Shown piece after piece: positions 1 through 64,000 of a DNA stretch of 64,000 nucleotides. Every line of letters begins with the position of its first letter. Position 1 is the first letter of the stretch. The notes beneath the pieces are model-generated. The model was not told where the DNA came from. It worked only from the letters and a program-made list of their open reading frames with translations, and ran no database searches. The stretch is from positions 27,301-91,300 of the forward strand of contig JABDAM010000003.1 in NCBI GenBank assembly GCA_013289145.1, given 5' to 3'. Origin of the DNA: Alphaproteobacteria bacterium. GTDB taxonomy: Bacteria > Pseudomonadota > Alphaproteobacteria > UBA11073. Made by a program: the position numbers and the translations under genes.

Positions 1-2798
1 TCGGTGTGACGACGACGAAATCATCGCCCGACCTAACCATGGTCGTGCATTTGAAATCGCCGAATGAACGGTATGACATGTTATACCTGCGCAATTACGC
101 GACCCTGAACGTCAAAGACCAATTGGCGAAAATTCCCGGTATCGGGCAGGTGGGTTTGTTCGGCTCAGGCGATTACGCGATGCGGATTTGGCTGAACCCG
201 GAAAAAATTGCGGGGCTGAATATGACGGCCGATGATGTCGTCGGCGCGATCCGCCGCCAGAATGTTCAGGTTGCCGCGGGCGTGATCGGTGGCCCGCCGT
301 ATGGCAAGGGCATTGAACTCCAGATGCCGGTGAATACGCAGGGGCGTTTGACGGATACGGAACAATTCGGCGAGATTATTATTAAGACCGATAAATCCGG
401 CGCCGTGACACGGCTCAAAGATGTGGCGCGGATTGAATTGGACGCGGCGCAATATGGGCTGCGTTCCTTGCTCGACAACAAACCTGCCGTCGCGATTCCG
501 ATTTTCCAGGAACCCGGTGCGAACGCTATTGCGATTTCCGACGCCGTCCACAAAACGATGGATGAGTTAAAGAAAAGCTTTCCTGAAGGCATCGATTATT
601 CCATCGTCTACGATCCGACGATTTTCGTGCGCGATTCCATTAAGGCGGTCATTGAAACCTTGCTCGAAGCAGTGGGTTTGGTTGTCCTGGTGGTGATTTT
701 ATTTTTGCAAACCTGGCGCGCGTCGATTATTCCGCTGCTCGCCGTGCCGGTGTCGATCATTGGAACATTCGCGATTATGCATATGTTTGGTTTTTCGATT
801 AACGCGCTCTCGCTGTTCGGTTTGGTGCTTGCCATCGGGATTGTGGTGGATGACGCGATTGTCGTCGTGGAGAACGTGGAACGAAACATCGAAAACGGCC
901 TGTCGCCGCACGACGCGACGGTACAGGCGATGAAAGAAGTCACGGGGCCGATTATCGCCATCGCGCTGGTGCTGTGCGCGGTGTTTTTGCCGATTGGGTT
1001 TATCAGCGGTTTGACGGGGGAGTTTTACCGCCAATTTGCTCTGACCATCGCTTTTTCTACGATCATTTCCGCCTTTAATTCTCTCACGCTTTCGCCCGCG
1101 CTGTCCGCGCTGTTGTTGCGTGACAAGCATGAAAACAAAGACTGGCTGATGCGCGCGATGGATAAGGTGTTTGGCGGGTTTTTTAACGGCTTTAATAAAT
1201 TTTTCCGTTCATCGTCGCATGCTTATTCTGGCGGCGTGCGCGGGACGCTCAAGCGCAAATCGATTTCGCTGATTGTTTATGCACTGCTGCTGGGCGGCAC
1301 GTATTTTATGTTCCAACTTGTGCCGCCGGGTTTCGTGCCGCTTCAGGATAAACAATATCTGATCGCTTTCGCGCAGTTGCCTTATGGTTCCACGCTCGAC
1401 CGGACGGAAAAAGTCATCCGCGAAATGTCGGATACGATTTTGAAAGAACCCGGCGTGCAAAACGCCGTCGCTTTTCCCGGCCTGTCGATTAACGGTTTTA
1501 TGAATTCATCCAGCGCGGGAATTGTTTTCGCCACACTCAAACCCTTTGAAGAGCGCACCAGCAAGGATCTCTACGGACCCGCCATTGCGAATAAACTGCA
1601 AATGAAATTCATGGGCATCAAGGATGCCTTTATCGCGATCTTCCCGCCGCCGCCCGTGATGGGGTTAGGCACCATCGGCGGTTTTAAACTGGAAATCGAA
1701 GACCGCGGCGACGCGGGCGATGCCGCGCTGAACGATGCGGTGAAAAAGGTGACTGAAGAAGCGGCGAAAGTGCCTGAACTGTCGCGCGTCTTTTCGGGTT
1801 ATGAAATCAACGTGCCGCAATTGTTCGTCGACCTTGACCGCACGCGCGCGATGCAACTGGGCGTGGATGTGCAGGATGTGTTTAATACGATGCAGGTTTA
1901 TCTGGGCTCGCTCTATATCAATGACTTCAACAAGTTCGGGCGCACGTATCAGGTCATCGCGCAGGCCGACAGCGATTTTCGCGGCCATCCGGATGATATT
2001 TTGAATCTGAAAACGCGGAATGCGTCGGGCGATATGGTGCCGCTTGGCTCTGTCGTGCGCGTGTCGGAAACCAACGGGCCAGAAGCGGCGATGCATTATA
2101 ACGCCTTCCGTTCCGCCGACATTAACGGCGGCCCGGCGCCCGGATTTTCTTCGGGGCAGGCGCAGGAAGCCATCACCAAATTGCTAAAGCGTGTGCTGCC
2201 GCCGGGCATGGATTTTGAATGGACGGAATTGACGTACCAGCAAATCCTGGCGGGGAACACGGCGACGCTCGTGTTTCCGCTTTGTGTGCTGCTCGTTTAC
2301 CTCGTGCTGGCCGCGCAGTATGAGAGTTTGTTTTTGCCCATCGCGATTATTCTGATCGTGCCGATGTGTTTGCTTTGCGCGATCACGGGCGTGTGGCTGA
2401 CGGGCGGAGACAATAATATCTTCACGCAGATTGCCTTTTTCGTCTTGATTGGATTGGCATGCAAGAACGCGATTTTGATCGTCGAATTCGCGCGTGAACT
2501 GGAACATCGCGGAATGAAAACCGTTGAGGCCGCTGTTGAGGCTGCGCATTTGCGGTTGCGTCCGATTTTGATGACGTCGCTTGCGTTCATCATGGGTGTT
2601 GTGCCGCTGGTGACCTCGCACGGCGCGGGGGCGGAGATGCGTCATGCGATTGGTGTTGCGGTTTTCGCGGGGATGCTGGGTGTGACATTCTTTGGTTTGT
2701 TCCTGACGCCGGTGTTTTTCGTGCTGATGCGCGCGGTGGAGAAAATGTTTGTCAAAACCGATCAACTCCATAGCAATCCGGATGAAGGGGCTGCGTAA
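1..2798 (+). CDS. RND (HAE1/AcrB-MexB-like) efflux pump inner-membrane subunit, 5'-truncated by the window edge
   Basis: ORF 6..2798 stays open back to base 1. It is a large multi-TM protein with AcrB-type segments (VVDDAIVVVENVER, ACKNAILIVEFA). The N-terminal region of a full-length AcrB is missing, so the start lies upstream of the window. Confidence 0.9.
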   Translation, partial: GVTTTKSSPDLTMVVHLKSPNERYDMLYLRNYATLNVKDQLAKIPGIGQVGLFGSGDYAMRIWLNPEKIAGLNMTADDVVGAIRRQNVQVAAGVIGGPPYGKGIELQMPVNTQGRLTDTEQFGEIIIKTDKSGAVTRLKDVARIELDAAQYGLRSLLDNKPAVAIPIFQEPGANAIAISDAVHKTMDELKKSFPEGIDYSIVYDPTIFVRDSIKAVIETLLEAVGLVVLVVILFLQTWRASIIPLLAVPVSIIGTFAIMHMFGFSINALSLFGLVLAIGIVVDDAIVVVENVERNIENGLSPHDATVQAMKEVTGPIIAIALVLCAVFLPIGFISGLTGEFYRQFALTIAFSTIISAFNSLTLSPALSALLLRDKHENKDWLMRAMDKVFGGFFNGFNKFFRSSSHAYSGGVRGTLKRKSISLIVYALLLGGTYFMFQLVPPGFVPLQDKQYLIAFAQLPYGSTLDRTEKVIREMSDTILKEPGVQNAVAFPGLSINGFMNSSSAGIVFATLKPFEERTSKDLYGPAIANKLQMKFMGIKDAFIAIFPPPPVMGLGTIGGFKLEIEDRGDAGDAALNDAVKKVTEEAAKVPELSRVFSGYEINVPQLFVDLDRTRAMQLGVDVQDVFNTMQVYLGSLYINDFNKFGRTYQVIAQADSDFRGHPDDILNLKTRNASGDMVPLGSVVRVSETNGPEAAMHYNAFRSADINGGPAPGFSSGQAQEAITKLLKRVLPPGMDFEWTELTYQQILAGNTATLVFPLCVLLVYLVLAAQYESLFLPIAIILIVPMCLLCAITGVWLTGGDNNIFTQIAFFVLIGLACKNAILIVEFARELEHRGMKTVEAAVEAAHLRLRPILMTSLAFIMGVVPLVTSHGAGAEMRHAIGVAVFAGMLGVTFFGLFLTPVFFVLMRAVEKMFVKTDQLHSNPDEGAA

Positions 2799-4357
2799 TG
2801 CGTAAACTTGTCTTGGCATTATTGTTGACCGCTGCGGCCTGCACCGCCGCGCCGGGGCCGCAGAATTCCAGCGTTCCCGCGCCTGCCGGGTGGTCGCAAA
2901 GCGTCGCGGACGCGGGTGGAAAAATCGATCACAACTGGTGGGCGCATTTTGCAGATCCGACGCTGGATAATTTAATGCGCGAAGCATTGGCAAATAACAA
3001 AACCCTGGCGATGGCGAAAGCGCGGATTGAGGAAGCGCGCGCCAACCGTGCGGCGACGCGCGCGCAATTGCTGCCGAATATTTATGCGACGGGGAATGCG
3101 ACGCGCAACAATCTGGGCGCCAATGGTTTGGGCACTACGCTTGGCATCGCGGAACTGGATGGCAATGCGTCGTGGGAGTTGGATTTGTTCGGCGCGAACC
3201 AGGCACGCGCCAGCGCCGCCAGTGCGATTGTGCAATCCGAAGAGGCCAACACGCACGCGATTACGGTTTCATTGCTGGCCGAAGTCGCGCGGAATTATTT
3301 TGATATGCGGAACGATGAACGCCAAATTGCAATCGCGCAAAAAAATCTGGCGGATGAGCAAAAAACTTATGACTTGACCAAGGCGCAATTTGAAGGCGCG
3401 ATGGCCAGCGATTTCGACGTTCAGCGCGCGGGCGCGCAGGTTTCAACGACGGCGGCGCAGATTCCGATGTTAAAGGCCGCTTATGCGGCGGCGCAGAACC
3501 GTTTGAATGTCTTGATGGGTTATGCGCCGGGGACGAAAAACGCGCTATTGGCCACACCGGAAAATGTCGCGCCGGTTGATCCGCATGTGGTCGTTGCGGC
3601 GCCCGCGGCGGTGCTGGCGAACCGGCCCGATGTGCGCGCGGCGGAGCGGCAGTTTGCGGCCTCTATCGCCAACCTGCGCGCGGCGGATCGGGATTTATTT
3701 CCGAAGATTAATTTGCTGGGGCTCTATGGATATCAATCGTCGAACCTTTTGAATGTCGCGCATCCTTGGAGTATTGCGGCGAACCTGACGCAGCCGATTT
3801 TGGATTTCGGCCGTCTGGAATCCGCGATTGATGTGGCGGATGCACAGCAAAAAGAGGCCTTTGCGAATTATCAGCAAACCGTGCTGTCGGCGTTGGAGGA
3901 TATGGAAAATGCTCTGACGAATTATCTACAGGAAACCGAGCGGAATAATTCGTTGCGCCGCGCGTTCGAACAGGATCACCGCGCGGAACAGCTGGCGCAT
4001 TTGCAATATCAGGATGGTGAGATTGCGCTGTTGGATGTGTTGGTGGCGGAGCAGAATGCATTGACGGCGGAATCCACGCTGGCCGCGTCGGATGCGGCGC
4101 TGCGCAAGGATTTGGTGGCGATTTATGCCGCCGCGGGTGGGGGATGGGATGCTGGCGCGGTGACGCCCGCGCCGCAACAGACGACGGTGATTTCGTCTGA
4201 AACCCCGCCAGCGAAAACGGAAATCTCAGCGGCAAAGGGAGATGCCGCCGCGCCGCCCGCGCAGGCTGTGGTGGCGCCCACCGCTCCGGCGGATAGTAAA
4301 CCGCGTGTTTCAACGCCCCATGTTTCCACCCATGGGCAAAGTGTGGTAATCGAATAG
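2798..4357 (+). CDS. Outer-membrane efflux lipoprotein (NodT/OprM family) with a low-complexity A/P/T-rich C-terminal tail
   Basis: 519 aa with signal plus lipobox LLLTAAAC and a TolC/OEP-like two-repeat body. Its ATG overlaps the TAA of the RND gene (TAATG), which implies an operon. Confidence 0.85.
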
Positions 4358-4359
4358 CC

Positions 4360-5184
4360 ATGAAAACCGTCACCGTCGGCGATGTTGGGATCGCGAATGA
4401 TAAACCTTTTACCCTGATCGCAGGGCCTTGCCAGATTGAGGGGCGGGAGCATTTGCGCGGCGTGGCGGCGGAACTGGTTTCGATTTGCCGCAAGCTTGGG
4501 ATTGGGCTGATTTTTAAAAGTTCCTTTGATAAGGCGAACCGGACTTCGGTTGCGGGCACGCGCGGGATTGGGATGGAGCAGGGATTGAACCTTCTCAAGG
4601 AGATACGGGACGAATTTAAAGTGCCGGTTTTAACGGACGTGCACGAACCCTGGCACTGCGCGGAAGCGGCGAAGTTTGTGGACGTGCTGCAAATCCCGGC
4701 GTTTTTGTGCCGCCAGACGGATTTGCTGATCGCGGCGGGGGAAACGGGCCGGGCGATTAATGTGAAAAAGGGGCAGTTTTTGGCGCCGTGGGATATGAAG
4801 AACGTGGCGGCGAAGATCGCCAGCACGGGGAATGAAAACATCCTGCTGTGCGAGCGCGGGGCGTCGTTTGGGTATAATACCCTGGTGTCGGACTTCCGCG
4901 CGCTGCCGATTATGGCGGAGACGGGTTATCCGGTAATCTTTGACGCGACCCATTCGGTGCAACAGCCGGGCGGGCAGGGCACGTCATCGGGCGGCGACCG
5001 GCGCTTTGTGCCGCCCCTGGCGCGCGCGGCGCTGGCGGTTGGTTGCGCGGGGCTGTTTATTGAAACCCACCCGGATCCGGACAATGCGCCGTCCGACGGG
5101 CCGAATATGGTGCCGCTGGCGGAGATGGAAGGGTTGCTCGGGCGGCTCCAGGCAATCGACCGGCTGCAAAAAACAGCCGCTTAG
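4360..5184 (+). CDS. kdsA: 3-deoxy-8-phosphooctulonate synthase
   Basis: 274 aa colinear with KdsA ([37 protein letters not shown]). It starts 2 nt after the previous stop. Confidence 0.9.
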
Positions 5185-5511
5185 AGCCAGCCCCAAATAG
5201 TGATTGCCCGGTACGGCCTGTATGAAAGGCTCCGGGGGCGGCGGGTCATCTCCCTGAACTCCGGACGCGATTCTCCCGCCCGAAAGGGCGATGAAAACTG
5301 GCAGAATGTGGAAGGTATGCGGCGGGTTTGGGCTATGTCATGGCAAAAGCTCTTTGGTTGTGTGGAGGGTTGGATATATCAATATAATCCTATATTGACC
5401 TTCTTGTCAAGGATTATTTTCCTGCAAAAAGTATTTTTTCGATTGCTTAAACACCGTCATTCCCGCGAAAGCGGAGACGGGTGGAAATTACGGTTTTGGC
5501 GCGCGGGCAAG

Positions 5512-5538
5512 AAAAAACGGCGGGGAATGCCCGCCGTT
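5512..5538 (-). terminator. Rho-independent terminator hairpin (acggcgggg-aat-gcccgccgt plus T-run on the minus strand)
   Basis: GC stem followed by a T-run on the minus strand, just downstream of the stop of ORF 5565..6260. It is a near-duplicate of the hairpin at 6324..6354. Confidence 0.7.
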
Positions 5539-5564
5539 ATCTTAAAAGTTAAAGCGACACAATT

Positions 5565-6260
5565 TCAGGTCGGCCACAGACCTCTCGCAGTGGCTACGAA
5601 ACCGCCGGGGACAGGGCCGACAGAGACTGGCGGCTTTGGTTTTTCCACCGATGGAGCGGTTTTGGGATCGAAAAACCCTTTGGCTTTCAACGCGGCGACG
5701 GCATTTTCATCTATCACCAAGGTATTGCCGTCGGATACTTTCAATGCGGCGGCGAAGAGGATGCCCGTGCGCAGGATATCGTCCAGAGATTCGGAAGTAT
5801 ATACAACGGGATTATCATGGTCCCATCTGGAAGATTCATGAATGGTTCCAGGCAAAAATGCTAATCGCGAAAATAAATCATAAAAGATTTCCCCTGTATC
5901 TTCATTCAAGGTGAGATAAGGCTGATGATCTGAATCAAATTCAGTTTCAAAGATCGTGGAGATTAAGGGGGAGTCCTCAGATACTGCAAAATGGAGGTAG
6001 TAAGTTGGAGATGTGATTATCTCGGAATCTCTTGAAAAGACGAAGTAAAGGTTTCCAGGATTTTCGGCCTCTTCGGGAGTTGGGTACATTACAACCCTGT
6101 AAAAAGTACTTTCATCTCCAACATCCGGATAAATTTCTTGCCAGGATTGAAATCTGCCGGCTGATTCGCCCGCAGCGTAAATCAGGCGGGCGGCTTCGAC
6201 GAATTGTTCACGTTTTTTGTTATCCGCCAGAAGTTCCTGGCCCATGGTTTCAATGATCAT
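5565..6260 (-). CDS. Hypothetical protein (orphan, AT-richer than its neighbours)
   Basis: The ORF track gives 5565..6416. I place the start at the internal ATG at 6260 (MIIETMGQ...) because GGAG lies about 7 nt upstream and the longer version would run through the terminator at 6324..6354. I recognise no motif. Confidence 0.5.
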   Translation of the reverse strand: MIIETMGQELLADNKKREQFVEAARLIYAAGESAGRFQSWQEIYPDVGDESTFYRVVMYPTPEEAENPGNLYFVFSRDSEIITSPTYYLHFAVSEDSPLISTIFETEFDSDHQPYLTLNEDTGEIFYDLFSRLAFLPGTIHESSRWDHDNPVVYTSESLDDILRTGILFAAALKVSDGNTLVIDENAVAALKAKGFFDPKTAPSVEKPKPPVSVGPVPGGFVATARGLWPT

Positions 6261-6323
6261 ATTATTCTCCGGTATTGATGAAATAACCGGGCGATGATAA
6301 CTGGGGCGATAAAGAACTGCAAA

Positions 6324-6354
6324 CAAAAAAACGGCGGGGGATGCCCGCCGTTTT
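6324..6354 (-). terminator. Rho-independent terminator downstream of the csp gene
   Basis: aaaaaaacggcgggggatgcccgccgtttt is a GC stem flanked by an A-run and a T-run, so it could work in both directions. A second hairpin, cctcccc-ctca-aggggagg, lies at 6403..6428. Confidence 0.7.
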
Positions 6355-6429
6355 GTTTTATATGTTGGGTTTTCACCCCACCCGAAACGCCTAGGGCGTT
6401 TCGACCTCCCCCTCAAGGGGAGGTTAATT

Positions 6430-7134
6430 TTACTGATTACCCGCGATGTCCACCGATACGGCTTCCAGGCCTTTTTCGGCCTGGCGGACCAGCATTTTGA
6501 TGGGGGTGCCGGGTTGCATGTCTTCGGGCATCAGGTTGCTGCGCGACAGGGCGGAGCGGTGAACGAAGATGTCGTTGCCGCCGCCTTCAGGCGCCGCGAA
6601 ACCGAAACCGCTTTGCGGTTTGAACCATTTCATCGTGCCTGTGATCTCACGCTCTGTGCCGTCTGGGATATAAGCCTGCGCCTGTTGCGGAGGTCCGCGG
6701 CGCGGGCCACGACCGCCACCGCCGCCAAAGCCGCCGTCACGGTCGCCGAAGTCTCTGCGTGGCGGACGGTCGCCAAAATCTCTGCGCGGACCGCGCGGGC
6801 CACGATCACCGCCGCGGTCGCCACCACCACGGCCACCAGCGCCGCCGCCGCGTTCATCGGCGGCATTCGGATCGCCGACGGAATGAATTTCTTTAATCGC
6901 GACAACCTGCTTACCACGCTGGGCGTCGCCGATTTCAACGGTTAATTCTGCGCCGGGATAGAGCGCCGGGTTGCCCGCGCGCGATACCGCAGAAGAATGG
7001 AGGAAGATATCCCGATCGGCACCAGCCTGGCTGACAAAGCCAAAACCCTTGATGGGATCAAACCATTTAAGGGTTACTTGTACCACTTCACCGCTGCCAG
7101 GCGTGGCAGCGAAACGATCCGCAAAACGATCCAA
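6430..7134 (-). CDS. Cold-shock-domain protein with two CSDs joined by an Arg/Gly-rich (RGG/DRGG) linker
   Basis: Two CSD cores are present (LKWFDPIKGFGFVSQ...DIFLH and MKWFKPQSGFGFAAPEGGGNDIFVH). They are separated by GGGAGGRGGGDRGGDRGPRGPRRDFGDRPPRRDFGDRDGGFGGGGGRGPRRGPP. Confidence 0.85.
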   Translation of the reverse strand: MDRFADRFAATPGSGEVVQVTLKWFDPIKGFGFVSQAGADRDIFLHSSAVSRAGNPALYPGAELTVEIGDAQRGKQVVAIKEIHSVGDPNAADERGGGAGGRGGGDRGGDRGPRGPRRDFGDRPPRRDFGDRDGGFGGGGGRGPRRGPPQQAQAYIPDGTEREITGTMKWFKPQSGFGFAAPEGGGNDIFVHRSALSRSNLMPEDMQPGTPIKMLVRQAEKGLEAVSVDIAGNQ

Positions 7135-7498
7135 TTGAATTACTCACTGTTAAAGTTATAACCCCCAAAATGGGAGGTTAATCCCTTTATACCACAATCG
7201 CCCAGGGGTTGAAAAGGGATTTTTTAGGGGGGTGGGGTGGCCCGGGCTGTAAAGGCGCGGCCCGTGCTGGGATTATATCCGGGTGTTCTTTACGATAGAG
7301 GGAAAGCCCGGCCAAATGATTTACGATTCTCCCCGTGCCAGCAGTGCGAATTTTAAGAATGTGATGGAGACTTATAAGGGCGTGTTTGAATGGGCGACTG
7401 CCTATCAAGCGTCGCCTGTTCCCAAGCCGCGCGCAATATTTCAGAATTTACAGTTTGGCGCTTCCTAGTTCTAAAGATTTAGAACTGTCGCGGGGCAA

Positions 7499-8344
7499 TC
7501 ACACCGCCGAATTATCCGGCGGCGCTTTCGGCACGCCGGGCGGGGTTGTGGTGGTGTTGATCGGATTTTCCAAAGACGGGATGTGAGCCGCGGTGGCGAT
7601 CTGGTTGGCCAGATCCGGGTTGGCGTCGATGGCGCACTGGCGGATGACGGCGCCGTCGGCTTCGGGCGCGGCGGCCAATAATGCCTGAGTCACCGCCATG
7701 GTTTGTGTTGGATTGGTGGCGATGGCGGCGTAGGTGATGCCTGCTGCCTGGTCGGGCGCGGCGGTGTAAACGGCCTTGGTCACTTTGTTCAAGGCTTCCT
7801 GGTTATTTGGATCGATGTTTTTGATCAGGTAAGCGAGGATCGCGGGCGCGGCCTGGGGATTGGCCTGGGTGGCTTTGGTCGCGGCGGCGGCGAGATCGTC
7901 AGGATCGGCGTTGGCGATGGTTTCGTCCATGCCCGCCTGCGTCATCATGCTGTTGACTTGCGTGCCCGTCACGTTCGCCGCGCCGCCCACTGCGGATTGG
8001 CAAAGGGATTGTTGCGGCGCGGGCGCGACCGGCGTGACGAAGGAAACCGGAATGGCTTTTTGGTTCACGGGGCAAATTTTCACCGCTGCGACCTGGGCCG
8101 GATGTTTGCGGCGCGCGTGAGCGAGTTTGGTCAGGCGGGTGGTTTTTTGGATTTGCGCGGTCTGTTTCGGTTTAATCCGCGCGCCCAAATGAATGTTGGG
8201 ATCGGTCACGCAGAGATCATCCGACGAGGCTTGCGCAGCGGCCCCCGCACCGGCGGCAACGTTTTGGGCGGAAGAAACGTTCGCGAAGAGAGGGGTTGCC
8301 GCCAATAGCGCCAGAATCAAAATGATACGTGAAAGATTTTTCAT
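7499..8344 (-). CDS. Hypothetical secreted protein (A/Q/T-rich)
   Basis: 281 aa with a clear signal peptide, MKNLSRIILILALLAATPLFANVSSAQ. I recognise no domain. Confidence 0.55.
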   Translation of the reverse strand: MKNLSRIILILALLAATPLFANVSSAQNVAAGAGAAAQASSDDLCVTDPNIHLGARIKPKQTAQIQKTTRLTKLAHARRKHPAQVAAVKICPVNQKAIPVSFVTPVAPAPQQSLCQSAVGGAANVTGTQVNSMMTQAGMDETIANADPDDLAAAATKATQANPQAAPAILAYLIKNIDPNNQEALNKVTKAVYTAAPDQAAGITYAAIATNPTQTMAVTQALLAAAPEADGAVIRQCAIDANPDLANQIATAAHIPSLENPINTTTTPPGVPKAPPDNSAV

Positions 8345-8432
8345 AACAGTTTATACCAAAGGTGAATACTTGCATGCAATAAAAAAGTGATGGGAATCGT
8401 GCTGTTGCCGCGTTTATTTTCGCTGCGGAAGC

Positions 8433-8789
8433 TTATCGCGGCAAGGGAACGCGTTCCACAGGCAGATAGCGGTGGCGGTGGCGGTGCAGCGCTTCAGCCA
8501 GAAATTCTTTGATCAGGGCGGTATAAGGTATATCCTCCACCATACCGATGGCGCGGATTTCATTCAGTAAAGGCCGCGGCAGACGCAGGGATACAACCTC
8601 CGTCGGCTGTGCGGTGCGGGGTGTAATGTGGATGCCGATGTCGGCGAGGGTAAGAGGTTTTGATAGGTCGGCAAAATCTGTCAGGTCAGTGTAATCGTAA
8701 TCTGTGATTTCCCGCAAAACTTCCTTCTTGGGTGCGCGCGACTTTTTGTGGGTGGGTTTAATGCCAGATTTTTTGCGACTTTTTTTCAT
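8433..8789 (-). CDS. brnA: BrnA-type antitoxin (RHH/CopG-like C-terminus)
   Basis: 118 aa lying immediately downstream of, and overlapping, a DUF497/BrnT gene. The C-terminal VSLRLPRPLLNEIRAIGMVEDIPYTALIKEFLAEAL matches the BrnA pattern. Confidence 0.7.
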   Translation of the reverse strand: MKKSRKKSGIKPTHKKSRAPKKEVLREITDYDYTDLTDFADLSKPLTLADIGIHITPRTAQPTEVVSLRLPRPLLNEIRAIGMVEDIPYTALIKEFLAEALHRHRHRYLPVERVPLPR

Positions 8790-9054
8790 CGTATAACTTC
8801 CTTTCTTTGCGCGATGCCGGACGAGCGGTTATCACGCGTATCTTGCCATTGCGCCGGGTGAAGCCGACCATCAGTAATCTGTTGTCGTTTGAGAAGCCCA
8901 GCATTCCAAACCGCTTTTCATGTGCGGAGTGAAGCATATCGGGATAGACGAGAAGATGGGGATCCGCAAAGGCGCTTTCGGCTTCGGCAGCGTTGACACC
9001 GTGCTTTTCCTCATTCTTCTGCCGGTTCCATTGGTCCCAGTCAAAGACAATCAT
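8758..9054 (-). CDS. brnT: BrnT (DUF497) ribonuclease toxin
   Basis: 98 aa reading FDWDQWNRQKNEEKHGVNAAEAESAF...IRVITARPASRKERKLY, which is the DUF497 signature. The toxin-first gene order is typical of BrnTA. Confidence 0.8.
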   Translation of the reverse strand: MIVFDWDQWNRQKNEEKHGVNAAEAESAFADPHLLVYPDMLHSAHEKRFGMLGFSNDNRLLMVGFTRRNGKIRVITARPASRKERKLYDEKKSQKIWH

Positions 9055-9209
9055 ATAATGTTATATCATACAATGACGTCGTGTCAAGCACTACATTGAG
9101 GGGTGAGGGCGAAGGTGATCAAGAATTTGCACCAGAATTACAGCAGATATGAAAAGGTAATGCAGCAAAATGGACAAAACAGCATAATTCTCAAGCTGTT
9201 TAAATAATT

Positions 9210-9905
9210 CTAGTTCGTTTCGCCGTCATCCGCCGCCGGGTCCGTTGGCGGGTGGTCGGGGTGGTCCAGGTATTGGTTGAATTTGATGCTCTCGCCGGGG
9301 ATTTCGTCCAGGGTGGCGAAGACGCGTTTCTGGCTGTCGGGCGGCATGGCGAGGTAGAGGTCGCGCAGGTCTTTCGGCGATGTGCCCCACAGATAGACGA
9401 TCTGGTCTTCCCAGTTGTCGCGCAGCGGTTGGGAGACTTGCTCCCAATGACGCGCGATCATCAACAGGCGCTGCATGACGAGGTTGCGTTCGTGCGGGCC
9501 TGTCATAAGAGACATCGTGAGCGCCTGGTCGAACAGCGCGCGGCGCGCGGGGTCGAAAATTTCACTCTCTAATGACAGTGCGAGGTAGTACCAATTGTAC
9601 GGATCGCCCGGCGAGATTTGCACCGCGCGGATGGCCGCGTTTTGCACGATCTCGCGCTGTTGGGTTTTGAGCGGCCCGGTGGTGAGGTACGCGGCGGCCA
9701 GCGCCTTTGCCGTTTCGGCTTGCGGCAAAATATTCATCGCGGATTCAAATTGCGCGGCGCGGGCGGCGGTGAGGTCGGGCGTGTGAACGTGATCCAGATT
9801 AACCGGCGCGGTGAGCCAGCCCGCCGCCATTTGCGGGATGGCGAAGATTAAAAGTATCAAGGCGAAAATTGCGAGTGTGATGCCTGCTGCGCGATGTGTG
9901 ATCAT
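9210..9905 (-). CDS. Hypothetical membrane-anchored protein in the polysaccharide-export cluster
   Basis: 231 aa with a single N-terminal TM helix (ITLAIFALILLIFAIPQMAAGW). It lies on the same strand directly downstream of wzc. Confidence 0.55.
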   Translation of the reverse strand: MITHRAAGITLAIFALILLIFAIPQMAAGWLTAPVNLDHVHTPDLTAARAAQFESAMNILPQAETAKALAAAYLTTGPLKTQQREIVQNAAIRAVQISPGDPYNWYYLALSLESEIFDPARRALFDQALTMSLMTGPHERNLVMQRLLMIARHWEQVSQPLRDNWEDQIVYLWGTSPKDLRDLYLAMPPDSQKRVFATLDEIPGESIKFNQYLDHPDHPPTDPAADDGETN

Positions 9906-9963
9906 TTAACCTCGCTGTGAAAAGTTAATCCTTCTCTCCCTGCAGGGAGAGGGGAATTGTTAC

Positions 9964-12198
9964 TTACGCCCCGCCGTCGGAATAATACTGGCTGTATTTA
10001 CGCCCGTAATAACCGCTGTCGGCATAACCATAACGCGCGTTCTTTTTCAAATTCACGCGCGTGAGCAAAATGCCGGCCAGGTTCGCGCCGCTGCTGGCGA
10101 GTTGTTTGACCGCCATCATCACCACGTCGCGCGGCGTTTCCGCCCAGCGCGTGAGGAAGAGGGTTTTATCCGCCAGTTGCGAAAGCACGCGCGCATCGGC
10201 GACGGCCAGGGCGGGCGGGCTGTCGATCACGACCAGATCATATTGCGTTTTCAAATGCGCGAGCAGGCGGCGCATGTTGTCCGACGCCAATAGATCTGCG
10301 GGGTTGGGCACAGAGCGGCCGGTGGTGATGACGTTGATTTTCGCGCGTTTATCGGTTTGCAAAACATCTTCGATTTTATGCGTGCCGAGGAGGATATCAA
10401 CCATGCCCATTTTGTTTTCGAGGCCCAGGCCGCGATGCACGTTCGGGCGGCGCAGATCGCAATCGATGATGATGATCTTTTGTCCCGACATCGCCGAAAG
10501 GCGCGCGAGGGAGAGCGTGAAGGACGTTTTGCCTTCGGACGGCATCGACGACGTGACTAAAACGGTTTTCGGCGGCGCGCCGGAATTGTCGGCAAGGAGC
10601 AGGGCGGTGCGCACCGTGCGCACGGCTTCGGCATAAACGGAGGTTGGTTTTTCCACGATAAAATTTTGCGGCAGCGCGGCAGGCGCGCCGGGCAAGGAAT
10701 TGAGTTCAGGGATCAGGCCGAGCGGCGAGAGGCCCGTCAATTGTTCCACCTGTTCCATCGAACGGAACCCGCGATCCAGATATTCCATCAGCAGCGCGAG
10801 CATGACGCCGAGCGCGAAGCCGATCAGCACGCTCATCGGCACCATAATTTTGGGTTTGGGGAAAACGGCTTCGGTAGGCAGGTTCGCGGTGGAGATCAGG
10901 CGCGCGTCGGCGGTTTGCAAATCTTCCTGCGACGAAGTTTGTTTGAAACGGTTCAGGAAAGTTTCAAACAGCGTGCGGTTGGCATCGGCTTCACGTTGCA
11001 GGGCGTGGAGTTTTACGTCCGCCGCGCCGAGCTGGCCCTGGCGGTTTTCCATTTGCGACAGGCTGCCGGACAGGGCGCCTTCGCGCGAACGGGCAACCTG
11101 CACATCATTGCGCAGGCCGGAAATGATGCGGTTGACCTCAACCTGGATATTCTGTTTCACATCCACCATCTGTGATTGGATTTTGATCATATCCGGGTGG
11201 CGGGGGCCGAGGCGCTGTGACAATTCCGCTTGTTTGGCGATGAGTTCACTTTCCTGTTCGCGGAGTTTCTGGATCAGCGGCGATTGCAAAACTTCATTCG
11301 TCGCGGCGAGATTTTCGTTGCTGCCCGCGGCCTGGACTTGGCGGAGTTTTGCTTCCATTTCGGCGCGCTGGGTGCGGGCCATGATTAATTGTGTGTTCAG
11401 TTCAGATAATTGTTCAGCGGATAGGGTGGCGTCTTTGCCTTGCACCAGGCCGGATGCGGCGCGGTATTGTTCAACGGCGGCTTCGGAATCGGAAACTTTT
11501 TTGCGCAGTTCAGCGAGGCGGTCGTTCAGCCATGCGGTGGCGCGCTGGGTCGCTTCGTACTTATCTTCAAGCTGCGCGGTGAGGTAGCTGTCGATCAGCG
11601 TCGCGGCGACGTTGCGCGCGGTGACCGGATTTTCGCTGCGGAATGCGATGGTGATGACGCGCGAATTGCGCACCGCGCTGATATCCACATTTTTCAGAAA
11701 TTCATCAATCGCGCGCTGTTTTTGCACTTCGGCTTGCGATGCGGGGTCCGCAGGTTCCTTGCTGCCCAGGCTGCCCGCGAAATCCTTGATCGCCTTCATC
11801 GGGCTGGCAGGGCGCAGCGCGGCATTGAATTCCGCGTTTTGCCAGAGGTTGAGTTTGTTAATGACGGTTTCCGCCAGTTTGCGTGAACGCAGGATTTCAA
11901 TTTCGCTGCGCACGGATTCCTGGTCGGCGGGCATGCCTTGCATCACGGATTCCACGTCGACGACATGGTTTTGACGCGCATCGATCATGATTTGCGCGGA
12001 TGATTCATACACGGATTTAATTTGGAAAATCGTGAGCAGCGTGATTGCCACGACCAGTCCGGTCACTGCCAGAATGATATGGCGCTGGCGGTTCAGGATA
12101 TTGATGAACTGGTTGATGTCGACCGTGTCATAAGCGGTTTTTTCAACGCGCTGGCGGAGGCGTTCAACAGCCGTTAAGGGATGAAAATTGTCGGTCAT
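9964..12198 (-). CDS. Polysaccharide co-polymerase / tyrosine autokinase (Wzc/ExoP/GumC family)
   Basis: 744 aa with a Wzz-type N-terminal domain and long coiled coil. It carries Walker A SEGKTS, Walker A' IIIDCDLRRP, Walker B VVIDSPP and a Tyr-rich tail RYGYADSGYYGRKYSQYYSD. Confidence 0.9.
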   Translation of the reverse strand: MTDNFHPLTAVERLRQRVEKTAYDTVDINQFINILNRQRHIILAVTGLVVAITLLTIFQIKSVYESSAQIMIDARQNHVVDVESVMQGMPADQESVRSEIEILRSRKLAETVINKLNLWQNAEFNAALRPASPMKAIKDFAGSLGSKEPADPASQAEVQKQRAIDEFLKNVDISAVRNSRVITIAFRSENPVTARNVAATLIDSYLTAQLEDKYEATQRATAWLNDRLAELRKKVSDSEAAVEQYRAASGLVQGKDATLSAEQLSELNTQLIMARTQRAEMEAKLRQVQAAGSNENLAATNEVLQSPLIQKLREQESELIAKQAELSQRLGPRHPDMIKIQSQMVDVKQNIQVEVNRIISGLRNDVQVARSREGALSGSLSQMENRQGQLGAADVKLHALQREADANRTLFETFLNRFKQTSSQEDLQTADARLISTANLPTEAVFPKPKIMVPMSVLIGFALGVMLALLMEYLDRGFRSMEQVEQLTGLSPLGLIPELNSLPGAPAALPQNFIVEKPTSVYAEAVRTVRTALLLADNSGAPPKTVLVTSSMPSEGKTSFTLSLARLSAMSGQKIIIIDCDLRRPNVHRGLGLENKMGMVDILLGTHKIEDVLQTDKRAKINVITTGRSVPNPADLLASDNMRRLLAHLKTQYDLVVIDSPPALAVADARVLSQLADKTLFLTRWAETPRDVVMMAVKQLASSGANLAGILLTRVNLKKNARYGYADSGYYGRKYSQYYSDGGA

Positions 12199-12200
12199 GG

Positions 12201-12806
12201 TTAAAATAATCTTTCTTGTACTTCAATCGTATCGCCAGGGAGAACATAAGTGTTCGGCTCGGCCGGTTGTTTGGTGCGCATGGGGTCGTTCGCGCGGATG
12301 ATTTTCATGTTGTCTTCGTCGGCGCGGTAGGAATAGCCGCCCGCCATGGCGACGGCGTTAATCACCTTCATGCCCTCAACATAGGGGTATTGGTTGGGGC
12401 GGTTGACTTCGCCCAGGATGAAGAAAGGGCGGTAGTTTATGACTTGCACGCTGACGCGCGGGTTGACGATGTAGCCTTGCGACAGATGCTGCGCGATGGA
12501 ATTTTGCAATTCGGGCATTGTCAGGCCGCCCGCCATCACGTTGCCGATGAGGGGCAGGGAGATCATGCCCGTGCCGTCGACTTTGTAATCGCCGGTCATG
12601 TTGGTTTCGTCGAACACCGTCACGCGCAGATTGTCGCCGGAGCCAAGGCGGTAGACGGCCATGGTGGGCTGATAATCCTGCTGCATTGTTGGGGGCTGTA
12701 TCACGGCCTGCGGCGCAGCGGCGGGCGGCGATGAATGGCCGCAAGCCGCCAGGGCTAAAAACGCGAGCGCCATGGCGAAACGATGGATTTTTGCGGTGAA
12801 AGTCAT
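12201..12806 (-). CDS. Polysaccharide export outer-membrane lipoprotein (Wza/GumB family)
   Basis: Poly_export-type motif YRLGSGDNLRVTVF followed by an SLBB-like C-terminus. The start is set at MTFTAKIHRFAMALAFLALAACG (lipobox); the ORF track extends to 12833. Confidence 0.85.
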   Translation of the reverse strand: MTFTAKIHRFAMALAFLALAACGHSSPPAAAPQAVIQPPTMQQDYQPTMAVYRLGSGDNLRVTVFDETNMTGDYKVDGTGMISLPLIGNVMAGGLTMPELQNSIAQHLSQGYIVNPRVSVQVINYRPFFILGEVNRPNQYPYVEGMKVINAVAMAGGYSYRADEDNMKIIRANDPMRTKQPAEPNTYVLPGDTIEVQERLF

Positions 12807-12877
12807 AAGGTGTCCTGCGCATGTATATAACAAGGGAAAGGCGCAAGTAAAAAGAAAAAAGTGATGTGGTTGTCATC

Positions 12878-12997
12878 TGTCATCCCGGCCGTAGCGCGCA
12901 AGCGCGAAGAGCCGGGATCCCATGAAGGATAATATCTGACCGTCAGGAGATCCCGGATAGCAGCTGCGCTAAGCTCCGCTAGCTTCCGGGATGACAG
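12878..12997. repeat. Nested palindromic element of the GTCAYCCCGG family (copy 1)
   Basis: The termini ctgtcatcccgg (12878..12889) and ccgggatgacag (12986..12997) are inverted repeats. Each half contains its own hairpin (atcccggc...gccgggat and atcccgga...tccgggat). Confidence 0.75.
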
Positions 12998-13000
12998 TTG

Positions 13001-14476
13001 CTACAACGCCGCCTTCACGCCCACCAGGAATCTGTTCTGCGTATAGCTGTTCACCGTCTGGTTGGAATCGCGGTCGACGTAGTCATAGTTCGCATAAAGG
13101 TTGAAATGGCTGTTGACCAGATATTTCAAGCCGCCGCCGACGACGTAGACGTTGTCTTTGCGGCCGATGCCTTGGAATTCATCGCGGTCATAACCGGCCT
13201 CGGTCGTCAGGAGCCAGTTGCGGCGCAGTTCGTGATCCCAATCCATCCGGAAACGCGATTCCACATAGCTGGATGAACCGGCGATGATCGTCTCCTCCAC
13301 AGCGCGGCCGACGTTGATGGTCAGCGTGTCAATCTGGGTGAAGTTCCAGTAACCGTTCATGCCAAAGCCGACGCCGCTGTAATCTTTATAGAGCGAGGAA
13401 TCGTAATTCTGATGCAGGTATCCGGCATAGATATCGCCAAATATCTTACCCGTCACATCCGCGCGCAAACCGCCGAAGATGTTATAGCCGTCGGAGTCGC
13501 GGTAAACGCCGTCAAAAATGTCGCGGTGATCGTAACTGCGGACGTTGTAAGAGCTTTGAAAGTAAACATCTTCCGTCGGCGTGAGTTCGTAGGCGACGCG
13601 GCCCGTGATGGAATTGTCCATCCGGTTGCGGTCGGAGTTGATCGCGCGGCCGCCGCCGCTGATCAGGTCGCCGTTATTATAGCTGAAATTCTGGTTGCTG
13701 TAGATCGCGTCCAATTTAATGCGGTTGAATTCGTGGAACGCTTCGGCCTGGAGCGTGCGGACCTGGAACACGACGGGTTTGGTCTGTTCAAAGACGCTGT
13801 TGGGGCTGTTTGGATCGCTGCGGTCTTCGTGTTCTTGCGCATAGGAAACCAAACCGGCCAGGCGTGTGTGGCGCGTGATGTCCAGGCGGCCATCCGATTG
13901 CAACAGGTAATCGGAATAATTTTCGTGGCTGTGGCTGGCGTAAATGCCCTCGGCATCGGCGGCCAGAAAGTTCAAGGCATGCTGGTGCCAGTTGGAACGC
14001 AGCGCGAGGCGCGGTTCGACGACGGTCGTCCAGTCGCTGGTTTTGTGGTTGTGCACGGCGTAAATGTTGTCGTTAAACAATTCGTTCAGCGAGATATCAG
14101 GCAAAAGGCGGAACGAGCCCAGGCGGGTGCCCTGAGGCGTATATTCCGGGTGATTGCGCTGCGTTACCGTCATGCCGCGCGCGGCGGCCTGGTCGGGCTG
14201 GACGTCCAGCGTGGCGTCGGTTCCGGTTCCGGCGGTGATTTCCTGGCCGGTTCCCGCGATGGTTTCAGGGCCTTCGTCCACCGCGGCGGTGGCGGGGTTG
14301 TTAGCGGGCGCAGGCGCGGTGGCGGTGGCCGGGTTATCCGTTGGCATGGGGGCCGCCATATCCTGTGCTTGCATGGGGCCGTTTAGATTGGTGGCTTCCT
14401 GTGCCCAGGCGGCGGAGGCCGAGCCCAAAATCAAAACCGTTGCCAAAACCGAAATGCTGAATACCGAAGTTTTCAT
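13001..14476 (-). CDS. Putative outer-membrane beta-barrel protein associated with the polysaccharide export cluster
   Basis: 491 aa with signal peptide MKTSVFSISVLATVLILGSASAWA. The body has alternating aromatic/polar beta-strand-like sequence rich in Y, N, D and G, and the gene is adjacent to wza/wzc. Confidence 0.6.
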   Translation of the reverse strand: MKTSVFSISVLATVLILGSASAAWAQEATNLNGPMQAQDMAAPMPTDNPATATAPAPANNPATAAVDEGPETIAGTGQEITAGTGTDATLDVQPDQAAARGMTVTQRNHPEYTPQGTRLGSFRLLPDISLNELFNDNIYAVHNHKTSDWTTVVEPRLALRSNWHQHALNFLAADAEGIYASHSHENYSDYLLQSDGRLDITRHTRLAGLVSYAQEHEDRSDPNSPNSVFEQTKPVVFQVRTLQAEAFHEFNRIKLDAIYSNQNFSYNNGDLISGGGRAINSDRNRMDNSITGRVAYELTPTEDVYFQSSYNVRSYDHRDIFDGVYRDSDGYNIFGGLRADVTGKIFGDIYAGYLHQNYDSSLYKDYSGVGFGMNGYWNFTQIDTLTINVGRAVEETIIAGSSSYVESRFRMDWDHELRRNWLLTTEAGYDRDEFQGIGRKDNVYVVGGGLKYLVNSHFNLYANYDYVDRDSNQTVNSYTQNRFLVGVKAAL

Positions 14477-14619
14477 GTTGTGTGTCCCCCCAAGAGAATT
14501 AGAGAATTAAAGGTAATTTTGTTATCAGCGGGGTTATAAGGCAACAAGTTGTAACAGCAATATGAATACAGAATCCATACCCCTGTGGGATTTTTGCCGC
14601 GCGGGAGTTTATGGAATCC

Positions 14620-15357
14620 TTACGCGGTGTGCAGGAAATGGCGCTGATTGCCATAGAGGACTGCGCAGGTCAGGCGGCCTGTGCCGTAGGCGCCCGTGTC
14701 GATGCCGATGCGGTTGGGCCGGACTTCGGGCAGGGGGGAAATCGTATGGCCGTGGACGATGACTTTTTCGAATAGTTTGTCTGAGCCCAGGAATTTGTCG
14801 CGGATCCACAGCAGGTCGGCGGATTTTTGTTTATTGATCGGTTTGTCGGGGTCGATGCCCGCGTGGGTGAAAAAGTAATCTCCGACTGTTCGGCCAAGTG
14901 GGCAGGAATTGAGGAATTTCAGATATTTGCCCTGTAGCTTTAAGTGTAGTTGTTCAGCCAAATGTTTGAAGGTTTCCGGTTTCGGCCGCGGCGATGATAC
15001 GCGCAGTCCGAAAGACAATAGGGTTTCATAGGCGCCGCATTCCATCCAGGCTTGTCCCGCCGACGGGGTTGCCAGGAATTTCAGCAGCATATCTTCATGG
15101 TTGCCCTTAAGGCAGGTGAGGTGGAAGTTCGGATGATTAAACCCGATCAGCCAGTCTAGTGTTTGGCGGCTATATAGGCCGCGATCCATATAATCGCCCA
15201 GGAAGATCAGTTCTTTTTGCGGCTCCGGCGCGGTAGCCGCGTCAGCTTCGATTCGCGCGAAGAGTTTTATCAGCAAATCATGCCGTCCGTGGACGTCACC
15301 CACGGCGTAAATGCAGACGCCATCCGGTACGCGGGCTTTTTGCAGGGTAATGGGCAT
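14620..15357 (-). CDS. Metallophosphoesterase, PPP-family Ser/Thr phosphatase (PrpA/ApaH-like)
   Basis: 245 aa carrying the PPP motifs GDVHGR, GDYMDRG and GNHE in canonical order. Confidence 0.85.
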   Translation of the reverse strand: MPITLQKARVPDGVCIYAVGDVHGRHDLLIKLFARIEADAATAPEPQKELIFLGDYMDRGLYSRQTLDWLIGFNHPNFHLTCLKGNHEDMLLKFLATPSAGQAWMECGAYETLLSFGLRVSSPRPKPETFKHLAEQLHLKLQGKYLKFLNSCPLGRTVGDYFFTHAGIDPDKPINKQKSADLLWIRDKFLGSDKLFEKVIVHGHTISPLPEVRPNRIGIDTGAYGTGRLTCAVLYGNQRHFLHTA

Positions 15358-15494
15358 GAATGGAGGATATCAGGTTTTAGGGGGGAAACTCAATTATCCA
15401 GGGTGCAACTATTTAAATTGCTTGCAAAACGGACAATGGATGTTTTACGGTTGCCCATAACCACCTTATTTAAACCTAATTTAGGAGAATTTTG

Positions 15495-16637
15495 ATGTTG
15501 GAGAATAGAGAACTTAAGCGCGCCGCGGACCAATTTGCCGAAGTATCAGGGCAGCCAAAAGATAACTTGAATTTTATACATACGACTGAAGGCAGATATC
15601 TTCTCGTTTTTCTGCCGAATGATGGCGAGCCCCGTATGCTGGGAGCTGTTCATTGGCACAATTTAGGCTGTTCAATTAATGGCCATAGGATTGATGATGA
15701 ATATTTTGAAGGCGATCAAGGTTTGAATCGAACCTCGCGCGGAAAAGCATTGAAAGTGTTTTTTGAATTATGCGCCCAAAAAATAACAGATCAAACAGTA
15801 TACGTTCCCTCTCTGCTCGAAAATCCTTATGAATGGGATAATGTTTACCTGGATGCTTTTAATGTGGTGAAGAGCTCCCGCCTTGCAAATGCAATTGATC
15901 GCTTCGCTGAAATATCAGGTTTAGCAAAGGAAAACATCCACTTTATCCATAAATTTTACGGTGGCGGCTACTACGATCTTCATGTTGCACAGCCCGACGG
16001 ATCCTTTGTTAAGCTGGGTGAGGTTTATCAATCTGTGCTGTGTTGTTCCATGAATGGGGATAATGAATTTGACCGTTATCTGGCCGATGGAGGGGTTGGT
16101 AATAACGCCCGCGGTCGTGCGTTGGATGCATTCTTTAAATTATGTGCTGCAAAAATAACAGATCCGGGTATCAAAGTTAATAGTTTGCTTGGAAATTCTG
16201 AAATGTGGTCTTCAGAGTATCTGGAGGCTGCTATGCCTACGCAGGCTGAAGCGCGGGAAGCGTGGGAACAGTTGCAATCTGGTGCGCCACGGCTGGTCAA
16301 TAACGATGGCTCTTTGGTTGGAGGCGATCCGCAGAACTTTTTAGGAAGATCCATTGAGGATAACAAAATGGTTATTTACAAATGGGTGCAGGCAGTGGGC
16401 GGAACGCTAACGGCGATCGGCGCGAATAAATTTGAAGCGGGCTTATGGGGAGCAAAAACAAAGGCGGACGAAATTAATTTCAACCGTGCAGGCGCTATGC
16501 AGCGCAGGCTGGGTTTTGTGACGCCCTCTGCCTTGCGCGCGGAAATGCATGTTCCTGACGCCGACCAGTTGAATAAAAAAGCTTTCCGCCAGGCACAATA
16601 CCGGGCCGCCGCTGCAATCTGCGCTTACCCTGGATAA
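15495..16637 (+). CDS. Hypothetical protein with an internal tandem domain duplication
   Basis: The ATG at 15495 lies 7 nt after AGGAG. Two colinear repeats of roughly 115 aa are present (FAEVSGQPKDNLNFIH...RGKALKVFFELCAQKITD and FAEISGLAKENIHFIH...RGRALDAFFKLCAAKITD). The gene is AT-richer than its flanks. Confidence 0.6.
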   Translation: MLENRELKRAADQFAEVSGQPKDNLNFIHTTEGRYLLVFLPNDGEPRMLGAVHWHNLGCSINGHRIDDEYFEGDQGLNRTSRGKALKVFFELCAQKITDQTVYVPSLLENPYEWDNVYLDAFNVVKSSRLANAIDRFAEISGLAKENIHFIHKFYGGGYYDLHVAQPDGSFVKLGEVYQSVLCCSMNGDNEFDRYLADGGVGNNARGRALDAFFKLCAAKITDPGIKVNSLLGNSEMWSSEYLEAAMPTQAEAREAWEQLQSGAPRLVNNDGSLVGGDPQNFLGRSIEDNKMVIYKWVQAVGGTLTAIGANKFEAGLWGAKTKADEINFNRAGAMQRRLGFVTPSALRAEMHVPDADQLNKKAFRQAQYRAAAAICAYPG

Positions 16638-16650
16638 GTTAAGGTTTGCT

Positions 16651-16875
16651 TTACCGCTTACTGCCAGCGGCAATCGCCATGATTTCTTCGCTGTTCACCA
16701 GGTTGAAACCTTCGCCGCCGTTTAGGGCAGGTTCATAGTGCGTGGGGGATTTTTTGCGTTTGACCAGGCGCGGGCCGGCGCCTTTGAATTTTACGGGCCA
16801 CCCGCCGTCATCCAGCAACTCTTTCCGGGTCTCGGCGGCGGCTTCCAGCAGTTTTTTAGCGCGTTTTGGACTCAT
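16651..16875 (-). CDS. Small hypothetical protein (74 aa, Lys-rich)
   Basis: Open frame on the same strand as the nrd/TA genes. I recognise no motif. Confidence 0.35.
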   Translation of the reverse strand: MSPKRAKKLLEAAAETRKELLDDGGWPVKFKGAGPRLVKRKKSPTHYEPALNGGEGFNLVNSEEIMAIAAGSKR

Positions 16876-16975
16876 GGTGACTCAGTTCTCTACTCTTTTA
16901 TTCTACCTGGGGAATGTGACGGTTCTGTGACGCACGAGTAAAGGTTTAAGAAAAAAGCCGCTTAAATGGGCTATT

Positions 16976-17344
16976 TTATAGCTTGCTCGGCGGGTAGTCC
17001 TGCATCAGCTCCCGGATTCTGCCGCGCAAAGGCAAAAGAACGTCAATAGCGAAATTCCACGCCATCTGCACATTGATATGAAAATATTCATGAATAAATT
17101 CATTGCGCGTATCCACCAAATCAAGCCATGGAATATCAGAAGCAATTTGATCGATTTGATGGTTGCGGAGCAAATGCCGGCTAGCTTCGCCGATGACTTC
17201 GATGGTTTTAATAAAGGCCAGCCGACGTTCGATGCTATTTTCAATTTCTTGCCGTCCGTCGCGGGTCAGCATTTCCAGCCAGCTTAATGCTGCGTCGACG
17301 TCAAACAACCAGTTGAATATTTGCCGCTGCGATGATTTTTTCAT
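16976..17344 (-). CDS. hepT: HepT-type HEPN toxin (DUF86)
   Basis: 122 aa with the Rx4HxY motif (RNEFIHEY) and IEVIGEA. It overlaps the upstream MNT gene by 4 nt. Confidence 0.8.
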   Translation of the reverse strand: MKKSSQRQIFNWLFDVDAALSWLEMLTRDGRQEIENSIERRLAFIKTIEVIGEASRHLLRNHQIDQIASDIPWLDLVDTRNEFIHEYFHINVQMAWNFAIDVLLPLRGRIRELMQDYPPSKL

Positions 17345-17661
17345 ATGGCGGTGATGTCGTCCGCGATTTCATCCTGAATGCGGATCAGGCTGGGCGGGCT
17401 GGCCAGATCGACTTGGCGGCCGAGAAAAGTTTGTAATGCGCGTTTAAGGCGCACCAAATCCAGATAGGAACGGTCGGGGGCAAAGTCGGCAATCATATCG
17501 ATATCGCTGTCTGGGGTTTCTTCGCCACGCGCGACAGAGCCGAAGACGCGCAGATTGCTGGCGCCATATTGTGCCGCAAGTTCCGTAATTTCATCTCGGC
17601 GGGTTTTGATTTGCTCAAGCAGCATGAGCTTAATTATATCAAAGCTTGCCGCAAAAGCCAA
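17341..17661 (-). CDS. mntA: MNT-type nucleotidyltransferase antitoxin
   Basis: GS-x10-DxD motif FGSVARGEETPDSDIDM. The start is ambiguous: a TTG at 17661 lies 10 nt after the nrdB stop, and an ATG lies at 17625. Confidence 0.8.
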   Translation of the reverse strand: MAFAASFDIIKLMLLEQIKTRRDEITELAAQYGASNLRVFGSVARGEETPDSDIDMIADFAPDRSYLDLVRLKRALQTFLGRQVDLASPPSLIRIQDEIADDITAI

Positions 17662-17671
17662 GCAATCTGAC

Positions 17672-18679
17672 TTACGCCGCCTTGCCCGCGCCCGTCGCGT
17701 TAAACGCGGTGGTTTCGAACGCCTCTTCCCACGTCCCGGTCGTTGCCGCGCGGGAATATTCCGTTGCGCGGTTTTCGAAGAAGTTGGTATGTTCGATCGC
17801 GTTCAGCATCACATCCATCCACGGCAGCGGGTTGTCGCCGACGCCGTATTTCGGTTGCAGGCCGAGTTGCATCAGGCGGCGGTCGCCGATGTAGCGGATG
17901 TAGTTTTTGACTTCCTGCGCCGTCAGGCCTTCGATGCCGCCCATTTGAAAGGCGAGGTCGATAAAGGCGTCTTCGTGATGGATGATGGTGTCGCAGGCAT
18001 CATAGATTTCTTGGTGCATTTTCGGCGTCCAGACTTCCGGGTTTTCGGAAATGAAGGTGCGGAGCAGGCGGATGACCGACAGGGTGTGCAAGGTTTCATC
18101 GCGCACGGACCAGGAAACGATTTGCCCCATGCCTTTCATTTTATTGAAACGCGGGAAGTTCATGAGGATCGCAAATGACGCGAACAATTGCAGACCTTCG
18201 GTGAAGGCGCCGAACACCGCCATCGTGCGCACGATGTCTTCTTTCGATTCCATGTTGAAGCCTTGCATGTAATCGTATTTATCCTTCATCTCTTTATATT
18301 TAAGGAAAGCGGAATATTCGATTTCGGGCATGCCGATGGTGTCGAGCAGGTGAGAGTAGGCCGCGATATGCACCGTTTCGATATTCGAGAAAGCGACGAG
18401 CATCATTTTGACCTCGGTCGGCTCGAACACGCGCGAGTAATGTTTCATGTAACAGTTGTTGACCTCAACATCCGCCTGGGTGAAGAAGCGGAAAATTTGA
18501 GTCAGCAGGTTGCGTTCGCTGTCGGTGATTTTATTTTTCCAATCTTTCACGTCGTCCGCCATGGGGACTTCTTCCGGCAGCCAGTGCAGGCGCTGCTGCG
18601 TCAGCCAGGCTTCGTAGGCCCAGGGGTAGTTGAAGGGTTTATAGACGGGATTGGGGGTGAGTAGGCTGTGGGTGGTCAT
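17672..18679 (-). CDS. nrdB: Ribonucleotide-diphosphate reductase beta subunit (class I R2)
   Basis: 335 aa with a ferritin-like R2 fold and an ExxH...Y segment (IETVHIAAYSH). The start lies 3 nt after the stop of the upstream HEPN gene. Confidence 0.9.
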   Translation of the reverse strand: MTTHSLLTPNPVYKPFNYPWAYEAWLTQQRLHWLPEEVPMADDVKDWKNKITDSERNLLTQIFRFFTQADVEVNNCYMKHYSRVFEPTEVKMMLVAFSNIETVHIAAYSHLLDTIGMPEIEYSAFLKYKEMKDKYDYMQGFNMESKEDIVRTMAVFGAFTEGLQLFASFAILMNFPRFNKMKGMGQIVSWSVRDETLHTLSVIRLLRTFISENPEVWTPKMHQEIYDACDTIIHHEDAFIDLAFQMGGIEGLTAQEVKNYIRYIGDRRLMQLGLQPKYGVGDNPLPWMDVMLNAIEHTNFFENRATEYSRAATTGTWEEAFETTAFNATGAGKAA

Positions 18680-18682
18680 GGT

Positions 18683-19105
18683 TTAATTCCGTTTGTTGAG
18701 TTGTTGAACTTTTTGTTTGAGAAGCTGATAGCCTGCATTTAGCAGGGTTGAATAGTCTTTCTCAATATGTTGGCTAATTTTTTCTAAATCAGGCGGGGAG
18801 TATTCATGTGCTAGCGTATTTCGGTCACTGTGCATTTCAAACCAGCCTTCGCTTTTAGGAAGAAGGCCATTTGTCATGCCAATTTCCAAAGTCTCTTTGG
18901 GGAAATTGCTTTTAGGTTCGTCCAGGTAAGCAATAATAAGCCTAGTCAACTGCCGTGTCATTTCATAGGCAAGACGAAAGCGGCTGGCTAATGCTTCGCG
19001 GTATAATTTGTTTTCGCGTTCTGCTTCAATCGCATTCAAATCCTGAATGGCGGCTGTCAGGTCTGTGAAAACTTCATTAATCAGTTCAAGGCGTTCAGCG
19101 GACAT
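18683..19105 (-). CDS. HEPN nucleotidyltransferase-substrate-binding protein (HI0074-like), putative toxin
   Basis: Rx4HxY motif RNTLAHEY. The ATG at 19105 is preceded by GGGAGAG; the ORF track's TTG start is at 19129. It overlaps the MNT gene upstream. Confidence 0.75.
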   Translation of the reverse strand: MSAERLELINEVFTDLTAAIQDLNAIEAERENKLYREALASRFRLAYEMTRQLTRLIIAYLDEPKSNFPKETLEIGMTNGLLPKSEGWFEMHSDRNTLAHEYSPPDLEKISQHIEKDYSTLLNAGYQLLKQKVQQLNKRN

Positions 19106-19427
19106 AAAGCGCTCTCCCTTCTTTTTCAATTATTTTTCTTAAAGCTGGGCGCGCGTGCGCCAGATTAACGCAGTCGATTTTCGCCAGCTTATCTGACGCA
19201 TTCACAATATCCGTCAGTTTCCGCCATATGACGTGATCTGCGGTTGAATCCATTTCAAAGGCCAAATCCACATCCGAAAATTTATGAATTTTTCCAGTTG
19301 CATAGGAGCCAAATAAAACAATTTTCATAATTTGCGGAAAAACCAGTGCTAGATTACGCACAATCTCCCGCAGCCAGGGCTCAAGCCCTTCGTCGTTAAT
19401 CGTAATGGTGCGGGTTTCGGTGAGCAT
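19095..19427 (-). CDS. Nucleotidyltransferase (HI0073/MNT-like), putative antitoxin
   Basis: 110 aa with the motif LFGSYATGKIHKFSDVDLAFE. Confidence 0.75.
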   Translation of the reverse strand: MLTETRTITINDEGLEPWLREIVRNLALVFPQIMKIVLFGSYATGKIHKFSDVDLAFEMDSTADHVIWRKLTDIVNASDKLAKIDCVNLAHARPALRKIIEKEGRALYVR

Positions 19428-19467
19428 GGTTAATTTCTAGGTTAAGCCTATATAGTCTTTCTCTATT

Positions 19468-19568
19468 TGTCACCCCGGCCTTGTGCCGGGGTCTGTCTCG
19501 ACGTTAGGGCGATGCTTCAGAATGTGTGATTGCGGCGCCGCAGACCCCGGCACAAGGCCGGGGTGACA
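19468..19568. repeat. Nested palindromic element of the GTCAYCCCGG family (copy 2)
   Basis: tgtcaccccggccttgtgccggggtctg (19468..19495) is a perfect inverted repeat of cagaccccggcacaaggccggggtgaca (19541..19568). Each arm is itself a hairpin (ccccggc...gccgggg). Confidence 0.85.
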
Positions 19569-19574
19569 GACCTT

Positions 19575-21572
19575 TTATTGACACGCCAGACACTCCTCAT
19601 AATCATTCGCGCTATTCCCGTTCGCCGCAACCGGGGACATATCCAGCGGCAAACGCGGTTCGCGTTCGAGATCGAGTTCGGGCACCTTGCCATCCGCTTC
19701 GCCGGGGATTTGGTCGACCATGGCTTTTTTCAGTTGGGTGGAGGCGGCGGAGGATTCGGCGCGCTGGACGGACAGGGATCGGCAGTAATACAAAGACTTC
19801 ACGCCTTTTTTCCAGGCCAGCATGTGGATCTGGTGCAGATCTTTTTTATGCACGTTGCCGGGGAGGAAAATGTTCAGCGATTGCGCCTGGCAAATGTAAG
19901 GCGTGCGGTCGCCGGCGTGTTCGATCAACCAACGCTGGTCGAGTTCAAAGGCGGTTTTGAAAACAGCTTTTTCATCGGCGGTCAGGAAGTCGAGGTGTTG
20001 GACGGAGCCGCCGGTTACCGTGATGCTGCTCCAAATCTCCGGCGTGTTCTGGCCTTTTTCGGTGAGGAGTTTATCCAGATACGTGTTACGCACTTCAAAT
20101 GAACCGGACAGGGTTTTGTGCGTGAAGACATTCGCCGCGATGGGCTCGATGCCGGGTGATGTGCCGCCGGTGATGATGGAGATGGACGCCGTCGGCGCGA
20201 TTGCCATTTTATTTGAAAAGCGTTCCATGATGCCGTAGTCCGCCGCATCCGGGCAGGCGCCGCGTTCGTGCGCGAGTTTCACGCTGGCCTCATCCGCCTG
20301 GCGTTTGATTTGTTTGAACATGCGCTGGTTCCAGACCTTCGCCATCACGGATTCCATCGGGATGTTCATCGCCTGCAAAAACGAATGGAAACCCATGACG
20401 CCGAGGCCGATCGAACGTTCGCGCATCGCGGAATATTTCGCGCGCGCCATGCTGTCGGGCGCTTTTTTAATGAAGTCGGACAGGACGTTGTCGAGGAAGC
20501 GGCAGCAGTCTTCGACAATCGTCGGATGGTTTTGCCATTCCAGGAATTTTTCCAGGTTCAATGACGACAGGCAGCAAACCGCGGTGCGTTGCTGGCCGTA
20601 TTGGTCCGTGCCGGTGGGCAGCGTGATTTCGCAGCAGAGGTTTGACGTTTTCACCGTCAGTCCCGCGAGTTTGTGGTGCTCGGGAATCGCGCGGTTGACG
20701 TGGTCGATGTATAAAATATACGGCTCACCCGTTTCAACGCGGGCGGTGAGGATGCGGATCCACAATGCGCGCGCGGAAACGCGTTCGCGCACGGCGCCGT
20801 CCTTGGGCGATACCAATGCCCATTCCTGATCGTTTTCAACGGCGCGCATGAAGGCGTCGGTGACGACAACGCCGTGGTGCAGGTTGAGGGATTTGCGGTT
20901 CGGATCGCCGCCGGTTGGCCGCCTGATTTCGATGAATTCTTCGATTTCTGGATGCGAAATTGGCAGGTAAACCGCCGCGCTGCCGCGACGTAATGAGCCT
21001 TGTGAAATCGCCAATGTCTGGCTGTCCATGACTTTAATAAACGGAACGATGCCGGAAGTTTTCCCGGTGCCTTTCACGCCTTCGCCGATGCCGCGCAGGT
21101 TGCCCCAGTAGGAACCAATCCCGCCGCCCTTGGCCGCCAGCCAGACGTTTTCGTTCCACAGGCCGACGATGCCGTCCAGGCTGTCGTTTGCTTCGTTCAG
21201 GAAGCATGAAATCGGCAAGCCGCGATCGGTGCCGCCGTTGGATAGAACAGGCGTTGCGGGCATGAACCATAATTTGGAAATGTAATCATACATACGCTGC
21301 GCATGGGCGCTGTCATCCGCGTAATACATCGCGACGCGCGCGAAGATGTCCTGGAACGATTCCTCGCCCGGCAAAATGTAACGGTCGGCGAGCGTCGCGC
21401 GGCCGAAATCGGTGAGCAAATTGTTGCGCTCATGATCCACGCGGACTTTGGTGCCGCGTTCCACCTGTACCATATCGAACATTGCCATTTTCCCCTTTGC
21501 TTCAGGTCGCGGTGGCGGTCTGTCGCCGGCCGTTTCGCGCCCTGAGCCCTTGATTGCTGTTTCGGTCTTCAT
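19575..21572 (-). CDS. nrdA: Ribonucleotide-diphosphate reductase alpha subunit (class I R1)
   Basis: R1 catalytic-core motifs are present (SNLCCEI, PTASIS) together with the C-terminal Cys pair CLAC. The start is set at MKTETAIKG (ATG at 21572, GAGG upstream); the ORF track extends to 21623. Confidence 0.9.
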   Translation of the reverse strand: MKTETAIKGSGRETAGDRPPPRPEAKGKMAMFDMVQVERGTKVRVDHERNNLLTDFGRATLADRYILPGEESFQDIFARVAMYYADDSAHAQRMYDYISKLWFMPATPVLSNGGTDRGLPISCFLNEANDSLDGIVGLWNENVWLAAKGGGIGSYWGNLRGIGEGVKGTGKTSGIVPFIKVMDSQTLAISQGSLRRGSAAVYLPISHPEIEEFIEIRRPTGGDPNRKSLNLHHGVVVTDAFMRAVENDQEWALVSPKDGAVRERVSARALWIRILTARVETGEPYILYIDHVNRAIPEHHKLAGLTVKTSNLCCEITLPTGTDQYGQQRTAVCCLSSLNLEKFLEWQNHPTIVEDCCRFLDNVLSDFIKKAPDSMARAKYSAMRERSIGLGVMGFHSFLQAMNIPMESVMAKVWNQRMFKQIKRQADEASVKLAHERGACPDAADYGIMERFSNKMAIAPTASISIITGGTSPGIEPIAANVFTHKTLSGSFEVRNTYLDKLLTEKGQNTPEIWSSITVTGGSVQHLDFLTADEKAVFKTAFELDQRWLIEHAGDRTPYICQAQSLNIFLPGNVHKKDLHQIHMLAWKKGVKSLYYCRSLSVQRAESSAASTQLKKAMVDQIPGEADGKVPELDLEREPRLPLDMSPVAANGNSANDYEECLACQ

Positions 21573-21852
21573 CGCCGGACCTCGTTGCGAACGGTTCTCA
21601 AGTTGGTGAGTCGCGAACCACAAGATCTGGTGTGCTTGTTCTTTATGGATACCACATGATGCGGAGTCGCCAATAAGAACATATTACTATTTCGTAAGGT
21701 TTCCATGCCCCTGATTCCCCGATTCACGCCAGAGCATGCCTGAAGTTGGCACGGACTGTGCGCGTGAAATGCTTTTTCGCCTAGCCTGAAATATATTTTT
21801 TTTCGTCCTACTAGACAAGGAAAGAATCGGATTTTGTTCTGTTTTTGTTTCT

Positions 21853-21896
21853 TTTAGGGGGCCGCCTAAAAATTTCCTCCCCCCTCCAGGGGGAGC
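21853..21896 (-). terminator. Hairpin pair / terminator downstream of ORF 21908..22444
   Basis: Hairpins tttagg-gggccg-cctaaa and cctcccc-cctcca-ggggag are followed by T-runs on the minus strand. They separate the orphan gene from the nrdA promoter region. Confidence 0.5.
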
Positions 21897-21907
21897 ATGC
21901 TCTTTTT

Positions 21908-22444
21908 TTAGCGGGGTATGTGAGGGACTTCCTGTGGTTTTTGAGCCGCAGAGATTTGAATCCTGCCTTTGGAATCAGTGGTCAGTTTTTTCGCCTTAAT
22001 CCATTCCGCAACTTTTTCCGCAAAGGCTCCTTGCGGTTCTTGGGGATTATCACTCGTGCGGACTTCGCGGACTTGTTCCAAAGTCATCCCTTTTACCATC
22101 GCGCCGAAAATCCGGTTTCGTTGTGGATGATCGCCTTCTTTGGGTCTGGGGTCACCAGCATCCTCTTTGCTGCCTAAAAGATAATCAGCCAGAGTTATCC
22201 AAAGGCGGGTATTTTCGACGTTTAATGCCGCAACTCTTTGTCCTGGTGTTTTTGAATTTAGATATTCAACGATCGCATTCGCATAAGTTTCAGAGTTCAA
22301 ATTTTTCTTTCCATCAGGATCGCCGGCCAAAGTGCGAAAGAGAACGTTGAAAGAGATCTGCCCAGAAGGGCCGCATTTTGACGTAATTTGATGCGTCGCC
22401 AAATATCCGGCCATAAGGCTGGAACAACGTTTTAATATGCCCAT
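21908..22444 (-). CDS. Hypothetical protein (orphan)
   Basis: 178-aa open frame, AT-richer than its neighbours, with its own downstream hairpins. I recognise no motif. Confidence 0.5.
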   Translation of the reverse strand: MGILKRCSSLMAGYLATHQITSKCGPSGQISFNVLFRTLAGDPDGKKNLNSETYANAIVEYLNSKTPGQRVAALNVENTRLWITLADYLLGSKEDAGDPRPKEGDHPQRNRIFGAMVKGMTLEQVREVRTSDNPQEPQGAFAEKVAEWIKAKKLTTDSKGRIQISAAQKPQEVPHIPR

Positions 22445-22534
22445 GATTTGCCCCTTTTGCTTTTTAATATCAAAGGAACGCTATCACACTTTTGCTTGAA
22501 AAACAACGTTTTTCTGGGGCAACCGGCGCGGGTG

Positions 22535-23191
22535 TTAATGCTTTTGCGCGGGCGGCGTGCTGTCGGCCAGGTGGAATTCGGCGGAGATGTCGAGTTTTAC
22601 CTCGTCGCCCAAACCTGGTAAAAAGCCCGTCATGCCGAAATCGGAACGTTTGATTGCGCCCGTCGCGGTAAAGCCCATGGTTTGCGCGTTGATCATCGGC
22701 ATCACGCCGCCGCCGACGAAATGGACATCCAGGGTGACGGGTTTCGTCACGCCGTGAATCGTCAGATCGCCCGTCATGGTGCCGTGGTCGGTGCCGAGAG
22801 CGGTCAGGGTTTTGCTGGCAAACGTAATGTCGGGGTATTTCGCCGCGTCAAAAAATTCGAGGCTTTGCAAATGGCCGACGAGTTTTTCGCTATTCACCGC
22901 GACGCTGGCGACTTTAATAGTGACGTTGAGTTTGGATGTTTCAATCGCCTTGGGATGGAAAATCATCTGGCCGGAAATGTCGTTAAACCCGCCCGCGTAA
23001 TTGCTGAAGCCCATGTGGTTGATGAAAAAAATCGTATGCGCGTGGCTGGTGTCCAGATTGTAAATGCCTTCTGGCATCTGGCGCGGATCGTGGATGGTGC
23101 CCGCGACGGGTAGTTCCGCTGCCATGGCGGGGCCAAAATTAGATAGGGTGATGAAAAGGGCGGTGGCGGCGGGGAGAGAGGTGAGGCGCAT
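22535..23191 (-). CDS. YceI-family periplasmic polyisoprenoid-binding protein
   Basis: YceI-like YNLDTSHAHTIFFINHMGFSNYAGGF...LTIHGVTKPVTL. The start is set at MRLTSLPAATALFITLSNFGPAMA (signal peptide); the ORF track extends to 23257. Confidence 0.8.
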   Translation of the reverse strand: MRLTSLPAATALFITLSNFGPAMAAELPVAGTIHDPRQMPEGIYNLDTSHAHTIFFINHMGFSNYAGGFNDISGQMIFHPKAIETSKLNVTIKVASVAVNSEKLVGHLQSLEFFDAAKYPDITFASKTLTALGTDHGTMTGDLTIHGVTKPVTLDVHFVGGGVMPMINAQTMGFTATGAIKRSDFGMTGFLPGLGDEVKLDISAEFHLADSTPPAQKH

Positions 23192-23360
23192 GAGGAGGTC
23201 CGGGGCTGGGTGGTGAGGAAGATATAGCACGTTCCTGTCGTCCGACCAGTCTGTCATCCCGGCCCATGGTTTTCACCAAAGGGAGACGTAAAAAACTTGC
23301 TTTTTATTGGGGTTATTAGATAAAAAAGGAACTGAGTAATATTTTCAGGAGACATTATAT

Positions 23361-24179
23361 ATGAGCTTTAGAGACTGGCGCCGCAGGGCGGCTGCGCATT
23401 TTCGCCGCAAGGATACGGAACTGCTGGGTTATGAAGATCTTTCAAATTATTCCGGATTTGATTGGAGCACTGCACAGCCCCAAAAGTTGAAAAATCCAAA
23501 ATATGATGCGCTGTTTGGAAAATTAATGAATAACCAACTGGATGAAGAAGCTCGCGCAATCATAGATAATATGATCCATGATTATACTAATATTGACTAT
23601 AAGACGCCCGATGAAAAGATTATTCCCTGGGCAAGATTGCAAACTCAAATGTTTAAATTTGCTGCCAAAGACTGGCCGCAAGAGGTGCGAACTTATAAAT
23701 TAACACTGGAAAGTTTGACGCTTGAAAAGCCGATAAGGGTGAAGGAGAAAAAAGCATTTCCAGTCGTGCTGGATATTGAAGGTTTTACCTATGATACAGA
23801 AGAGTTGGAGCAAACCTGGGGCGTTAAGCAGGCAAGGCGTAAAGGGGCAGAGGAAAGCCTTGCCGGGGGTAAAGACAAAATGTTGGCAGAAGGTAATCTG
23901 GGTGGTTTGTCGTTTTGGGAAGGCGTGCGGCCTTCAAGTGAATCTGAAGAGCGGATTGCCAGATTTGAGAGAGAAATTGATAAAACCCAAATTTTTCTGA
24001 TTCCGTCCGGGGCGGTTATTTTACGTATGCAACTAACCGCAAACGATGCCGCGCCGAACCCGTATCAACAAAATTTCTATCTCATCCGCGAGCCGGAGTA
24101 TCTGGAGCCGTTTTTCGGCGTTGCGCCGCAGCCGGTTGTGCCCAAGGGGCCCGTGGTAGCGCCGCCGGTGCCGGTTTAG
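23361..24179 (+). CDS. Hypothetical protein, paralog A of a tandem pair
   Basis: 272 aa, colinear with ORF 24326..25135 (RRAAAHFRRKDTELLGYEDLSNY and LEPFFGVAPQPVVPKGPVVAPPVPV). AGGAG lies upstream of the start. Confidence 0.65.
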   Translation: MSFRDWRRRAAAHFRRKDTELLGYEDLSNYSGFDWSTAQPQKLKNPKYDALFGKLMNNQLDEEARAIIDNMIHDYTNIDYKTPDEKIIPWARLQTQMFKFAAKDWPQEVRTYKLTLESLTLEKPIRVKEKKAFPVVLDIEGFTYDTEELEQTWGVKQARRKGAEESLAGGKDKMLAEGNLGGLSFWEGVRPSSESEERIARFEREIDKTQIFLIPSGAVILRMQLTANDAAPNPYQQNFYLIREPEYLEPFFGVAPQPVVPKGPVVAPPVPV

Positions 24180-24325
24180 CGGCTAGGCCGAACGCACCAT
24201 TTTTTCTGGTTGGAGCTTGCCTCGCGAAGCCCTGGGTTGGGGGCAACGTAGCATCCCAAAAAACTTGCTTTTTGCCCGGGCTGTTTGGTAAAAGTACGCA
24301 ATCATACTTAACAGGAGGTTATCAC

Positions 24326-25135
24326 ATGGGCTCTAGAGATTTGAATCATAAACGGGCTGCGCGTTTTCGCCGTGAAGATACAGAGCTTGTCGGATTCGAC
24401 GGGTTGGCAAACTATTTTGACTGGAACGGCGCGGATGTCGTGACATTTAAGGACGCACAGCATGCAAAAGTTTTTCAACAATTGGTCGGTAATAATTGGA
24501 GTTTTGAGGACGAGGATGCGTCTGCCGATTTAGATAAAATATCAAGTCAAACGATTGATGAAGATATCCTTGAAAGCGCCAAAATAGCAGTGGAATTCTT
24601 TCTGGGCGCATCAGACGAATGGCCTGAAGAGGCAAAAAAATATACACTTACACTAGATAAAATCGTAATCGATAATCCGATTAGAATTAAATGGGCGTAT
24701 AAAGGCAATATGACAAATCTGAATATTAAAGGTTTTATTTCTGACGAAGAAAGCATTGAAATGACTTGGGAAGATAAAATGGCCAGACGTAAACACCAAG
24801 AGAAAACATCAGATGAGGCCAAGGATGAATCATTGATGGCAGGTAACTTAAGACATTTATCCTCTCTTGAAAAAGTTTTCCCCAGTGACGAAAAAGATGA
24901 ACGCGTTGAAGGATTCCGCAGGGAATTTGCTGTTTCCAAAATATATTTCGTCACATCGGACGCGCACATTCTGCGATTGCGTTTGCGGGGGCCTGACAAT
25001 GCGCCGAAGTCCTATGAACGCAACATCTATTTCATCCGCGATCCGGAACAATTGGAGCCGTTTTTTGGCGTTGCGCCGCAGCCGGTTGCGCCCAGCGGGC
25101 CGGTTGTAACGCCACCTCCGCCGGTGCCGGTTTAA
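24326..25135 (+). CDS. Hypothetical protein, paralog B of a tandem pair
   Basis: The start is set at MGSRDLNHKRAARFRREDTELVGFDGLANY (AGGAGG upstream); the ORF track starts at 24272. The C-terminus LEPFFGVAPQPVAPSGPVVTPPPPVPV matches paralog A. Confidence 0.65.
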   Translation: MGSRDLNHKRAARFRREDTELVGFDGLANYFDWNGADVVTFKDAQHAKVFQQLVGNNWSFEDEDASADLDKISSQTIDEDILESAKIAVEFFLGASDEWPEEAKKYTLTLDKIVIDNPIRIKWAYKGNMTNLNIKGFISDEESIEMTWEDKMARRKHQEKTSDEAKDESLMAGNLRHLSSLEKVFPSDEKDERVEGFRREFAVSKIYFVTSDAHILRLRLRGPDNAPKSYERNIYFIRDPEQLEPFFGVAPQPVAPSGPVVTPPPPVPV

Positions 25136-25196
25136 TAGCTAGGCAGAGCGCACCATCTTTTCCGGCTGGATGAGGCGGCCGGATTTTGCGGGGTCG

Positions 25197-25538
25197 CTAA
25201 TCACCCAAATGATCCGGCCAATGCATCGCCGTGTGCAAAATACGGATGATGCGGATGCCGCCGTCGATTTGCCGGTATAAAATGCGGTGGCCGTGCGCGT
25301 TGCGGCGCTTGCGGAATTTGGCGATATAGATGCGGATGCCGGGATGGCCGGTGGCGGGTTTGCCAAGGTGCGGGTCGTTGGCCAATTCCGCAAAGATATT
25401 ATCCAGGAACGCCATATAGCGTTCGGCCTGAATTTTACCCCACATGCGGGCGGTGGTTTTATCAATGGCCGTGAATTCTGCTGCCGCGGCGGGCGAAAAA
25501 TCGATTAATGCGCCGTTTCGGCAATCATGCTCCGCCAT
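25197..25538 (-). CDS. parE: RelE/ParE-family toxin
   Basis: 113 aa with a ParE-like pattern (IDFSPAAAAEF..I......GKIQAERYMAFLDNIF..LANDPHLGKP....PGIRIY......HRILYRQIDGGIRIIRILH). It overlaps the upstream antitoxin gene. Confidence 0.7.
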   Translation of the reverse strand: MAEHDCRNGALIDFSPAAAAEFTAIDKTTARMWGKIQAERYMAFLDNIFAELANDPHLGKPATGHPGIRIYIAKFRKRRNAHGHRILYRQIDGGIRIIRILHTAMHWPDHLGD

Positions 25539-25693
25539 GACGAGCTTTCCCGGTTTTTGCGGGCGAAGGCTTTGACCTCTTCCCAGGTGTAAAACACGCC
25601 GGATTTTTCGGACTCTAATCCCTCCAATAACGCTGCCTCTTCATCGGGGCTGAGGGTATAGGTTTCTTCTTCAGTTTGACGGTCTTTGGGCAT
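25505..25693 (-). CDS. Putative antitoxin partner of the ParE-type toxin
   Basis: 62 aa starting at MPKDRQTEEETYTLSPDEEAALLEGLES... (ATG at 25693). It is preceded by an extended -10 and a palindromic operator. The family assignment is uncertain. Confidence 0.55.
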   Translation of the reverse strand: MPKDRQTEEETYTLSPDEEAALLEGLESEKSGVFYTWEEVKAFARKNRESSSWRSMIAETAH

Positions 25694-25705
25694 GGCTGTT
25701 CCTCT

Positions 25706-25724
25706 GTTTGCTATTATAACAAAC
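25706..25724 (-). promoter_or_regulatory. Candidate TA promoter/operator: near-perfect 19-bp palindrome overlapping an extended -10
   Basis: gtttgctattataacaaac is palindromic apart from one arm position. On the minus strand it reads TGTTATAAT (TGnTATAAT) about 12 nt upstream of the antitoxin ATG. Confidence 0.5.
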
Positions 25725-25745
25725 TTTTTTGTCAAAAGCCAGCGG

Positions 25746-27134
25746 TTACGCCGATCGCACCATCTTTTCCGGCTGGATAAGATCATCGAATTTCGCGGGG
25801 TCGATGAGGTTGAGTTCGGCGGCGGCTTCTTTCAGGGTGATGTCTTTTTTGTGCGCGAGTTTGGCGATTTTGGCGGCGTTGTCGTAGCCGACGTGAGGGT
25901 TCAGCGCCGTCACCAGCATCAAACTTTCGCGCAGGAGTTTTTGGATGCGCGGTTCGTTGGGCAAAATCCCGACGACGCAATTTTCTGTGAAGCTGCGCGC
26001 GGCGTCGGCGAGCAGGCGGATGGATTGCAACACATTATATATGATGACGGGTTTGAAGACATTGAGTTCGAAATGCCCCGTCGCGCCGGCCATGGTGACG
26101 GCGACGTTGTTGCCCATGACTTGCGCGCAAACCATTGTCAGCGCCTCGGATTGCGTCGGGTTCACTTTGCCGGGCATGATGGATGATCCGGGTTCATTTT
26201 CGGGCAGGAGAATTTCGCCGATCCCGCAACGCGGACCGGAGCCGAGCATGCGGACATCGTTCGCGATTTTCATGAGTGAGCAGGCGACGGTGTTGAGTTC
26301 GCCCGATGCCTCCACCAACGCATCATGCGCGGCGAGGGCTTCGAATTTATTCGGCGCGGTGACGAAGGGCAGTTTGGTGATTTCCGCGGTTTGTTTCGCG
26401 AATTCTTCCGCAAACCCTTTTTTTGCGTTTAATCCCGTGCCGACGGCGGTGCCGCCTTGCGCGAGTTCCAGCAAACGCGGCAAAGGCGTTTTCACGCGCG
26501 CGATGCCGTATTCGATTTGTTTGGCGTAACCGCCGAATTCCTGGCCGAGCGTGAGCGGCACGGCATCCTGCAAATGCGTGCGGCCGATTTTGATGATGCG
26601 GTCGAATTCTTTTGCCTTCGCGTCGAGGGCTTTATGCAAACCTTCGAGCGCGGGGATCAGGGCATGCGTGATTTGTTCCACGGCGGCGATATGCATCGCG
26701 GTGGGGAAACTGTCGTTCGATGATTGGCCGCGATTGACGTGGTCGTTCGGGTGCACGGTTTTTTCGCCCGGCTGGCCGCCCAAAATTTGCATGGCGCGGT
26801 TGGCGATGACTTCATTCGCATTCATGTTGGTCTGCGTGCCGGAGCCGGTTTGCCAGACGACCAGCGGAAAATGATCGTCGAGTTTACCCGCCGCGACTTC
26901 ATCCGCCGCCGCGACGATTGCGTTGCCGAGTTTTTCATCGAGTTCGCCGAGTTTCATATTCGCGAGCGCGCTGGCTTTTTTTTGAATCCCGAATGCGCGG
27001 ATCAAAGGCAATGGCATGCGCTGATCCCCGATTTTAAAATTCTCCCGCGACCGCTGGGTTTGCGCGCCCCACAGTTTGTCGGCGGGGACCTCAACCGGGC
27101 CCATGGTGTCGTGTTCGATGCGGATGTTGGTCAT
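25746..27134 (-). CDS. fumC: Class II fumarate hydratase
   Basis: 462 aa with the signature [16 protein letters not shown] and full-length colinearity with FumC. Confidence 0.95.
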
Positions 27135-27190
27135 GCGGATTCCTTTTGCTATGGCGCTTTCATAGCAAATTCACCTGGAATGACTAGCCT

Positions 27191-27661
27191 TTATGGCTGT
27201 AGGTCGCGGTTAGGGAGTGAACCAAACAGTATGTTATGCATTTGTGCAGCAGCAGCCCTGAGGTATTCATGCCCCCCGCGATCTATTAGCGCGGTAAGGA
27301 TTTCCTGTATTTTGGGCCGGTCTTTATCTTTCCAAAAGTGTCCGCGGAATTTGTCTTGATCGTTCGTAAGCCAGCTATATATCGCAAAGCATGTTTTAGA
27401 ATCCGGATCCGTGCCGAGCCGAGTGACGATTTCAGCGTCCATTTCCAGGGAAGCATACCCGATCAATCGAAAGCAGGCTGTTCTGTTGTCCGAATGTTCG
27501 CCATCCAGAAGGGCGCGGATAAATTGCTCTCGTTCTTCTGACGTTAATTGATCGGATTTATCGCGGAATGAATCGATTGCTCCTTGCCGCGTGAAGCGTT
27601 CCACGGAATGCGATTGCTCGATCAGGTCTTGTAATAGCGCAGATGGGCGAGGGATGGTCAT
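27191..27661 (-). CDS. Hypothetical protein
   Basis: 156 aa. It starts 2 nt after the stop of the upstream ORF 27664..28422, so the two probably form an operon. I recognise no motif. Confidence 0.5.
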   Translation of the reverse strand: MTIPRPSALLQDLIEQSHSVERFTRQGAIDSFRDKSDQLTSEEREQFIRALLDGEHSDNRTACFRLIGYASLEMDAEIVTRLGTDPDSKTCFAIYSWLTNDQDKFRGHFWKDKDRPKIQEILTALIDRGGHEYLRAAAAQMHNILFGSLPNRDLQP

Positions 27662-27663
27662 AT

Positions 27664-28422
27664 TCAGGCGCGCGGGGCCAGCGCGGCGGGTTGGTGTTTC
27701 GCGGGCACAAAGCGCGGTTGCCGCTGCATGGACCAGGCGGACATGTTTTGCTGGAATTTATAGTAATGATCGAAATCGGGAATTTGATACTCGCTGTCCA
27801 GGCAAAAACCGATGGTCGTCATTTTGCCGCTTTTGCAATCGAAAACCATTTGAACGGATGTGGCGGGCGCATCCTCGCCCGCCGGAAGATCGAGGTTTAT
27901 GCCCTTTAGGCTTTTTTGAGAATATGCCAGATGGCTGAGGCTGGTTTTGATATTCCTGTCTCTCATCAGGTTACACAGATAACTTTGAAAATGATCGATG
28001 CCGGTGAAGGGGGAAAATTTTTTCAGGCTTGCTGTGCCCGGATAGGGGCCGGCGAGTTTTTTTCCTTTAAACAATTCTTCAAACGCAGTCTGGAATTTTC
28101 CGGTTTGAGAGGCGTTTAAAGTTTCCCGGAAATTCAAAGCCGGAACACAGGATGTAATGAAATCCACAGTGACAAAAGGCGCTTCCTTTGAGTGCTCGCT
28201 GATGGTGACCGTCAGGTGATTTGCTTTTTGTTCTGAAAAAACCGTCGAAAAAGACAGCTTGGAAATGGAATAGCCCGCATCTTTCCAGGCGGGTTGGGTA
28301 AGCATGGTTTTGATAATCCCCAGCGCGTCGGGGGCGGATATGGCGGTTGGGCTGTTAGCCTGCGCGCCCGCCATCGCGGCGGCGGCAGAGAGCGCAAGAG
28401 CGGCGGAAAGTCTGGATCGCAT
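27664..28422 (-). CDS. Hypothetical secreted protein
   Basis: 252 aa with signal peptide MRSRLSAALALSAAAAMAGAQA. Confidence 0.55.
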   Translation of the reverse strand: MRSRLSAALALSAAAAMAGAQANSPTAISAPDALGIIKTMLTQPAWKDAGYSISKLSFSTVFSEQKANHLTVTISEHSKEAPFVTVDFITSCVPALNFRETLNASQTGKFQTAFEELFKGKKLAGPYPGTASLKKFSPFTGIDHFQSYLCNLMRDRNIKTSLSHLAYSQKSLKGINLDLPAGEDAPATSVQMVFDCKSGKMTTIGFCLDSEYQIPDFDHYYKFQQNMSAWSMQRQPRFVPAKHQPAALAPRA

Positions 28423-28528
28423 GGGTTATTTCCTTAATTTTCCCCTGATCTTACAGAGCGCGGCGTGGCGAGGTCAAGTTTTTTTGAGGGCTGGCGGGGA
28501 GTGAAAATAATCCATCCGCAAACCCTGA

Positions 28529-28546
28529 ATGTCATACGCCTGTCAT
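28529..28546 (+). promoter_or_regulatory. Candidate Pho box (PhoB binding site)
   Basis: aTGTCAT-acgc-CTGTCAT: two 7-bp direct repeats with a 4-bp spacer. It lies 8 nt upstream of a GATACT -10-like hexamer and about 60 nt upstream of the ATG at 28606. Confidence 0.45.
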
Positions 28547-28605
28547 ATTCGCTTGATACTCTGAAGCATGAGATTTCATAAACTCATTTATTTAAAGAGG
28601 ATATC

Positions 28606-29124
28606 ATGGCAAAAGCCGCTAAAAAGGATTTGAAAACAGCTAAAACTTCGGCTGATGCGCGCTCCGCGCGCCGGGCCAATACCCGCGAACGGGCGGAGCG
28701 GGCAACGCGCAAGATGGCGGCGCGGGAGCCGGTGGTTGAAACGCAGTCGCTGCGGCCGACGCGGGATATAGAGGGTTTGCAGAAAATCGCGCGTTTGATG
28801 AGCGGGCTGTCGCTGCGCGCGGCCAATGCTTATGCGGATGCGCGGATGGGCGAAGGCGACAAATATGTCCGCATCGCCGCCGCCGGATATCGTGAAGCCA
28901 TGGGAATTTTCGATGAAATTATTAAGGCCAATCGCGTCTTGAAGGAAGCCGAGCGCGAGCATTTAATAACAGTCATGAATGGCATCAAATTACTGCACGT
29001 GCGCATCCAGGATTATAACGTCGCCTGCAAGGATGAAGCATGGCGCCGCGAACACCAGGAAGAATGGAACCCGCACCCGCTGGGCGAGGATAAGCAGGGG
29101 TTTTTTGCGAAGGAACGGTTTTAG
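28606..29124 (+). CDS. Hypothetical protein (basic N-terminus)
   Basis: 172 aa with AGAGGA upstream of the ATG. The stop codon abuts the octamer-array repeat. Confidence 0.55.
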   Translation: MAKAAKKDLKTAKTSADARSARRANTRERAERATRKMAAREPVVETQSLRPTRDIEGLQKIARLMSGLSLRAANAYADARMGEGDKYVRIAAAGYREAMGIFDEIIKANRVLKEAEREHLITVMNGIKLLHVRIQDYNVACKDEAWRREHQEEWNPHPLGEDKQGFFAKERF

Positions 29125-29240
29125 TAGACGAGCGGACGAGCAGACGAGCGGACGAGAATAAAAAATTTCGTATGAGAGATTCATTTCATACATAAACCGC
29201 CAGAAAATCTCGTCTACGCGTCCGCTCGTCCGCTCGTCTG
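29125..29240. repeat. Inverted octamer-array element (copy A, intergenic/3'-terminal)
   Basis: The left arm is tagacgag-cggacgag-cagacgag-cggacgag (29125..29156). The right arm is ctcgtcta-cgcgtccg-ctcgtccg-ctcgtctg (29209..29240). The spacer is 52 bp. Confidence 0.85.
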
Positions 29241-30146
29241 CTGGATCGCCTCATCCAGTTTGTGATCCTCAATCCCCGCCGGTTCCTGGTGCAAAATGAT
29301 TTGCGCGGTGGGGTAGCGGCGGCGCAGGGCGTCTTCGAGCATTTCGGTGATGTGGTGGGCGTCGTGCAATGTCAGGTCGCCGGGCATTTCGACGTGGGCG
29401 TCGATGAAAACGTCGGGGCCAGACTGGCGCGTGCGGAGGTCGTGCATGCCGGAGACGCCGTGGTGCGCCAGGATGATTTCGGAAATGATGTGGCGGTCTT
29501 CGTCTTTCATTTCCTTGTCCATCAATTGCTCTGCCGCGCCGCGCGCGAGCTTCCAGGCGGAGAATAAAATATAAAATGAAATCAGCATCGACGCCGCGCC
29601 GTCGAACCGGTCAAAGCCCATGCCGGATATCAGTAGGGAAATAATCACGACGATGTTGACCAGCATATCGTTCATGTAATGCAGAAAATCCGCCTTGATC
29701 GACATGCTGTGCGTGCGGTCGACGACGCGGTGCTGGTAGATCAGCAATGCTAAAATCAGCACACTGGAAATAACCATGATGGTGATGCCGATAGGGGTCG
29801 ATTCCACCGGCTCGGGGGAGAGCAGGCGGGAAAAGGATTGAATTAGAAAATAAATTCCAGATCCCGCGACGAATGCCGCCTGCCCCAGGGTGACGAGCGG
29901 TTCAGCCTTGCCATGGCCCCAGCGGTGGTTTTTATCCGGCGCGCGGTGCGCGACGCGCAGGGCGTAAAAAGCCGTCGCGGCGGCGATGGCATCGCCGACG
30001 GATTCCAGCATGGATGCCAGCATCACGAGCGCATTGGTCTGAAAATAGGCGTACAATTGCAGTGCAATAATCGTCAGGCCCACGGCCAGGCTGACCAGGG
30101 CGGCTTTTTGGGTTTGGTGTCCGCGTTCGCGGTGGGAGAGGGACAT
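29214..30146 (-). CDS. Cation diffusion facilitator (CDF) family metal efflux transporter
   Basis: 310 aa with six TM helices and a C-terminal cytoplasmic domain (CzcD/FieF-like). The last residues QQTSGRADA and the stop codon are encoded by the repeat arm. Confidence 0.85.
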   Translation of the reverse strand: MSLSHRERGHQTQKAALVSLAVGLTIIALQLYAYFQTNALVMLASMLESVGDAIAAATAFYALRVAHRAPDKNHRWGHGKAEPLVTLGQAAFVAGSGIYFLIQSFSRLLSPEPVESTPIGITIMVISSVLILALLIYQHRVVDRTHSMSIKADFLHYMNDMLVNIVVIISLLISGMGFDRFDGAASMLISFYILFSAWKLARGAAEQLMDKEMKDEDRHIISEIILAHHGVSGMHDLRTRQSGPDVFIDAHVEMPGDLTLHDAHHITEMLEDALRRRYPTAQIILHQEPAGIEDHKLDEAIQQTSGRADA

Positions 30147-30270
30147 GGGAACTAGGGATGAGGAGTTATAGGGGCTAGGAAAAATACGTTATTTAGATCC
30201 TGGTTCCTAGCCCTGATATGGAAATAAAATCTAAAATTTTCTATTTCATGAAAGTGCAATGCAATCCCAT

Positions 30271-30855
30271 TTAAGGATATAACCGCATTTGCTGCCACTC
30301 GCCGTTTTCGCGCGTGTAAAGCATCCGTTCGTGCAAACGGTGCGGGCGTTGTTGCCAGAATTCGATGCGGTGGGGGATGATTAGATATCCACCCCAATAG
30401 GGCGGGCGCGGAATGGCTTGATCAGTGAATTTGTTTTTTATCTGATGAAATTCAGTCGTTAATTTTATGCCGCTTTCCAATGGCCGCGATTGCTGCGACG
30501 CCCATGCGCCGATTTGGGAATCGCGGTGGCGGGTGTGGAAATAGGCATCATCTTCGGCGGCGGGGAGTTTTTGCACGGTGCCTTCGGCGCGCACTTGGCG
30601 GCTGAGAGATTTCCAGTGAAAGCACACCGCCGCGTGCGGATGGGCGGCGAGATCATGCCCCTTGTTGCTTTCCATATTCGTGAAAAAACGCAAACCGGCG
30701 GCGTCAAAGCCCTTGCATAAAACAATCCGCACATGCGGCGCGCCATTGACGTCGACGGTCGCCAGGCTCATCGCGTTTGGATCATTCGGTTCGTGCATTT
30801 CCGCTTCGGCAAACCAGGCAGCGAATTGCGGGACAGGATCGCAATTAAATTCCAT
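30271..30855 (-). CDS. pdxH: Pyridoxamine 5'-phosphate oxidase
   Basis: 194 aa with the C-terminus RIEFWQQRPHRLHERMLYTRENGEWQQMRLYP, typical of PdxH. Confidence 0.9.
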   Translation of the reverse strand: MEFNCDPVPQFAAWFAEAEMHEPNDPNAMSLATVDVNGAPHVRIVLCKGFDAAGLRFFTNMESNKGHDLAAHPHAAVCFHWKSLSRQVRAEGTVQKLPAAEDDAYFHTRHRDSQIGAWASQQSRPLESGIKLTTEFHQIKNKFTDQAIPRPPYWGGYLIIPHRIEFWQQRPHRLHERMLYTRENGEWQQMRLYP

Positions 30856-30965
30856 AATGTTTTTTACGCAAAATTTATCATTAAGGCAATTTAACTAGAT
30901 TAATTCCCTGCTTGTGTCATGGTCGCAATTATGGAATCTTTACTGGCATGAACAGGAGTAAACCA

Positions 30966-31442
30966 ATGAAAAAATTTGTTGCAGCTTTTATGGCGGTTTC
31001 GATCATGGCTTTGACGGCTTGCCAGACGACCCAGGATTGGGGTCCGAAACAGGGCGTGGGCACGGTGGCGGGCGCTATCGGCGGCGGTCTGCTCGGCTCA
31101 CAAATCGGGGGCGGCAGCGGCAAATTGTGGGCGACGGGCGCGGGTGCGGTTTTGGGCGCTTTGGTGGGTTCGGAAATCGGCAAATCTTTGGATAACGCGG
31201 ACAAGGCCGAAATGGCGCGCGCGAATTCCGAGGCAAACAATGCGCCGCTGGGCCAGGCGATCCGTTGGAACAACCCGGAAAGCGGGAATTACGGCACAGT
31301 CACGCCGATCCGCGACGGTTCGACGGGTTCGGGCCAATATTGCCGCGAATACCAGCAAACCATCACTGTCGGCGGCCAGACCAAGCAAGCCTATGGCACA
31401 GCCTGCCGCCAGCCTGATGGCCAGTGGAGAGTGGTGCAGTAA
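30966..31442 (+). CDS. Outer-membrane lipoprotein, glycine-zipper / 17-kDa surface-antigen family
   Basis: Start at MKKFVAAFMAVSIMALTAC (lipobox). It has a glycine zipper (GAIGGGLLGSQIGGGSG...GALVGSEIG) and a C-terminal segment YCREYQQTITVGGQ...CRQPDGQWRVV. Confidence 0.8.
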   Translation: MKKFVAAFMAVSIMALTACQTTQDWGPKQGVGTVAGAIGGGLLGSQIGGGSGKLWATGAGAVLGALVGSEIGKSLDNADKAEMARANSEANNAPLGQAIRWNNPESGNYGTVTPIRDGSTGSGQYCREYQQTITVGGQTKQAYGTACRQPDGQWRVVQ

Positions 31443-31460
31443 GCTTACTTGCACGAAATT

Positions 31461-31486
31461 AAAAAGCCGCCTTTGGGCGGCTTTTT
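31461..31486. terminator. Bidirectional rho-independent terminator
   Basis: aaaaagccgcctttgggcggcttttt is a perfect GC stem with an A-run and a T-run. It sits between convergent genes. Confidence 0.8.
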
Positions 31487-32321
31487 ACATGGCTAATTTA
31501 TTTTGGTTCGTTACAGGCAACATTCTCTGCCCGCAATTCACACCGGCGCGGGTGATGGCGGCATAAAAGGGATGGGTTGGATTGTCATCTAGGCAGTGTT
31601 TATGCATCACAGCAACCATTTCACTTGTCAGCCAGAGTTTTGCCTGCGGCGCAGACCCTTGCATAGGTTGAACGCCATGTTTTTTAACTGAATGGGAATG
31701 TATCACAACAAATTTCGCAAACATATCGTCCAAGCCTCTTGGCTTCCATAGAAAATCCTTGCGCTGTTTGCCTTTCCACGCTTTTTTGGGGATGAAGGCC
31801 AGCGCGGGATCGTCCTGAGGTTGTTCCGGCGCTTTCAATATATCGTTCAAATGCCGTTGGCAGGTGCTGCCGGACAGATACTGTATCGCGGTATTGTCTT
31901 TGCTATGCATGCCGTATCTTTGTAAAGTCTGCATGCATTTCATGATGGGATTAAATCGCAGCTGGCTAATATATTCAGGATGCCTAGCTTGCAAATCCGT
32001 CAGCAGCTGCACTGCTTGCACCGCATGTCCGATAACCATTGTGTTACGTTCTTCGGGCGTTACCTTTCGGCCTTTTCCTTCTGATAATTTTATGAGTGCC
32101 GCTATGTGCTTTTTAAGCTGCGGCAGAGTGCTGACCTTAAAACGCGCTATCGTCTCGTATTGCGCCCGGTACAGCTGCCATTCGGTGTGGATCTCTTGGC
32201 GGACGGTTTCGCATTCCTTTCGGACCGCGCCTAAGAATTGCTCCACCGTGGCATAGCGCGGCCCATGCAGAGGGATGATGCCGCTGCCGTCAGATTGGGA
32301 TGCTGCGCGTCTCGGTTTCAT
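31485..32321 (-). CDS. Hypothetical protein (orphan)
   Basis: 278-aa open frame, AT-richer than its flanks. I recognise no motif. Confidence 0.5.
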   Translation of the reverse strand: MKPRRAASQSDGSGIIPLHGPRYATVEQFLGAVRKECETVRQEIHTEWQLYRAQYETIARFKVSTLPQLKKHIAALIKLSEGKGRKVTPEERNTMVIGHAVQAVQLLTDLQARHPEYISQLRFNPIMKCMQTLQRYGMHSKDNTAIQYLSGSTCQRHLNDILKAPEQPQDDPALAFIPKKAWKGKQRKDFLWKPRGLDDMFAKFVVIHSHSVKKHGVQPMQGSAPQAKLWLTSEMVAVMHKHCLDDNPTHPFYAAITRAGVNCGQRMLPVTNQNKLAM

Positions 32322-32393
32322 GCGGAAAAGCGATTGTAATCTGCCGACTATAGCATTAAAACAGTGCGACTAATAGAAATTTGTGGAGGCTAT

Positions 32394-33257
32394 ATGACAT
32401 CGGCAGCTATGCTGGCACCCGAACCGACCATCGCGCAAGGCACCCTGATGAAGGGCAAGCGCGGGCTGATTATGGGGGTGGCAAATGACCGCTCAATCGC
32501 TTGGGGGATCGCCCAGGCTTGCCACGCGCAGGGGGCGGAACTGGCTTTTACTTATCAGGGCGAAGCGTTGCACAAACGTGTGACGCCGCTGGCCGAAAGC
32601 GTCGGCGCGCAGCATATCATTGAGTGCGACGTCACCAATATGCCGAGTGTGGAGGCGACCTTTGCCGCTCTTAAAAAAGATTGGGGCACGCTGGATTTTA
32701 TCGTGCACGCGATTGCCTATTCGGACAAGAATGAACTGGACGGGCGTTATGTTGATACGACACGGGATAATTTCCTCAAGACCATGGATATTTCGGTTTA
32801 TTCCTTTACCGCCGTGGCCAAATATGCGGCGGAGCTGATGCCGAATGGCGGTTCGATGCTGACGCTGACTTATTACGGCGCGGAGCAAGTCATGCCGCAT
32901 TACAACGTGATGGGCGTGGCCAAGGCGGCGCTGGAGGCCAGCGTGCGTTATCTGGCGGCGGACCTGGGGCGCGATCAAATCCGCGTGAATGCGATTTCCG
33001 CGGGGCCGATTAAGACACTGGCGGCGTCCGGGATTGGTGATTTCCGCCATATTTTGAAATGGAATGAATTGAATGCGCCGTTGCAGCGTAATACGACCAC
33101 TGCGGAATGCGGCGGCGCGGCGGTTTATCTGTTGTCGGACTTGGGAACGGGCACGACGGGCGAGGTTCTGCATGTCGACAGCGGTTATCATACCGTCGGT
33201 ATGTTGAATGTCGAGAACATCAGCAAAACGGCGGAGTTATTAGCCGGGATGAAGTAG
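32394..33257 (+). CDS. fabI: Enoyl-[acyl-carrier-protein] reductase (NADH)
   Basis: LMKGKRGLIMGVANDRSIAWGIA plus the Y-x6-K segment (HYNVMGVAKAALE). The ATG at 32394 is chosen; the ORF track starts at 32364. Confidence 0.9.
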   Translation: MTSAAMLAPEPTIAQGTLMKGKRGLIMGVANDRSIAWGIAQACHAQGAELAFTYQGEALHKRVTPLAESVGAQHIIECDVTNMPSVEATFAALKKDWGTLDFIVHAIAYSDKNELDGRYVDTTRDNFLKTMDISVYSFTAVAKYAAELMPNGGSMLTLTYYGAEQVMPHYNVMGVAKAALEASVRYLAADLGRDQIRVNAISAGPIKTLAASGIGDFRHILKWNELNAPLQRNTTTAECGGAAVYLLSDLGTGTTGEVLHVDSGYHTVGMLNVENISKTAELLAGMK

Positions 33258-33267
33258 TCTCAGCTTC

Positions 33268-34038
33268 TTACGGGCTGGGGCCGCCGCGTCCGCCCTTATA
33301 ACCGCTGCGTCCTTGGCGGGATCCTTGAGTGGATTTCCCAGAACCGCTTCCTTGATTTTTTGCGTCATAGGCTGCTTTGCGTTGCGCCACATGATCCGCT
33401 TTAGGATCGATTTCTTCCGGTTTCCAGTTCTTATCTTCAGTTTTAATTCTTGAAGTTTTTCCCATTTCCTCAATCGCAGTAGGGTGATGTGTATGTGAGG
33501 CAGCTCGTTCAGCTTTTGCTTTTTCTCGTGCCGCTGTATCCTGATCGATCTGTTGTTTGGTAATCGCCGCTTGTTCAGCAGAAACACCCGCATCTTTATG
33601 TGCTGCAAGCATGACGTCCGTAACGATACTTCCGATTTCATTCCAGGGGCGCGGTTGCTCTCCATAAATACTTCTGATTGGGTTATGCATGACGCTGGTC
33701 GCGTGTTTGTCGGAGGTTAATCCGTCGCTTGCCTTAGGCAGTTTGGACCATCCGTGCAGCAGCTTTTGTATAACCTGAATAAACTTAGGTAAGTTTTGAA
33801 AATTGCCTATCTGGTTGTAATCGCTGGGCGATTGGATGTCGAATGTATACATTCTGGGTTCATCCGCCGTGGAAATTCTTAACCACCATATATTGTTTTC
33901 ATAAGGCAGTGAAACCCAGGCAATGCTTCGATTATTGAAGGCCGGGGTGGCTGGGTTATTGGGATCCGGCGTAACCCGCAAATCTTCGCCATTAATCTTC
34001 ATGGTGGCGGGGAAGAAAGAATTTATTTGTTGAGACAT
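33268..34038 (-). CDS. Hypothetical protein (orphan) with a Lys/Gly-rich C-terminal tail
   Basis: 256-aa open frame, AT-richer than its flanks. The tail reads KNQGSGSGKSTQGSRQGRSGYKGGRGGPSP. Confidence 0.5.
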   Translation of the reverse strand: MSQQINSFFPATMKINGEDLRVTPDPNNPATPAFNNRSIAWVSLPYENNIWWLRISTADEPRMYTFDIQSPSDYNQIGNFQNLPKFIQVIQKLLHGWSKLPKASDGLTSDKHATSVMHNPIRSIYGEQPRPWNEIGSIVTDVMLAAHKDAGVSAEQAAITKQQIDQDTAAREKAKAERAASHTHHPTAIEEMGKTSRIKTEDKNWKPEEIDPKADHVAQRKAAYDAKNQGSGSGKSTQGSRQGRSGYKGGRGGPSP

Positions 34039-34152
34039 AAAGTTACCCTTTCATTTATCATTAAGCCCTTGCACTTTAATGACCCTGAATAATCAAAGTC
34101 AAGTTTTTTATGCGGGGATTGCGGGGGGGTGGGGGCTTTGGTAAGGGGATAT

Positions 34153-35217
34153 ATGGTTAATTCCTTTGGCACACTCTTTCGTTTCACGACCTGGGGCGAG
34201 AGCCACGGTCCCGCAATCGGCGTGGTGGTGGATGGCTGCCCGTCTTTGATTGATCTGGCCGAGGCAGATATCCAGCCCTTTATGGACCGGCGTAAACCCG
34301 GCCAGTCGCGGTTTGTGACGCAGCGGCGCGAGGCGGATGAGGTGCGGATTTTGTCCGGCGTCTATCAGGGCAAAACGACGGGGCATCCGATTTCGCTGTT
34401 GATTGAAAATGTTGATGCGAAATCGAAAGATTACTCGGAGATTGAAAATAAATTCCGGCCTGGGCATGCGGATTATACGTACCAGATGAAATACGGCATC
34501 CGCGATCCGCGCGGCGGCGGGCGTTCGTCGGCGCGGGAGACGGCTTGCCGCGTCGCGGCGGGCGCGGTGGCGCGGAAGGTATTGGGCGCGGGCGTCCAGG
34601 TGCGTGGCGCGGTGGTGCAGATTGGGCCACATAAAATCAACCGCGCGAATTGGAATTGGGATGAAGTGGATAACAATCCGTTTTTTACGCCCGATGCGGT
34701 GATGGTGCCGGTGTTTGAAAATTTTCTGGATGAGACTCGCAAGGCAGGGCAGAGCGCGGGCGCGGTGATTGAAGTCGTCGCGAGCGGTGTGCCCGTAGGC
34801 TGGGGCGAGCCGGTTTACGGCAAACTGTCCGCGCGCCTGGCCGATGCGATGATGAGCATCAATGCGGTAAAGGCGGTCGAAATCGGCGATGGATTTGATG
34901 TGGTGGAATTAACCGGCCAGCAAAATGCGGATGAGATGAGAGGCGGACAGGGCGGCGCGGAATTTCAATCTAATCATGCAGGTGGAATTTTAGGCGGCAT
35001 TTCCACAGGCCAGGACATCGTCGTGCGTTTCGCCGTGAAGCCGACGAGTTCTATTCTGACACCCGTGCAAACGATTGATATTCACGGCAACAATACCGAA
35101 ATCCAAACCAAAGGGCGGCATGATCCCTGCGTCGGCATCCGCGCCGTGCCGGTGGGTGAGGCGATGATGGCCTGTGTTCTGGCCGATGCAATGATGATCG
35201 CGCGGGCGAAAAAATAA
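34153..35217 (+). CDS. aroC: Chorismate synthase
   Basis: [23 protein letters not shown]... with full-length AroC colinearity. The ORF track starts at 34129. Confidence 0.95.
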
Positions 35218-35757
35218 ATGACGTTCACACTGCCGCCGTTTAATTTTGCGCAGTTGTTGGGTTTTATCGCCATGGCGCTGCAAATCTGGTCGGTGTCGTT
35301 TAAATCCGACCGGCGGTTGAATATTATTTGGATGGTCAGCAATGCATTTTGGCTGGCGCATTTTTATCTGCTCGGCGCGCATGCGGGGGCAATTAATGTG
35401 TTTATCAATTTTTGCCGCTGCGCGACCTATGTGGTGCGGGACTGGCGCGCGACGCCGCATTCCAAAACGATTTTTTTGGTGCTGATCGCGGCTTATACGC
35501 TGTCCGCGCCTTTTACGATTCATACTTGGGTGGATGTTTTGCCGCTGCTGTCGTCTTATGCCATTACGGTCGCGTTTTTTGTTTTTTCCGGCATTCAGGG
35601 GCGCCTGATTTTAATGATCGGCAATATCGGCTGGTTGATTTATGCGTTGCTGCACGGTTCCTATGGCGGCGTCTTTACCAATATCACCGTGATCGCGCTG
35701 GGCCTGATGACGGTGGCGCGGATGCGCGCGGATCAGGTTAAAACGGCTGCGCGCTGA
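35218..35757 (+). CDS. Inner-membrane protein, possibly YgjV-like
   Basis: 179 aa with about six hydrophobic helices. It starts immediately after the aroC stop. The family assignment is tentative. Confidence 0.5.
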   Translation: MTFTLPPFNFAQLLGFIAMALQIWSVSFKSDRRLNIIWMVSNAFWLAHFYLLGAHAGAINVFINFCRCATYVVRDWRATPHSKTIFLVLIAAYTLSAPFTIHTWVDVLPLLSSYAITVAFFVFSGIQGRLILMIGNIGWLIYALLHGSYGGVFTNITVIALGLMTVARMRADQVKTAAR

Positions 35758-35763
35758 ATTCCC

Positions 35764-36768
35764 CTAGCCGAATAACAGTTCCGGCAGTCGCGCATCCAGC
35801 GCAGGTTTTTTAAACATCTCTTTTGCGATGCTTTCATTGGGATCGAAAACCAGGCCGCGGCTTTGGAATTTGAATTTGCTCGCGCGGCCTGTTTTCCAAT
35901 CAGCGTCCTTTGGCCAGACCTGTTCAACTAAAATGATGCCGCCGTTGGGTGGGTTGTCCATGGTCAGCCATCGTTCCGCCGTTCCTCCGGTTAAAGCCAT
36001 ATCCAAGGCCCGGCCGGTCGTGCCATGGCACGGGATAATGACATTGCCGTAGCCATGCTCCAGAACCGCGCGGAAAATTGTGGGCAGGGAGTCGTTACGC
36101 TGGCGCCGCGTAACGCCATAAGCGGATTCACCATGCGCATTTTGCGCGTAAAATTTATTGTCTGAGTTCATTAGAATTTGCCATGCATGATGTGCGTGGG
36201 GATCGATTTTTGCATATTCCTTCTCAGATATGCCGTCCCAAATACCAAAGGTTTGTTCCGCCAAACTCAGGATTTCTTTATGCGCGACTTCAAAGCCGCT
36301 CGCCCGCAGGCTTTGATACATTTCATGCGCCGTATGACGCGCGCGCCGGTAAGGGCTATGCGCGATCAGAATGGGCGGCATATGCTTTTTATAAGCACGG
36401 GCAAGTTCAGGATCATTACCGCATAATGTCAAAACTTCTTGATTAAGTTTTTGCGTCAAATAATGGGCTGAGACTTGCACCTGCTGAAGGCCGAGTTCGG
36501 TTAAGGGCAGGCCGGGGTCGCCGTATTTTTCCAATTTCTCTTTTCCTCGTTTGGCCTCTTCCGGATCATCAAAATTAACGTTTCCTGCGGACTTACCGTG
36601 GCGTTCAATCCAAACGCGCAGGGGTTGCGGGCCGCTTTGGCCGCAAGCAACATCCAAAACGCGCTCAAATTGAGGATCAAAGATATGTTGAGGATTAGGA
36701 TGTAGAGATTTTTGCAGATTATGAAGACCTCCATAATAAAGATCCTGGGCAATGCGGCGTAATGACAT
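35764..36768 (-). CDS. Histidine phosphatase superfamily protein (phosphoglycerate-mutase-like)
   Basis: 334 aa with the RHG motif (IERHGKSAGN) and a distal His segment (IIPCHGTTGRAL). Confidence 0.7.
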   Translation of the reverse strand: MSLRRIAQDLYYGGLHNLQKSLHPNPQHIFDPQFERVLDVACGQSGPQPLRVWIERHGKSAGNVNFDDPEEAKRGKEKLEKYGDPGLPLTELGLQQVQVSAHYLTQKLNQEVLTLCGNDPELARAYKKHMPPILIAHSPYRRARHTAHEMYQSLRASGFEVAHKEILSLAEQTFGIWDGISEKEYAKIDPHAHHAWQILMNSDNKFYAQNAHGESAYGVTRRQRNDSLPTIFRAVLEHGYGNVIIPCHGTTGRALDMALTGGTAERWLTMDNPPNGGIILVEQVWPKDADWKTGRASKFKFQSRGLVFDPNESIAKEMFKKPALDARLPELLFG

Positions 36769-36951
36769 TTAAATTTCTCCTGATGCGGCGAGGCTACCAT
36801 AGGTCATCGCGGAAAAGCCACTTTTTTGTGGCCTGTTGGCGTTTAAAATTTTAGCAAAGCTTAACTTAATTCAGCCGGATCGGTTACGTTTCCGCAATCC
36901 CGGGCGCGTAAGATTAAGGGATATTAGAATTTTAAGAACGTTGGGGACAGA

Positions 36952-37335
36952 ATGCGTATAATTTCGTTGCAGAACATCGTTTTGCTGAGCTTTTTCATGG
37001 CGCTGCACGGCAATATCATGGATCATTTGCCGCAGCCGTTGTTGCAGATGCTGGGCAAGGGTGAGGCTGTCGCGATGTCGGAAAAATTTGACATGGGCGC
37101 CATGCTGGAAAAAATGCGCGCCGAAGAAGAAACCGCCATAGCGGCGCAGATGCAGACTATTCCCGGTATGACGCCTCAAGCTCAGTCCTTTAACTTTGCT
37201 GAAGGACAGCAGCGTGGGAATAATTTTATGATCCAATTCCCGGTTAACCCGAGCGCCATGACGCCGGAAAACCAAGTCGAAGTAAAAGAATTATTGGCAC
37301 AGGCCATCAGCGGCTATGTGCAATCCAGTATGTAG
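36952..37335 (+). CDS. Hypothetical protein
   Basis: 127-aa open frame followed by a strong terminator. The start is uncertain, with internal Met candidates. Confidence 0.4.
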   Translation: MRIISLQNIVLLSFFMALHGNIMDHLPQPLLQMLGKGEAVAMSEKFDMGAMLEKMRAEEETAIAAQMQTIPGMTPQAQSFNFAEGQQRGNNFMIQFPVNPSAMTPENQVEVKELLAQAISGYVQSSM

Positions 37336-37368
37336 TTTCGTTCCTCCGCAAAAACTCTATAAAAAATT

Positions 37369-37402
37369 GGGGGCGCCTATCGCTAGGCGCCCCGATTTTT
37401 TT
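37369..37402. terminator. Bidirectional rho-independent terminator
   Basis: ggggcgcct-atcgct-aggcgcccc is flanked by an A-run and a T-run. It sits between convergent genes. Confidence 0.8.
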
Positions 37403-37417
37403 CAACTGACGATTAAA

Positions 37418-37987
37418 TTATCGTGCAGCAGGTGCGGCAGGCGCAGCAGGTGTTGAACCGGCAGGCATTTTGCTGTTGTTTGCAGGCGCGCTAGCAGGCA
37501 TTGGAGCCGTTGCAGGCGTTGTTGCGTTAGGCGCAGAGGCTACCGTAGGTGCCGGTGTCGCAGCAGGCGCAGGCTCAGCATTCGGTGCGGAAGCCATTGC
37601 AGGCGCAGACGGCGCGTTTGGAGCGGTTGGCGCAGACGTGTTGTTGTTAGATGCGGCAGTCATCGCGTTATTGCTGGCAGGAGACGCAGCAGATGCAGCG
37701 GTCGTGCTGGACGGCGTGTTAGGGCCAGTGGTCGTCAGCGTGTTTTGCTTTTCGATGCTGGTCAAAGTCGTAGCGCCGATGCCGGGAACGTTTTTCAAGT
37801 CGCTAGCCGATTGGAAAGGGCCGTGTTGATTGCGGTAAGCAACGATTGCTTGCGCTTTTGCAGGGCCGATGCCGTTCAGCTGTTGCAGCTGTTCAGGTGT
37901 CGCCGTGTTGATATTAACCGTAGCAGCCATAGCTGCGCCCGCGGTCAGCATTACTGCTGCAACCAGGGCAAGTGCGAATTTACGCAT
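37418..37987 (-). CDS. comEA: ComEA-like helix-hairpin-helix DNA-binding protein with a long A/P/S/N-rich tail
   Basis: A signal peptide is followed by VNINTATPEQLQQLNGIGPAKAQAIVAYRNQHGPFQSASDLKNVPGIGATTL (a tandem HhH). The C-terminal ~110 aa are low complexity. Confidence 0.8.
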   Translation of the reverse strand: MRKFALALVAAVMLTAGAAMAATVNINTATPEQLQQLNGIGPAKAQAIVAYRNQHGPFQSASDLKNVPGIGATTLTSIEKQNTLTTTGPNTPSSTTAASAASPASNNAMTAASNNNTSAPTAPNAPSAPAMASAPNAEPAPAATPAPTVASAPNATTPATAPMPASAPANNSKMPAGSTPAAPAAPAAR

Positions 37988-38113
37988 GAGATTCTCCCGT
38001 AGAAGTTTTGATGCGGCGGAATGCCGCGTCCTTGGGCGTAATAAAACACAAATTATGGCAATGGCAAGTGGGGTAGGGGGTTAAATTGTGGTAATGGGGA
38101 TTTGATCTGGTAT

Positions 38114-38557
38114 TCAGATCAAGCGCACAAAGTAGTTTTGAACAGACGCAAAATCGTAATAGTAACCCTGCCATCCGGCGCGTTTTGCCGTTGCGCTCAA
38201 TGCTTTTCTTGCTTTGAATATTTCAGGTTTCTGAAGGTCTGAGGGCAGATAGTAAACGGCAATTTCCTTTCCGTTTATCAAAACCAAAAATAACGGAAAA
38301 TATATTCCTGCCGCCATCCTTTCGGATTGCGGCTTCCAGGCCGCGGATAAAACCCGTTTGGGCGGTTTTTGAATGTCTTTGACGTTTTGTGTTTTGACTT
38401 GCGCCAAATAGCCGCAGAAATCACATATAATATCAGCGCATTTGAAATTGGGCGGCAGCAATTTTAATGTTTGCGAACGTTTGCACCTGGGACAGGCGCA
38501 TTTTTTTGCAATGAGCTGTTCCCCTCGTTTCCCCAGTTCTTGTTTGGCTGTTGCCAT
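38114..38557 (-). CDS. Hypothetical Cys4 zinc-ribbon protein, possibly a PD-(D/E)xK-like nuclease
   Basis: 147 aa with GKRGEQLIA, then CxxC-x19-CxxC (CPRCKRS...CDFCGY), then ADIICD...AQVK, which resembles a D...(E/Q)xK motif. Confidence 0.45.
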   Translation of the reverse strand: MATAKQELGKRGEQLIAKKCACPRCKRSQTLKLLPPNFKCADIICDFCGYLAQVKTQNVKDIQKPPKRVLSAAWKPQSERMAAGIYFPLFLVLINGKEIAVYYLPSDLQKPEIFKARKALSATAKRAGWQGYYYDFASVQNYFVRLI

Positions 38558-38669
38558 TTAACACTCCGAACGTGTGCATATTCATTAAATGCCCGGTGGG
38601 GGCTTTGCCAAGGTATTGATTTGTAATAAATTAGGCAAATCACTTATCTCGAAGAACCCGAGGAACCCC

Positions 38670-41372
38670 ATGGCTGTTAATACTCCGCATCACGATACTT
38701 TGGCGACACGATCGACTTTGGAGGTCGGCGGGAAAAAGTACGCTTATTACTCATTGGAAAAGGCGGCGGAGGCTTTGGGCGATATTTCGCGCCTGCCGTT
38801 TTCGATGAAGGTTTTACTGGAATGCCTGTTGCGGACCGAGGACGGCGTGGCGGTGCAGCAAAAGGATATCCGCGCGCTGGCGGCCTGGCTGAAGGAGCGC
38901 CGCAGCGACGATGAAATTCAATTCACGCCCGCGCGCGTGTTGATGCAGCACTTTACGGGTGTGCCCGCCGTGGCGGATTTGGCCGCGATGCGCGATGGCA
39001 TTACGAAATTGGGCGGCAAGGCTTCGCAAATCAATCCGCTGGTGGCCGTTGATCTGGTCATCGACCATTCGGTGATGGTGGATGAATTCGGCTCGCCGCG
39101 CGCGTTTGAACGCAATGTGGATATCGAATTCGAACGCAATGGCGAGCGTTATGAATTCCTGCGCTGGGGCCAGAATGCCTTTAAAAACTTCCGCGTCGTG
39201 CCGCCGGGCACGGGGATTTGCCACCAGGTGAATTTGGAATATCTGGCGCAGACCGTCTGGACGCGCGAGGAAGAGGGCGGCGATATCGTAGCATATCCTG
39301 ATACGCTGGTGGGCACCGACAGCCATACGACAATGCTAAATGGCCTGGCTGTGTTGGGCTGGGGCGTCGGCGGGATTGAGGCTGAGGCCGCGATGCTCGG
39401 CCAACCGACATCGATGTTAATTCCAGAGGTGATCGGATTCAAATTGCATGGTTCGCTGCGCGAAGGCGTGACGGCGACGGATTTGGTTTTGACGGTCACG
39501 GAAATGCTGCGCAAAAAAGGCGTGGTGGGTAAGTTTGTGGAATTTTACGGCGCGGGATTATCGAACCTGTCGCTTGCAGACCGCGCGACGATTGCGAATA
39601 TGGCGCCGGAATATGGCGCGACGTGCGGTTTCTTCCCGATTGATGCGGAAACCATTCGTTATCTGTCCTTCACCGGCCGCGATCCGCATCGCGTGGCGCT
39701 GGTTGAGGCTTATGCGAAACGTCAAGGTTTGTGGCGTTATGATACCGATGCCGATCCGGAATTTACGGATACGCTGGAACTGGATTTGGGTAATGTGAAA
39801 TCCTCCGTCGCCGGCCCGCGCCGTCCGCAAGACCGCGTGGAATTGGAAAACGTCGCCGCCGCGTTTGAAAAGGAAATGCCGACCCTGGGCGTAACGCCGG
39901 AGGTGCGCGAGAAAACCGTCGCGGTTGAAGGCACGGGATATAATATCAAACACGGCGACGTCGTCATCGCGGCGATTACATCATGCACCAATACTTCAAA
40001 CCCATCCGTGATGATCGCGGCGGGATTGGTCGCGAAAAATGCGGCGGCGAAGGGATTGAAAGTTAAACCGTGGGTGAAAACTTCACTTGCGCCCGGATCG
40101 CAAGTCGTGACGGATTATTTAAATCAGGCGGGTTTGACGGAGCCGTTAAACCAGCTTGGGTTCAATCTGGTGGGTTATGGCTGCACGACCTGCATCGGCA
40201 ATTCCGGCCCGCTGCCGGATCACATTTCCAAGGCGGTTGAGGCGGGCGATTTATGTGTCGCTTCCGTCCTGTCCGGCAATCGAAATTTCGAAGGCCGCGT
40301 CCAGCAACAGGTGAAGGCAAATTATCTGACATCGCCGCCGCTCGTTGTCGCATACGCGCTGGCGGGTTCGGTGCTGGTGGATTTGACGAGCGCGCCGCTG
40401 GGCAGCGACGGCAAAGGCAATCCGGTTTACCTGAAGGACATCTGGCCGACGAATGAAGAAATTCTGAATGCCATGACACAAAGCCTGACGCCGGAAATGT
40501 TCAAATCGCGTTACAGCAATGTGTTTGTCGGGCCGAAACAGTGGCAGACTTTACCGACGGCGAAAGGTGAGACTTACAGCTGGGTTGAAAAATCCACTTA
40601 CGTCAAACAGCCGCCGTTTTTTGAAGATATCGCGAATACCAATACCAATGCGGCGGCGGACATCACCGGCGCGCGGGCGCTCGCGATTTTGGGCGACAGC
40701 GTGACGACCGATCATATTTCCCCGGCGGGCAATATCAAAAAATCCAGCCCGGCGGGTGAGTATTTGATTGCGCACGGCGTTGAGCCGATTGATTTCAACT
40801 CTTACGGCGCGCGGCGCGGGAACCATGAAGTGATGATGCGCGGGACGTTCGCGAACATCCGCATCAAAAACGAAATGGTGCCGGGCGTTGAAGGCGGCGT
40901 GACTAAATACCTGCCGACCGGCGAACAAATGGCGATTTACGATGCCGCGATGAAATATCAGGCAGACGGCACGCCGCTGCTCATCATCGCGGGCAAAGAA
41001 TACGGCACGGGTTCATCGCGCGACTGGGCGGCGAAGGGGACAAAGTTGCTGGGCGCGCGCGCAGTGATTGCGGAAAGCTTTGAACGGATTCACCGCTCCA
41101 ACCTCGTCGGCATGGGCGTTTTGCCGCTGCAATTCCCCGACGGCGTCACGCGTAAAACGTTGGAACTGCAAGGTGATGAAACTTTCGCGCTGACCGGCAT
41201 TTCCGCGGGGATTAAACCGAAGATGAAAGTCAACCTGGAAATCCGCCGCGCCACCGGCCAAACGGAAACCGTGCCGCTGATCTGCCGCATTGATACGCTG
41301 AACGAGGTTGGATATTACCTGTCGGGCGGTATTTTGACCTTCGTTTTGCGCCACATGGCGAAGCGGGCATAA
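38670..41372 (+). CDS. acnA: Aconitate hydratase A
   Basis: The start is set at [11 protein letters not shown]; the ORF track starts at 38589. Fe-S ligand motifs are present ([18 protein letters not shown]), with full-length AcnA colinearity. Confidence 0.95.
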
Positions 41373-41430
41373 AAAGCAAGAAAAGACTCGCTTTTTACCG
41401 CGGGGACAATTATAGACGTTTTTCTGGTGC

Positions 41431-41505
41431 GCCGGCTTAGCACAGTGGTAGTGCAGCGGTTTTGTAAACCGAAGGTCGCGGGTTCAAATCCTGCAGCCGG
41501 CACCA
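41431..41505 (+). tRNA. tRNA-Thr (anticodon TGT)
   Basis: I folded the cloverleaf by hand. The acceptor gccggct pairs with agccggc, the D-arm is gcac/gtgc, the anticodon stem is gcggt/accga with loop ttTGTaa, the T-arm is gcggg-ttcaaat-cctgc, and CCA is encoded. Confidence 0.9.
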
Positions 41506-41526
41506 TTCTTTCCGAACGCAGCCAGG

Positions 41527-41820
41527 TTAAGCGCCCTTTTTCTTTTTCACGCCGAAATATTTTTCCAGCACCAGTTTATACCCCTGGTGTGGCTCATCAT
41601 TCAAAAACCGCGCGACGCGCGTAACCGTGGTGGTGGAGGTGCCGATTTTCGCCGCGATGTCGCGGTAAGACAGTTCGCCTGCATTCAATAACTGCGCCGC
41701 CGTCCAGCGCGCTTCGAATTCACGGATTTCCGCAGGGGTGCAGAGGTCGCGCAAAAACCGGCTGACTTCATCCGGCGTTTTAAGCGAGGCGATGGCGGCG
41801 GCTAAATCAATCATGTCCAT
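41527..41820 (-). CDS. TrpR-like YerC/YecD-family DNA-binding protein
   Basis: 97 aa starting at MDMIDLAAAIASLKTPDEVSRFLRDLCTPAEI...SYRDIAAKIGTSTTTVTRVARFL. The longer ORF-track version (to 42240) runs antisense into pdhA. Confidence 0.7.
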   Translation of the reverse strand: MDMIDLAAAIASLKTPDEVSRFLRDLCTPAEIREFEARWTAAQLLNAGELSYRDIAAKIGTSTTTVTRVARFLNDEPHQGYKLVLEKYFGVKKKKGA

Positions 41821-41998
41821 GCATACTAGCACGATAATACGAAGCCTGGCAAGGTTTGCCGCTGGATGGCTCCGAGTTTGCACGCTCTTCGCATCTGCAC
41901 AGACAGGGTGCAGCAACGGCTTGCGCGGCGCAGCGGATTGGCCTATTTCATCGCAAGAATTAGCAGCCCATTTTGGGGCCATGTTCGGGCGGGAGTAA

Positions 41999-43018
41999 AT
42001 GGTGAGCAAAACAAAATCCGAAGAGCAAAAACTGCGCGGCTCCGGCGATAACAGCAAACTTTCCGTCTCCGAAATCCTGAAAATGTACGAAGATATGCTG
42101 CTCATCCGGCGGTTTGAGGAGCGGGCGGGACAGTTGTACGGCATGGGCCTGATCGGCGGTTTTTGCCATTTATATATCGGCCAGGAAGCCGTGGTGGTGG
42201 GCATCCAATCCGCGCAAAAGCCGGAAGACAGCGTAATCACCGCCTACCGCGATCATGGCCACATGCTCGCCTGCGGTATGGAGCCGGGTGGCGTCATGGC
42301 GGAGTTGACGGGGCGTATAGGCGGACTGTCAAAGGGCAAGGGTGGTTCGATGCACATGTTCAGCCGCGAGAAAAAGTTTTACGGCGGCCATGGCATCGTC
42401 GGCGCGCAGATTCCCATCGGCGCTGGTTTAGGTTTTGCTCATAAGTATTTGAAAGATGGTGGGGTTAACATCGCCTATATGGGTGACGGCGCGTCCAACC
42501 AGGGGCAGGTGTATGAGGCCTTTAACATGGCGGCACTGTGGAAGCTGCCGGTCGTATTCGTGATTGAAAACAACCAGTATGGCATGGGCACATCGGTCGC
42601 GCGCCACGCGGCGGGGGAATTGTATAAACGCGGCGCGGGTTACGACATTCCCGGCGAACGCATTGACGGCATGGATGTTCTGGCCGTGCGCAAAGCCGCG
42701 ATGGATGCATTGGAACACGCACGCAGCGGCAAAGGTCCGGTGCTGCTCGAAATGATGACCTATCGTTACCGTGGCCATTCCATGTCTGATCCGGCGAAAT
42801 ACCGGACAAAGGAAGAATTGGATCACGTCCGCGAAGAGCGTGATCCGATTGAGCGTTTGAAAGGCCAGTTGCTGCGCGATTACGGCGTGAAGGAAACGGA
42901 CCTGGCACCCATCGAAGAACGCGTGAAAGAAGAATGCCTGCGCGCGGTTGAGTTTTCCAAAGAGTCCCCTGAACCCGATCCGTCTGAATTGTGGACGGAT
43001 GTTTTGGTGGAGGCATAA
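41999..43018 (+). CDS. pdhA: Pyruvate dehydrogenase E1 component alpha subunit
   Basis: 339 aa with a ThDP-binding region (GDGASNQG...NN), colinear with PdhA. Confidence 0.95.
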   Translation: MVSKTKSEEQKLRGSGDNSKLSVSEILKMYEDMLLIRRFEERAGQLYGMGLIGGFCHLYIGQEAVVVGIQSAQKPEDSVITAYRDHGHMLACGMEPGGVMAELTGRIGGLSKGKGGSMHMFSREKKFYGGHGIVGAQIPIGAGLGFAHKYLKDGGVNIAYMGDGASNQGQVYEAFNMAALWKLPVVFVIENNQYGMGTSVARHAAGELYKRGAGYDIPGERIDGMDVLAVRKAAMDALEHARSGKGPVLLEMMTYRYRGHSMSDPAKYRTKEELDHVREERDPIERLKGQLLRDYGVKETDLAPIEERVKEECLRAVEFSKESPEPDPSELWTDVLVEA

Positions 43019-44434
43019 ATGGCGATTGATATTCTAATGCCCGCTTTATCGCCTACGATGACCGAGGGCAAAATCGCCCGTTGGTTGGTGAAGGAGGGCG
43101 ACGCGATTAAATCCGGCAAAGTCCTATGCGAAATCGAAACCGATAAAGCCACGATGGAAGTTGAGGCGGTGGATGAGGGTACGCTGTTAAAAATCGTCGT
43201 GCCGGAAGGCGCGGAAGGTGTTGCGGTGAATAGTGTGATCGCGGCGCTGGGCGCGAAGGGCGAAGTATACGAGCAGACGAGCAGACGAGCAGACGAGCAG
43301 ACGAGAAAAAGTACTGATGCCGTCGCGAATGCCCCTGTTATTGATCCGGGGTGTATTCCTGGAATGTCGCCCGCCAACCAAACGCAACAAATCTCGTCTG
43401 CTCGTCTGCTCGTCTGCTCGTCTGCTGATGAGGAAAAATTCTATTCTGGCGGCACGAAAACCATGACCGTGCGCGAAGCGCTCCGCGAAGCCATGTCCGA
43501 AGAAATGCGCCGCGACCCGACCGTGTTTTTAATGGGTGAAGAAGTCGCGGAATATAACGGCGCGTACAAAGTGTCGCAGGGCATGCTGGATGAATTCGGC
43601 CCAGAGCGCGTGATTGATACGCCGATTACCGAAATGGGTTTCGCGGGTCTGGGCGTTGGTGCGGCGTTTGGCGGCCTGAAACCCATTGTTGAATTTATGA
43701 CAATGAACTTTTCGATGCAGGCGATTGACCACATCGTGAATTCCGCCGCCAAGACATTATATATGTCCGGCGGCCAGATGGGTTGCCCGATTGTTTTTCG
43801 TGGTCCCAACGGCGCGGCGGCGCGCGTGGGTGCGCAGCACAGCCAATGTTTCGCGTCCTGGTACGCGCATATTCCAGGCCTGTATGTGCTGGCGCCGTGG
43901 AACGCGGCGGACGCGAAAGGCCTGATGAAGGCCGCGATCCGCAATCCAAACCCCGTCGTGTTTTTGGAAAACGAAATCATGTATGGCCAGTCGTTCGAAG
44001 TGCCGGTGCATGATGATTTCGTCCTGCCCATCGGCCGCGCGAAAATTGAACGCGCGGGCAAGGATGTCACCATCGTCGCTTACGCCATCATGGTGGGCAA
44101 GGCGTTGCAGGCGGCGGAAGAATTATGGAAACTCGGCATCGATGCGGAGGTGATTAACCTGCGCTCCATACGTCCGCTCGACGTTGAAACCATCGCCGCG
44201 AGTGTGCGCAAAACCAACCGCCTGGTGAGCGTTGAAGAAAGCTGGCCGTTTGCCGGCATCGGCTCCGAAATGGCGGCCTTGATGATGGAGCATTGTTTTG
44301 ATGATCTCGACGCGCCGATTGCGCGCGTATGTCATAAGGATGTGCCGTTGCCCTATGCCGCGAACCTGGAAAAACTCGCCTTGCCGCAGATTGAAGATAT
44401 CGTCGCGGCCGCGCGGGGAGTTTGCAACCGATGA
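43019..44434 (+). CDS. pdhB: Pyruvate dehydrogenase E1 beta subunit with an N-terminal lipoyl domain
   Basis: A lipoyl domain ([14 protein letters not shown]) is followed by a linker and then the E1-beta core ([15 protein letters not shown]...). The linker is encoded by the octamer-array repeat. Confidence 0.95.
43267..43427. repeat. Inverted octamer-array element (copy B, in frame inside pdhB)
   Basis: Four perfect cagacgag units (43274..43305) face four perfect ctcgtctg units (43393..43424) across an 87-bp spacer. This is a 32-bp perfect inverted repeat. Confidence 0.9.
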
Positions 44435-45756
44435 GCATCGAAATTTTAATGCCCGCCCTGTCGCCGACGATGACGGAGGGGAAACTCGCGCGCTGGCTGG
44501 TAAAGGAAGGCGACGAAATTAAATCCGGAAAAGTTTTGTGCGAAATTGAAACCGACAAAGCGACCATGGAAGTTGAGGCGGTGGATGAGGGGACATTATT
44601 AAAAATCGTCGTGCCGGAAGGCAGTGAAGGCGTTGCGGTGAATTCAGTGATTGCGGCATTGGGCAAGGCTGGAGAAAAGTACGAAGCTAAGCAGACGAGC
44701 GGACGAGCAGACGAGCAGACGAGCAAGCCTGCAGCTGCATTAACACCACTTTCAAATATTTCCGCCCAATCATCGCAAGCACTATCACAAGATTTCGTCT
44801 ACTCGTCTGCTCGTCTGCTCGTCACTAACCAAGGCCGCATCGCTGCGTCACCCGTCGCAAAACGCATCGCGCAGGAACGCGGCGTGAATTTATACGCCGT
44901 CATCGGTACGGGCCCGAACGGGCGGATTGTGAAGGAAGACGTGTTGAACGCGGTTCAGCAGACGAGCAGACGAGCAGACGAGCAGACCAGTGCAACAAAA
45001 TTGCCTACGCCAGCGCAAGCGATTCCTGCCGCTGCCGCAGGGCCGAACGCGAAACAACTCGCAGATTTGCTTGGCCAGAAATATACCGAAGTTAAAAATT
45101 CGCCCGTCCGCAAAATCATCGCCAAACGCCTGACGGAATCCAAACAAACAGTGCCGCATTTTTATCTGACGGTGGATTGTGAACTCGATGCGCTCCTGGC
45201 CGCGCGCAAAGCGTTGAATGAAAAAGAAAACGCCAAGATTTCCGTCAACGACGCGATCATCAAGGCGGTCGCCCTGGCACTGCGCGAAGTGCCCGCCGCC
45301 AACGCCGCCTGGACGGAAGAGGCGATTTTGAAATATACCGATGTGGATATTTCTGTGGCGGTCGCCACGGCGGACGGTTTGGTCACGCCGATTATAAAAG
45401 GCGCGGACGGCAAAAGCCTGGTGCAAATCTCAACCGAAATGCGCGACTTGGCCGCCCGCGCGCGCGACAATAAATTAAAACCCACCGAATTCCAGGGCGG
45501 CGGATTTACGATTTCCAACCTCGGCATGTTCGGCATCAAAAATTTCGCGGCCATCATCAACCCGCCGCAGGGTTGCATCCTGGCCGTCGGTGCTGGCGTG
45601 AAAAGCGCGGTGGTAAAGGATGATAAACTTGCGATTGCAACGGTGATGAACGTGACGCTATCAGTCGATCACCGCGTGGTGGACGGCGCCGTGGGCGCGG
45701 AATTTTTGGCGGCGTTTAAGAAATTGATTGAAGCACCGTCAGTGTGGGTTAAATAA
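44431..45756 (+). CDS. pdhC: Pyruvate dehydrogenase E2 (dihydrolipoamide acetyltransferase)
   Basis: The ATG overlaps the pdhB TGA (ATGA). It has a lipoyl domain, a PSBD ([16 protein letters not shown]) and a catalytic domain ([10 protein letters not shown]). Confidence 0.95.
44692..44823. repeat. Inverted octamer-array element (copy C, in frame inside pdhC linker 1)
   Basis: The left arm is cagacgag-cggacgag-cagacgag-cagacgag (44692..44723). The right arm is ttcgtcta-ctcgtctg-ctcgtctg-ctcgtc (44794..44823). Confidence 0.9.
44959..44990 (+). repeat. Solo octamer array (copy D, in frame inside pdhC linker 2)
   Basis: Three perfect cagacgag units plus cagaccag. No inverted partner lies nearby. 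Confidence 0.8.
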
Positions 45757-46010
45757 TGACCAACTTTAATTTCTTTCCTCGCAGAAATCAAAAAGGGATA
45801 ACGCCTTTGGTGCAAATTAGAGTTACTGATCCGGATTTCTGTTCAGACGCTAGAATTCATGACAAAACCGGAAATGTTTGTCCTAATCTGGTGGCCGCAA
45901 CTTATTCTCCGAATGAAACACGGATTGTTTGCAGCCGCGGGGATTGCGATAATTGGACGCAAAATGGCGGAATTATAGGGTATTCCAGCCATCATAAACT
46001 AACGAGTTAA
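45756..46010 (+). CDS. Small hypothetical protein (84 aa, four Cys) wedged between pdhC and lpdA
   Basis: The ATG overlaps the pdhC TAA (TAATG). The ORF is AT-richer than the operon around it and ends 3 nt before lpdA. Confidence 0.45.
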   Translation: MTNFNFFPRRNQKGITPLVQIRVTDPDFCSDARIHDKTGNVCPNLVAATYSPNETRIVCSRGDCDNWTQNGGIIGYSSHHKLTS

Positions 46011-46013
46011 TCA

Positions 46014-47411
46014 ATGACACAATCATTCGATATCATCATTATCGGCGGCGGGCCGGGTGGTTATGTCGCCGCGATCCGTGCCGCGCAGCTCGGCAAAAAT
46101 GTCGCGCTGGTTGAGGCGAAACATCTGGGCGGGATTTGTTTGAACTGGGGATGCATTCCGACGAAGGCTTTGTTGAAATCGTCTGAATTATATTACACGC
46201 TGCAAAAACTGGATCAGTATGGATTGGAAGCGAAAAATACTGCGTTTGATTTGACGAAGATCGTCAAACGTTCGCGCGATGTGGCTGGGCAACTGGTTGC
46301 GGGTATCAAACATTTGATGAAGAAAAACAAGGTCACAGTGTTTGACGGTTTCGCGCGTCTGGCGGGCGGCGGGAAAGTCGATATCGCGCTGAATGACGGC
46401 AACAAAAATCAGATTTCCGCGCCGCACATCATCCTCGCCACTGGCGCGCGGCCGCGCGTGCTGCCGGGCATTGAACCGGACGGGAAATTGATCTGGACAT
46501 CGAAAGAGGCGATGGTGCCCGAAACCATGCCGAAATCGCTGCTCGTCATCGGTTCCGGCGCGATTGGGATTGAGTTTGCGAGTTTTTACCGCAGCCTGGG
46601 CGCGGATGTGACGGTCATTGAAATCATGGACCGCGTTTTGCCCGTTGAAGACGAAGAAATTTCCGCCATGGCGCGCAAGGCCTTTGAAAAACAGGGGATG
46701 AAAATCATCACGGGCGCGAAGGTTGCCAAATTAGAAAAAGGCAAAGACAGCGTCACCGCGCATATCGAGGCGGGCGGCAAAACCGAAACCGTCACCTTCG
46801 ACCGCGTCATTTCCGCTGTCGGCATCACGGGCAATACGGAAAATATCGGTCTGGAAAACACGCGCGTGCAGATTGATCGCGGCCATATCGTCACGAACCC
46901 CTGGTGCGAAACGCATGAAGCGGGCGTTTACGCCATCGGCGATGTCACCGCGCCGCCGTGGCTGGCGCATAAGGCGTCGCACGAAGGCATTATTTGTGTT
47001 GAGAAAATTTTCGGCGTGCCGGGCGTGCATCCGCTGGATGTGAAAAAAATTCCGGGTTGCACATACTGTCACCCACAGGTGGCGAGTATCGGCCTGACCG
47101 AAGCCAAAGCGAAAGAATCTGGCCGCGCGGTGAAAGTCGGCAAGTTTCCATTTATCGGCAACGGCAAAGCCATCGCGCTGGGCGAGGCGGAAGGTTTGAT
47201 TAAAACTATCTTCGACGCCACCACGGGCGAATTGCTCGGCGCGCATATGATCGGCACGGAAGTGACGGAACTCATCCAAGGCTACGCCGTCGCGAAAACG
47301 GGCGAATTGGTTGAAACCGACCTGATGCATACCGTCTTCCCACACCCGACGCTCTCCGAAATGTTGCATGAAAGTGTTCTTGCGGCTTACGGTAAAGCTA
47401 TTCATTTCTAA
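46014..47411 (+). CDS. lpdA: Dihydrolipoyl dehydrogenase (E3)
   Basis: 465 aa with the FAD motif IIIIGGGPGG and the redox disulfide GGICLNWGCIPTK. Confidence 0.95.
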   Translation: MTQSFDIIIIGGGPGGYVAAIRAAQLGKNVALVEAKHLGGICLNWGCIPTKALLKSSELYYTLQKLDQYGLEAKNTAFDLTKIVKRSRDVAGQLVAGIKHLMKKNKVTVFDGFARLAGGGKVDIALNDGNKNQISAPHIILATGARPRVLPGIEPDGKLIWTSKEAMVPETMPKSLLVIGSGAIGIEFASFYRSLGADVTVIEIMDRVLPVEDEEISAMARKAFEKQGMKIITGAKVAKLEKGKDSVTAHIEAGGKTETVTFDRVISAVGITGNTENIGLENTRVQIDRGHIVTNPWCETHEAGVYAIGDVTAPPWLAHKASHEGIICVEKIFGVPGVHPLDVKKIPGCTYCHPQVASIGLTEAKAKESGRAVKVGKFPFIGNGKAIALGEAEGLIKTIFDATTGELLGAHMIGTEVTELIQGYAVAKTGELVETDLMHTVFPHPTLSEMLHESVLAAYGKAIHF

Positions 47412-47422
47412 GAAAGGCTAAA

Positions 47423-47857
47423 ATGCCAAATTTGTGGATCTGTTATGCGGTTATTTCCGCTTTGGCCTTGACGGGATATAACCTGGCGTTTCGCTTGGCG
47501 GGAAATATTCCGGTATTGATGTTTTTGGCGATTGCGAATGGTGTTGGTTTATTGATTTACGCTATATCATTGCTCTTTAACAAATCACAAATGGCCATAG
47601 TGCCTGATGGCAAAACATTGGTACTGGCAGTAATTGTTGGCCTGATGATCGCGGCATCGGAAATTGCTTTATTTTTGATGATGAAGAGTAGCGAAAACGG
47701 GCTCAGCATCGGTATACCGTTGATGAATATTGTTTCTCTGCTGGTAACGGCACTGGTCGGATGGCTGGCTTTTCGTGAGCAATTGTCGTGGCAAGGTGGC
47801 CTGGGTATCGCATTTGGCTTGATTTCCGTGTGGCTGCTCACATATAAAAGTAGCTAA
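47423..47857 (+). CDS. Small DMT-superfamily (EamA-like) membrane protein
   Basis: 144 aa with four to five TM helices, lying between lpdA and lipA. Confidence 0.55.
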
Positions 47858-48798
47858 TGGAAACGATTGCTAAACTCCGCCATCCCGAAAAGGCGCACCG
47901 GCCGGATCAGGTTACGACGGCCAAGCGGCCGGATTGGATCCGCGTGAAGGCGCCAACGTCCGCGCAGTATCATGCGACAAAAGAAACGGTGAAGAATTTA
48001 AAGCTGCACACGGTATGCGAAGAGGCGGGGTGCCCGAATATCGGCGAATGCTGGACGCAAAAACATGCGACCTTTATGATTATGGGTGATACCTGCACGC
48101 GCGCGTGCAGTTTTTGCAATGTGAAAACCGGAAAGCCCGAGGCGCTCGACCCGCTAGAGCCGCTGCGCGTTGCGACTGGCACAATGGAACTGGGTTTGAA
48201 ACACGTTGTGATCACGTCGGTGGATCGCGATGACTTGGCCGATGGCGGCGCGGAGCATTTTGCGCAGGTGATTTTGAAAACCCGCGAGAAAAATCCTGAA
48301 ACGACGATTGAGATTCTGACGCCTGATTTCAAACATAAACCCGGCGCGGCGCCGGTGATCGCGCGGGCACGGCCGGATGTGTTTAATCACAACCTGGAAA
48401 CCGTGCCGCGTTTGTATCTGACGATCCGCCCCGGCGCGCGGTATTTCACGTCGCTGCGGCTATTGCAGGAAGTGAAGGAAGTCGATCCGACAATCTTCAC
48501 CAAATCCGGCCTGATGGTCGGCCTCGGCGAAACCAAGGAAGAAGTTTTGCAAGTCATGGACGACCTGCGCGCGGCGGATGTGGATTTCCTTACCATCGGC
48601 CAATACCTGCAACCCACGCCGAAACATGCGCGCGTAGAGCGTTACGTAACACCCGAAGAATTCGCCGAATACGAAAAATTTGCCCGCGCGAAAGGGTTTT
48701 TGATGGTTTCTGCGACGCCGCTTACGCGGTCGTCATACCACGCGGGGGATGATTTTCAAAAACTCCGCGCCGCGCGCGAGGCGCATTTAGGCCGCTAA
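47857..48798 (+). CDS. lipA: Lipoyl synthase
   Basis: It carries the Cys clusters [12 protein letters not shown] and CTRACSFC (radical SAM). Confidence 0.95.
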
Positions 48799-49596
48799 AC
48801 CTTTATATCTTTTGTGGTATTTTTTGCCGACGCGCTGATCCTGTACCCATTTGCGACGCTGTGGCTTCAAATCCGGCGGTAATTTTTTGCCCAGCATATT
48901 TTTATCGGCTGTTTTGTTTTTGTCATAAGCCCCATGTTTCTCTTGCAGTGCTGCGGAAAAATCATCGAGGGATTGATAGATTTCCCATTCATTTTGATAA
49001 CGAATAATATTCTGTTGCTCTTTTTCGCGCCGCTTCGTGATCACATTATCTTTCAGATATAGATTGTTAATCTTCACAATTTCAACCTTATAATCCCGCC
49101 CCATTTCTTTCGAAAGCAAGCCAAACAAATGATTTGAAATAATATTAATACGCTCCGCCTGGTAATCGGGGGCGATAATTAAAAAGCGGTTGCCGTCCAA
49201 TTTGCCTTTGCGGACAGAGTCGACAATTTCAAAAATATCCCCAATCGTATCACGCGACCAATCCAGTTCTACGATATCCTGTGCCGGAACGACGCGTTGT
49301 TTGCGGGATAAATATAATCGGCCCGCTTTGGCATAAGTGTAAGGGCCTTTGTCGCCAGGCGATAAGCCGCCCGTGCAAATAACTTTCTCAGCAAAACCGC
49401 GTTGATAGGCATAGGCCGCCGCATCCGCCATATCACAACCCCAGGCAGATGGCATGCCCATTCTGTCCGCGCCCGCTCCGGGCACAACGACATAATCATA
49501 ATCAGCTTTACGAACTTTGTTGCCGCGAAAATGCGTATAAAGCGACCACTGACGCTCTGTATGTAATATATCCTTCATAATATCGGTTTTAATCAT
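48787..49596 (-). CDS. DUF218/YdcF-like protein
   Basis: 269 aa with the pattern YVVVPGAG...[13 protein letters not shown]...RDTIGD...[13 protein letters not shown], resembling DUF218. It is AT-rich and has a Lys-rich tail. Confidence 0.5.
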
Positions 49597-49654
49597 GCCT
49601 TTATTATCACTAAAATTTTAGACAAAAGCAAATGAATAATATATGACAGTCGGT

Positions 49655-50086
49655 ATGCCTGCGCATCGTGAACGGAAAATTTTGCCTTATACTGCCGCGC
49701 AGATATATGCGCTGGTGCGCGATGTGGAGCGGTATCCGGAGTTTTTGCCCTGGTGTTTGGGATGCCGGATTATTGAGGAGAAGGATGATTATCTGTTGGC
49801 GGATATGGTGGTGGGTTATAAAATTTTCTGCGAGAAATTCCGGTCGCAAGTGACGTTTATACAAGACCGCGAAATCCATGTGGAATACCTGGACGGCCCA
49901 TTGCGGCATTTAAAAAATGATTGGGTTTTTTCAGGTGCTGGGGCTGGGCGATGCGCTATCGACTTTCACATCGACTTTGAATTTCACAGCCGGATGCTCC
50001 AGGCCGTCGCGGAAACATTTTTCAACCGCGCGCTTGGGCGTATGATGGATGCGTTTGAGGAGCGGGCAAGGCAGCTTTATAATTAA
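49655..50086 (+). CDS. ratA: SRPBCC-family RatA/COQ10-like protein
   Basis: MPAHRERKILPYTAAQIYALVRDVERYPEFLPWC matches the RatA/COQ10 pattern. The ORF track starts at 49643. Confidence 0.8.
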   Translation: MPAHRERKILPYTAAQIYALVRDVERYPEFLPWCLGCRIIEEKDDYLLADMVVGYKIFCEKFRSQVTFIQDREIHVEYLDGPLRHLKNDWVFSGAGAGRCAIDFHIDFEFHSRMLQAVAETFFNRALGRMMDAFEERARQLYN

Positions 50087-50091
50087 ATGAA

Positions 50092-50595
50092 CTACGATTG
50101 CGCCGGGCTGAATTTTAATAAGCAATTCAGAGCCGTTTCAACAACCTGTTGACGGACATCGTTGCGCTCGCCTGGGAAGTGTTTTTCTATGATTTTAATG
50201 TTGGGGCTGCTTCCCGCTTTGCGACGCGCCACGGAAATATAAACCAGTCCATCTTTATCCGGTGATACGCCGGACGGGCCGGCGTAGCCTGTGACTGCGA
50301 CGCCAACGGCAATATCGGGCATGGATTTTAACAGTCCCAAAACCATAGCTTCCGCGCATTGGCTGCTTACGGCTGTATATTGTTCCAAAATATCCGACGG
50401 TACGCCTAGGAATTGTTTTTTCGCTTCATCACAATAAACCACATGCCCGCCATGCAATACGTTCGAAGCGCCCGGAATATCCGCAATTGTCGCGCTGATT
50501 AATCCTGCCGTCAGGGATTCTGCCGTGCCGATTTTTTCTCCGGCGGAAGTGTAACGCTTTACAATTTCGGCTGCTTTTTCGTTCGTTGATGTCAT
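50092..50595 (-). CDS. CinA C-terminal-domain protein (PncC-like nicotinamide-nucleotide amidohydrolase), copy 1
   Basis: TAESLTAGLISATIADIPGAS...TGYAGP. The start is set at MTSTNEKAAEIV; the ORF track extends to 50658. Confidence 0.8.
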   Translation of the reverse strand: MTSTNEKAAEIVKRYTSAGEKIGTAESLTAGLISATIADIPGASNVLHGGHVVYCDEAKKQFLGVPSDILEQYTAVSSQCAEAMVLGLLKSMPDIAVGVAVTGYAGPSGVSPDKDGLVYISVARRKAGSSPNIKIIEKHFPGERNDVRQQVVETALNCLLKFSPAQS

Positions 50596-50676
50596 TATAA
50601 ATAATGCCTGAGCTCGATAATTAACCGGACTATATCCAATTTGGACGACCGAATGCAAGAATTTTAACAGAACAGC

Positions 50677-51165
50677 CTATAAAAAACTTAATAGCTTATT
50701 CATTGCGGCATCGGCGGCGAGGTGCTGCACCGCTTCGCGGTCGCCGCCAAAGAAATGTTGGGTGACTGCGGGTTCGCCATCGCGTCGTGCGGCGGCAATA
50801 TAAAGCAGCCCGACAGGTTTGGCGGGCGTTCCGCCCGACGGGCCCGCAATGCCGGTGATTGCAACCGCGGTTTGTACGGTGGGCGGGCAGGCGGCGAGGA
50901 GGCCGCGTACCATCGCCTCGGCACATTCAGCGCTGACGGCGCCATGGGTTTCAAGGACCGTGGCGGGCACGGCCAGCAAATCCATTTTTGATTGATTGGA
51001 ATAGGTGATTAGGCCGCGCTCCAAAACCGCTGAAGCGCCGGGTATGGCGGTGACCAGGGAACACACCAGCCCGCCCGTGCAGGATTCCGCGACAGCAATC
51101 ATCTCCCCGCGTGAGGTGAATTGATCGACGATGGCTTGCGCTTTGGCTTTCAGGTTGGGGAGCAT
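50677..51165 (-). CDS. CinA C-terminal-domain protein (PncC-like), copy 2
   Basis: VAESCTGGLVCSLVTAIPGAS...TGIAGP, 162 aa. Confidence 0.8.
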   Translation of the reverse strand: MLPNLKAKAQAIVDQFTSRGEMIAVAESCTGGLVCSLVTAIPGASAVLERGLITYSNQSKMDLLAVPATVLETHGAVSAECAEAMVRGLLAACPPTVQTAVAITGIAGPSGGTPAKPVGLLYIAAARRDGEPAVTQHFFGGDREAVQHLAADAAMNKLLSFL

Positions 51166-51170
51166 TGTAA

Positions 51171-51318
51171 CGTCACCCCGGCGAAGGCCGGGGCCCAGAC
51201 TTTAATCTTTAATGCCCATCTTTTTTAAAAGCAACTTAAAGAAGGGTAATAAAAAACAGGGCCAAACTTTGGCCCTGTTTAATTTTACTCTGGGCCCCGG
51301 CCTTCGCCGGGGGTGACG
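51171..51318. repeat. Nested palindromic element of the GTCAYCCCGG family (copy 3), with an internal terminator
   Basis: cgtcaccccggcgaaggccggggcccaga (51171..51199) is inverted with respect to tctgggccccggccttcgccgggggtgacg (51289..51318). The centre carries aaaaaacagggccaaactttggccctgttt. Confidence 0.85.
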
Positions 51319-51324
51319 GGATTG

Positions 51325-52380
51325 TTACGCTGCTTCGGTTTGGTCGTCGTTCGCGGCAGTTGTGGAAACCTTGCTGCGGACAAGAATATTATGCAGCTTT
51401 TCAACCGCTTTTTCCTGCTCGATTTTGTCGATTGCGGCAACTTCGCGCGCCAGGCGTTCCAGGGCGTTCTGGAAGATCTGACGTTCGCTGTAAGACTGGT
51501 CGCCCGATTCCGCATTACGGCGCAGGTCGCGCAGGACCTCGGCAATTGCTACCGGATCGCCTGAGTTGATCTTTTGCTCATATTCTTGTGCACGGCGGCT
51601 CCACATCACGCGGCGGACGCGTGGGCGGCCCTTCATCGTTTCGAAGACGTTTTTCATCGTCTCTTTGGATGATAGCTGGCGCAGGCCCGAACCCGTCGCG
51701 CGGGCAACAGGCACACGCAGCGTCATACGTTCATGGTCAAAGGCGATACGGAACAGTTTCACTTCCTGGCCGCCGATGGTATGGGCTTCAACACCGTCCA
51801 CCTTGCCGACGCCGTGGGCGGGGTAAACCACCATATCGCCAGCTTTGAAAGCGGGTTTGTCGGCAGTTTTTGCCTCTTTTGGCTGCGGCGCTGGCACGGA
51901 TTGATTCGCAGCGACTGGAGCAGGGGAGTTTGCATTTGCCGCATTCAGCGCAACCGTCGCGCGCAGCGCAGCCATAGCGGCAGACTGAACACCTACGCTG
52001 GCCACAGCGGTTTTATTCGCGTTTGCGATTTTTACCAGGGTGCGCGCCATCTTTTTATCCATTTTGGTCGGCTTTTTGCGCGATTTAGATACTTTCGGCG
52101 CTTTAACTTCCGGTTGGGCCGGGGCAGCTGTGGTTTTTGCTGCTGGTTTAACAGCTTTAGGGGCGGGCGCAGCCTTTTTCGCAGCCGGTTTTACAGTTTT
52201 TGCCGGGGTGACGGGCTTTTTCACCGCTTTAACGGGTTTTTTAGGCATAACTTTTGCCGCAGGTTTTTTTACCGGCTTTGAAACTTTCACCGTGGCTTTT
52301 TTGTTTTTCAGTGCCTTGGTATCCTTTTTTGACTTATTGGATTTGGTTTTCGTTGTCTTTGCTTTGCTTTTCGTCGCCAT
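51325..52380 (-). CDS. carD: CarD/CdnL-family RNA-polymerase-binding regulator with a histone-H1-like Lys/Ala/Pro-rich N-terminal extension
   Basis: The C-terminal half reads FKAGDMVVYPAHGVGKVDGVE... (CarD_CdnL_TRCF domain). The N-terminal ~180 aa are KKPxxK/AAKK repeats. The ATG at 52380 has GGAG upstream. Confidence 0.85.
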   Translation of the reverse strand: MATKSKAKTTKTKSNKSKKDTKALKNKKATVKVSKPVKKPAAKVMPKKPVKAVKKPVTPAKTVKPAAKKAAPAPKAVKPAAKTTAAPAQPEVKAPKVSKSRKKPTKMDKKMARTLVKIANANKTAVASVGVQSAAMAALRATVALNAANANSPAPVAANQSVPAPQPKEAKTADKPAFKAGDMVVYPAHGVGKVDGVEAHTIGGQEVKLFRIAFDHERMTLRVPVARATGSGLRQLSSKETMKNVFETMKGRPRVRRVMWSRRAQEYEQKINSGDPVAIAEVLRDLRRNAESGDQSYSERQIFQNALERLAREVAAIDKIEQEKAVEKLHNILVRSKVSTTAANDDQTEAA

Positions 52381-52669
52381 CAAGGTCTCCAGGGGTTGAA
52401 CCAGTTATAAGCTATCGCCAGTCGTCAATTATCCTCATGCTGTGCGCGAGGTTCGCGTGACAACATATTGAAATAACGACATTTTTGGGATCGGGACGAA
52501 TCCCTTCCAAACTCTTGCGATAATTAATAGATATCACAGATTTTGCCCTTTTTCAAATAAAGTTTATACTTTCATAAAACTTTAATCTTATTTTAACTAA
52601 TTTTCACGCGTTTGAAGTTTATGGATCCTGCCTATGGGGGTGACAGGTCGGCCAGCAGGTACTGTCACT

Positions 52670-52685
52670 TGGCATGTCGCTTGCA
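52670..52685 (+). promoter_or_regulatory. Candidate sigma54 (-24/-12) promoter for fliK-flgD-flgE
   Basis: TGGCAT-gtcgc-TTGCA has exact GG-N10-GC spacing. It lies about 40 nt upstream of the fliK ATG. Confidence 0.55.
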
Positions 52686-52724
52686 AGATAGAACCGTTCA
52701 TTTCTCCCCTTGCAAGGATATTCC

Positions 52725-54281
52725 ATGGTTGTCGCTGTCGCCCCCGCAAGTTCCGCACAATCCGCCGGTACTGTATCATTTTACCCCTCCGCCACGGCCA
52801 AACCCGGCCAGGCAGGGCAGGATAACCCGTTTCAGGAATTATTGGCTCTTTTGGCGGATTTGAATTCCGGCCAGCCTTTGTCTGGCTCAGATTTGCAAAA
52901 ACTGTCCCAGTTAGAGGATAATAACCCTGCGGTTGACCCAAACGCGGCGCAGTCGTCAAAGAATAGTAATCTGGCCCTTGCATTGAACGTGGATCAGAAT
53001 AGCGCGGATGCTAATGCAACTGATGGCGCAAACGGTGATCTGACGGCGGCGCAAATTTCCATGCTGGCGGCCTTGCTGCAACAAAACCCGCAATTACAGG
53101 TTTTATTTTCCGGCAATGTTGATTTGAAATCTTTGAGCGGGGCGGTAAATGCCTTGGTGAACGGCCAGACGGATTTGGCTCAGTTCAACCTGCCGCAAAG
53201 CGCGCAGAATATTTTACAGCCAATGGCCAATCAGCAGCCGGGTGAATTAACAGCGATGCAAAAATTGCTGGCGGATATGCAAAACAGCAATCAGCTTGAT
53301 CAAAATCAGTTGAATGATCTGATGGCGCTTGCAAAGCAAATGAATTTGCAACAGGTGGTTTCGGACAATGCCGGCAATCCGCCCGTCATTGCGACAGTAA
53401 AAATTGTAACCGCACCGGCGCAGCCGACCAGCAGCAATACCGCAGTATCGCAATTGAAACAGATTGCGGATGAGCGTGATGCGCTGGAAAATAATGATCT
53501 TTCCACGCGCAACCATGTGGCCCAGTCATCAACGGCGAACGGTCAGCACAAATCGACCAATAGCGATAATCAGGGGCAGGCAGATAACGCCGGTGATACA
53601 GATAAAACGGCGCCTGCCGTAGTAAATAAAGCACTGAACGGTGATTTTGCTCAGGCCGCGCAAAAAACCGTTGGCAATGCAGCGCCGATTGCGGTGATGG
53701 TTGATCCGCTTGCTGCCGCGCAAATCGCAACGAATAACAATGCCGCCCAGGCCGCGAGTGCCGACGCCACTACACAAACGGCGCAGGTGAATGCTATTAC
53801 GGCTGCTGCGGCTCAAACTTATAATAACTTACAGTCCGCTGTGATACCTGCCGGTATTCCGCCGGCGGTGATGCAGGCGGCCATTCAGATTCAACAAAAT
53901 GCGCAAAACGAGAACAATAATTTTATCGTCCAATTATATCCCGAGGAATTGGGGCAAATTCAAGTCAACATGAAATTTGAAGGCAATCGCGTCACGGCAA
54001 AAATTTCCGCTGACAAGCAAGAAACTTTGGATTTGATGAAGCAAGATTCCGGCATACTGCATAAAGCGTTGCAGGATGCCGGTTTGCAAACCGACTCCGG
54101 CACATTGGAATTTTCTTTGTCAAACAGCGGGCAAAATTTGGCGCAGCAAAAAACAAATAACAACGACAGTGGATTTGGCACGATGCTTGCAAATAATAAT
54201 TCAGAAGAAAACATTACGGCCGCAGCGGCCCCGGTTTATCAAGCCATCCTGGCACCCGGACGCGTCGACGTAAAGTTGTAG
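52725..54281 (+). CDS. fliK: Flagellar hook-length control protein
   Basis: A Gln/Asn/Ala-rich body is followed by a C-terminal Flg_hook-type domain (LYPEELGQIQVNMKFEGNRVTAKISADKQETLDLM). The ATG at 52725 has AAGGA upstream. Confidence 0.8.
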   Translation: MVVAVAPASSAQSAGTVSFYPSATAKPGQAGQDNPFQELLALLADLNSGQPLSGSDLQKLSQLEDNNPAVDPNAAQSSKNSNLALALNVDQNSADANATDGANGDLTAAQISMLAALLQQNPQLQVLFSGNVDLKSLSGAVNALVNGQTDLAQFNLPQSAQNILQPMANQQPGELTAMQKLLADMQNSNQLDQNQLNDLMALAKQMNLQQVVSDNAGNPPVIATVKIVTAPAQPTSSNTAVSQLKQIADERDALENNDLSTRNHVAQSSTANGQHKSTNSDNQGQADNAGDTDKTAPAVVNKALNGDFAQAAQKTVGNAAPIAVMVDPLAAAQIATNNNAAQAASADATTQTAQVNAITAAAAQTYNNLQSAVIPAGIPPAVMQAAIQIQQNAQNENNNFIVQLYPEELGQIQVNMKFEGNRVTAKISADKQETLDLMKQDSGILHKALQDAGLQTDSGTLEFSLSNSGQNLAQQKTNNNDSGFGTMLANNNSEENITAAAAPVYQAILAPGRVDVKL

Positions 54282-54290
54282 GAGGGATCA

Positions 54291-54971
54291 ATGTCTATCA
54301 GCGCCTATCAAAGCAGTCTGGTCGCCAGCTCAACCACAGGCTCTGCGATGCAGAGTTTGAGCGGAAACCAAAACACGTTTCTGCAATTGCTAACGACACA
54401 GCTGAAAAACCAGGATCCTCTCGCGCCTACGGACACAAATACTTTCACCCAACAGCTGGTGGAATACAGCCAGGTTGAGCAGCAGATCGATACTAACAGC
54501 AAGCTGGACGGCATGACTAAGCTCCTCGGCAATACGCAAATTCAAGGCGCGCTGGCTACGGTTGGTTCCTTTGTGCAATACGCGGGCAGCTCGTTCAACT
54601 ATACTGGCAGCGGCAATTACACGATGGATTATAACCTGCCCAGCGCGGCTGCTTCGGCCACGCTTACGATCACCGATGCAAATGGCAACGAAATTTACAC
54701 GACTGCTGCGCCAAGCACAGCCTTGAGTTCCGGCGACAATGCTTTTGTCTGGAATGGCCAAACCGACCAAGGACTCACGGCGGCGGCGGGCACCTACAAT
54801 ATCGCGGTCACGGCAAAAGATTCCGCGGGCAATTCGATCACGCCGACGACCTCCGTATGGGGTCAGGTCACGCAGGTTCAGGCAACCAATTCGGATGTGG
54901 ATCTGATCCTCAGTGGCGGCAATTCCATTCCGTTCAACAGTGTTTCCAGTATCTCACCAACCCTCAACTAA
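54291..54971 (+). CDS. flgD: Flagellar hook assembly (capping) protein
   Basis: FLQLLTTQLKNQDPLAPTD is the FlgD signature. Confidence 0.9.
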   Translation: MSISAYQSSLVASSTTGSAMQSLSGNQNTFLQLLTTQLKNQDPLAPTDTNTFTQQLVEYSQVEQQIDTNSKLDGMTKLLGNTQIQGALATVGSFVQYAGSSFNYTGSGNYTMDYNLPSAAASATLTITDANGNEIYTTAAPSTALSSGDNAFVWNGQTDQGLTAAAGTYNIAVTAKDSAGNSITPTTSVWGQVTQVQATNSDVDLILSGGNSIPFNSVSSISPTLN

Positions 54972-55015
54972 AACCCATAACCACCAACCCTTAACATTAC
55001 CTCAGGAGCAGTACC

Positions 55016-56296
55016 ATGTCACTATTCGGATCACTCTTTACCGCGGTCTCGGGCCTTTCGGCACAAAGCTATGCCATGGGCGCGATTTCAAACAACATCG
55101 CCAACGTGAATACGATTGGTTACAAAGATATCTCGACCAAATTTTCATCACTGGTGACAAACGGCGGCGCCAACACGGGCGCCTACTCATCGGGCGGCGT
55201 CTTGGCGAATACGCAAACGAATGTAAGCCAGCAGGGCACATTGGCGCAAACGCAAAACCCGACCGATCTCGCGATTTCCGGCAACGGTTTCTTTGTGGTG
55301 CGTCCTCAGCCCAATTCCGGTTCACCGGTTTACTACACGCGCTCAGGTTCATTTACGCAGGATGATAACGGCTTCTTGCGTAATACGGCCGGCATGGTGC
55401 TCTACGGATGGCCGCTGGACTCTGCGGGTAATATTCCGGCCGCGAATTCTGACTTGACGTCATTGCAACCGGTTAACGTATCTTTCCTGGGCGGCCAGAC
55501 GAAGCCGACCAGTACGGGGACGCTGTCAATCAACGTCGACTCTGGTACGGCAACGGCGGGTACTTTTACGCGGAACATGACGGTTTACGACTCGCTTGGC
55601 GCGCCGCAAACGCTGGCGATGACCTTTACTAAGACCTCAACCAACAACGCATGGACGATGAGCGTGAAAGACGGCGCAGGCAACAACCTTTTGCCGGTCA
55701 ATACGGGCCACACGCCGAATGATAATACGGTTGACGTGACGTTCAATTCGGACGGTACCATCCATCAGGTGGGTGCGACAGCGGGTGCGAAGACGCTGAC
55801 GGTTGCCGGTACGGCCGGGACCGGAATTGTTTGGGGCAACGGTTCAACCGCTCAAAGCATCAAATTAGATCTGTCGGCCGTCACGCAATACGCGGCTTCC
55901 AGTAACGTGATCAGCATCACGCAGGACGGCGCGGCGTTGGGCTTGCGGACGGGTGTCGCCATCGACTCTAGCGGAGTTGTATCGGCAACCTTCAGTAACG
56001 GCACGCAGGCAAAGATTTACCAACTGCCGATTGCGACTTTCTCTAATCCGGATGGTTTGTCGGAAGTGACCGGAAACGCTTATACCGTGACGTCGAATTC
56101 AGGTGATTACAACCTTCGTATAACGGGCGCGTCGGGTGCGGGCACCATCGGTTCTTCGCAGCTGGAACAATCCACGGTGGATTTGGCGGCGGAATTCTCG
56201 AACATGATTGTGACGCAGCGCGCATATACGGCGAATACCAAAGTGATCAGTACGGCCGACCAAATGCTGCAAGCGCTGACGAATATTATCCAATAA
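55016..56296 (+). CDS. flgE: Flagellar hook protein
   Basis: N-terminal MSLFGSLFTAVSGLSAQSYAMGAISNNIANVNTIGYK and C-terminal LEQSTVDLAAEFSNMIVTQRAYTANTK. Confidence 0.95.
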   Translation: MSLFGSLFTAVSGLSAQSYAMGAISNNIANVNTIGYKDISTKFSSLVTNGGANTGAYSSGGVLANTQTNVSQQGTLAQTQNPTDLAISGNGFFVVRPQPNSGSPVYYTRSGSFTQDDNGFLRNTAGMVLYGWPLDSAGNIPAANSDLTSLQPVNVSFLGGQTKPTSTGTLSINVDSGTATAGTFTRNMTVYDSLGAPQTLAMTFTKTSTNNAWTMSVKDGAGNNLLPVNTGHTPNDNTVDVTFNSDGTIHQVGATAGAKTLTVAGTAGTGIVWGNGSTAQSIKLDLSAVTQYAASSNVISITQDGAALGLRTGVAIDSSGVVSATFSNGTQAKIYQLPIATFSNPDGLSEVTGNAYTVTSNSGDYNLRITGASGAGTIGSSQLEQSTVDLAAEFSNMIVTQRAYTANTKVISTADQMLQALTNIIQ

Positions 56297-56325
56297 GTTT
56301 TCCCCCAACAGGCCTAGAACAGGCC

Positions 56326-56370
56326 GCAATAAAAAGGCGCCCTGCAGTACGCGGGGCGTTTTTTTATTGC
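56326..56370 (+). terminator. Terminator after flgE
   Basis: The outer stem gcaataaaaa pairs with tttttattgc. An inner GC stem cgccc/gggcg is followed by a T-run. Confidence 0.6.
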
Positions 56371-56477
56371 TTCCTAATAATTATGCTAAATCACCAGTCT
56401 ATTCAGATTTCATTAACATTCTGAATTTATTCTGATATAGTTAGAATCTAGCATCGGCATATAGGAGAACCCTCGCC

Positions 56478-56867
56478 ATGACTTATAATGCTTATACCAA
56501 AGCGCAGAATACAGGTGCCGCTGCATCACCGCGTGATTTGGAATATCGCTTGCTGGGCGCCGTGACGGCGGCCCTCCTTGAAGCAGATGAAACAGGAATA
56601 GTAATCAAGCGCGTTGATGCCGTGTGCTGGAACAGAGATGTCTGGGCGGCATTCCGGCGTGATTTAAATCACCCCCACAATGCGTTGCCGCAAAATATCA
56701 AGGATGATTTGATTGATCTTGCGAAATGGGTGGACCGCGAGACTTTCCGTATTCTGAGCGGTGAGACAATCAAGATGGACGGTCTGATCGAAGTGAACAA
56801 AAATATTATGAACGGCCTAAAACCTCCGGCCACGCGGAGCCCGGAGGCTCCATTGGTTCAGAGCTGA
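56478..56867 (+). CDS. flaF: Flagellar biosynthesis regulator FlaF
   Basis: 129 aa with AYTKAQ...SPRDLEYRLLGAVTAAL, typical of alphaproteobacterial FlaF, and in a flagellar gene context. Confidence 0.7.
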   Translation: MTYNAYTKAQNTGAAASPRDLEYRLLGAVTAALLEADETGIVIKRVDAVCWNRDVWAAFRRDLNHPHNALPQNIKDDLIDLAKWVDRETFRILSGETIKMDGLIEVNKNIMNGLKPPATRSPEAPLVQS

Positions 56868-56956
56868 CCATTAACGCTTTAGCAAGGTTTAAAGGCGATA
56901 ATATAAGGTGACGCGGTCAGAAAAGCTGCAGAAGATGCTTGAAAGGCTTTAAAATA

Positions 56957-59422
56957 ATGTCATCGGCCAGTAACATTAATCTTCCGACTGTTCCCGGTTT
57001 ATCGGGACTGGGGAATTTGCCGGTGAATGCTGCGTGGCAGATCATCAATAAAAAAGGCGAAGCAGCCGAAACCGCCGCCGTGGCAGCCAGCCAGCAAGTA
57101 AAAACAGCAAAACTCGCTTTTGACAACGCGGTTAAGAACGACACCACGGTCAATCAATTTATGAAAGATACGAATGCGCTGAATTATTTGCTGACGGCCT
57201 ATGGCCTGGGCAGCGCAGCCAGCCAAATGGGGGTCATCAAAAAGGTTTTAACCCAGGACCCCAATGCGAAAACCTCTCTTGCAAATCAATTGGCCGATCC
57301 GCGCTGGAAACAGTTGGCGCAGGATACGGACTTTTTCGATAACGGCCTGAGTAAGCTGAAAAGCAGCAACGTTACCGATACTTTCACCACAACCACAAGC
57401 GGCAAGAATTATCTTCAGGTTTTTCAGTTGGATTCCACAGGCAATCCGACCGGCAGCCTTTACGCCAACAGTTTCAATCTCAGTGTTTCATCCACAGGCA
57501 CGCTCACAACGTCTGAGGGTTATGCATTGGCCGGTATTCCTTATGACAATCGCGGCCAGCTGACGGCATCCACCCTGAACGCCAGCCAGACGGTGACTGA
57601 CAGCAAAGGCTTACAGGAAACGATTACGCAAAATCTGACGCAAAACAGCGACGGCACCTATAACTGGGAAATCAACGATGCCAATGGGCATGCATTGTAC
57701 AGCCAGGATAATGTCGCGGTTACATTTGATGCCAATGGCAATATTCAAACCGTTAACGGCACATCCGCCAGCAGTCAGAATATCACCCTAAAGTGGCCGG
57801 GCAATAGCGGTACAACCACCCAAAATTTTGATATGACGCAACTGACCAACAGTTATCAAAGTTCTGATTTGCAGGTCGTCAATGTGAATTCTTTGGCAAA
57901 TAAATCCACGCCGACGCAGAACATCACACCTTTTGTCAGCCTCAGCGCATCGCAAGGGGTGGATGGCACCACAAGTTACAGCACTACCAATCTGGTGAAT
58001 ACGGACACAACGAATTCAGACGGCTCGACGGCGCAAACGGTTGTCAAGCAAACCTTTACGAAAAACGGCGATGGCACATGGGATTGGAAGATTACCGACC
58101 CCAGCGGTAATATTTTATCCGACCAGCCCAATGCGGCTTTAACGTTTAATACAGACGGCAGCATTAATACTATCAATGGCGGCGATCCATCCAACCAGAA
58201 CGTTACACTCACCTGGCCTGACAGTGGCACAACGACCCAAAATTTTAACCTGACCAGCACTTTTAACCGGTCGGATTTTTCGCAAAGCGTCAGCGTCGTG
58301 GATAACAGCGGTACAGCCCATACGCTGCAATTGAATTACAGCAAAATCAACGATGCCAACGATCAATGGCGAGTGACTGTGGTGGATCCCAGCTTTAATA
58401 TCAATTACGGCAGCGTTGCTTTTGGTTTTGACAGTAACGGTAATATCTCCGGCGTGGGCACCTATGACGCTAACACGGGTAAAATTTCCCAAAGCGACGG
58501 TCAGAGCAATGCGACTATTCAGCAACTGAACATCAATTGGGGCGGGGCGGGCGGTATTTCCAACCTCAATCTGAATTTTAATAATATTACTTCCAGTGGT
58601 TCCGTCAGCACGCAAATTCAGAAAACGCAAACTGATAGTGTTGCGCTCGGCGCGCGCAAGGCAGTGAATGTTGATAATAACGGCGTTGTTTCCGCAACCT
58701 ATGCCAATGCCAGCGGCACGGGAACGACGACGGTTAATCTTTACCGCCTGGCAGTGAATAATTTCAGCAGTTCAGGCAATTTGACAAAATTCGGCTCGAC
58801 AAATTATTTCTCCGCCAACGGTAATACCAGCAAAGATACCATTCTGCCGACGGGCTCTCCCATCAATACAGGCGGCAACATTGTTTACGATAGCAACAAC
58901 AAGCAAGTTAATGCTTTTGGCGGTGCCTTGTCGGGCACGCCGAAGACGACTTCCACAGTAACAACATTGCAAACGATCGATAATAAATATGTTCAGGATA
59001 TTTATCAGGAAGTTTTAGGCCAGCAAAACCAAAACCTGCGCTATGCGCAATATTTCAAAGACAATATCGGTACGATTAAAAACGTTGATCAGCTTTTATC
59101 CAACCAGGCCATGGCGCTGGTGGTGCAAACCGTGGGCGGTTTGCCGAACGGTATTTATTCGCAATCATTAACAGCGCAGGAAAACGCATTCAGCAAAGCC
59201 ATCAATTTCAAAAAGCTTTCCGATCCGAATTACGTCAACAATTATATCAACCAATTCCTGGCTGTTTCCGTCGCGAACGGCACCGGCGGCGGCAGCACGA
59301 CGCTGGGCTGGCAGGCTTCCTTGCTCGGCGGCGGCAGTGGCCCTGATGATAGCGGCAATTACAGCGTTGATACGAGCGGCTTGCAAAGCCTGATCGGCAG
59401 CAGCCTGAATACTACCGCGTAA
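56957..59422 (+). CDS. Large flagellar-cluster protein: DUF1217-type N- and C-terminal modules flanking FlgE-like repeats
   Basis: DUF1217-like ends (NALNYLLTAYGLG; C-terminal LRYAQYFKDNIGTIKNVDQLLSNQAMALVVQTVGGL). The central ~500 aa hold repeated modules and a segment highly similar to the FlgE in this window. Confidence 0.7.
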   Translation: MSSASNINLPTVPGLSGLGNLPVNAAWQIINKKGEAAETAAVAASQQVKTAKLAFDNAVKNDTTVNQFMKDTNALNYLLTAYGLGSAASQMGVIKKVLTQDPNAKTSLANQLADPRWKQLAQDTDFFDNGLSKLKSSNVTDTFTTTTSGKNYLQVFQLDSTGNPTGSLYANSFNLSVSSTGTLTTSEGYALAGIPYDNRGQLTASTLNASQTVTDSKGLQETITQNLTQNSDGTYNWEINDANGHALYSQDNVAVTFDANGNIQTVNGTSASSQNITLKWPGNSGTTTQNFDMTQLTNSYQSSDLQVVNVNSLANKSTPTQNITPFVSLSASQGVDGTTSYSTTNLVNTDTTNSDGSTAQTVVKQTFTKNGDGTWDWKITDPSGNILSDQPNAALTFNTDGSINTINGGDPSNQNVTLTWPDSGTTTQNFNLTSTFNRSDFSQSVSVVDNSGTAHTLQLNYSKINDANDQWRVTVVDPSFNINYGSVAFGFDSNGNISGVGTYDANTGKISQSDGQSNATIQQLNINWGGAGGISNLNLNFNNITSSGSVSTQIQKTQTDSVALGARKAVNVDNNGVVSATYANASGTGTTTVNLYRLAVNNFSSSGNLTKFGSTNYFSANGNTSKDTILPTGSPINTGGNIVYDSNNKQVNAFGGALSGTPKTTSTVTTLQTIDNKYVQDIYQEVLGQQNQNLRYAQYFKDNIGTIKNVDQLLSNQAMALVVQTVGGLPNGIYSQSLTAQENAFSKAINFKKLSDPNYVNNYINQFLAVSVANGTGGGSTTLGWQASLLGGGSGPDDSGNYSVDTSGLQSLIGSSLNTTA

Positions 59423-59463
59423 TAAAGTCAACTTTGTCCGCGATTTTTTAAACTCTTCCGCCC

Positions 59464-59706
59464 TTGGCATCTGATGCGCGGAGGATGAATATCGTGGTGG
59501 AGCAGGGCGGGGAGCTTTACAGCCTCATCGTCGATAATGTGGGTGAGGTTATGGCCGTTTCCAGCAAAAATTTTGAACGCAATTCCGGCACGTTGGACGC
59601 GCGGTTTCGCCAGGTTTCCGCCGGAATTTACCGCCTTGAAGACCGCCTGATGGTCATTTTGGATGTGGCGAAATTATTGCGCTTTGACTTGGCGGAAGCG
59701 GCGTAG
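59464..59706 (+). pseudogene. cheW: CheW-like domain fragment (C-terminal half only)
   Basis: The 80-aa ORF aligns only to the C-terminal half of a CheW domain (IVVEQGGELYSLIVDNVGEVMAV...DRLMVILDVAKLL). No N-terminal half and no cheA lie upstream. Confidence 0.6.
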
Positions 59707-59744
59707 TGCAGTATGATCGGCGCGCACTAGAACAGTGAGGTTTC

Positions 59745-60113
59745 ATGTCAGTCTGTTTGCTCGTGGATGACAGCCGCGTAATTCGCAAAGTCGCCCGCCG
59801 TATCATTGAAGAATTGGGTTTCACGTGTGAGGAAGCCGAGGATGGTCAGCAAGCGCTCGATTTTTGCAAAAAACAATTCCCGCGCGTGATCATGCTGGAT
59901 TGGAATATGCCCGTCATGGACGGCTTGACGTTTTTAAAGGAATTGCGCGCATTGCCCGGCGGTGATGAACCCATCGTGATTTTTTGCACAACCGAAAATG
60001 AAATGGATAAAATTCAGGAAGCCATCATGGCGGGCGCGAACGAATACATCATGAAACCGTTTGATGCCGAAATCGTGTCCGGCAAATTTTCCCAAGTCGG
60101 CTTGATCGATTAA
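59745..60113 (+). CDS. cheY: Chemotaxis response regulator CheY
   Basis: 122-aa receiver domain (LLVDDSRVIRK, MLDWNMPVMDG, and a conserved K in IMKPF). Confidence 0.9.
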   Translation: MSVCLLVDDSRVIRKVARRIIEELGFTCEEAEDGQQALDFCKKQFPRVIMLDWNMPVMDGLTFLKELRALPGGDEPIVIFCTTENEMDKIQEAIMAGANEYIMKPFDAEIVSGKFSQVGLID

Positions 60114-60117
60114 TTAA

Positions 60118-60885
60118 ATGGCGGCTGCGGAAAATCAAAACCCCGACCATTACCGCGTCATGGTGGTGGATGACAGCGTGGTCATCCGCGGCACCGTGCG
60201 GCGTTTTTTGGACGCGCAACCGGGCATCCGCGTGGTCAGCTATCATCCCAACGGTGAAGAAGCTGTAAAGGCCGCCACCAGCGGGCCGCCTGTGGATGTG
60301 ATCGTGCTGGATATTCAAATGCCGGTGATGGACGGCATCACGGCTTTGCCGCTGCTCCTCAAGGCGCAACCTGAAGTCAAAGTTTTGATCTCCTCCACGT
60401 TGACCCAGCGTAATGCGGATATCAGCATCGATTGCCTGCAAAAAGGCGCAGCGGATTACATCCCTAAACCCGAGAGCGCCGCAACGGGCGGCGGCGGCGG
60501 GCCGGTGCTGGAAGAGTTTTTTCAAGATATGCACCATAAAGTTCTGGCGCTAGGCGCTGCTGCGCGGCAGTCGCGTAAATTACCGCCATTGCAGATTACA
60601 CCGGCCGCCACTCCCGTGGGCGCACCTTCGGCGCAGCATATTATACGCCAAACCGGCGTTGCCGTATTTGAAGCCGCCAACGGAGATGTGGCGGAAGGCC
60701 GCAAATTATACGTTGCGCCCGGCGGTTATCATATGCTGGCGGAGCGCAAAGGCTTGGAAACCGTTTTACGGCTGGATCAGTCGCCCCCCGAAAATTTTTG
60801 CCGCCCGGCTGTGGCGGGGGTATGCAGCGCCGTTTTGCCGCTTGAACAAATCGGTCCAGAGGTTTTAAGATTGGCGGGAAGATGA
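60118..60885 (+). CDS. cheB: Degenerate CheB-like protein: intact receiver domain, truncated and probably inactive methylesterase domain
   Basis: The receiver looks normal (MVVDDSVVIRG, VLDIQMPVMDG). The GASTGG nucleophile motif reads AATGGGGGP. The protein jumps from ENFCRPAV to the extreme C-terminus (VLPLEQIG), which skips the GMGxDG region. Confidence 0.7.
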   Translation: MAAAENQNPDHYRVMVVDDSVVIRGTVRRFLDAQPGIRVVSYHPNGEEAVKAATSGPPVDVIVLDIQMPVMDGITALPLLLKAQPEVKVLISSTLTQRNADISIDCLQKGAADYIPKPESAATGGGGGPVLEEFFQDMHHKVLALGAAARQSRKLPPLQITPAATPVGAPSAQHIIRQTGVAVFEAANGDVAEGRKLYVAPGGYHMLAERKGLETVLRLDQSPPENFCRPAVAGVCSAVLPLEQIGPEVLRLAGR

Positions 60886-61751
60886 CGCTGCGCTCCGACG
60901 ACTTCCAATTTCTTGCCAACCTGCTGAAACAACAGTCGGGACTGGTTATTAGTGAAGAGAAAGTTTATTTGCTGGAATCCCGCCTGGGGCCCATCGCGCG
61001 TAAGTTTAATTTGAATTCAATTGAAGACATCGTCGCGCGTTTGCGCAGCACGCATGATGCGAAATTATCAGAAGCCGTCATCGAAAGCATGACGACGAAT
61101 GAAAGCTCATTTTTCCGTGACGCCAAACCGTTCGATCAATTTAAAAATATCGTGCTGCCGATATTGCTGGAACAAAACGCGGCGAAAAAATCTTTCCGGA
61201 TTTGGTCCGCGGCGTCCTCTAGCGGACAGGAAGCCTATTCGCTCGCGATGGTGCTGAAGGAACAAGGCGCGAAACTCGCCGGATGGAATATTGAGATTAT
61301 CGGCACGGACCTCTCGCGCGAAATGGTGGAGCGTGCAAAGGACGGCACCTATACGCAATTCGAAGTGCAGCGCGGTTTGCCCATTCAAATGCTGATGAAA
61401 TATTTCAAACAGGAAGGCGAAAAGTGGCGCGTTTCCGAGGATATCCGCAAGATGGTGACGTACCGCACGTTTAATCTGCTCAGCGATTTTACGTCGCTGG
61501 GCGTGTTTGACGTGATTTTCTGCCGCAATGTTTTGATTTATTTCGACACGCCGACCAAAACGCGGATTTTGGAAAATATGGTGCGGCAATTGCCGCCGCA
61601 CGGCGTGGTCTTTTTAGGCGGCGCGGAAACGGTTTTGGGAATTACGGAAAAACTTAAACCCATGCCGGATCAGCGCGGCATTTATGCCCTGAATGTGAAC
61701 AAGCCGGCGGGTGTTACCGTTGCCCCGCCGTTGCAGGCAGCGCGGGTTTAG
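60882..61751 (+). CDS. cheR: Chemotaxis protein methyltransferase
   Basis: 289 aa with the SAM-binding IWSAASSSGQEAYSLAM. The ATG overlaps the cheB TGA. Confidence 0.9.
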   Translation: MTLRSDDFQFLANLLKQQSGLVISEEKVYLLESRLGPIARKFNLNSIEDIVARLRSTHDAKLSEAVIESMTTNESSFFRDAKPFDQFKNIVLPILLEQNAAKKSFRIWSAASSSGQEAYSLAMVLKEQGAKLAGWNIEIIGTDLSREMVERAKDGTYTQFEVQRGLPIQMLMKYFKQEGEKWRVSEDIRKMVTYRTFNLLSDFTSLGVFDVIFCRNVLIYFDTPTKTRILENMVRQLPPHGVVFLGGAETVLGITEKLKPMPDQRGIYALNVNKPAGVTVAPPLQAARV

Positions 61752-62718
61752 TCTCATTTTTGATTTTGCGCCAAGCTATGACGTTTTTTTGATGCGCTTC
61801 ATAAGTCGCGGCAAAATTATGGCCGCCTAAACCGTTCGCCACAAAATACAGGTAATCATTTTTCTCCGGCGTAAGCGCGGCGAGGAGCGATGCGCGCCCG
61901 GGATTGTTAATCGGCGTCGGCGGCAGGCCGTCGTTCAGGTAAGTATTATAGGGATTTGCCGTTTGCAGATCGGCGAGCGTCAGCGCGCGGCCGAGATTGC
62001 CGGAACCGTCGCTGGCGCCGTATGCCACCGTCGGGTCGGCTTCCAGCCGCATCGGTTTTGCGAGGCGATTAAGGTAAACGGCCGCAACGCGCGCGCGTTC
62101 TTCGGATTTCGGCGTTTCGGCCTCAATAATACTGGCGAGTTTCAGCCAATCATCCGTGGTTTTCAGCGGATAATCCGCCGCGCGCCGGGGCCACGTCGCG
62201 GCAATAAAATCCGCCATTTTCTTTTTCATGCGGGACAGGATTTCTTCGCGCTTATCGCCGCGCGTGAAGGTATAGGTATCGGGCATCAATGTACCTTCGG
62301 CGGGAATTTCTGTAACGTCGCCCATTAAAAATGTGTTTTGATTTAATGCCGAAACGATCTGCTTGCTCGTCCAGCCTTCGGGAAAGGTGATTTTACGGAC
62401 CAGAATTTCTCCGCGCGCGAATTTTTGCACGACATGCCACAGCGAAATCTGCGGCGTGAATTCATATTCGCCCGCTTTGATTTTATTTTTATTTCCGGTG
62501 ACGGCGATCAGCGCCGCGAATTCATATTCATTGCCGATAACATTCGCATTTTTCAACGCTGCGGCGGTTTGCAATAAACCCGTATGCGGCTCAATGACGA
62601 CATCAGCCGGTTGCGTCAGCGGGCCCTTGCCGACCAATGATAAGCCGAACAGAACGCCGCCGCCGCCGAAGAGGAGGGGGATGATGAGGGTGAAGAGAAG
62701 GAATAATCTTTGATTCAT
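61714..62718 (-). CDS. mltG: Endolytic murein transglycosylase (YceG-like)
   Basis: 334 aa with an N-terminal TM helix and a YceG core (ASIIEAETPKSEERARVAAVYLNRL, YNTYLNDGLPPTPINNPG). Confidence 0.9.
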   Translation of the reverse strand: MNQRLFLLFTLIIPLLFGGGGVLFGLSLVGKGPLTQPADVVIEPHTGLLQTAAALKNANVIGNEYEFAALIAVTGNKNKIKAGEYEFTPQISLWHVVQKFARGEILVRKITFPEGWTSKQIVSALNQNTFLMGDVTEIPAEGTLMPDTYTFTRGDKREEILSRMKKKMADFIAATWPRRAADYPLKTTDDWLKLASIIEAETPKSEERARVAAVYLNRLAKPMRLEADPTVAYGASDGSGNLGRALTLADLQTANPYNTYLNDGLPPTPINNPGRASLLAALTPEKNDYLYFVANGLGGHNFAATYEAHQKNVIAWRKIKNETKPALPATAGQR

Positions 62719-62767
62719 AAGCTTATTATATCGTCGTTGCTTTGCTGTGCTCGCAATGACGAGGAAG

Positions 62768-64000
62768 TTAAACCGCCTTGAACACCAGCGACGCGTTCGT
62801 GCCGCCGAAGCCGAAGGAGTTTGACAGCGCGATATTCACTTTTTTCTCCTGCGCCTTGAGCGGCGTGAGGTTAATGTCACGGCAGCTTTCAGACGGATTG
62901 TGCAAATTCAACGTCGGCGGGCAAACGCCGTCGCGGATGGCGAGGATGGAGAAAATCGCCTCGGCCGCGCCCGCCGCGCCAAGCAGATGGCCGATGGCGG
63001 ATTTGGTGGAGGATACATTGACCTTATCCACCGCGCTGCCCAACAATCTTTTCACCGCGCCGATTTCAATCTCATCCCCCAGCGGTGTCGAGGTGCCGTG
63101 CGCGTTGATGTAATCGACATCATCCGGGTTAATCTTCGCGCGGCGCAAGGCGTTTTGCATGGAGCGGAAACCGCCGCTGCCTTCAGGATGCGGGGCGGTG
63201 ATGTGATAGGCGTCGCCCGACATGCCGTAGCCGATGATTTCCGCATAAATTTTTGCGCCGCGTTTTTTGGCGTGTTCATATTCTTCCAGAACCACCACGC
63301 CCGCGCCTTCGCCCATCACGAAACCGTCGCGGCCTTCGTCATAAGGGCGCGATGCCTCGGTCGGGCGGTCGTTGTATCCAGTCGAGAGCGCGCGCGCCGC
63401 CGCGAAACCGGCGATGCCCAGGCGGTTGATGGCGGCTTCGGAACCGCCGGCCACCATCACATCCGCATCGTCCAGCATAATCAAACGCGCCGCGTCGCCG
63501 ATTGCGTGCGCGCCGGTTGAGCAGGCGGTGACGACCGCGTGGTTGGGGCCGCGAAAATCGTGCTTGATGGAAACCTGGCCGGAAATCAGGTTGATTAACG
63601 ACGCAGGAATAAAGAACGGCGAAACGCGCCGCGGGCCTTTTTCGGTCAGGACTTGGGAGGTTTCAAAAATCTCGCCGAGGCCGCCGATGCCGGAGCCGAT
63701 TAAAACGCCGGTGCGATTTTTGGCTTCGTCGTCCGTGGGCGCGTAACCGGAATCACGAATGGCCTCATCCGCCGCGGCAATGCCGAAGTGGATGAAGGTA
63801 TCGTTTTTGCGCTGATCCTTGGGCGGCAGGGTATCATCCACATTGAATTCGCCCGCGCCCGTACCGCGTTGCACGATCCCGCCGATTTGCGCGGCCAGAT
63901 CGCTGACATCGAAATGTTCAATACGGCAAATGCCCGACTCGCCCGCCACTAGGCGGCGCCAGGTATATTCGGCGCCGTTGCCCAGGGGCGAGAGCAGGCC
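62768..64000 (-). CDS. fabF: Beta-ketoacyl-ACP synthase II, 5' end beyond the window
   Basis: ACSTGAHAIGDA, HGTSTPLGD and NSFGFGGTNASLVF are present. The frame stays open through base 64000 (...GLLSPLGNGAEYTWRRLVAGESG). Confidence 0.95.
   Translation of the reverse strand, partial: GLLSPLGNGAEYTWRRLVAGESGICRIEHFDVSDLAAQIGGIVQRGTGAGEFNVDDTLPPKDQRKNDTFIHFGIAAADEAIRDSGYAPTDDEAKNRTGVLIGSGIGGLGEIFETSQVLTEKGPRRVSPFFIPASLINLISGQVSIKHDFRGPNHAVVTACSTGAHAIGDAARLIMLDDADVMVAGGSEAAINRLGIAGFAAARALSTGYNDRPTEASRPYDEGRDGFVMGEGAGVVVLEEYEHAKKRGAKIYAEIIGYGMSGDAYHITAPHPEGSGGFRSMQNALRRAKINPDDVDYINAHGTSTPLGDEIEIGAVKRLLGSAVDKVNVSSTKSAIGHLLGAAGAAEAIFSILAIRDGVCPPTLNLHNPSESCRDINLTPLKAQEKKVNIALSNSFGFGGTNASLVFKAV

Follow-up and report, generated by a model that had tools for sequence, protein, structure and literature searches.

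Inverted tandem-octamer arrays inside an alphaproteobacterial pdhB gene as a probable pair of copies of a short, dispersed REP-like module

The window analyzed in this study, i.e., the whole stretch of 64,000 nucleotides taken from an alphaproteobacterial contig, carries pdhB at positions 43019..44434 and pdhC at 44422..45756, both on the forward strand. pdhB is an open reading frame (ORF) of 471 aa for an E1-beta protein with an N-terminal lipoyl domain, and the Pfam domains Biotin_lipoyl (PF00364), Transket_pyr (PF02779), and Transketolase_C (PF02780) were assigned to its product (precomputed for the identical protein P0001). pdhC encodes E2 dihydrolipoamide acetyltransferase with the Pfam domains Biotin_lipoyl, E3_binding, and 2-oxoacid_dh. 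On the forward strand of pdhB, the forward arm of an inverted repeat at 43272..43306 comprises the canonical module AG(CAGACGAG)4A, with a degenerate fifth unit TATACGAG at 43266-43273, and the reverse arm at 43392..43426 is the exact reverse complement of the forward arm. Exact octamer periodicity extends over 43269-43305 for the forward array and over 43393-43426 for the reverse one. The four-unit octamer arrays facing each other, as claimed in the original prediction, were confirmed at 43264-43429. The repeat is perfect as described, but its sizes had to be revised from a 32-bp repeat with an 87-bp spacer: the repeat search found arms of 35 nt (43272-43306 and 43392-43426) that are 100% complementary and 85 nt apart. 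Both arms are read in frame in the PdhB linker, in line with the prediction. The inverted repeat is far above chance expectation; CAGACGAGCAGACGAG with two or fewer mismatches matched the window 20 times against 0.02 expected from dinucleotide-preserving shuffles. As RNA, the region is predicted to form a 35-bp stem of -91.1 kcal/mol (z = -9.9), which 0/200 shuffles equaled.

The spacer of the pdhB element (43307..43391, forward strand) had been taken for unrelated sequence. This view did not survive the protein and DNA alignments, in which the spacer corresponds to the native PdhB linker. The linker core, NAPV.DPGC.PGM, is kept in the array-free proteins P0002, P0003, P0005, P0006, P0007, and P0008, and the DNA agrees with the protein comparison. 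As the spacer is orthologous to the host linker, the element is not a single palindrome inserted as a unit. On the basis of these alignments, a 35-nt module is present twice in pdhB, as separate copies on either side of host sequence, and the net length gain in PdhB is only ~11 aa.

A tandem array of the CAGACGAG octamer is free of stop codons in all six frames. The original prediction was correct on this property itself but not in treating it as a special design of the octamer, since 45.8% of all octamers share it (50.8% when weighted by base composition). GACAGCAG is an example of an octamer composition-matched to CAGACGAG. The expected use of the arms in several reading phases was also observed, as translated arms occur in more than one phase.

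The window holds seven arms at four sites, namely the pdhB pair, a pair at 29.1 kb, a pair in pdhC, and a lone arm in pdhC, and pdhC therefore hosts three of them (all coordinates on the forward strand unless stated otherwise). In the first linker of E2, the forward arm F1 (44690..44725; AGCAGACGAG CGGACGAG CAGACGAG CAGACGAG CA) is read in frame and is orthologous in the contigs L128 and L129, and the partly diverged reverse arm R (44794..44825; TTCGTCTA CTCGTCTG CTCGTCTG CTCGTC) translates into VYSSARLLV. F1 and R, which make up the copy at 44690-44823, pair over 29 nt with 93% complementarity. The variants are not complementary between the two arms, and this counts against the REP-like reading proposed below. 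The lone forward arm F2 (44957..44990) is read in frame at the start of the second E2 linker and ends with a variant unit, CAGACCAG; no partner arm was detectable. Orthologous F2 arrays were found in L124, as (CAGACCAG)4, and in L128. The copy at 29123-29242 lies between convergent genes and overlaps both of their stops. The AG prefix of its forward arm (29123..29157) completes the TAG stop (29122-29124) of the ORF at 28606..29124, and the reverse arm (29208..29242) overlaps the last 9 codons (QQTSGRADA) of a cation-efflux gene on the minus strand (29214..30146), for which the variant unit CTCGTCTA in this arm supplies the stop codon. The predicted fold of this pair as RNA reached -68.5 kcal/mol (z = -9.9). 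An Rfam search of the window matched only a tRNA.

Perfect inverted repeats flanking an intragenic segment, and an 8-nt unit of which slippage would shift the frame, bring to mind an intragenic inverton or a phase-variable contingency repeat switching between forms of PdhB or E2. We regard such a switch as extremely unlikely. In silico inversion of all three possible segments gave stops, at aa 114 in pdhB and at aa 99 and 136 in E2, the host genes are central metabolic genes, and the number of units is equal in orthologous copies of different populations, with 4 units in every orthologous array (F2 in the window, L124, and L128; the arrays of L080 and L090).

The module is not confined to the window. 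Searching OZ251979.1, a complete MAG chromosome of 1.93 Mb, with a 22-mer probe retrieved at least six elements, including the pairs in the HSP70-DnaJ spacer (L010) and the RuvC-RuvA spacer (L055), the pairs L051a and L051b adjoining gene stops, and a lone arm in frame within Sua5 (L028). The copy number looks low and counts against the REP-like reading. The soil contigs L080/L090, L128, L129, and L124 bear the module as well, and in L080/L090 one arm is located in the TolB signal peptide. Altogether, at least three related lineages of Alphaproteobacteria carry the octamer-array module, which was found at numerous loci unrelated to one another. It occupies operon spacers and the 3' ends of genes, and within proteins it is read in frame in interdomain linkers, in a signal peptide, in a C-terminal tail, and in a domain loop; the intragenic copies are those in PdhB, E2, TolB, Sua5, and the cation-efflux tail. 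With three more copies in the window and others in OZ251979.1 and the soil contigs, the pdhB element proved to be part of a dispersed family, as had been suspected. The same distribution makes an assembly or sequencing artefact scarcely credible. The window apparently belongs to a contig assembled from a metagenome, and palindromes are sometimes mis-assembled, but the module is present in independent assemblies (several JGI/ENA contigs besides the complete chromosome), substitutions specific to a lineage are seen in orthologous copies, and the reading frames are intact. Inverted CAGACRAG arrays with this polarity also occur in Bacteroidota, in Gemmatimonadota, and in GC-rich contigs, and no neighboring gene common to the arrays in these other phyla was found. 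Viral contigs gave only 3 matches to the octamer array. In the literature, we found neither a paper containing the 16-mer of the octamer array nor a bacterial report of tandem-repeat-armed inverted elements.

The repeated module can be described as AG(CAGACGAG)4A of ~35 nt. Exactly 4 units, together with the AG prefix and an A(T) tail, are present in 14 of the 20 aligned arms, and a CGG variant of unit 2 recurs across loci and genomes. On either strand, the purine-rich CAGACGAG array is located 5' and the CTCGTCTG array 3'; 15 pairs follow this forward-reverse order against a single pair in the opposite order, which is the junction of the two adjacent E2 elements. Every reverse unit CTCGTCTG contains CGTC and the variant units TAGACGAG contain GTAG, with no single unpaired terminal tag. 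The pairs fold as RNA at predicted z-scores from -8 to -10, while arms taken singly remain unfolded (-2.2 and -5.2 kcal/mol, with z-scores of +0.63 and -0.63). We rejected the idea that the arrays are extensions of pre-existing hairpins, as most spacers are unstructured (z of ~0 to +1) and only that of L023 is structured. In the 29.1 kb pair (CGG) and in L051b (TAG), a rare variant is shared by the two arms at the corresponding unit; such matches and the 35/35 complementarity in pdhB indicate that the arms co-evolve.

The spacers of the pairs range from 3 to 85 nt, are unrelated in content between copies, and consist of the host's own sequence in pdhB and at the tolB start, where the spacer of L080/L090 contains the tolB start codon. 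Across seven pairs, no consistent target-site duplication was found, only irregular 3-4 nt chance matches or nothing. These observations bear on the possibility that a conventional MITE or an RPE-type palindromic element, with terminal inverted repeats and a core of its own, was inserted whole into pdhB. The arms do resemble terminal inverted repeats, in-frame palindromic insertion is known from Rickettsia, and a true long-armed palindrome occupies the PdhB linker in L124. Nevertheless, this explanation is already contradicted by the orthology of the pdhB spacer (with its NAPVIDPGC core) to host sequence, and the unrelated spacers, the existence of lone arms, and the lack of a consistent target-site duplication leave it highly improbable. 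The palindrome of L124 is a different one of ~130 nt, lies in the PdhB linker where the window has its arms, and is found in the E2 linker of L124 as well; we suggest that the PdhB linker is a permissive site.

PdhB of P0002-P0009 and the DNA of L069, L070, L125, and L127 lack the arms, and no arrays were found in the 15-21 kb loci of relatives. The PdhB sequence of the window is nested among array-free lineages, and the array-free orthologues bear out the idea of a lineage-specific gain. Sequence comparison thus places the origin of the pdhB pair, which comprises two perfect canonical modules, on the branch leading to the window. The diverged pair in pdhC predates the pdhB pair. A recent conversion from pdhC to pdhB that brought the forward arm together with the lipoyl domain was considered and rejected, as the identity of the lipoyl DNA within the genome (0.81-0.84) is not above that between genomes, and canonical arms in pdhB stand against diverged ones in E2. 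The E2 pair is distributed in a way that disagrees with the tree of the E2 catalytic domain. This discordance counts against the REP-like reading and implies that some of the sharing may reflect homologous exchange between lineages instead of new insertion. The second E2 linker is 18 aa with the array and 17 aa without it, i.e., the native linker was replaced at about equal length. As 35 nt alone would shift the frame, such a near-equal replacement is explained by conversion or a template switch at least as well as by transposition.

The above replacement is among the grounds for a local origin that requires no dispersal machinery. According to this explanation, a pre-existing octamer in the low-complexity linker DNA expanded by replication slippage, the partner arms arose by intra-fork template switching, which perfects quasi-palindromes, and the other arrays either had independent origins or resulted from ectopic gene conversion that started at microhomologies. 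The array-free relatives encode A-I-S/A-Q-T-S-A at the position where the array of the second linker starts with QQTS (GCA CAA ACT TCA in L125), units are homogenized within arrays ((CAGACCAG)4 in L124 versus (CAGACGAG)3+CAGACCAG in the window), and both the perfect complementarity of the pdhB arms and the missing target-site duplications are in line with this scenario. On the other hand, one octamer with a constant AG prefix, an A(T) tail, and a modal number of four units recurs at unrelated genic and intergenic sites, in lineages only 75-85% identical in PdhB. Free slippage should vary the copy number, yet the 4-unit arms predominate; the resemblance of the native E2-site DNA to the octamer is weak (~7/12 bases); and the fixed polarity is not accounted for by template switching on its own. 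We thus consider the local origin rather unlikely.

It is also possible, albeit improbable in our view, that the pair is a selected RNA structure in the mRNA of the pdh operon (acting, for instance, in RNase III cleavage, ribosome pausing, or mRNA stability), with the family being kept as the hairpin is useful. The stems have a very high predicted stability, a change in one arm is in some cases compensated in the other, the fixed polarity yields equal RNA from either strand, and other copies reside in the dnaK-dnaJ, ruvC-ruvA, and tolA-tolB spacers, where differential expression is plausible. However, close relatives run the pdh operon without arms, the older E2 pair is decaying in L128 and L129, and lone arms persist. 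Terminator-like T-runs were found beside none of the copies, which also led us to reject a role as intrinsic terminators.

Taken together, we propose, with a probability of roughly 0.6, that the element in pdhB consists of two copies of a short, dispersed REP-like module, of which the arm is a tandem octamer array and not a small stem-loop. The best reading of the intragenic copies is that the module is tolerated in disordered protein segments. In this proposal, an activity acting in trans would have copied the module from canonical copies at other sites of the genome, and the second arm would represent either a second insertion beside the first or an inverted copy made via template switching. 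Only harmless copies would survive; inside ORFs, survival would be possible as no frame of the array is closed by a stop and the surviving events keep the frame. A transcribed pair would form an RNA stem of 29-35 bp, which may affect mRNA stability or processing, and the presence of the pair in pdhB can probably be explained without any function. None of the 40 small ORFs of the window encodes a Y1/RAYT or other transposase, and this result counts against the REP-like reading, with the 64 kb being a small sample. Besides, a single arm has no secondary structure, and the hairpin recognized by RAYT-type enzymes in REPs is therefore absent.

More tentatively, and with little weight, the arrays may represent an undescribed class of repeat, in which a non-hairpin half-site made of tandem octamers is installed pairwise, purine-rich arm first, around existing DNA by polar copying (a new enzyme or a directed template switch), perhaps in several phyla. 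If this is true, genomes could make long hairpins de novo around any sequence, even inside essential genes. REPs, BIMEs, REPINs, and RPEs are common in bacteria, and their origin and spread are poorly understood, above all for the CGTC-type families of Alphaproteobacteria. The octamer-array family separates the repeated module from the hairpin, two features fused in ordinary REPs. As the unstructured module still occurs in inverted pairs of fixed polarity around host DNA, the pairing would belong to the copying process or to selection on the paired state, and not to the transposition of a pre-formed hairpin. pdhB offers an unusually clean view of the states before and after the event, with a perfect, recent pair around a conserved native core and array-free relatives, and indicates that a predicted 35-bp perfect RNA/DNA stem is tolerated inside a central metabolic gene.

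Among the known systems, Foldback/Galileo elements share only the form of the octamer pairs, i.e., inverted arms built of short tandem repeats around variable, unrelated middles; their arms are on the kilobase scale, and the elements are eukaryotic and associated with a transposase. Correia/NEMIS MITEs are likewise short, non-autonomous inverted repeats in or beside genes that can be co-transcribed and fold as RNA, but MITEs have conserved internal sequence and target-site duplications, neither of which was found in the octamer pairs. RPEs are ~100-150 bp, conserved over their full length, and inserted as a unit, adding a defined peptide. The octamer family resembles them in that palindromic repeats are translated in frame in permissive regions of essential proteins, with the arms being absent from orthologues. 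In contrast, repetition is limited to the 35-nt arms, the host supplies the middle, and the net change in length is small. The likeness to Rickettsia palindromic elements put forward in the original prediction is thus retained for the outcome, in-frame tolerance, but not for the structure, to which REP dimers are a closer match.

REPINs, reportedly described by Bertels and Rainey in 2011, are said to be REP doublets that form hairpins and are mobilized by RAYT. REPINs replicate as the whole doublet, spacer included, in association with a RAYT gene. The octamer unit is similarly an inverted doublet in most cases, able to fold into a long hairpin, and the singlets look like remnants; the spacers, however, are unrelated or native, and no RAYT was found in the window. 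The association with RAYT, an IS200/IS605-like Y1 transposase, applies only to REPs of the GTAG type.

We finally compared the module with REPs themselves. A REP unit is a small stem-loop with an 8-9 bp stem, a 4-5 nt loop, and one unpaired terminal tag, and no dedicated transposase is known for the CGTC-type REPs of Alphaproteobacteria (Di Nocera et al., 2013; PMC3733652). The octamer-array unit differs in that it is not itself a stem-loop, structure being formed only when two units pair, and in that CGTC recurs in every unit instead of in one unpaired terminal tag. CGTC-type REP inverted dimers around native DNA are present in the window at 19468-19568 and 51171-51318. A link between the octamer and CAGAC beside these REPs was rejected, as the orientation is inconsistent. 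REPs form inverted dimers with variable spacers of 20-100 bp that can hold unrelated DNA, are placed within 20 bp of convergent gene ends, where the REP ends can supply stop codons, and include in-frame intragenic copies (Di Nocera et al., 2013; PMC3733652). The octamer modules correspond in these respects: most of them form inverted pairs with one preferred polarity and spacers of varying length, they lie in operon spacers and a few bases from gene 3' ends, sometimes giving the stop, and some are in frame within genes. Likewise, the module of ~35 nt is within the size of REP units (20-40 nt), and is dispersed at a low-to-moderate copy number.

PdhB with its N-terminal lipoyl domain is encoded by ORF 43019..44434 (Pfam PF00364, PF02779, and PF02780), and its linker contains exact periodic octamer arrays at 43269-43305 and 43393-43426. 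The inverted-repeat search placed the two arms at 43272-43306 (AGCAGACGAGCAGACGAGCAGACGAGCAGACGAGA) and 43392-43426, perfectly complementary over 35 nt and 85 nt apart. Both arrays are translated in frame and the ORF stays open, as described in the original prediction.

The DNA between the arms had been taken for an unrelated spacer. Judging from the protein and DNA alignments, it is host sequence, the most important change to the first interpretation. The PdhB orthologues are all 455-472 aa in length (471 aa in the window), and the closest of them lack both QTSRRADE and SSARLLV, yet share the middle of the spacer (P0002, ANAPVTDPGCTPGM; P0006, NAPVLDPGCTPGM; P0007, NKPVIDPGCVPG). When the DNA was aligned with that of the relatives, the arms flanked the conserved core on both sides. 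In the tree of the E1-beta core, the window PdhB was nested among array-free lineages with outgroups that are array-free as well, so the arms, which have no counterpart in the closest orthologues, were gained on the window's branch; the expected lineage-specificity was thus confirmed. No array was found in the 15-21 kb loci of the array-free relatives. The arrays take the place of native linker of about the same length: PdhB has a net gain of 11 aa, and the second E2 linker measures 18 aa versus 17 aa.

The octamer is present at four sites in the window, where a two-unit probe allowing up to 2 mismatches found 20 matches against 0.02 expected. Besides pdhB, one pair lies between convergent genes (29123-29157 and 29208-29242), a second in the first linker of pdhC (44690-44725 and 44794-44825), and a lone forward (F) array, for which even relaxed matching gave no partner, where the second pdhC linker begins (44957-44990). 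At the intergenic copy, ORF 28606..29124 takes the last two bases of its TAG stop from the AG prefix; the other arm codes for the C-terminal nine residues of a cation-efflux protein (QQTSGRADA), whose stop codon comes from a variant unit. In all four translated F arms of the window (43274, 44692, 44959, and the minus strand at 29.2 kb), the first CAG is a codon in position 1 and the product is QTS(R/G)RADEQT, a common phase that may reflect chance or shared history.

Scanning of the species-representative collection recovered the same arrays in OZ251979.1, the 1.93 Mb chromosome of an alphaproteobacterial MAG with a PdhB 75% identical to that of the window. Its pairs lie between HSP70 and DnaJ (L010), between RuvC and RuvA (L055), and against gene stops (L051a and L051b), and a lone arm sits in frame within a Sua5/YrdC domain (L028). 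On two soil contigs (L080 and L090), a four-unit arm is in frame in the TolB signal peptide, its partner being merely vestigial and upstream of the start codon. With these copies and those at three further window sites, the family is dispersed, as had been predicted, and the arms are tolerated in permissive positions.

Inverted CAGACRAG arrays of the same polarity also occurred in a Gemmatimonadota MAG (L023), Prevotella and other Bacteroidota (L056 and L075/L112), a human-gut metagenome contig (L107), and GC-rich contigs (L084, L086, and L110). These were found only because this octamer served as the probe, and may represent a shared mechanism or a generic tendency. The Prevotella MAG OZ006992.1 has a very long inverted array (L056, 6984-7240), in which ~150 nt of alternating CAGACGAG/CAGACAAG face CTTGTTTG units; on one strand, all differences between its arms are compatible with G-U pairing, a hint of selection acting on the RNA. 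In CALUGU01, also a Prevotella MAG, (CTYGTCTG)n arrays of a single orientation lie on five contigs. In L023 (2413-2500), inverted CAGACGAG-type arrays surround a strong GC hairpin; a lipoyl-domain E2-like gene ends directly before them and an lpd-like gene lies downstream, so that the operon is once more of the 2-oxoacid dehydrogenase type.

The octamer arm is a defined module. Among 20 arms, all from alphaproteobacterial loci, four units were counted in 14, three in five, and two in one; AG precedes almost all of them, A follows about half, often as AT(T), and arms from separate loci in two genomes have the same CGG variant at unit 2. The 35-nt pdhB arm is identical to the canonical module, AG(CAGACGAG)4A. 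Free slippage of a microsatellite would not maintain a modal length of four units, and orthologous copies from different populations have kept four.

In the inverted pairs, the CAGACGAG array comes first and the CTCGTCTG array second (15 cases versus 1), and the sole reverse case is merely the junction between two neighbouring E2 elements. This palindromic layout reads alike on both strands, the purine-rich arm always being 5'. As independent random insertions would give both orders, the pair is produced or retained as a polar unit. The RNA of the pairs was predicted to fold at -91.1 kcal/mol (pdhB), -59.2 (pdhC), and -68.5 and -65.5 (two strands of the 29.1 kb copy), with z from -7.9 to -9.9. 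Single arms showed no folding (z +0.6, -0.6, and +0.4), the spacers are mostly unstructured, and no T-run follows any array copy.

L128 and L129 share the first-linker pair of pdhC, with identical junctions (TACG joined to AGCAGACGAG and CTCGTS joined to ACTAACCAAGGC), a spacer that is alignable yet diverged, and a decayed reverse arm. The second-linker array is common to the window, L128, and L124; the L124 array consists of four copies of the variant CAGACCAG, found in the window only as the last unit, showing homogenisation within the array. For the E2 catalytic domain, the window groups with array-free lineages (91% identity), and L128/L129 are more distant (83-84%). The downstream flank is MREGRIAASP in array-free lineages and a different 10-residue sequence in array-bearing ones; among P0122-P0133, the linker allele (arrays and flank) of the window E2 (44422-45756) matches the distant L128/L129 clade. 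This discordance suggests that an old element was lost several times or that the linker was exchanged between lineages by homologous recombination within pdhC. The lipoyl-domain DNA of pdhB and pdhC is no more similar within than between genomes, and the pdhB arms are perfect canonical modules whereas the E2 arms have diverged. Thus, the pdhB pair is recent and not simply a copy from pdhC.

L124 (357-1775 and 2131-2937), a close relative with a PdhB core 97% identical, bears a different long-armed palindrome of ~130 nt (CTCCCCCTTGAGGGGGGAG..., -102 kcal/mol). It is read in frame (LPLEGGGG...SSPLKGE) in the PdhB linker, at the expense of the native NAPVIDPGC core, and in the first E2 linker. 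In this clade, these linkers are therefore places where palindromic repeats have been safely accommodated more than once. Between pdhB and pdhC, which overlap directly in the window, L124 (1772-2134) and L127 (11380-12222) have an extra ORF of 120 aa and 280 aa, respectively, with no Pfam match and a hydrophobic sequence, possibly a membrane protein.

The octamer was correctly calculated to be stop-free, but the implication of a design feature did not survive, since tandem arrays of 45.8% of all octamers (50.8% after weighting for base composition) are likewise free of stops in every one of the six frames. Without this property an arm could not survive in an ORF, but it does not argue for design. 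Use of the arms in more than one reading phase was verified: the pdhB reverse arm starts at codon position 3, the other translated arms at position 1, and the L028 and TolB arms in still other phases.

As for the origin of the pairs, some activity would copy the module from canonical copies, the second arm would be either a further insertion or an inverted copy of the first, and purifying selection would remove all events except those that are harmless and keep the frame. Inverted copying or selection for pairing is favoured by the pdhB arms, which are perfectly complementary, and by rare variants that match between the arms in the 29.1 kb pair and in L051b. We speculate that, with the purine-rich arm first, the C/U-rich arm would be sequestered immediately on transcription of either strand. 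None of 40 small ORFs in the 64-kb window proved to be a transposase, which is weak evidence either way. The window also contains toxin-antitoxin-like pairs (8433-9054, 16976-17661, 18683-19427, and 25197-25538), comprising BrnT with a CopG-like antitoxin, two HepT/nucleotidyltransferase pairs, and a ParE toxin; a short ORF (38114-38557, 147 aa) that lies just before the aconitase gene and partially matches the DpnI restriction endonuclease family (PF06044, 'Dam-replacing family'); and a tRNA gene (41431-41502; Rfam RF00005, 71 bits) between the aconitase gene and pdhA.

Among known systems, an inverton was excluded by in silico inversion, and short non-autonomous inverted-repeat elements (MITEs) by the lack of a conserved core and of target-site duplication. 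The proposed likeness to Rickettsia palindromic elements was not sustained either, as the copies share no conserved core and the spacer is host sequence. The window itself holds two textbook CGTC-type inverted dimers of repetitive extragenic palindromes (REPs), built of (C/T)GTC, ACCCCGGC, a 4-5 nt loop, GCCGGGG, and a tail. The dimer at 19468-19568 has the unit TGTC-ACCCCGGC-CTTGT-GCCGGGGT; that at 51171-51318 encloses a further hairpin flanked by A/T runs (51243-51291), which is probably the neighbouring gene's own terminator, and lies beside two adjoining CinA-domain ORFs (50092-50658 and 50677-51165; a tandem duplication). Two inverted modules around native DNA are therefore an established REP habit in this genome. 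Published REP dimers have variable 20-100 bp spacers with DNA inserted between partners, lie <20 bp from convergent gene ends, supply stop codons from their ends, include in-frame intragenic copies, and, for CGTC REPs, lack a dedicated transposase (Di Nocera et al., PMC3733652). The octamer family is alike in all these respects, and REP families show a comparable, unexplained preference for one dimer type (PMC3733652). In contrast, the defining REP unit is a small stem-loop, which the octamer arm does not form in the fold test. Altogether, the element fits best among the REP dimers, as a variant of them, rather than as an insert like the Rickettsia elements or as a new architecture; what is new is that the tandem-octamer module has no structure of its own and that its copies pair with fixed polarity around host DNA within essential genes.

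Follow-up and report, generated by a model that had tools for sequence, protein, structure and literature searches.

Rickettsia palindromic elements (RPEs) are palindromic repeats of alphaproteobacterial hosts that are read through in frame in housekeeping and metabolic genes, at sites compatible with the function of the protein and with no transposase nearby (PMC10969869). The repeat described here has all of these features. RPEs are contiguous units of ∼100–150 bp, conserved over their whole length including the centre, and each family encodes its own specific peptide. REP/BIME/REPIN sequences are short and usually come in inverted, head-to-head pairs, located downstream of genes or between convergent genes and occasionally within genes (PMC3733652). 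A REP unit forms its own hairpin, with a stem of 8–9 bp, a loop of 4–5 nt, a terminal tag and a CCA tail, and REPs with a CGTC tag are typical of Alphaproteobacteria, where they have no known transposase (PMC3733652). Arrays of a GGGNATC heptamer in Xanthomonas and Nostoc prefer four units and lie within ∼50 bp of stop or start codons (PMC4692102). The short tandemly repeated repetitive (STRR) heptamers of heterocystous cyanobacteria are likewise dispersed arrays, with units of 7–8 nt and a preference for four units. [quoted passage not shown] The foldback (FB) transposons of eukaryotes have long terminal inverted repeats, built of tandem short sub-repeats, around variable centres. Finally, invertons are characterized by inverted repeats around native sequence, and intragenic invertons of recoding and premature-stop types have been described (bioRxiv 10.1101/2023.03.11.532203).

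The locus analyzed here is located in a 64-kb window, which is the whole stretch of DNA examined, and lies within pdhC (44431–45756; all features are given on the plus strand). Translation, homologue search and Pfam identify this gene as encoding the E2 dihydrolipoamide acetyltransferase, with a lipoyl domain (residues 4–77), an E3-binding domain (138–172) and a catalytic domain (216–438). The linker between the lipoyl and E3-binding domains, as delimited by Pfam, contains two arms of tandem octamers. The left arm (44690–44725; PdhC residues ∼87–99) consists of AG followed by CAGACGAG, CGGACGAG, CAGACGAG and CAGACGAG, and the right arm (44794–44825; residues ∼122–131) is a reverse-complement array of TTCGTCTA, CTCGTCTG, CTCGTCTG and CTCGTCAC. 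The octamer blocks proper (44692–44723 and 44794–44823) are separated by 70 nt (44724–44793). An earlier note on this DNA had read the arms and the spacer in the same way, and its placement of the element in frame in the lipoyl-to-PSBD linker agrees with both the translation and Pfam. Tandem Repeats Finder detects a period of 8 with 4.5 copies at 44690–44725 and 3.6 copies at 44795–44823. By an inverted-repeat finder, the arms are 93% complementary over 29 nt (44694–44722 and 44795–44823), with a perfect register of 22 nt (44702–44723 and 44802–44823), and the element as RNA folds with −59.2 kcal/mol (z = −7.7). In the AlphaFold model, residues 88–135 and 179–204 of PdhC have pLDDT values <50. 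A solo array of four units (AG, three copies of CAGACGAG and one of CAGACCAG; 44957–44990), which the earlier note does not mention, is located in the second linker of PdhC, between the E3-binding and catalytic domains. It is opposite in orientation to the right arm of the first linker, and the two flank the E3-binding domain.

The window contains seven four-unit arrays: three convergent pairs, in pdhC, in pdhB and at a junction near 29.2 kb, and the solo array. A two-unit pattern allowing up to two mismatches has 20 matches in the window, compared to 0.02 in dinucleotide shuffles, and these are confined to four places (29.1 kb, pdhB, and linkers 1 and 2 of pdhC). As the earlier note had recognized, the architecture in pdhC matches that in pdhB, both being convergent pairs of octamer arrays. 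The pdhB left arm (43272–43306, 35 nt) has four perfect units and a native TACGAG just upstream, and the right arm (43392–43426, 35 nt) is 100% complementary to it (35 of 35 positions). They enclose the native core of the PdhB linker (43307–43391), and the pair as RNA folds with −91 kcal/mol (z = −11.5). The third pair brackets the junction of two convergent genes, one of which encodes a cation-efflux (CDF) transporter. The first bases of its left arm (29123–29157) overlap the TAG stop (29122–29124) of the ORF at 28606–29124, and its right arm (29208–29242), read on the minus strand, encodes the C-terminal tail of the transporter (29214–30146), QQTSGRADA followed by the stop; the RNA of this pair folds with −67.9 kcal/mol (z = −11.3). 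All arms in the window are of four units, including the non-coding ones, and the arrays are free of stop codons in all six frames. Four of the seven lie wholly inside ORFs and a fifth forms the C-terminal tail of one. The GACGAG-strand arrays inside ORFs are all in one codon phase (4/4), an arrangement expected by chance in about 1 of 27 cases. Direct repeats or target-site duplications flanking the copies were seen at no inspected junction. A Pfam search of 64 ORFs in the window revealed no transposase, recombinase, reverse transcriptase or RAYT gene, and Rfam 15 matched only a tRNA in the window and none of the array elements, so that a known RNA family was rejected as an explanation.

Sequence alignments indicate that the arms enclose linker DNA native to the gene itself. 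At the position of the pdhB spacer, the armless relatives L120 and L122 have NVPVIDPGCTPGM and GAPIVDPGCAPGM, and the core of this spacer is common to armless orthologues at both the protein and the DNA level. The spacers of armed PdhC proteins (LPPVQQQ) also align at both levels with armless linkers (APPMQR, AQPLIQQ), as does the pdhC spacer of relative L118 with armless linkers; in the window, the pdhC spacer (44726–44793) is thus a native linker of the Ala/Pro/Ser/Gln type and not repeat-derived. Paired modules bracket 50–85 nt of locus-specific DNA. The spacers of the three window pairs are mutually unrelated because they are part of no element and are native to each gene. Folded alone, the spacers are no more stable than shuffled sequences (z from −0.6 to +1.6), and stem extension of pre-existing hairpins was rejected for this lineage on these grounds. 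The armed linkers measure 43–50 residues in PdhC, compared to 39–45 in armless proteins, and 52 residues in PdhB, compared to 41–50, even though the arms encode ∼23 residues. Installation of the modules therefore looks like replacement, with little net length gained. The presence of the spacers in armless relatives argues that the feature is not a contiguous insertion of the MITE or RPE type, and the analogy to BIME/REP or MITE elements is valid for the arms only. The earlier note had observed that only the arms are shared between copies, which is borne out, and had likened the copies to BIME/REP pairs; this likeness holds for the arms, but does not extend to the spacers. Bracketing host DNA, rather than inserting as one piece, is unusual for bacterial repeats.

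The arrays differ in some respect from each of the systems outlined above. In contrast to RPEs, the copies share two 35-nt arms of tandem octamers but not the centre, which is native host sequence. As in CGTC-tagged REPs, each octamer has CGTC on one strand, and inverted pairs are found at three of the four window loci; yet most of the arrays are intragenic, the arms are direct tandem octamers without internal dyad symmetry, and a RAYT gene is lacking from the window. Small numbers of tandem units scattered near gene ends, as for STRRs, are found here, too: they overlap a stop codon, encode a C-terminal tail or are located in linkers. However, both the unit and the taxon differ from those of the STRR and GGGNATC repeats, the octamer has no G-quadruplex potential (this structure was rejected because the unit lacks G-tracts), and the arrays here lie in frame in protein linkers and form convergent pairs around native DNA. 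FB transposons are eukaryotic, move as units, generate target-site duplications and have element-derived centres, none of which is seen here. Invertons share with the present arrays the inverted repeats that bracket native gene sequence, with recoding or premature-stop outcomes possible (bioRxiv 10.1101/2023.03.11.532203), but the window contains no recombinase gene and the arms have no recombinase-type core.

The copies in the window have different distributions. In pdhC, the arms are degenerate and recur in two relatives, L118 and L119 (∼80% PdhC identity), whereas the perfect pdhB arms are unique to this genome and found in 0 of 119 other listed PdhB homologues; these two copies are, by this comparison, of different ages. 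No array was found in 35 kb from the close armless relatives L120 and L122. The solo array of linker 2 is also present in L118, and a decayed copy occurs in L139, whose PdhB is 86% identical. L139 carries, in addition, an unrelated palindromic element of 129 nt, in frame, in the same two linkers; this element is contiguous, and its two copies are 92% identical, loop included. Further arrays occur in a 1.9-Mb alphaproteobacterial chromosome with a PdhC identity of 63% (L018, L029 and L085). Inverted pairs are present at L018 and L029, and the L018 pair, both arms of which have four units, fills the dnaK-dnaJ intergenic region. The L018 and L090 arrays adjoin start codons, and the L085 arm is a homogenised variant, which we count as arms evolving in concert. 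In all, ∼10 paired loci were available; the copies among the matches listed in the genome-wide scan are a lower bound, and a scan of metagenomes for the paired pattern gave only four loci.

Conservation of the element is uneven. Between the window and L118, arm identity is 87–89% and spacer identity ∼50–65%; between L118 and L119 the whole element is 92–100% identical, compared to a gene mean of ∼85%. The conservation of the arms above neutral could be a sign that they have a function and are not passengers. In L118 and L119, most of the complementarity between the arms is gone, and changes in the left arm of L119 have no matching changes on the right. In a tree of the domains, the window groups with armless relatives (98% bootstrap) and L118/L119 group with another clade (90%), such that the pdhC arms may reflect two gains, several losses or recombination. 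The octamer consensus is unchanged across deep divergence, which weighs against the interpretation favored below and points to a sequence-specific agent or constraint outside that account. The same octamer is also found in a lineage that probably belongs to another phylum, Bacteroidota, where the core of L125 is exactly inverted relative to that of L124 and L126 (strains ∼96% identical) and unit number differs, a sign that inverted arrays of this octamer are recombinogenic. Arrays near 2-oxoacid dehydrogenase genes occur in another phylum (L054 and L066), and a terminator hairpin is enclosed only by the Gemmatimonadota copy, L066. Simple long tandem arrays of CAGACGAG are sporadic in unrelated genomes, including a bacterium of 72% GC and a eukaryote. 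A pattern scan of viruses gave six sporadic arrays only, and BLAST against plasmids and phages gave no match, to which low-complexity masking may contribute. When a synthetic peptide was used to search for translated arrays, most matches were spurious small ORFs located over simple arrays of unrelated organisms, and cross-phylum matches are therefore no evidence of homology. Searching the literature by sequence string retrieved nothing relevant. The single octamer occurs 0 times outside arrays, and a Chi- or uptake-sequence-like motif was rejected.

We favor the interpretation that pdhC contains one member of a lineage-restricted, hairpin-forming family of dispersed repeats, and assign a probability of about 0.6 to this account as a whole. 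The family unit is a module of 34–35 nt, AG followed by four tandem CAGACGAG octamers, and not a contiguous element. Such modules occur as convergent inverted pairs around pre-existing local DNA, or as solos, and would arise at the DNA level without selection as protein sequence. Each pair is predicted to form a long-stem hairpin (22–35 bp of stem) in single-stranded DNA or mRNA, with energies from −59 to −91 kcal/mol (z from −7.7 to −11.5) for the pairs analyzed, and would be open to inversion and to changes in the number of units. We suggest that a first arm is copied as a short tract from another array via microhomology, such as the native TACGAG or CAGAC, and that a second arm is then made as the reverse complement of the first by template switching during replication. 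These two steps would explain the replacement of native DNA, the equal unit numbers, the perfect complementarity of young pairs and the existence of solos. The repeats would persist in pdhC and pdhB as stop-free arrays that keep the downstream frame within disordered swinging-arm linkers, which accept almost any hydrophilic or neutral sequence. They would thus be tolerated because they are open in six frames and the site is flexible. For the host, the modules would be passenger DNA, neutral to mildly deleterious. Several observations weigh against this account, among them that template switching normally needs a nucleating hairpin but the spacers are unstructured, that no gene for a transposase, recombinase or reverse transcriptase is present in the 64-kb window, and that the GACGAG-strand arrays inside ORFs are all in one codon phase. 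A bolder proposal, which we regard as rather improbable, is that a sequence-specific process installs four-unit CAGACGAG modules as convergent pairs around existing DNA, overwriting the flanks instead of moving a contiguous element by transposition. An enzyme or a templating RNA could be the agent, as could a template-switch pathway of replication that starts from existing arrays.

Two alternatives would give the pairs a function. A selected nucleic-acid signal could be an mRNA stem, serving as an RNase III site, as a translational pause after the lipoyl domain or as an intergenic 3′-end stabilizer or terminator, or it could be an array of protein-binding sites at 8-bp spacing; we consider such a signal unlikely. 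The fixed length of four units recalls the MetJ metboxes (AGACGTCT), which are tandem 8-bp sites. It also recalls the four-unit preference of the Xanthomonas and Nostoc heptamers (PMC4692102). The stems are very stable, the arms are conserved above neutral, no other stretch of the gene is as conserved as the element in L118/L119, copies abut stop or start codons (the 29-kb pair and dnaK-dnaJ), and similar arrays adjoin 2-oxoacid dehydrogenase genes in another phylum (L054, L066). However, the same genes in close relatives do without arms, the loci that host the arrays have no function in common, Rfam yields no match, and compensatory changes are absent, the left-arm changes of L119 being unmatched. 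The unit is neither palindromic nor G-tract-bearing, and it is more plausible that a 35-bp stem burdens the essential coding region in which it lies. An intragenic inverton, programmed or driven by recombination, whose flips would recode or truncate PdhB and PdhC and switch intergenic signals, is in our view quite unlikely, even though invertons are typified by shared inverted repeats around locus-specific DNA. The exact inversion of 85 nt enclosed by the same octamer family in related strains (L124–L126) also speaks for it, but this is the only case in which both orientations were seen, and it comes from what is probably a different phylum. Because of the tandem octamers in the arms, a flip shifted in register brings back the frame downstream: stop-free, full-length ORFs result from four of five flip registers of pdhB and from the best pdhC register, a flip of 44724–44801 (78 nt). 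On the other hand, the fully in-register flip of pdhB yields a stop, the flipped linkers would be hydrophobic, and the number of open antisense frames is about that expected by chance. The arms lack the internal dyad symmetry typical of recombinase core sites, a recombinase gene is absent from the window, and complementarity is mostly lost in the L118/L119 arms. An exact look-up of the predicted flipped products of PdhB and PdhC found none on record, which is uninformative as each gene is known from a single contig.

The other alternatives concern how the arms arose or spread. A classical insertion, in which a contiguous palindrome with its own centre transposed in frame, is very unlikely. The arrays do resemble RPEs in being palindromic, in frame and in an alphaproteobacterial metabolic gene (PMC10969869), with stop-free read-through of a functional gene, and a contiguous element of such a kind exists in the same linkers of L139, where the centre is homologous between copies. 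The centres of the present pairs, however, are native host sequence shared with armless orthologues and unrelated between copies, the net length gain is almost nil, and target-site duplications were seen at no junction. Similarly, we find little to recommend the possibility, raised in the earlier note, that duplication or gene conversion of the lipoyl domain carried the arms along between pdhC and pdhB, in either direction. That note was right that the left arms start just past the lipoyl domain; they follow GEVYE in PdhB and GEKYEAK in PdhC, almost equivalent points with an offset of two codons. The two lipoyl domains of this genome are also slightly more identical to each other (80%; 63% at third positions) than orthologues from different genomes are (76–77%; ∼50%), which hints at old concerted evolution, and the left junction of pdhB (GGCGAAGTATACGAG|CAGACGAG) is the same as the pdhC junction of L119. 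A conversion tract carrying the lipoyl domain, though, would have left identical flanks and copied the CGG unit, and neither is seen: the flanking lipoyl DNA is only 80% identical next to perfect pdhB arms, and the CGG variant unit of the pdhC arm has no counterpart in the pdhB arm. Because the spacer in pdhB is that gene's native sequence, no continuous tract crosses the element, and the pdhB arms occur in no other listed PdhB homologue, in contrast to pdhC arms that are shared with relatives. It is even harder to accept an ordinary low-complexity linker, or a local microsatellite expanded in place, with the loci unrelated. The same octamer does form simple long arrays in unrelated genomes, and native linkers contain QT(S) seeds that resemble CAGACNAGC. 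But one module of 34–35 nt is found at four places in 64 kb and in both orientations, three of these places are exact convergent pairs, the unit number is fixed, contrary to slippage-driven arrays, and an 8-nt unit cannot grow stepwise in an essential ORF without frameshifts. The earlier note had reasoned that identical linkers in relatives, with no copies elsewhere, would favor a fixed linker of this kind; instead, close relatives are armless, and copies are present both in the window and in other genomes. We attach almost no weight to an assembly or sequencing artefact. The contig is metagenome-assembled and repeats may mislead assemblers, but neither the reading frames nor the order of the domains is disrupted, typical final k-mers are longer than the arms, and diverged orthologous pdhC arms were recovered in two independent metagenomes (L118 in ENA/JGI/NCBI; L119 in JGI).

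The interpretation as a dispersed family of paired modules bears on how repeats enter coding sequences. Outside Rickettsia, it is rare for a repeat to be read through within an essential gene. The present arrays show that pyruvate dehydrogenase (PDH), in its swinging-arm linkers, offers recurrent landing pads, with two unrelated repeat families found in the same two linkers of different genomes of this clade. Since the centre of each pair is native and almost no length is added, cut-and-paste or copy-and-paste of a contiguous element provides no explanation. The data point instead to a process of replacement, for instance by template switching or short-tract conversion, in which long inverted repeats are assembled on site. 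For annotators, QTSRRADE and SSARLLVC peptides and spurious small ORFs are to be expected at such arrays. If general, the process would bear on the de novo formation of REP-like pairs, on the origin of the repeats of invertible segments and on the structural burden of mRNA coding regions. If the overwriting process is true, it would give bacterial repeat families a new mode of spread, placing hairpin and inversion modules in essential genes, where they might possibly act as register-dependent, frame-restoring switches of the PDH linkers.

The open reading frame at 44431–45756 encodes the PDH E2 protein PdhC, and the named proteins found in a homologue search are alphaproteobacterial. Pfam places a lipoyl domain at residues 4–77, an E3-binding domain at 138–172 and the catalytic domain at 216–438. 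The inverted element described in the earlier note lies in the linker between the lipoyl and E3-binding domains (linker 1), and its sequence and coordinates are confirmed: the left octamer block (44692–44723) reads CAGACGAG-CGGACGAG-CAGACGAG-CAGACGAG, the right block (44794–44823) reads TTCGTCTA-CTCGTCTG-CTCGTCTG-CTCGTC, and 70 nt lie between them. Tandem Repeats Finder reports 4.5 copies of period 8 at 44690–44725 and 3.6 copies at 44795–44823. An inverted-repeat finder pairs the arms in two registers, one of 29 nt with 93% complementarity and a perfect one of 22 nt (44702–44723 with 44802–44823). The arms encode residues ∼87–99 and ∼122–131 of PdhC. In an AlphaFold model based on 19 homologues, residues 88–135 and 179–204, which correspond to the two linkers of the protein, score below 50 in pLDDT and lack secondary structure.

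A two-unit pattern with up to two mismatches finds 20 matches in the window, compared to 0.02 in shuffles, confined to four places: 29123–29242, pdhB (43264–43426), pdhC linker 1, and pdhC 44957–44990. A looser 24-mer scan returns the same seven arrays and no others, and none in shuffled sequence. The array at 44957–44990, absent from the list in the earlier note, is a solo run of four CAGACGAG units in linker 2, between the E3-binding and catalytic domains (residues ∼176–187). Its orientation is opposite to that of the pdhC right arm, so that the E3-binding domain itself is flanked by inverted arrays. PdhB (43019–44434) has an N-terminal lipoyl domain (residues 5–77) and a transketolase-like domain starting at residue 148; its arms occupy residues 85–96 and 125–136, ahead of the latter. 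The third pair (29122–29242), previously termed intergenic, touches both neighbouring reading frames at a convergent-gene junction. The first bases of its left arm overlap the TAG stop (29122–29124) of the frame at 28606–29124, while its right arm encodes the C-terminal QQTSGRADA and the stop codon of a cation-efflux transporter (29214–30146, minus strand), a tail located beyond the last Pfam domain of that protein. RNA folding predicts −59.2 kcal/mol (z = −7.7) for the pdhC element, −91 kcal/mol for the pdhB element and −68 kcal/mol for the 29-kb element. The octamer array is free of stop codons in six frames, and its translation cycles through QTSRRADE on one strand and through LVCSSARL on the opposite strand. 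All four GACGAG-strand arrays within reading frames (starting at 43274, 44692 and 44959 on the plus strand and at 29242 on the minus strand) are read in one codon phase (CAG-ACG-AGC...), with a chance of ∼1 in 27, and both in-frame right arms likewise share a common phase.

Elsewhere in the window, the features recorded at 16976–17344, 18683–19129, 50092–51165, 37423–37699 and 41431–41502 comprise HepT-like genes on both sides of the ribonucleotide reductase small-subunit gene, two tandem cinA paralogues, a ComEA-like helix-hairpin-helix gene with internal 9-nt tandem repeats, and a tRNA gene between aconitase and pdhA.

The key result is that only the arm is repeated. The spacers of the pdhC, pdhB and 29-kb pairs are mutually unrelated, as the earlier note had stated for the pdhC spacer; they differ from copy to copy because each is local DNA. 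Two relatives with armless pdh genes were recovered as DNA (L120 and L122). The sequences NVPVIDPGCTPGM and GAPIVDPGCAPGM in the PdhB linkers of these relatives align with the pdhB spacer of the window at both the protein and nucleotide levels, and the spacer core is present in five more armless PdhB homologues. The pdhC arms occur at matching positions in two relatives, L118 (protein P0004) and L119 (P0009), whose spacer, ...LPPVQQQ, aligns with the armless linkers ...APPMQR and ...AQPLIQQ. In OZ251979.1, a 1.9-Mb alphaproteobacterial chromosome encoding a 63% identical PdhC, a perfect 4+4-unit pair (L018) occupies the dnaK-dnaJ intergenic region, beginning 12 nt past the stop codon of dnaK and ending 3 nt short of the ATG of dnaJ.

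Every arm in the window, non-coding copies included, and both arms of L018 consist of AG followed by four octamers (34–35 nt). Simple arrays of the same octamer found elsewhere can be of any length, e.g. ∼20 units in L128. All seven pairs examined are convergent (GACGAG left, CTCGTC right), four of which (L018, L029, L054 and L066) came from an orientation-neutral genome scan, while the paired pattern used on metagenomes detects convergent pairs only. No target-site duplication is visible at any junction inspected. Linker 1 of PdhC measures 43–50 residues when armed and 39–45 when armless, linker 2 measures 31–33 with an array and 27–38 without, and the PdhB linker measures 52 and 41–50, respectively. 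Each arm encodes ∼11 residues; the linkers are barely lengthened, and thus the arms largely substitute for native residues rather than adding to them.

The copies differ in age. The pdhB arms are complementary at 35 of 35 positions, are found in none of the 119 other PdhB homologues listed, and are recent. The pdhC arms, which are degenerate and common to the window, L118 and L119, are older, as is the linker-2 array, of which L118 has a copy as well and L139 a decayed one (QQTSRPADQQTS). In a neighbour-joining tree of PdhC domains with the linkers left out, the window protein groups with the armless P0002, P0003, P0005 and P0006 (98% bootstrap), while P0004 and P0009 group with P0011–P0013 (90% bootstrap). 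Arms thus have a polyphyletic distribution, which could reflect two gains, several losses, or recombination. The left junction lies after YEAK in the window protein and after YE in those of L118 and L119, a difference that mildly favours separate events in the two armed lineages. The linker-1 element of L118 and L119, spacer included (gene positions ∼241–360), is 92–100% identical, compared to a gene mean of ∼85% and ∼50% for linker 2; recent exchange or constraint is possible. At another locus (L085, 3267–3349), a CTCGTCTG array is paired on its left with a homogenised variant octamer, GAGCTGAG, repeated 3.5 times and matching CAGACGAG at five of eight positions, which suggests concerted evolution within one arm.

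The earlier note had proposed that the arms spread with a lipoyl-domain duplication or gene conversion. Had a conversion tract brought the lipoyl domain along, the flanks would be identical and the CGG variant unit of the pdhC arm would have been transferred as well; neither is seen, the pdhB spacer is native, and the proposal is unsupported. The pdhB and pdhC lipoyl segments of the window are 80% identical in nucleotides and 63% at third positions, with no recent tract. This identity is only slightly higher than that between orthologues of different genomes, and old concerted evolution of the lipoyl DNA may have occurred. The similar position of the arms in PdhB and PdhC is better explained by tolerance, since linkers alone accept such sequence; microhomology may also contribute, because a native TACGAG or CAGAC lies directly beside the arrays. 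Overall, the observation stands and the interpretation given in the earlier note is partly supported.

Inverted arms could also act as a switch that flips the PDH linkers. Flipping the pdhB spacer in register introduces a stop codon, but the arms are tandem octamers and can pair out of register. Each such flip restores the downstream frame, with the inverted spacer read in another frame; stop-free full-length products result from four of five registers in pdhB and from the best register in pdhC (22-nt perfect arms, inverting the 78 nt at 44724–44801). However, open antisense frames are about as many as chance predicts, the flipped linkers would be hydrophobic, and no flipped PdhB or PdhC product is on record, leaving the switch possible but unsupported. 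For the origin of the pairs, a two-step copying mechanism is inferred. One arm would first be copied in as a short tract from another array, guided by microhomology, and template switching would then produce the second as the reverse complement of the first. This scheme would explain why native DNA is replaced, why both arms have the same number of units, why young pairs are perfectly complementary, and why solo arrays exist. Against it, the spacers lack a nucleating structure, mobile-element genes are absent from the 64-kb window, the octamer consensus is conserved across deep divergence, and conservation of the arms exceeds the neutral rate. The latter two points are compatible with a function or a sequence-specific machine.

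Contiguous insertion at the same place is exemplified by L139, whose PdhB is 86% identical to that of the window. An unrelated palindromic element of ∼129 nt, with 49-nt arms starting CTCCCCCTTGAGGGGGGAGG and a 31-nt loop, lies in frame in both its pdhB linker and its pdhC linker 1 (633–761 and 2398–2526). Its copies share 92% identity from end to end, with the loop counted in, and the one in pdhB takes the place of the native VIDPGCxPGM core. This element behaves like a MITE or an RPE, and its presence indicates that PDH linkers repeatedly accept palindromic DNA.

Outside the lineage, a genome-wide pattern scan identified at least 117 loci. Among the matches listed, most are simple arrays in unrelated taxa, and convergent pairs were found in OZ251979.1 and in two metagenome-assembled genomes (MAGs) of another phylum, one Gemmatimonadota and one unclassified. 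In these two MAGs, the GACGAG-type convergent pairs lie in 2-oxoacid dehydrogenase operons, between pdhA and pdhB in L054 (7666–7737) and directly after the E2 gene in L066 (2415–2494), where the pair encloses a GC-rich terminator hairpin. L054 has a further tandem repeat of ∼69 nt between lipA and pdhA. Arrays of a related octamer, (C/T)GGAC(G/A)AG, are common in intergenic regions of Bacteroidales MAGs. Many, often right after stop codons, were noted in Bacteroidales, Prevotella and Prolixibacteraceae MAGs (L014, L017, L030, L048, L060, L088, L105 and L106); in L105, one adjoins a second octamer family, GGGTGAGC. At the start of a viral contig (L133, 1–179), a long (T/C)GGACGAG array and a complementary array fold back on each other around a CTTCGG loop; the structure may be a terminal hairpin or may reflect an end effect of the assembly. 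A synthetic peptide query retrieved translated arrays as spurious small reading frames in many unrelated organisms, including one eukaryote, and the occurrences across phyla need not be homologous.

The paired-pattern scan of the metagenome collection gave four loci only, three of which represent one GltX-metallophosphoesterase intergenic site in strains ∼96% identical (L124 7578–7760, L125 6935–7110 and L126 4750–4930). The 85-nt core between inverted GACGAG/GACAAG arrays is exactly inverted in L125 relative to L126, and unit number per arm differs, at 2 versus 5–6. Inverted arrays of this octamer can thus mediate inversion and changes in unit number. These strains probably belong to a different phylum and provide only an analogy for the lineage of the window.

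The element has no match in Rfam. Its behaviour is closest to that of the in-frame palindromic repeats of Rickettsia (RPEs), but it fails their defining test, a contiguous conserved element. REP, BIME and REPIN sequences, including alphaproteobacterial CGTC REPs, are alike in pairing and gene-end location; however, the octamer units are not themselves hairpins and no RAYT gene was seen in the 64-kb window. The STRR and GGGNATC short tandem arrays are similar in the size of the unit, the preference for four units and the proximity to gene ends, but differ in unit, taxon, pairing and coding location. Eukaryotic foldback transposons resemble the element in architecture alone. The modules are DNA-level repeats that bracket native DNA, add little length and are stop-free in six frames; they sit in disordered linkers or at gene ends, where very stable hairpins are predicted from RNA folds. 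The element is real and belongs to a family, which we place among the dispersed bacterial repeats that form hairpins and can lie in frame within genes, with an unusual architecture in which only the arms are repeated and the centre is native.
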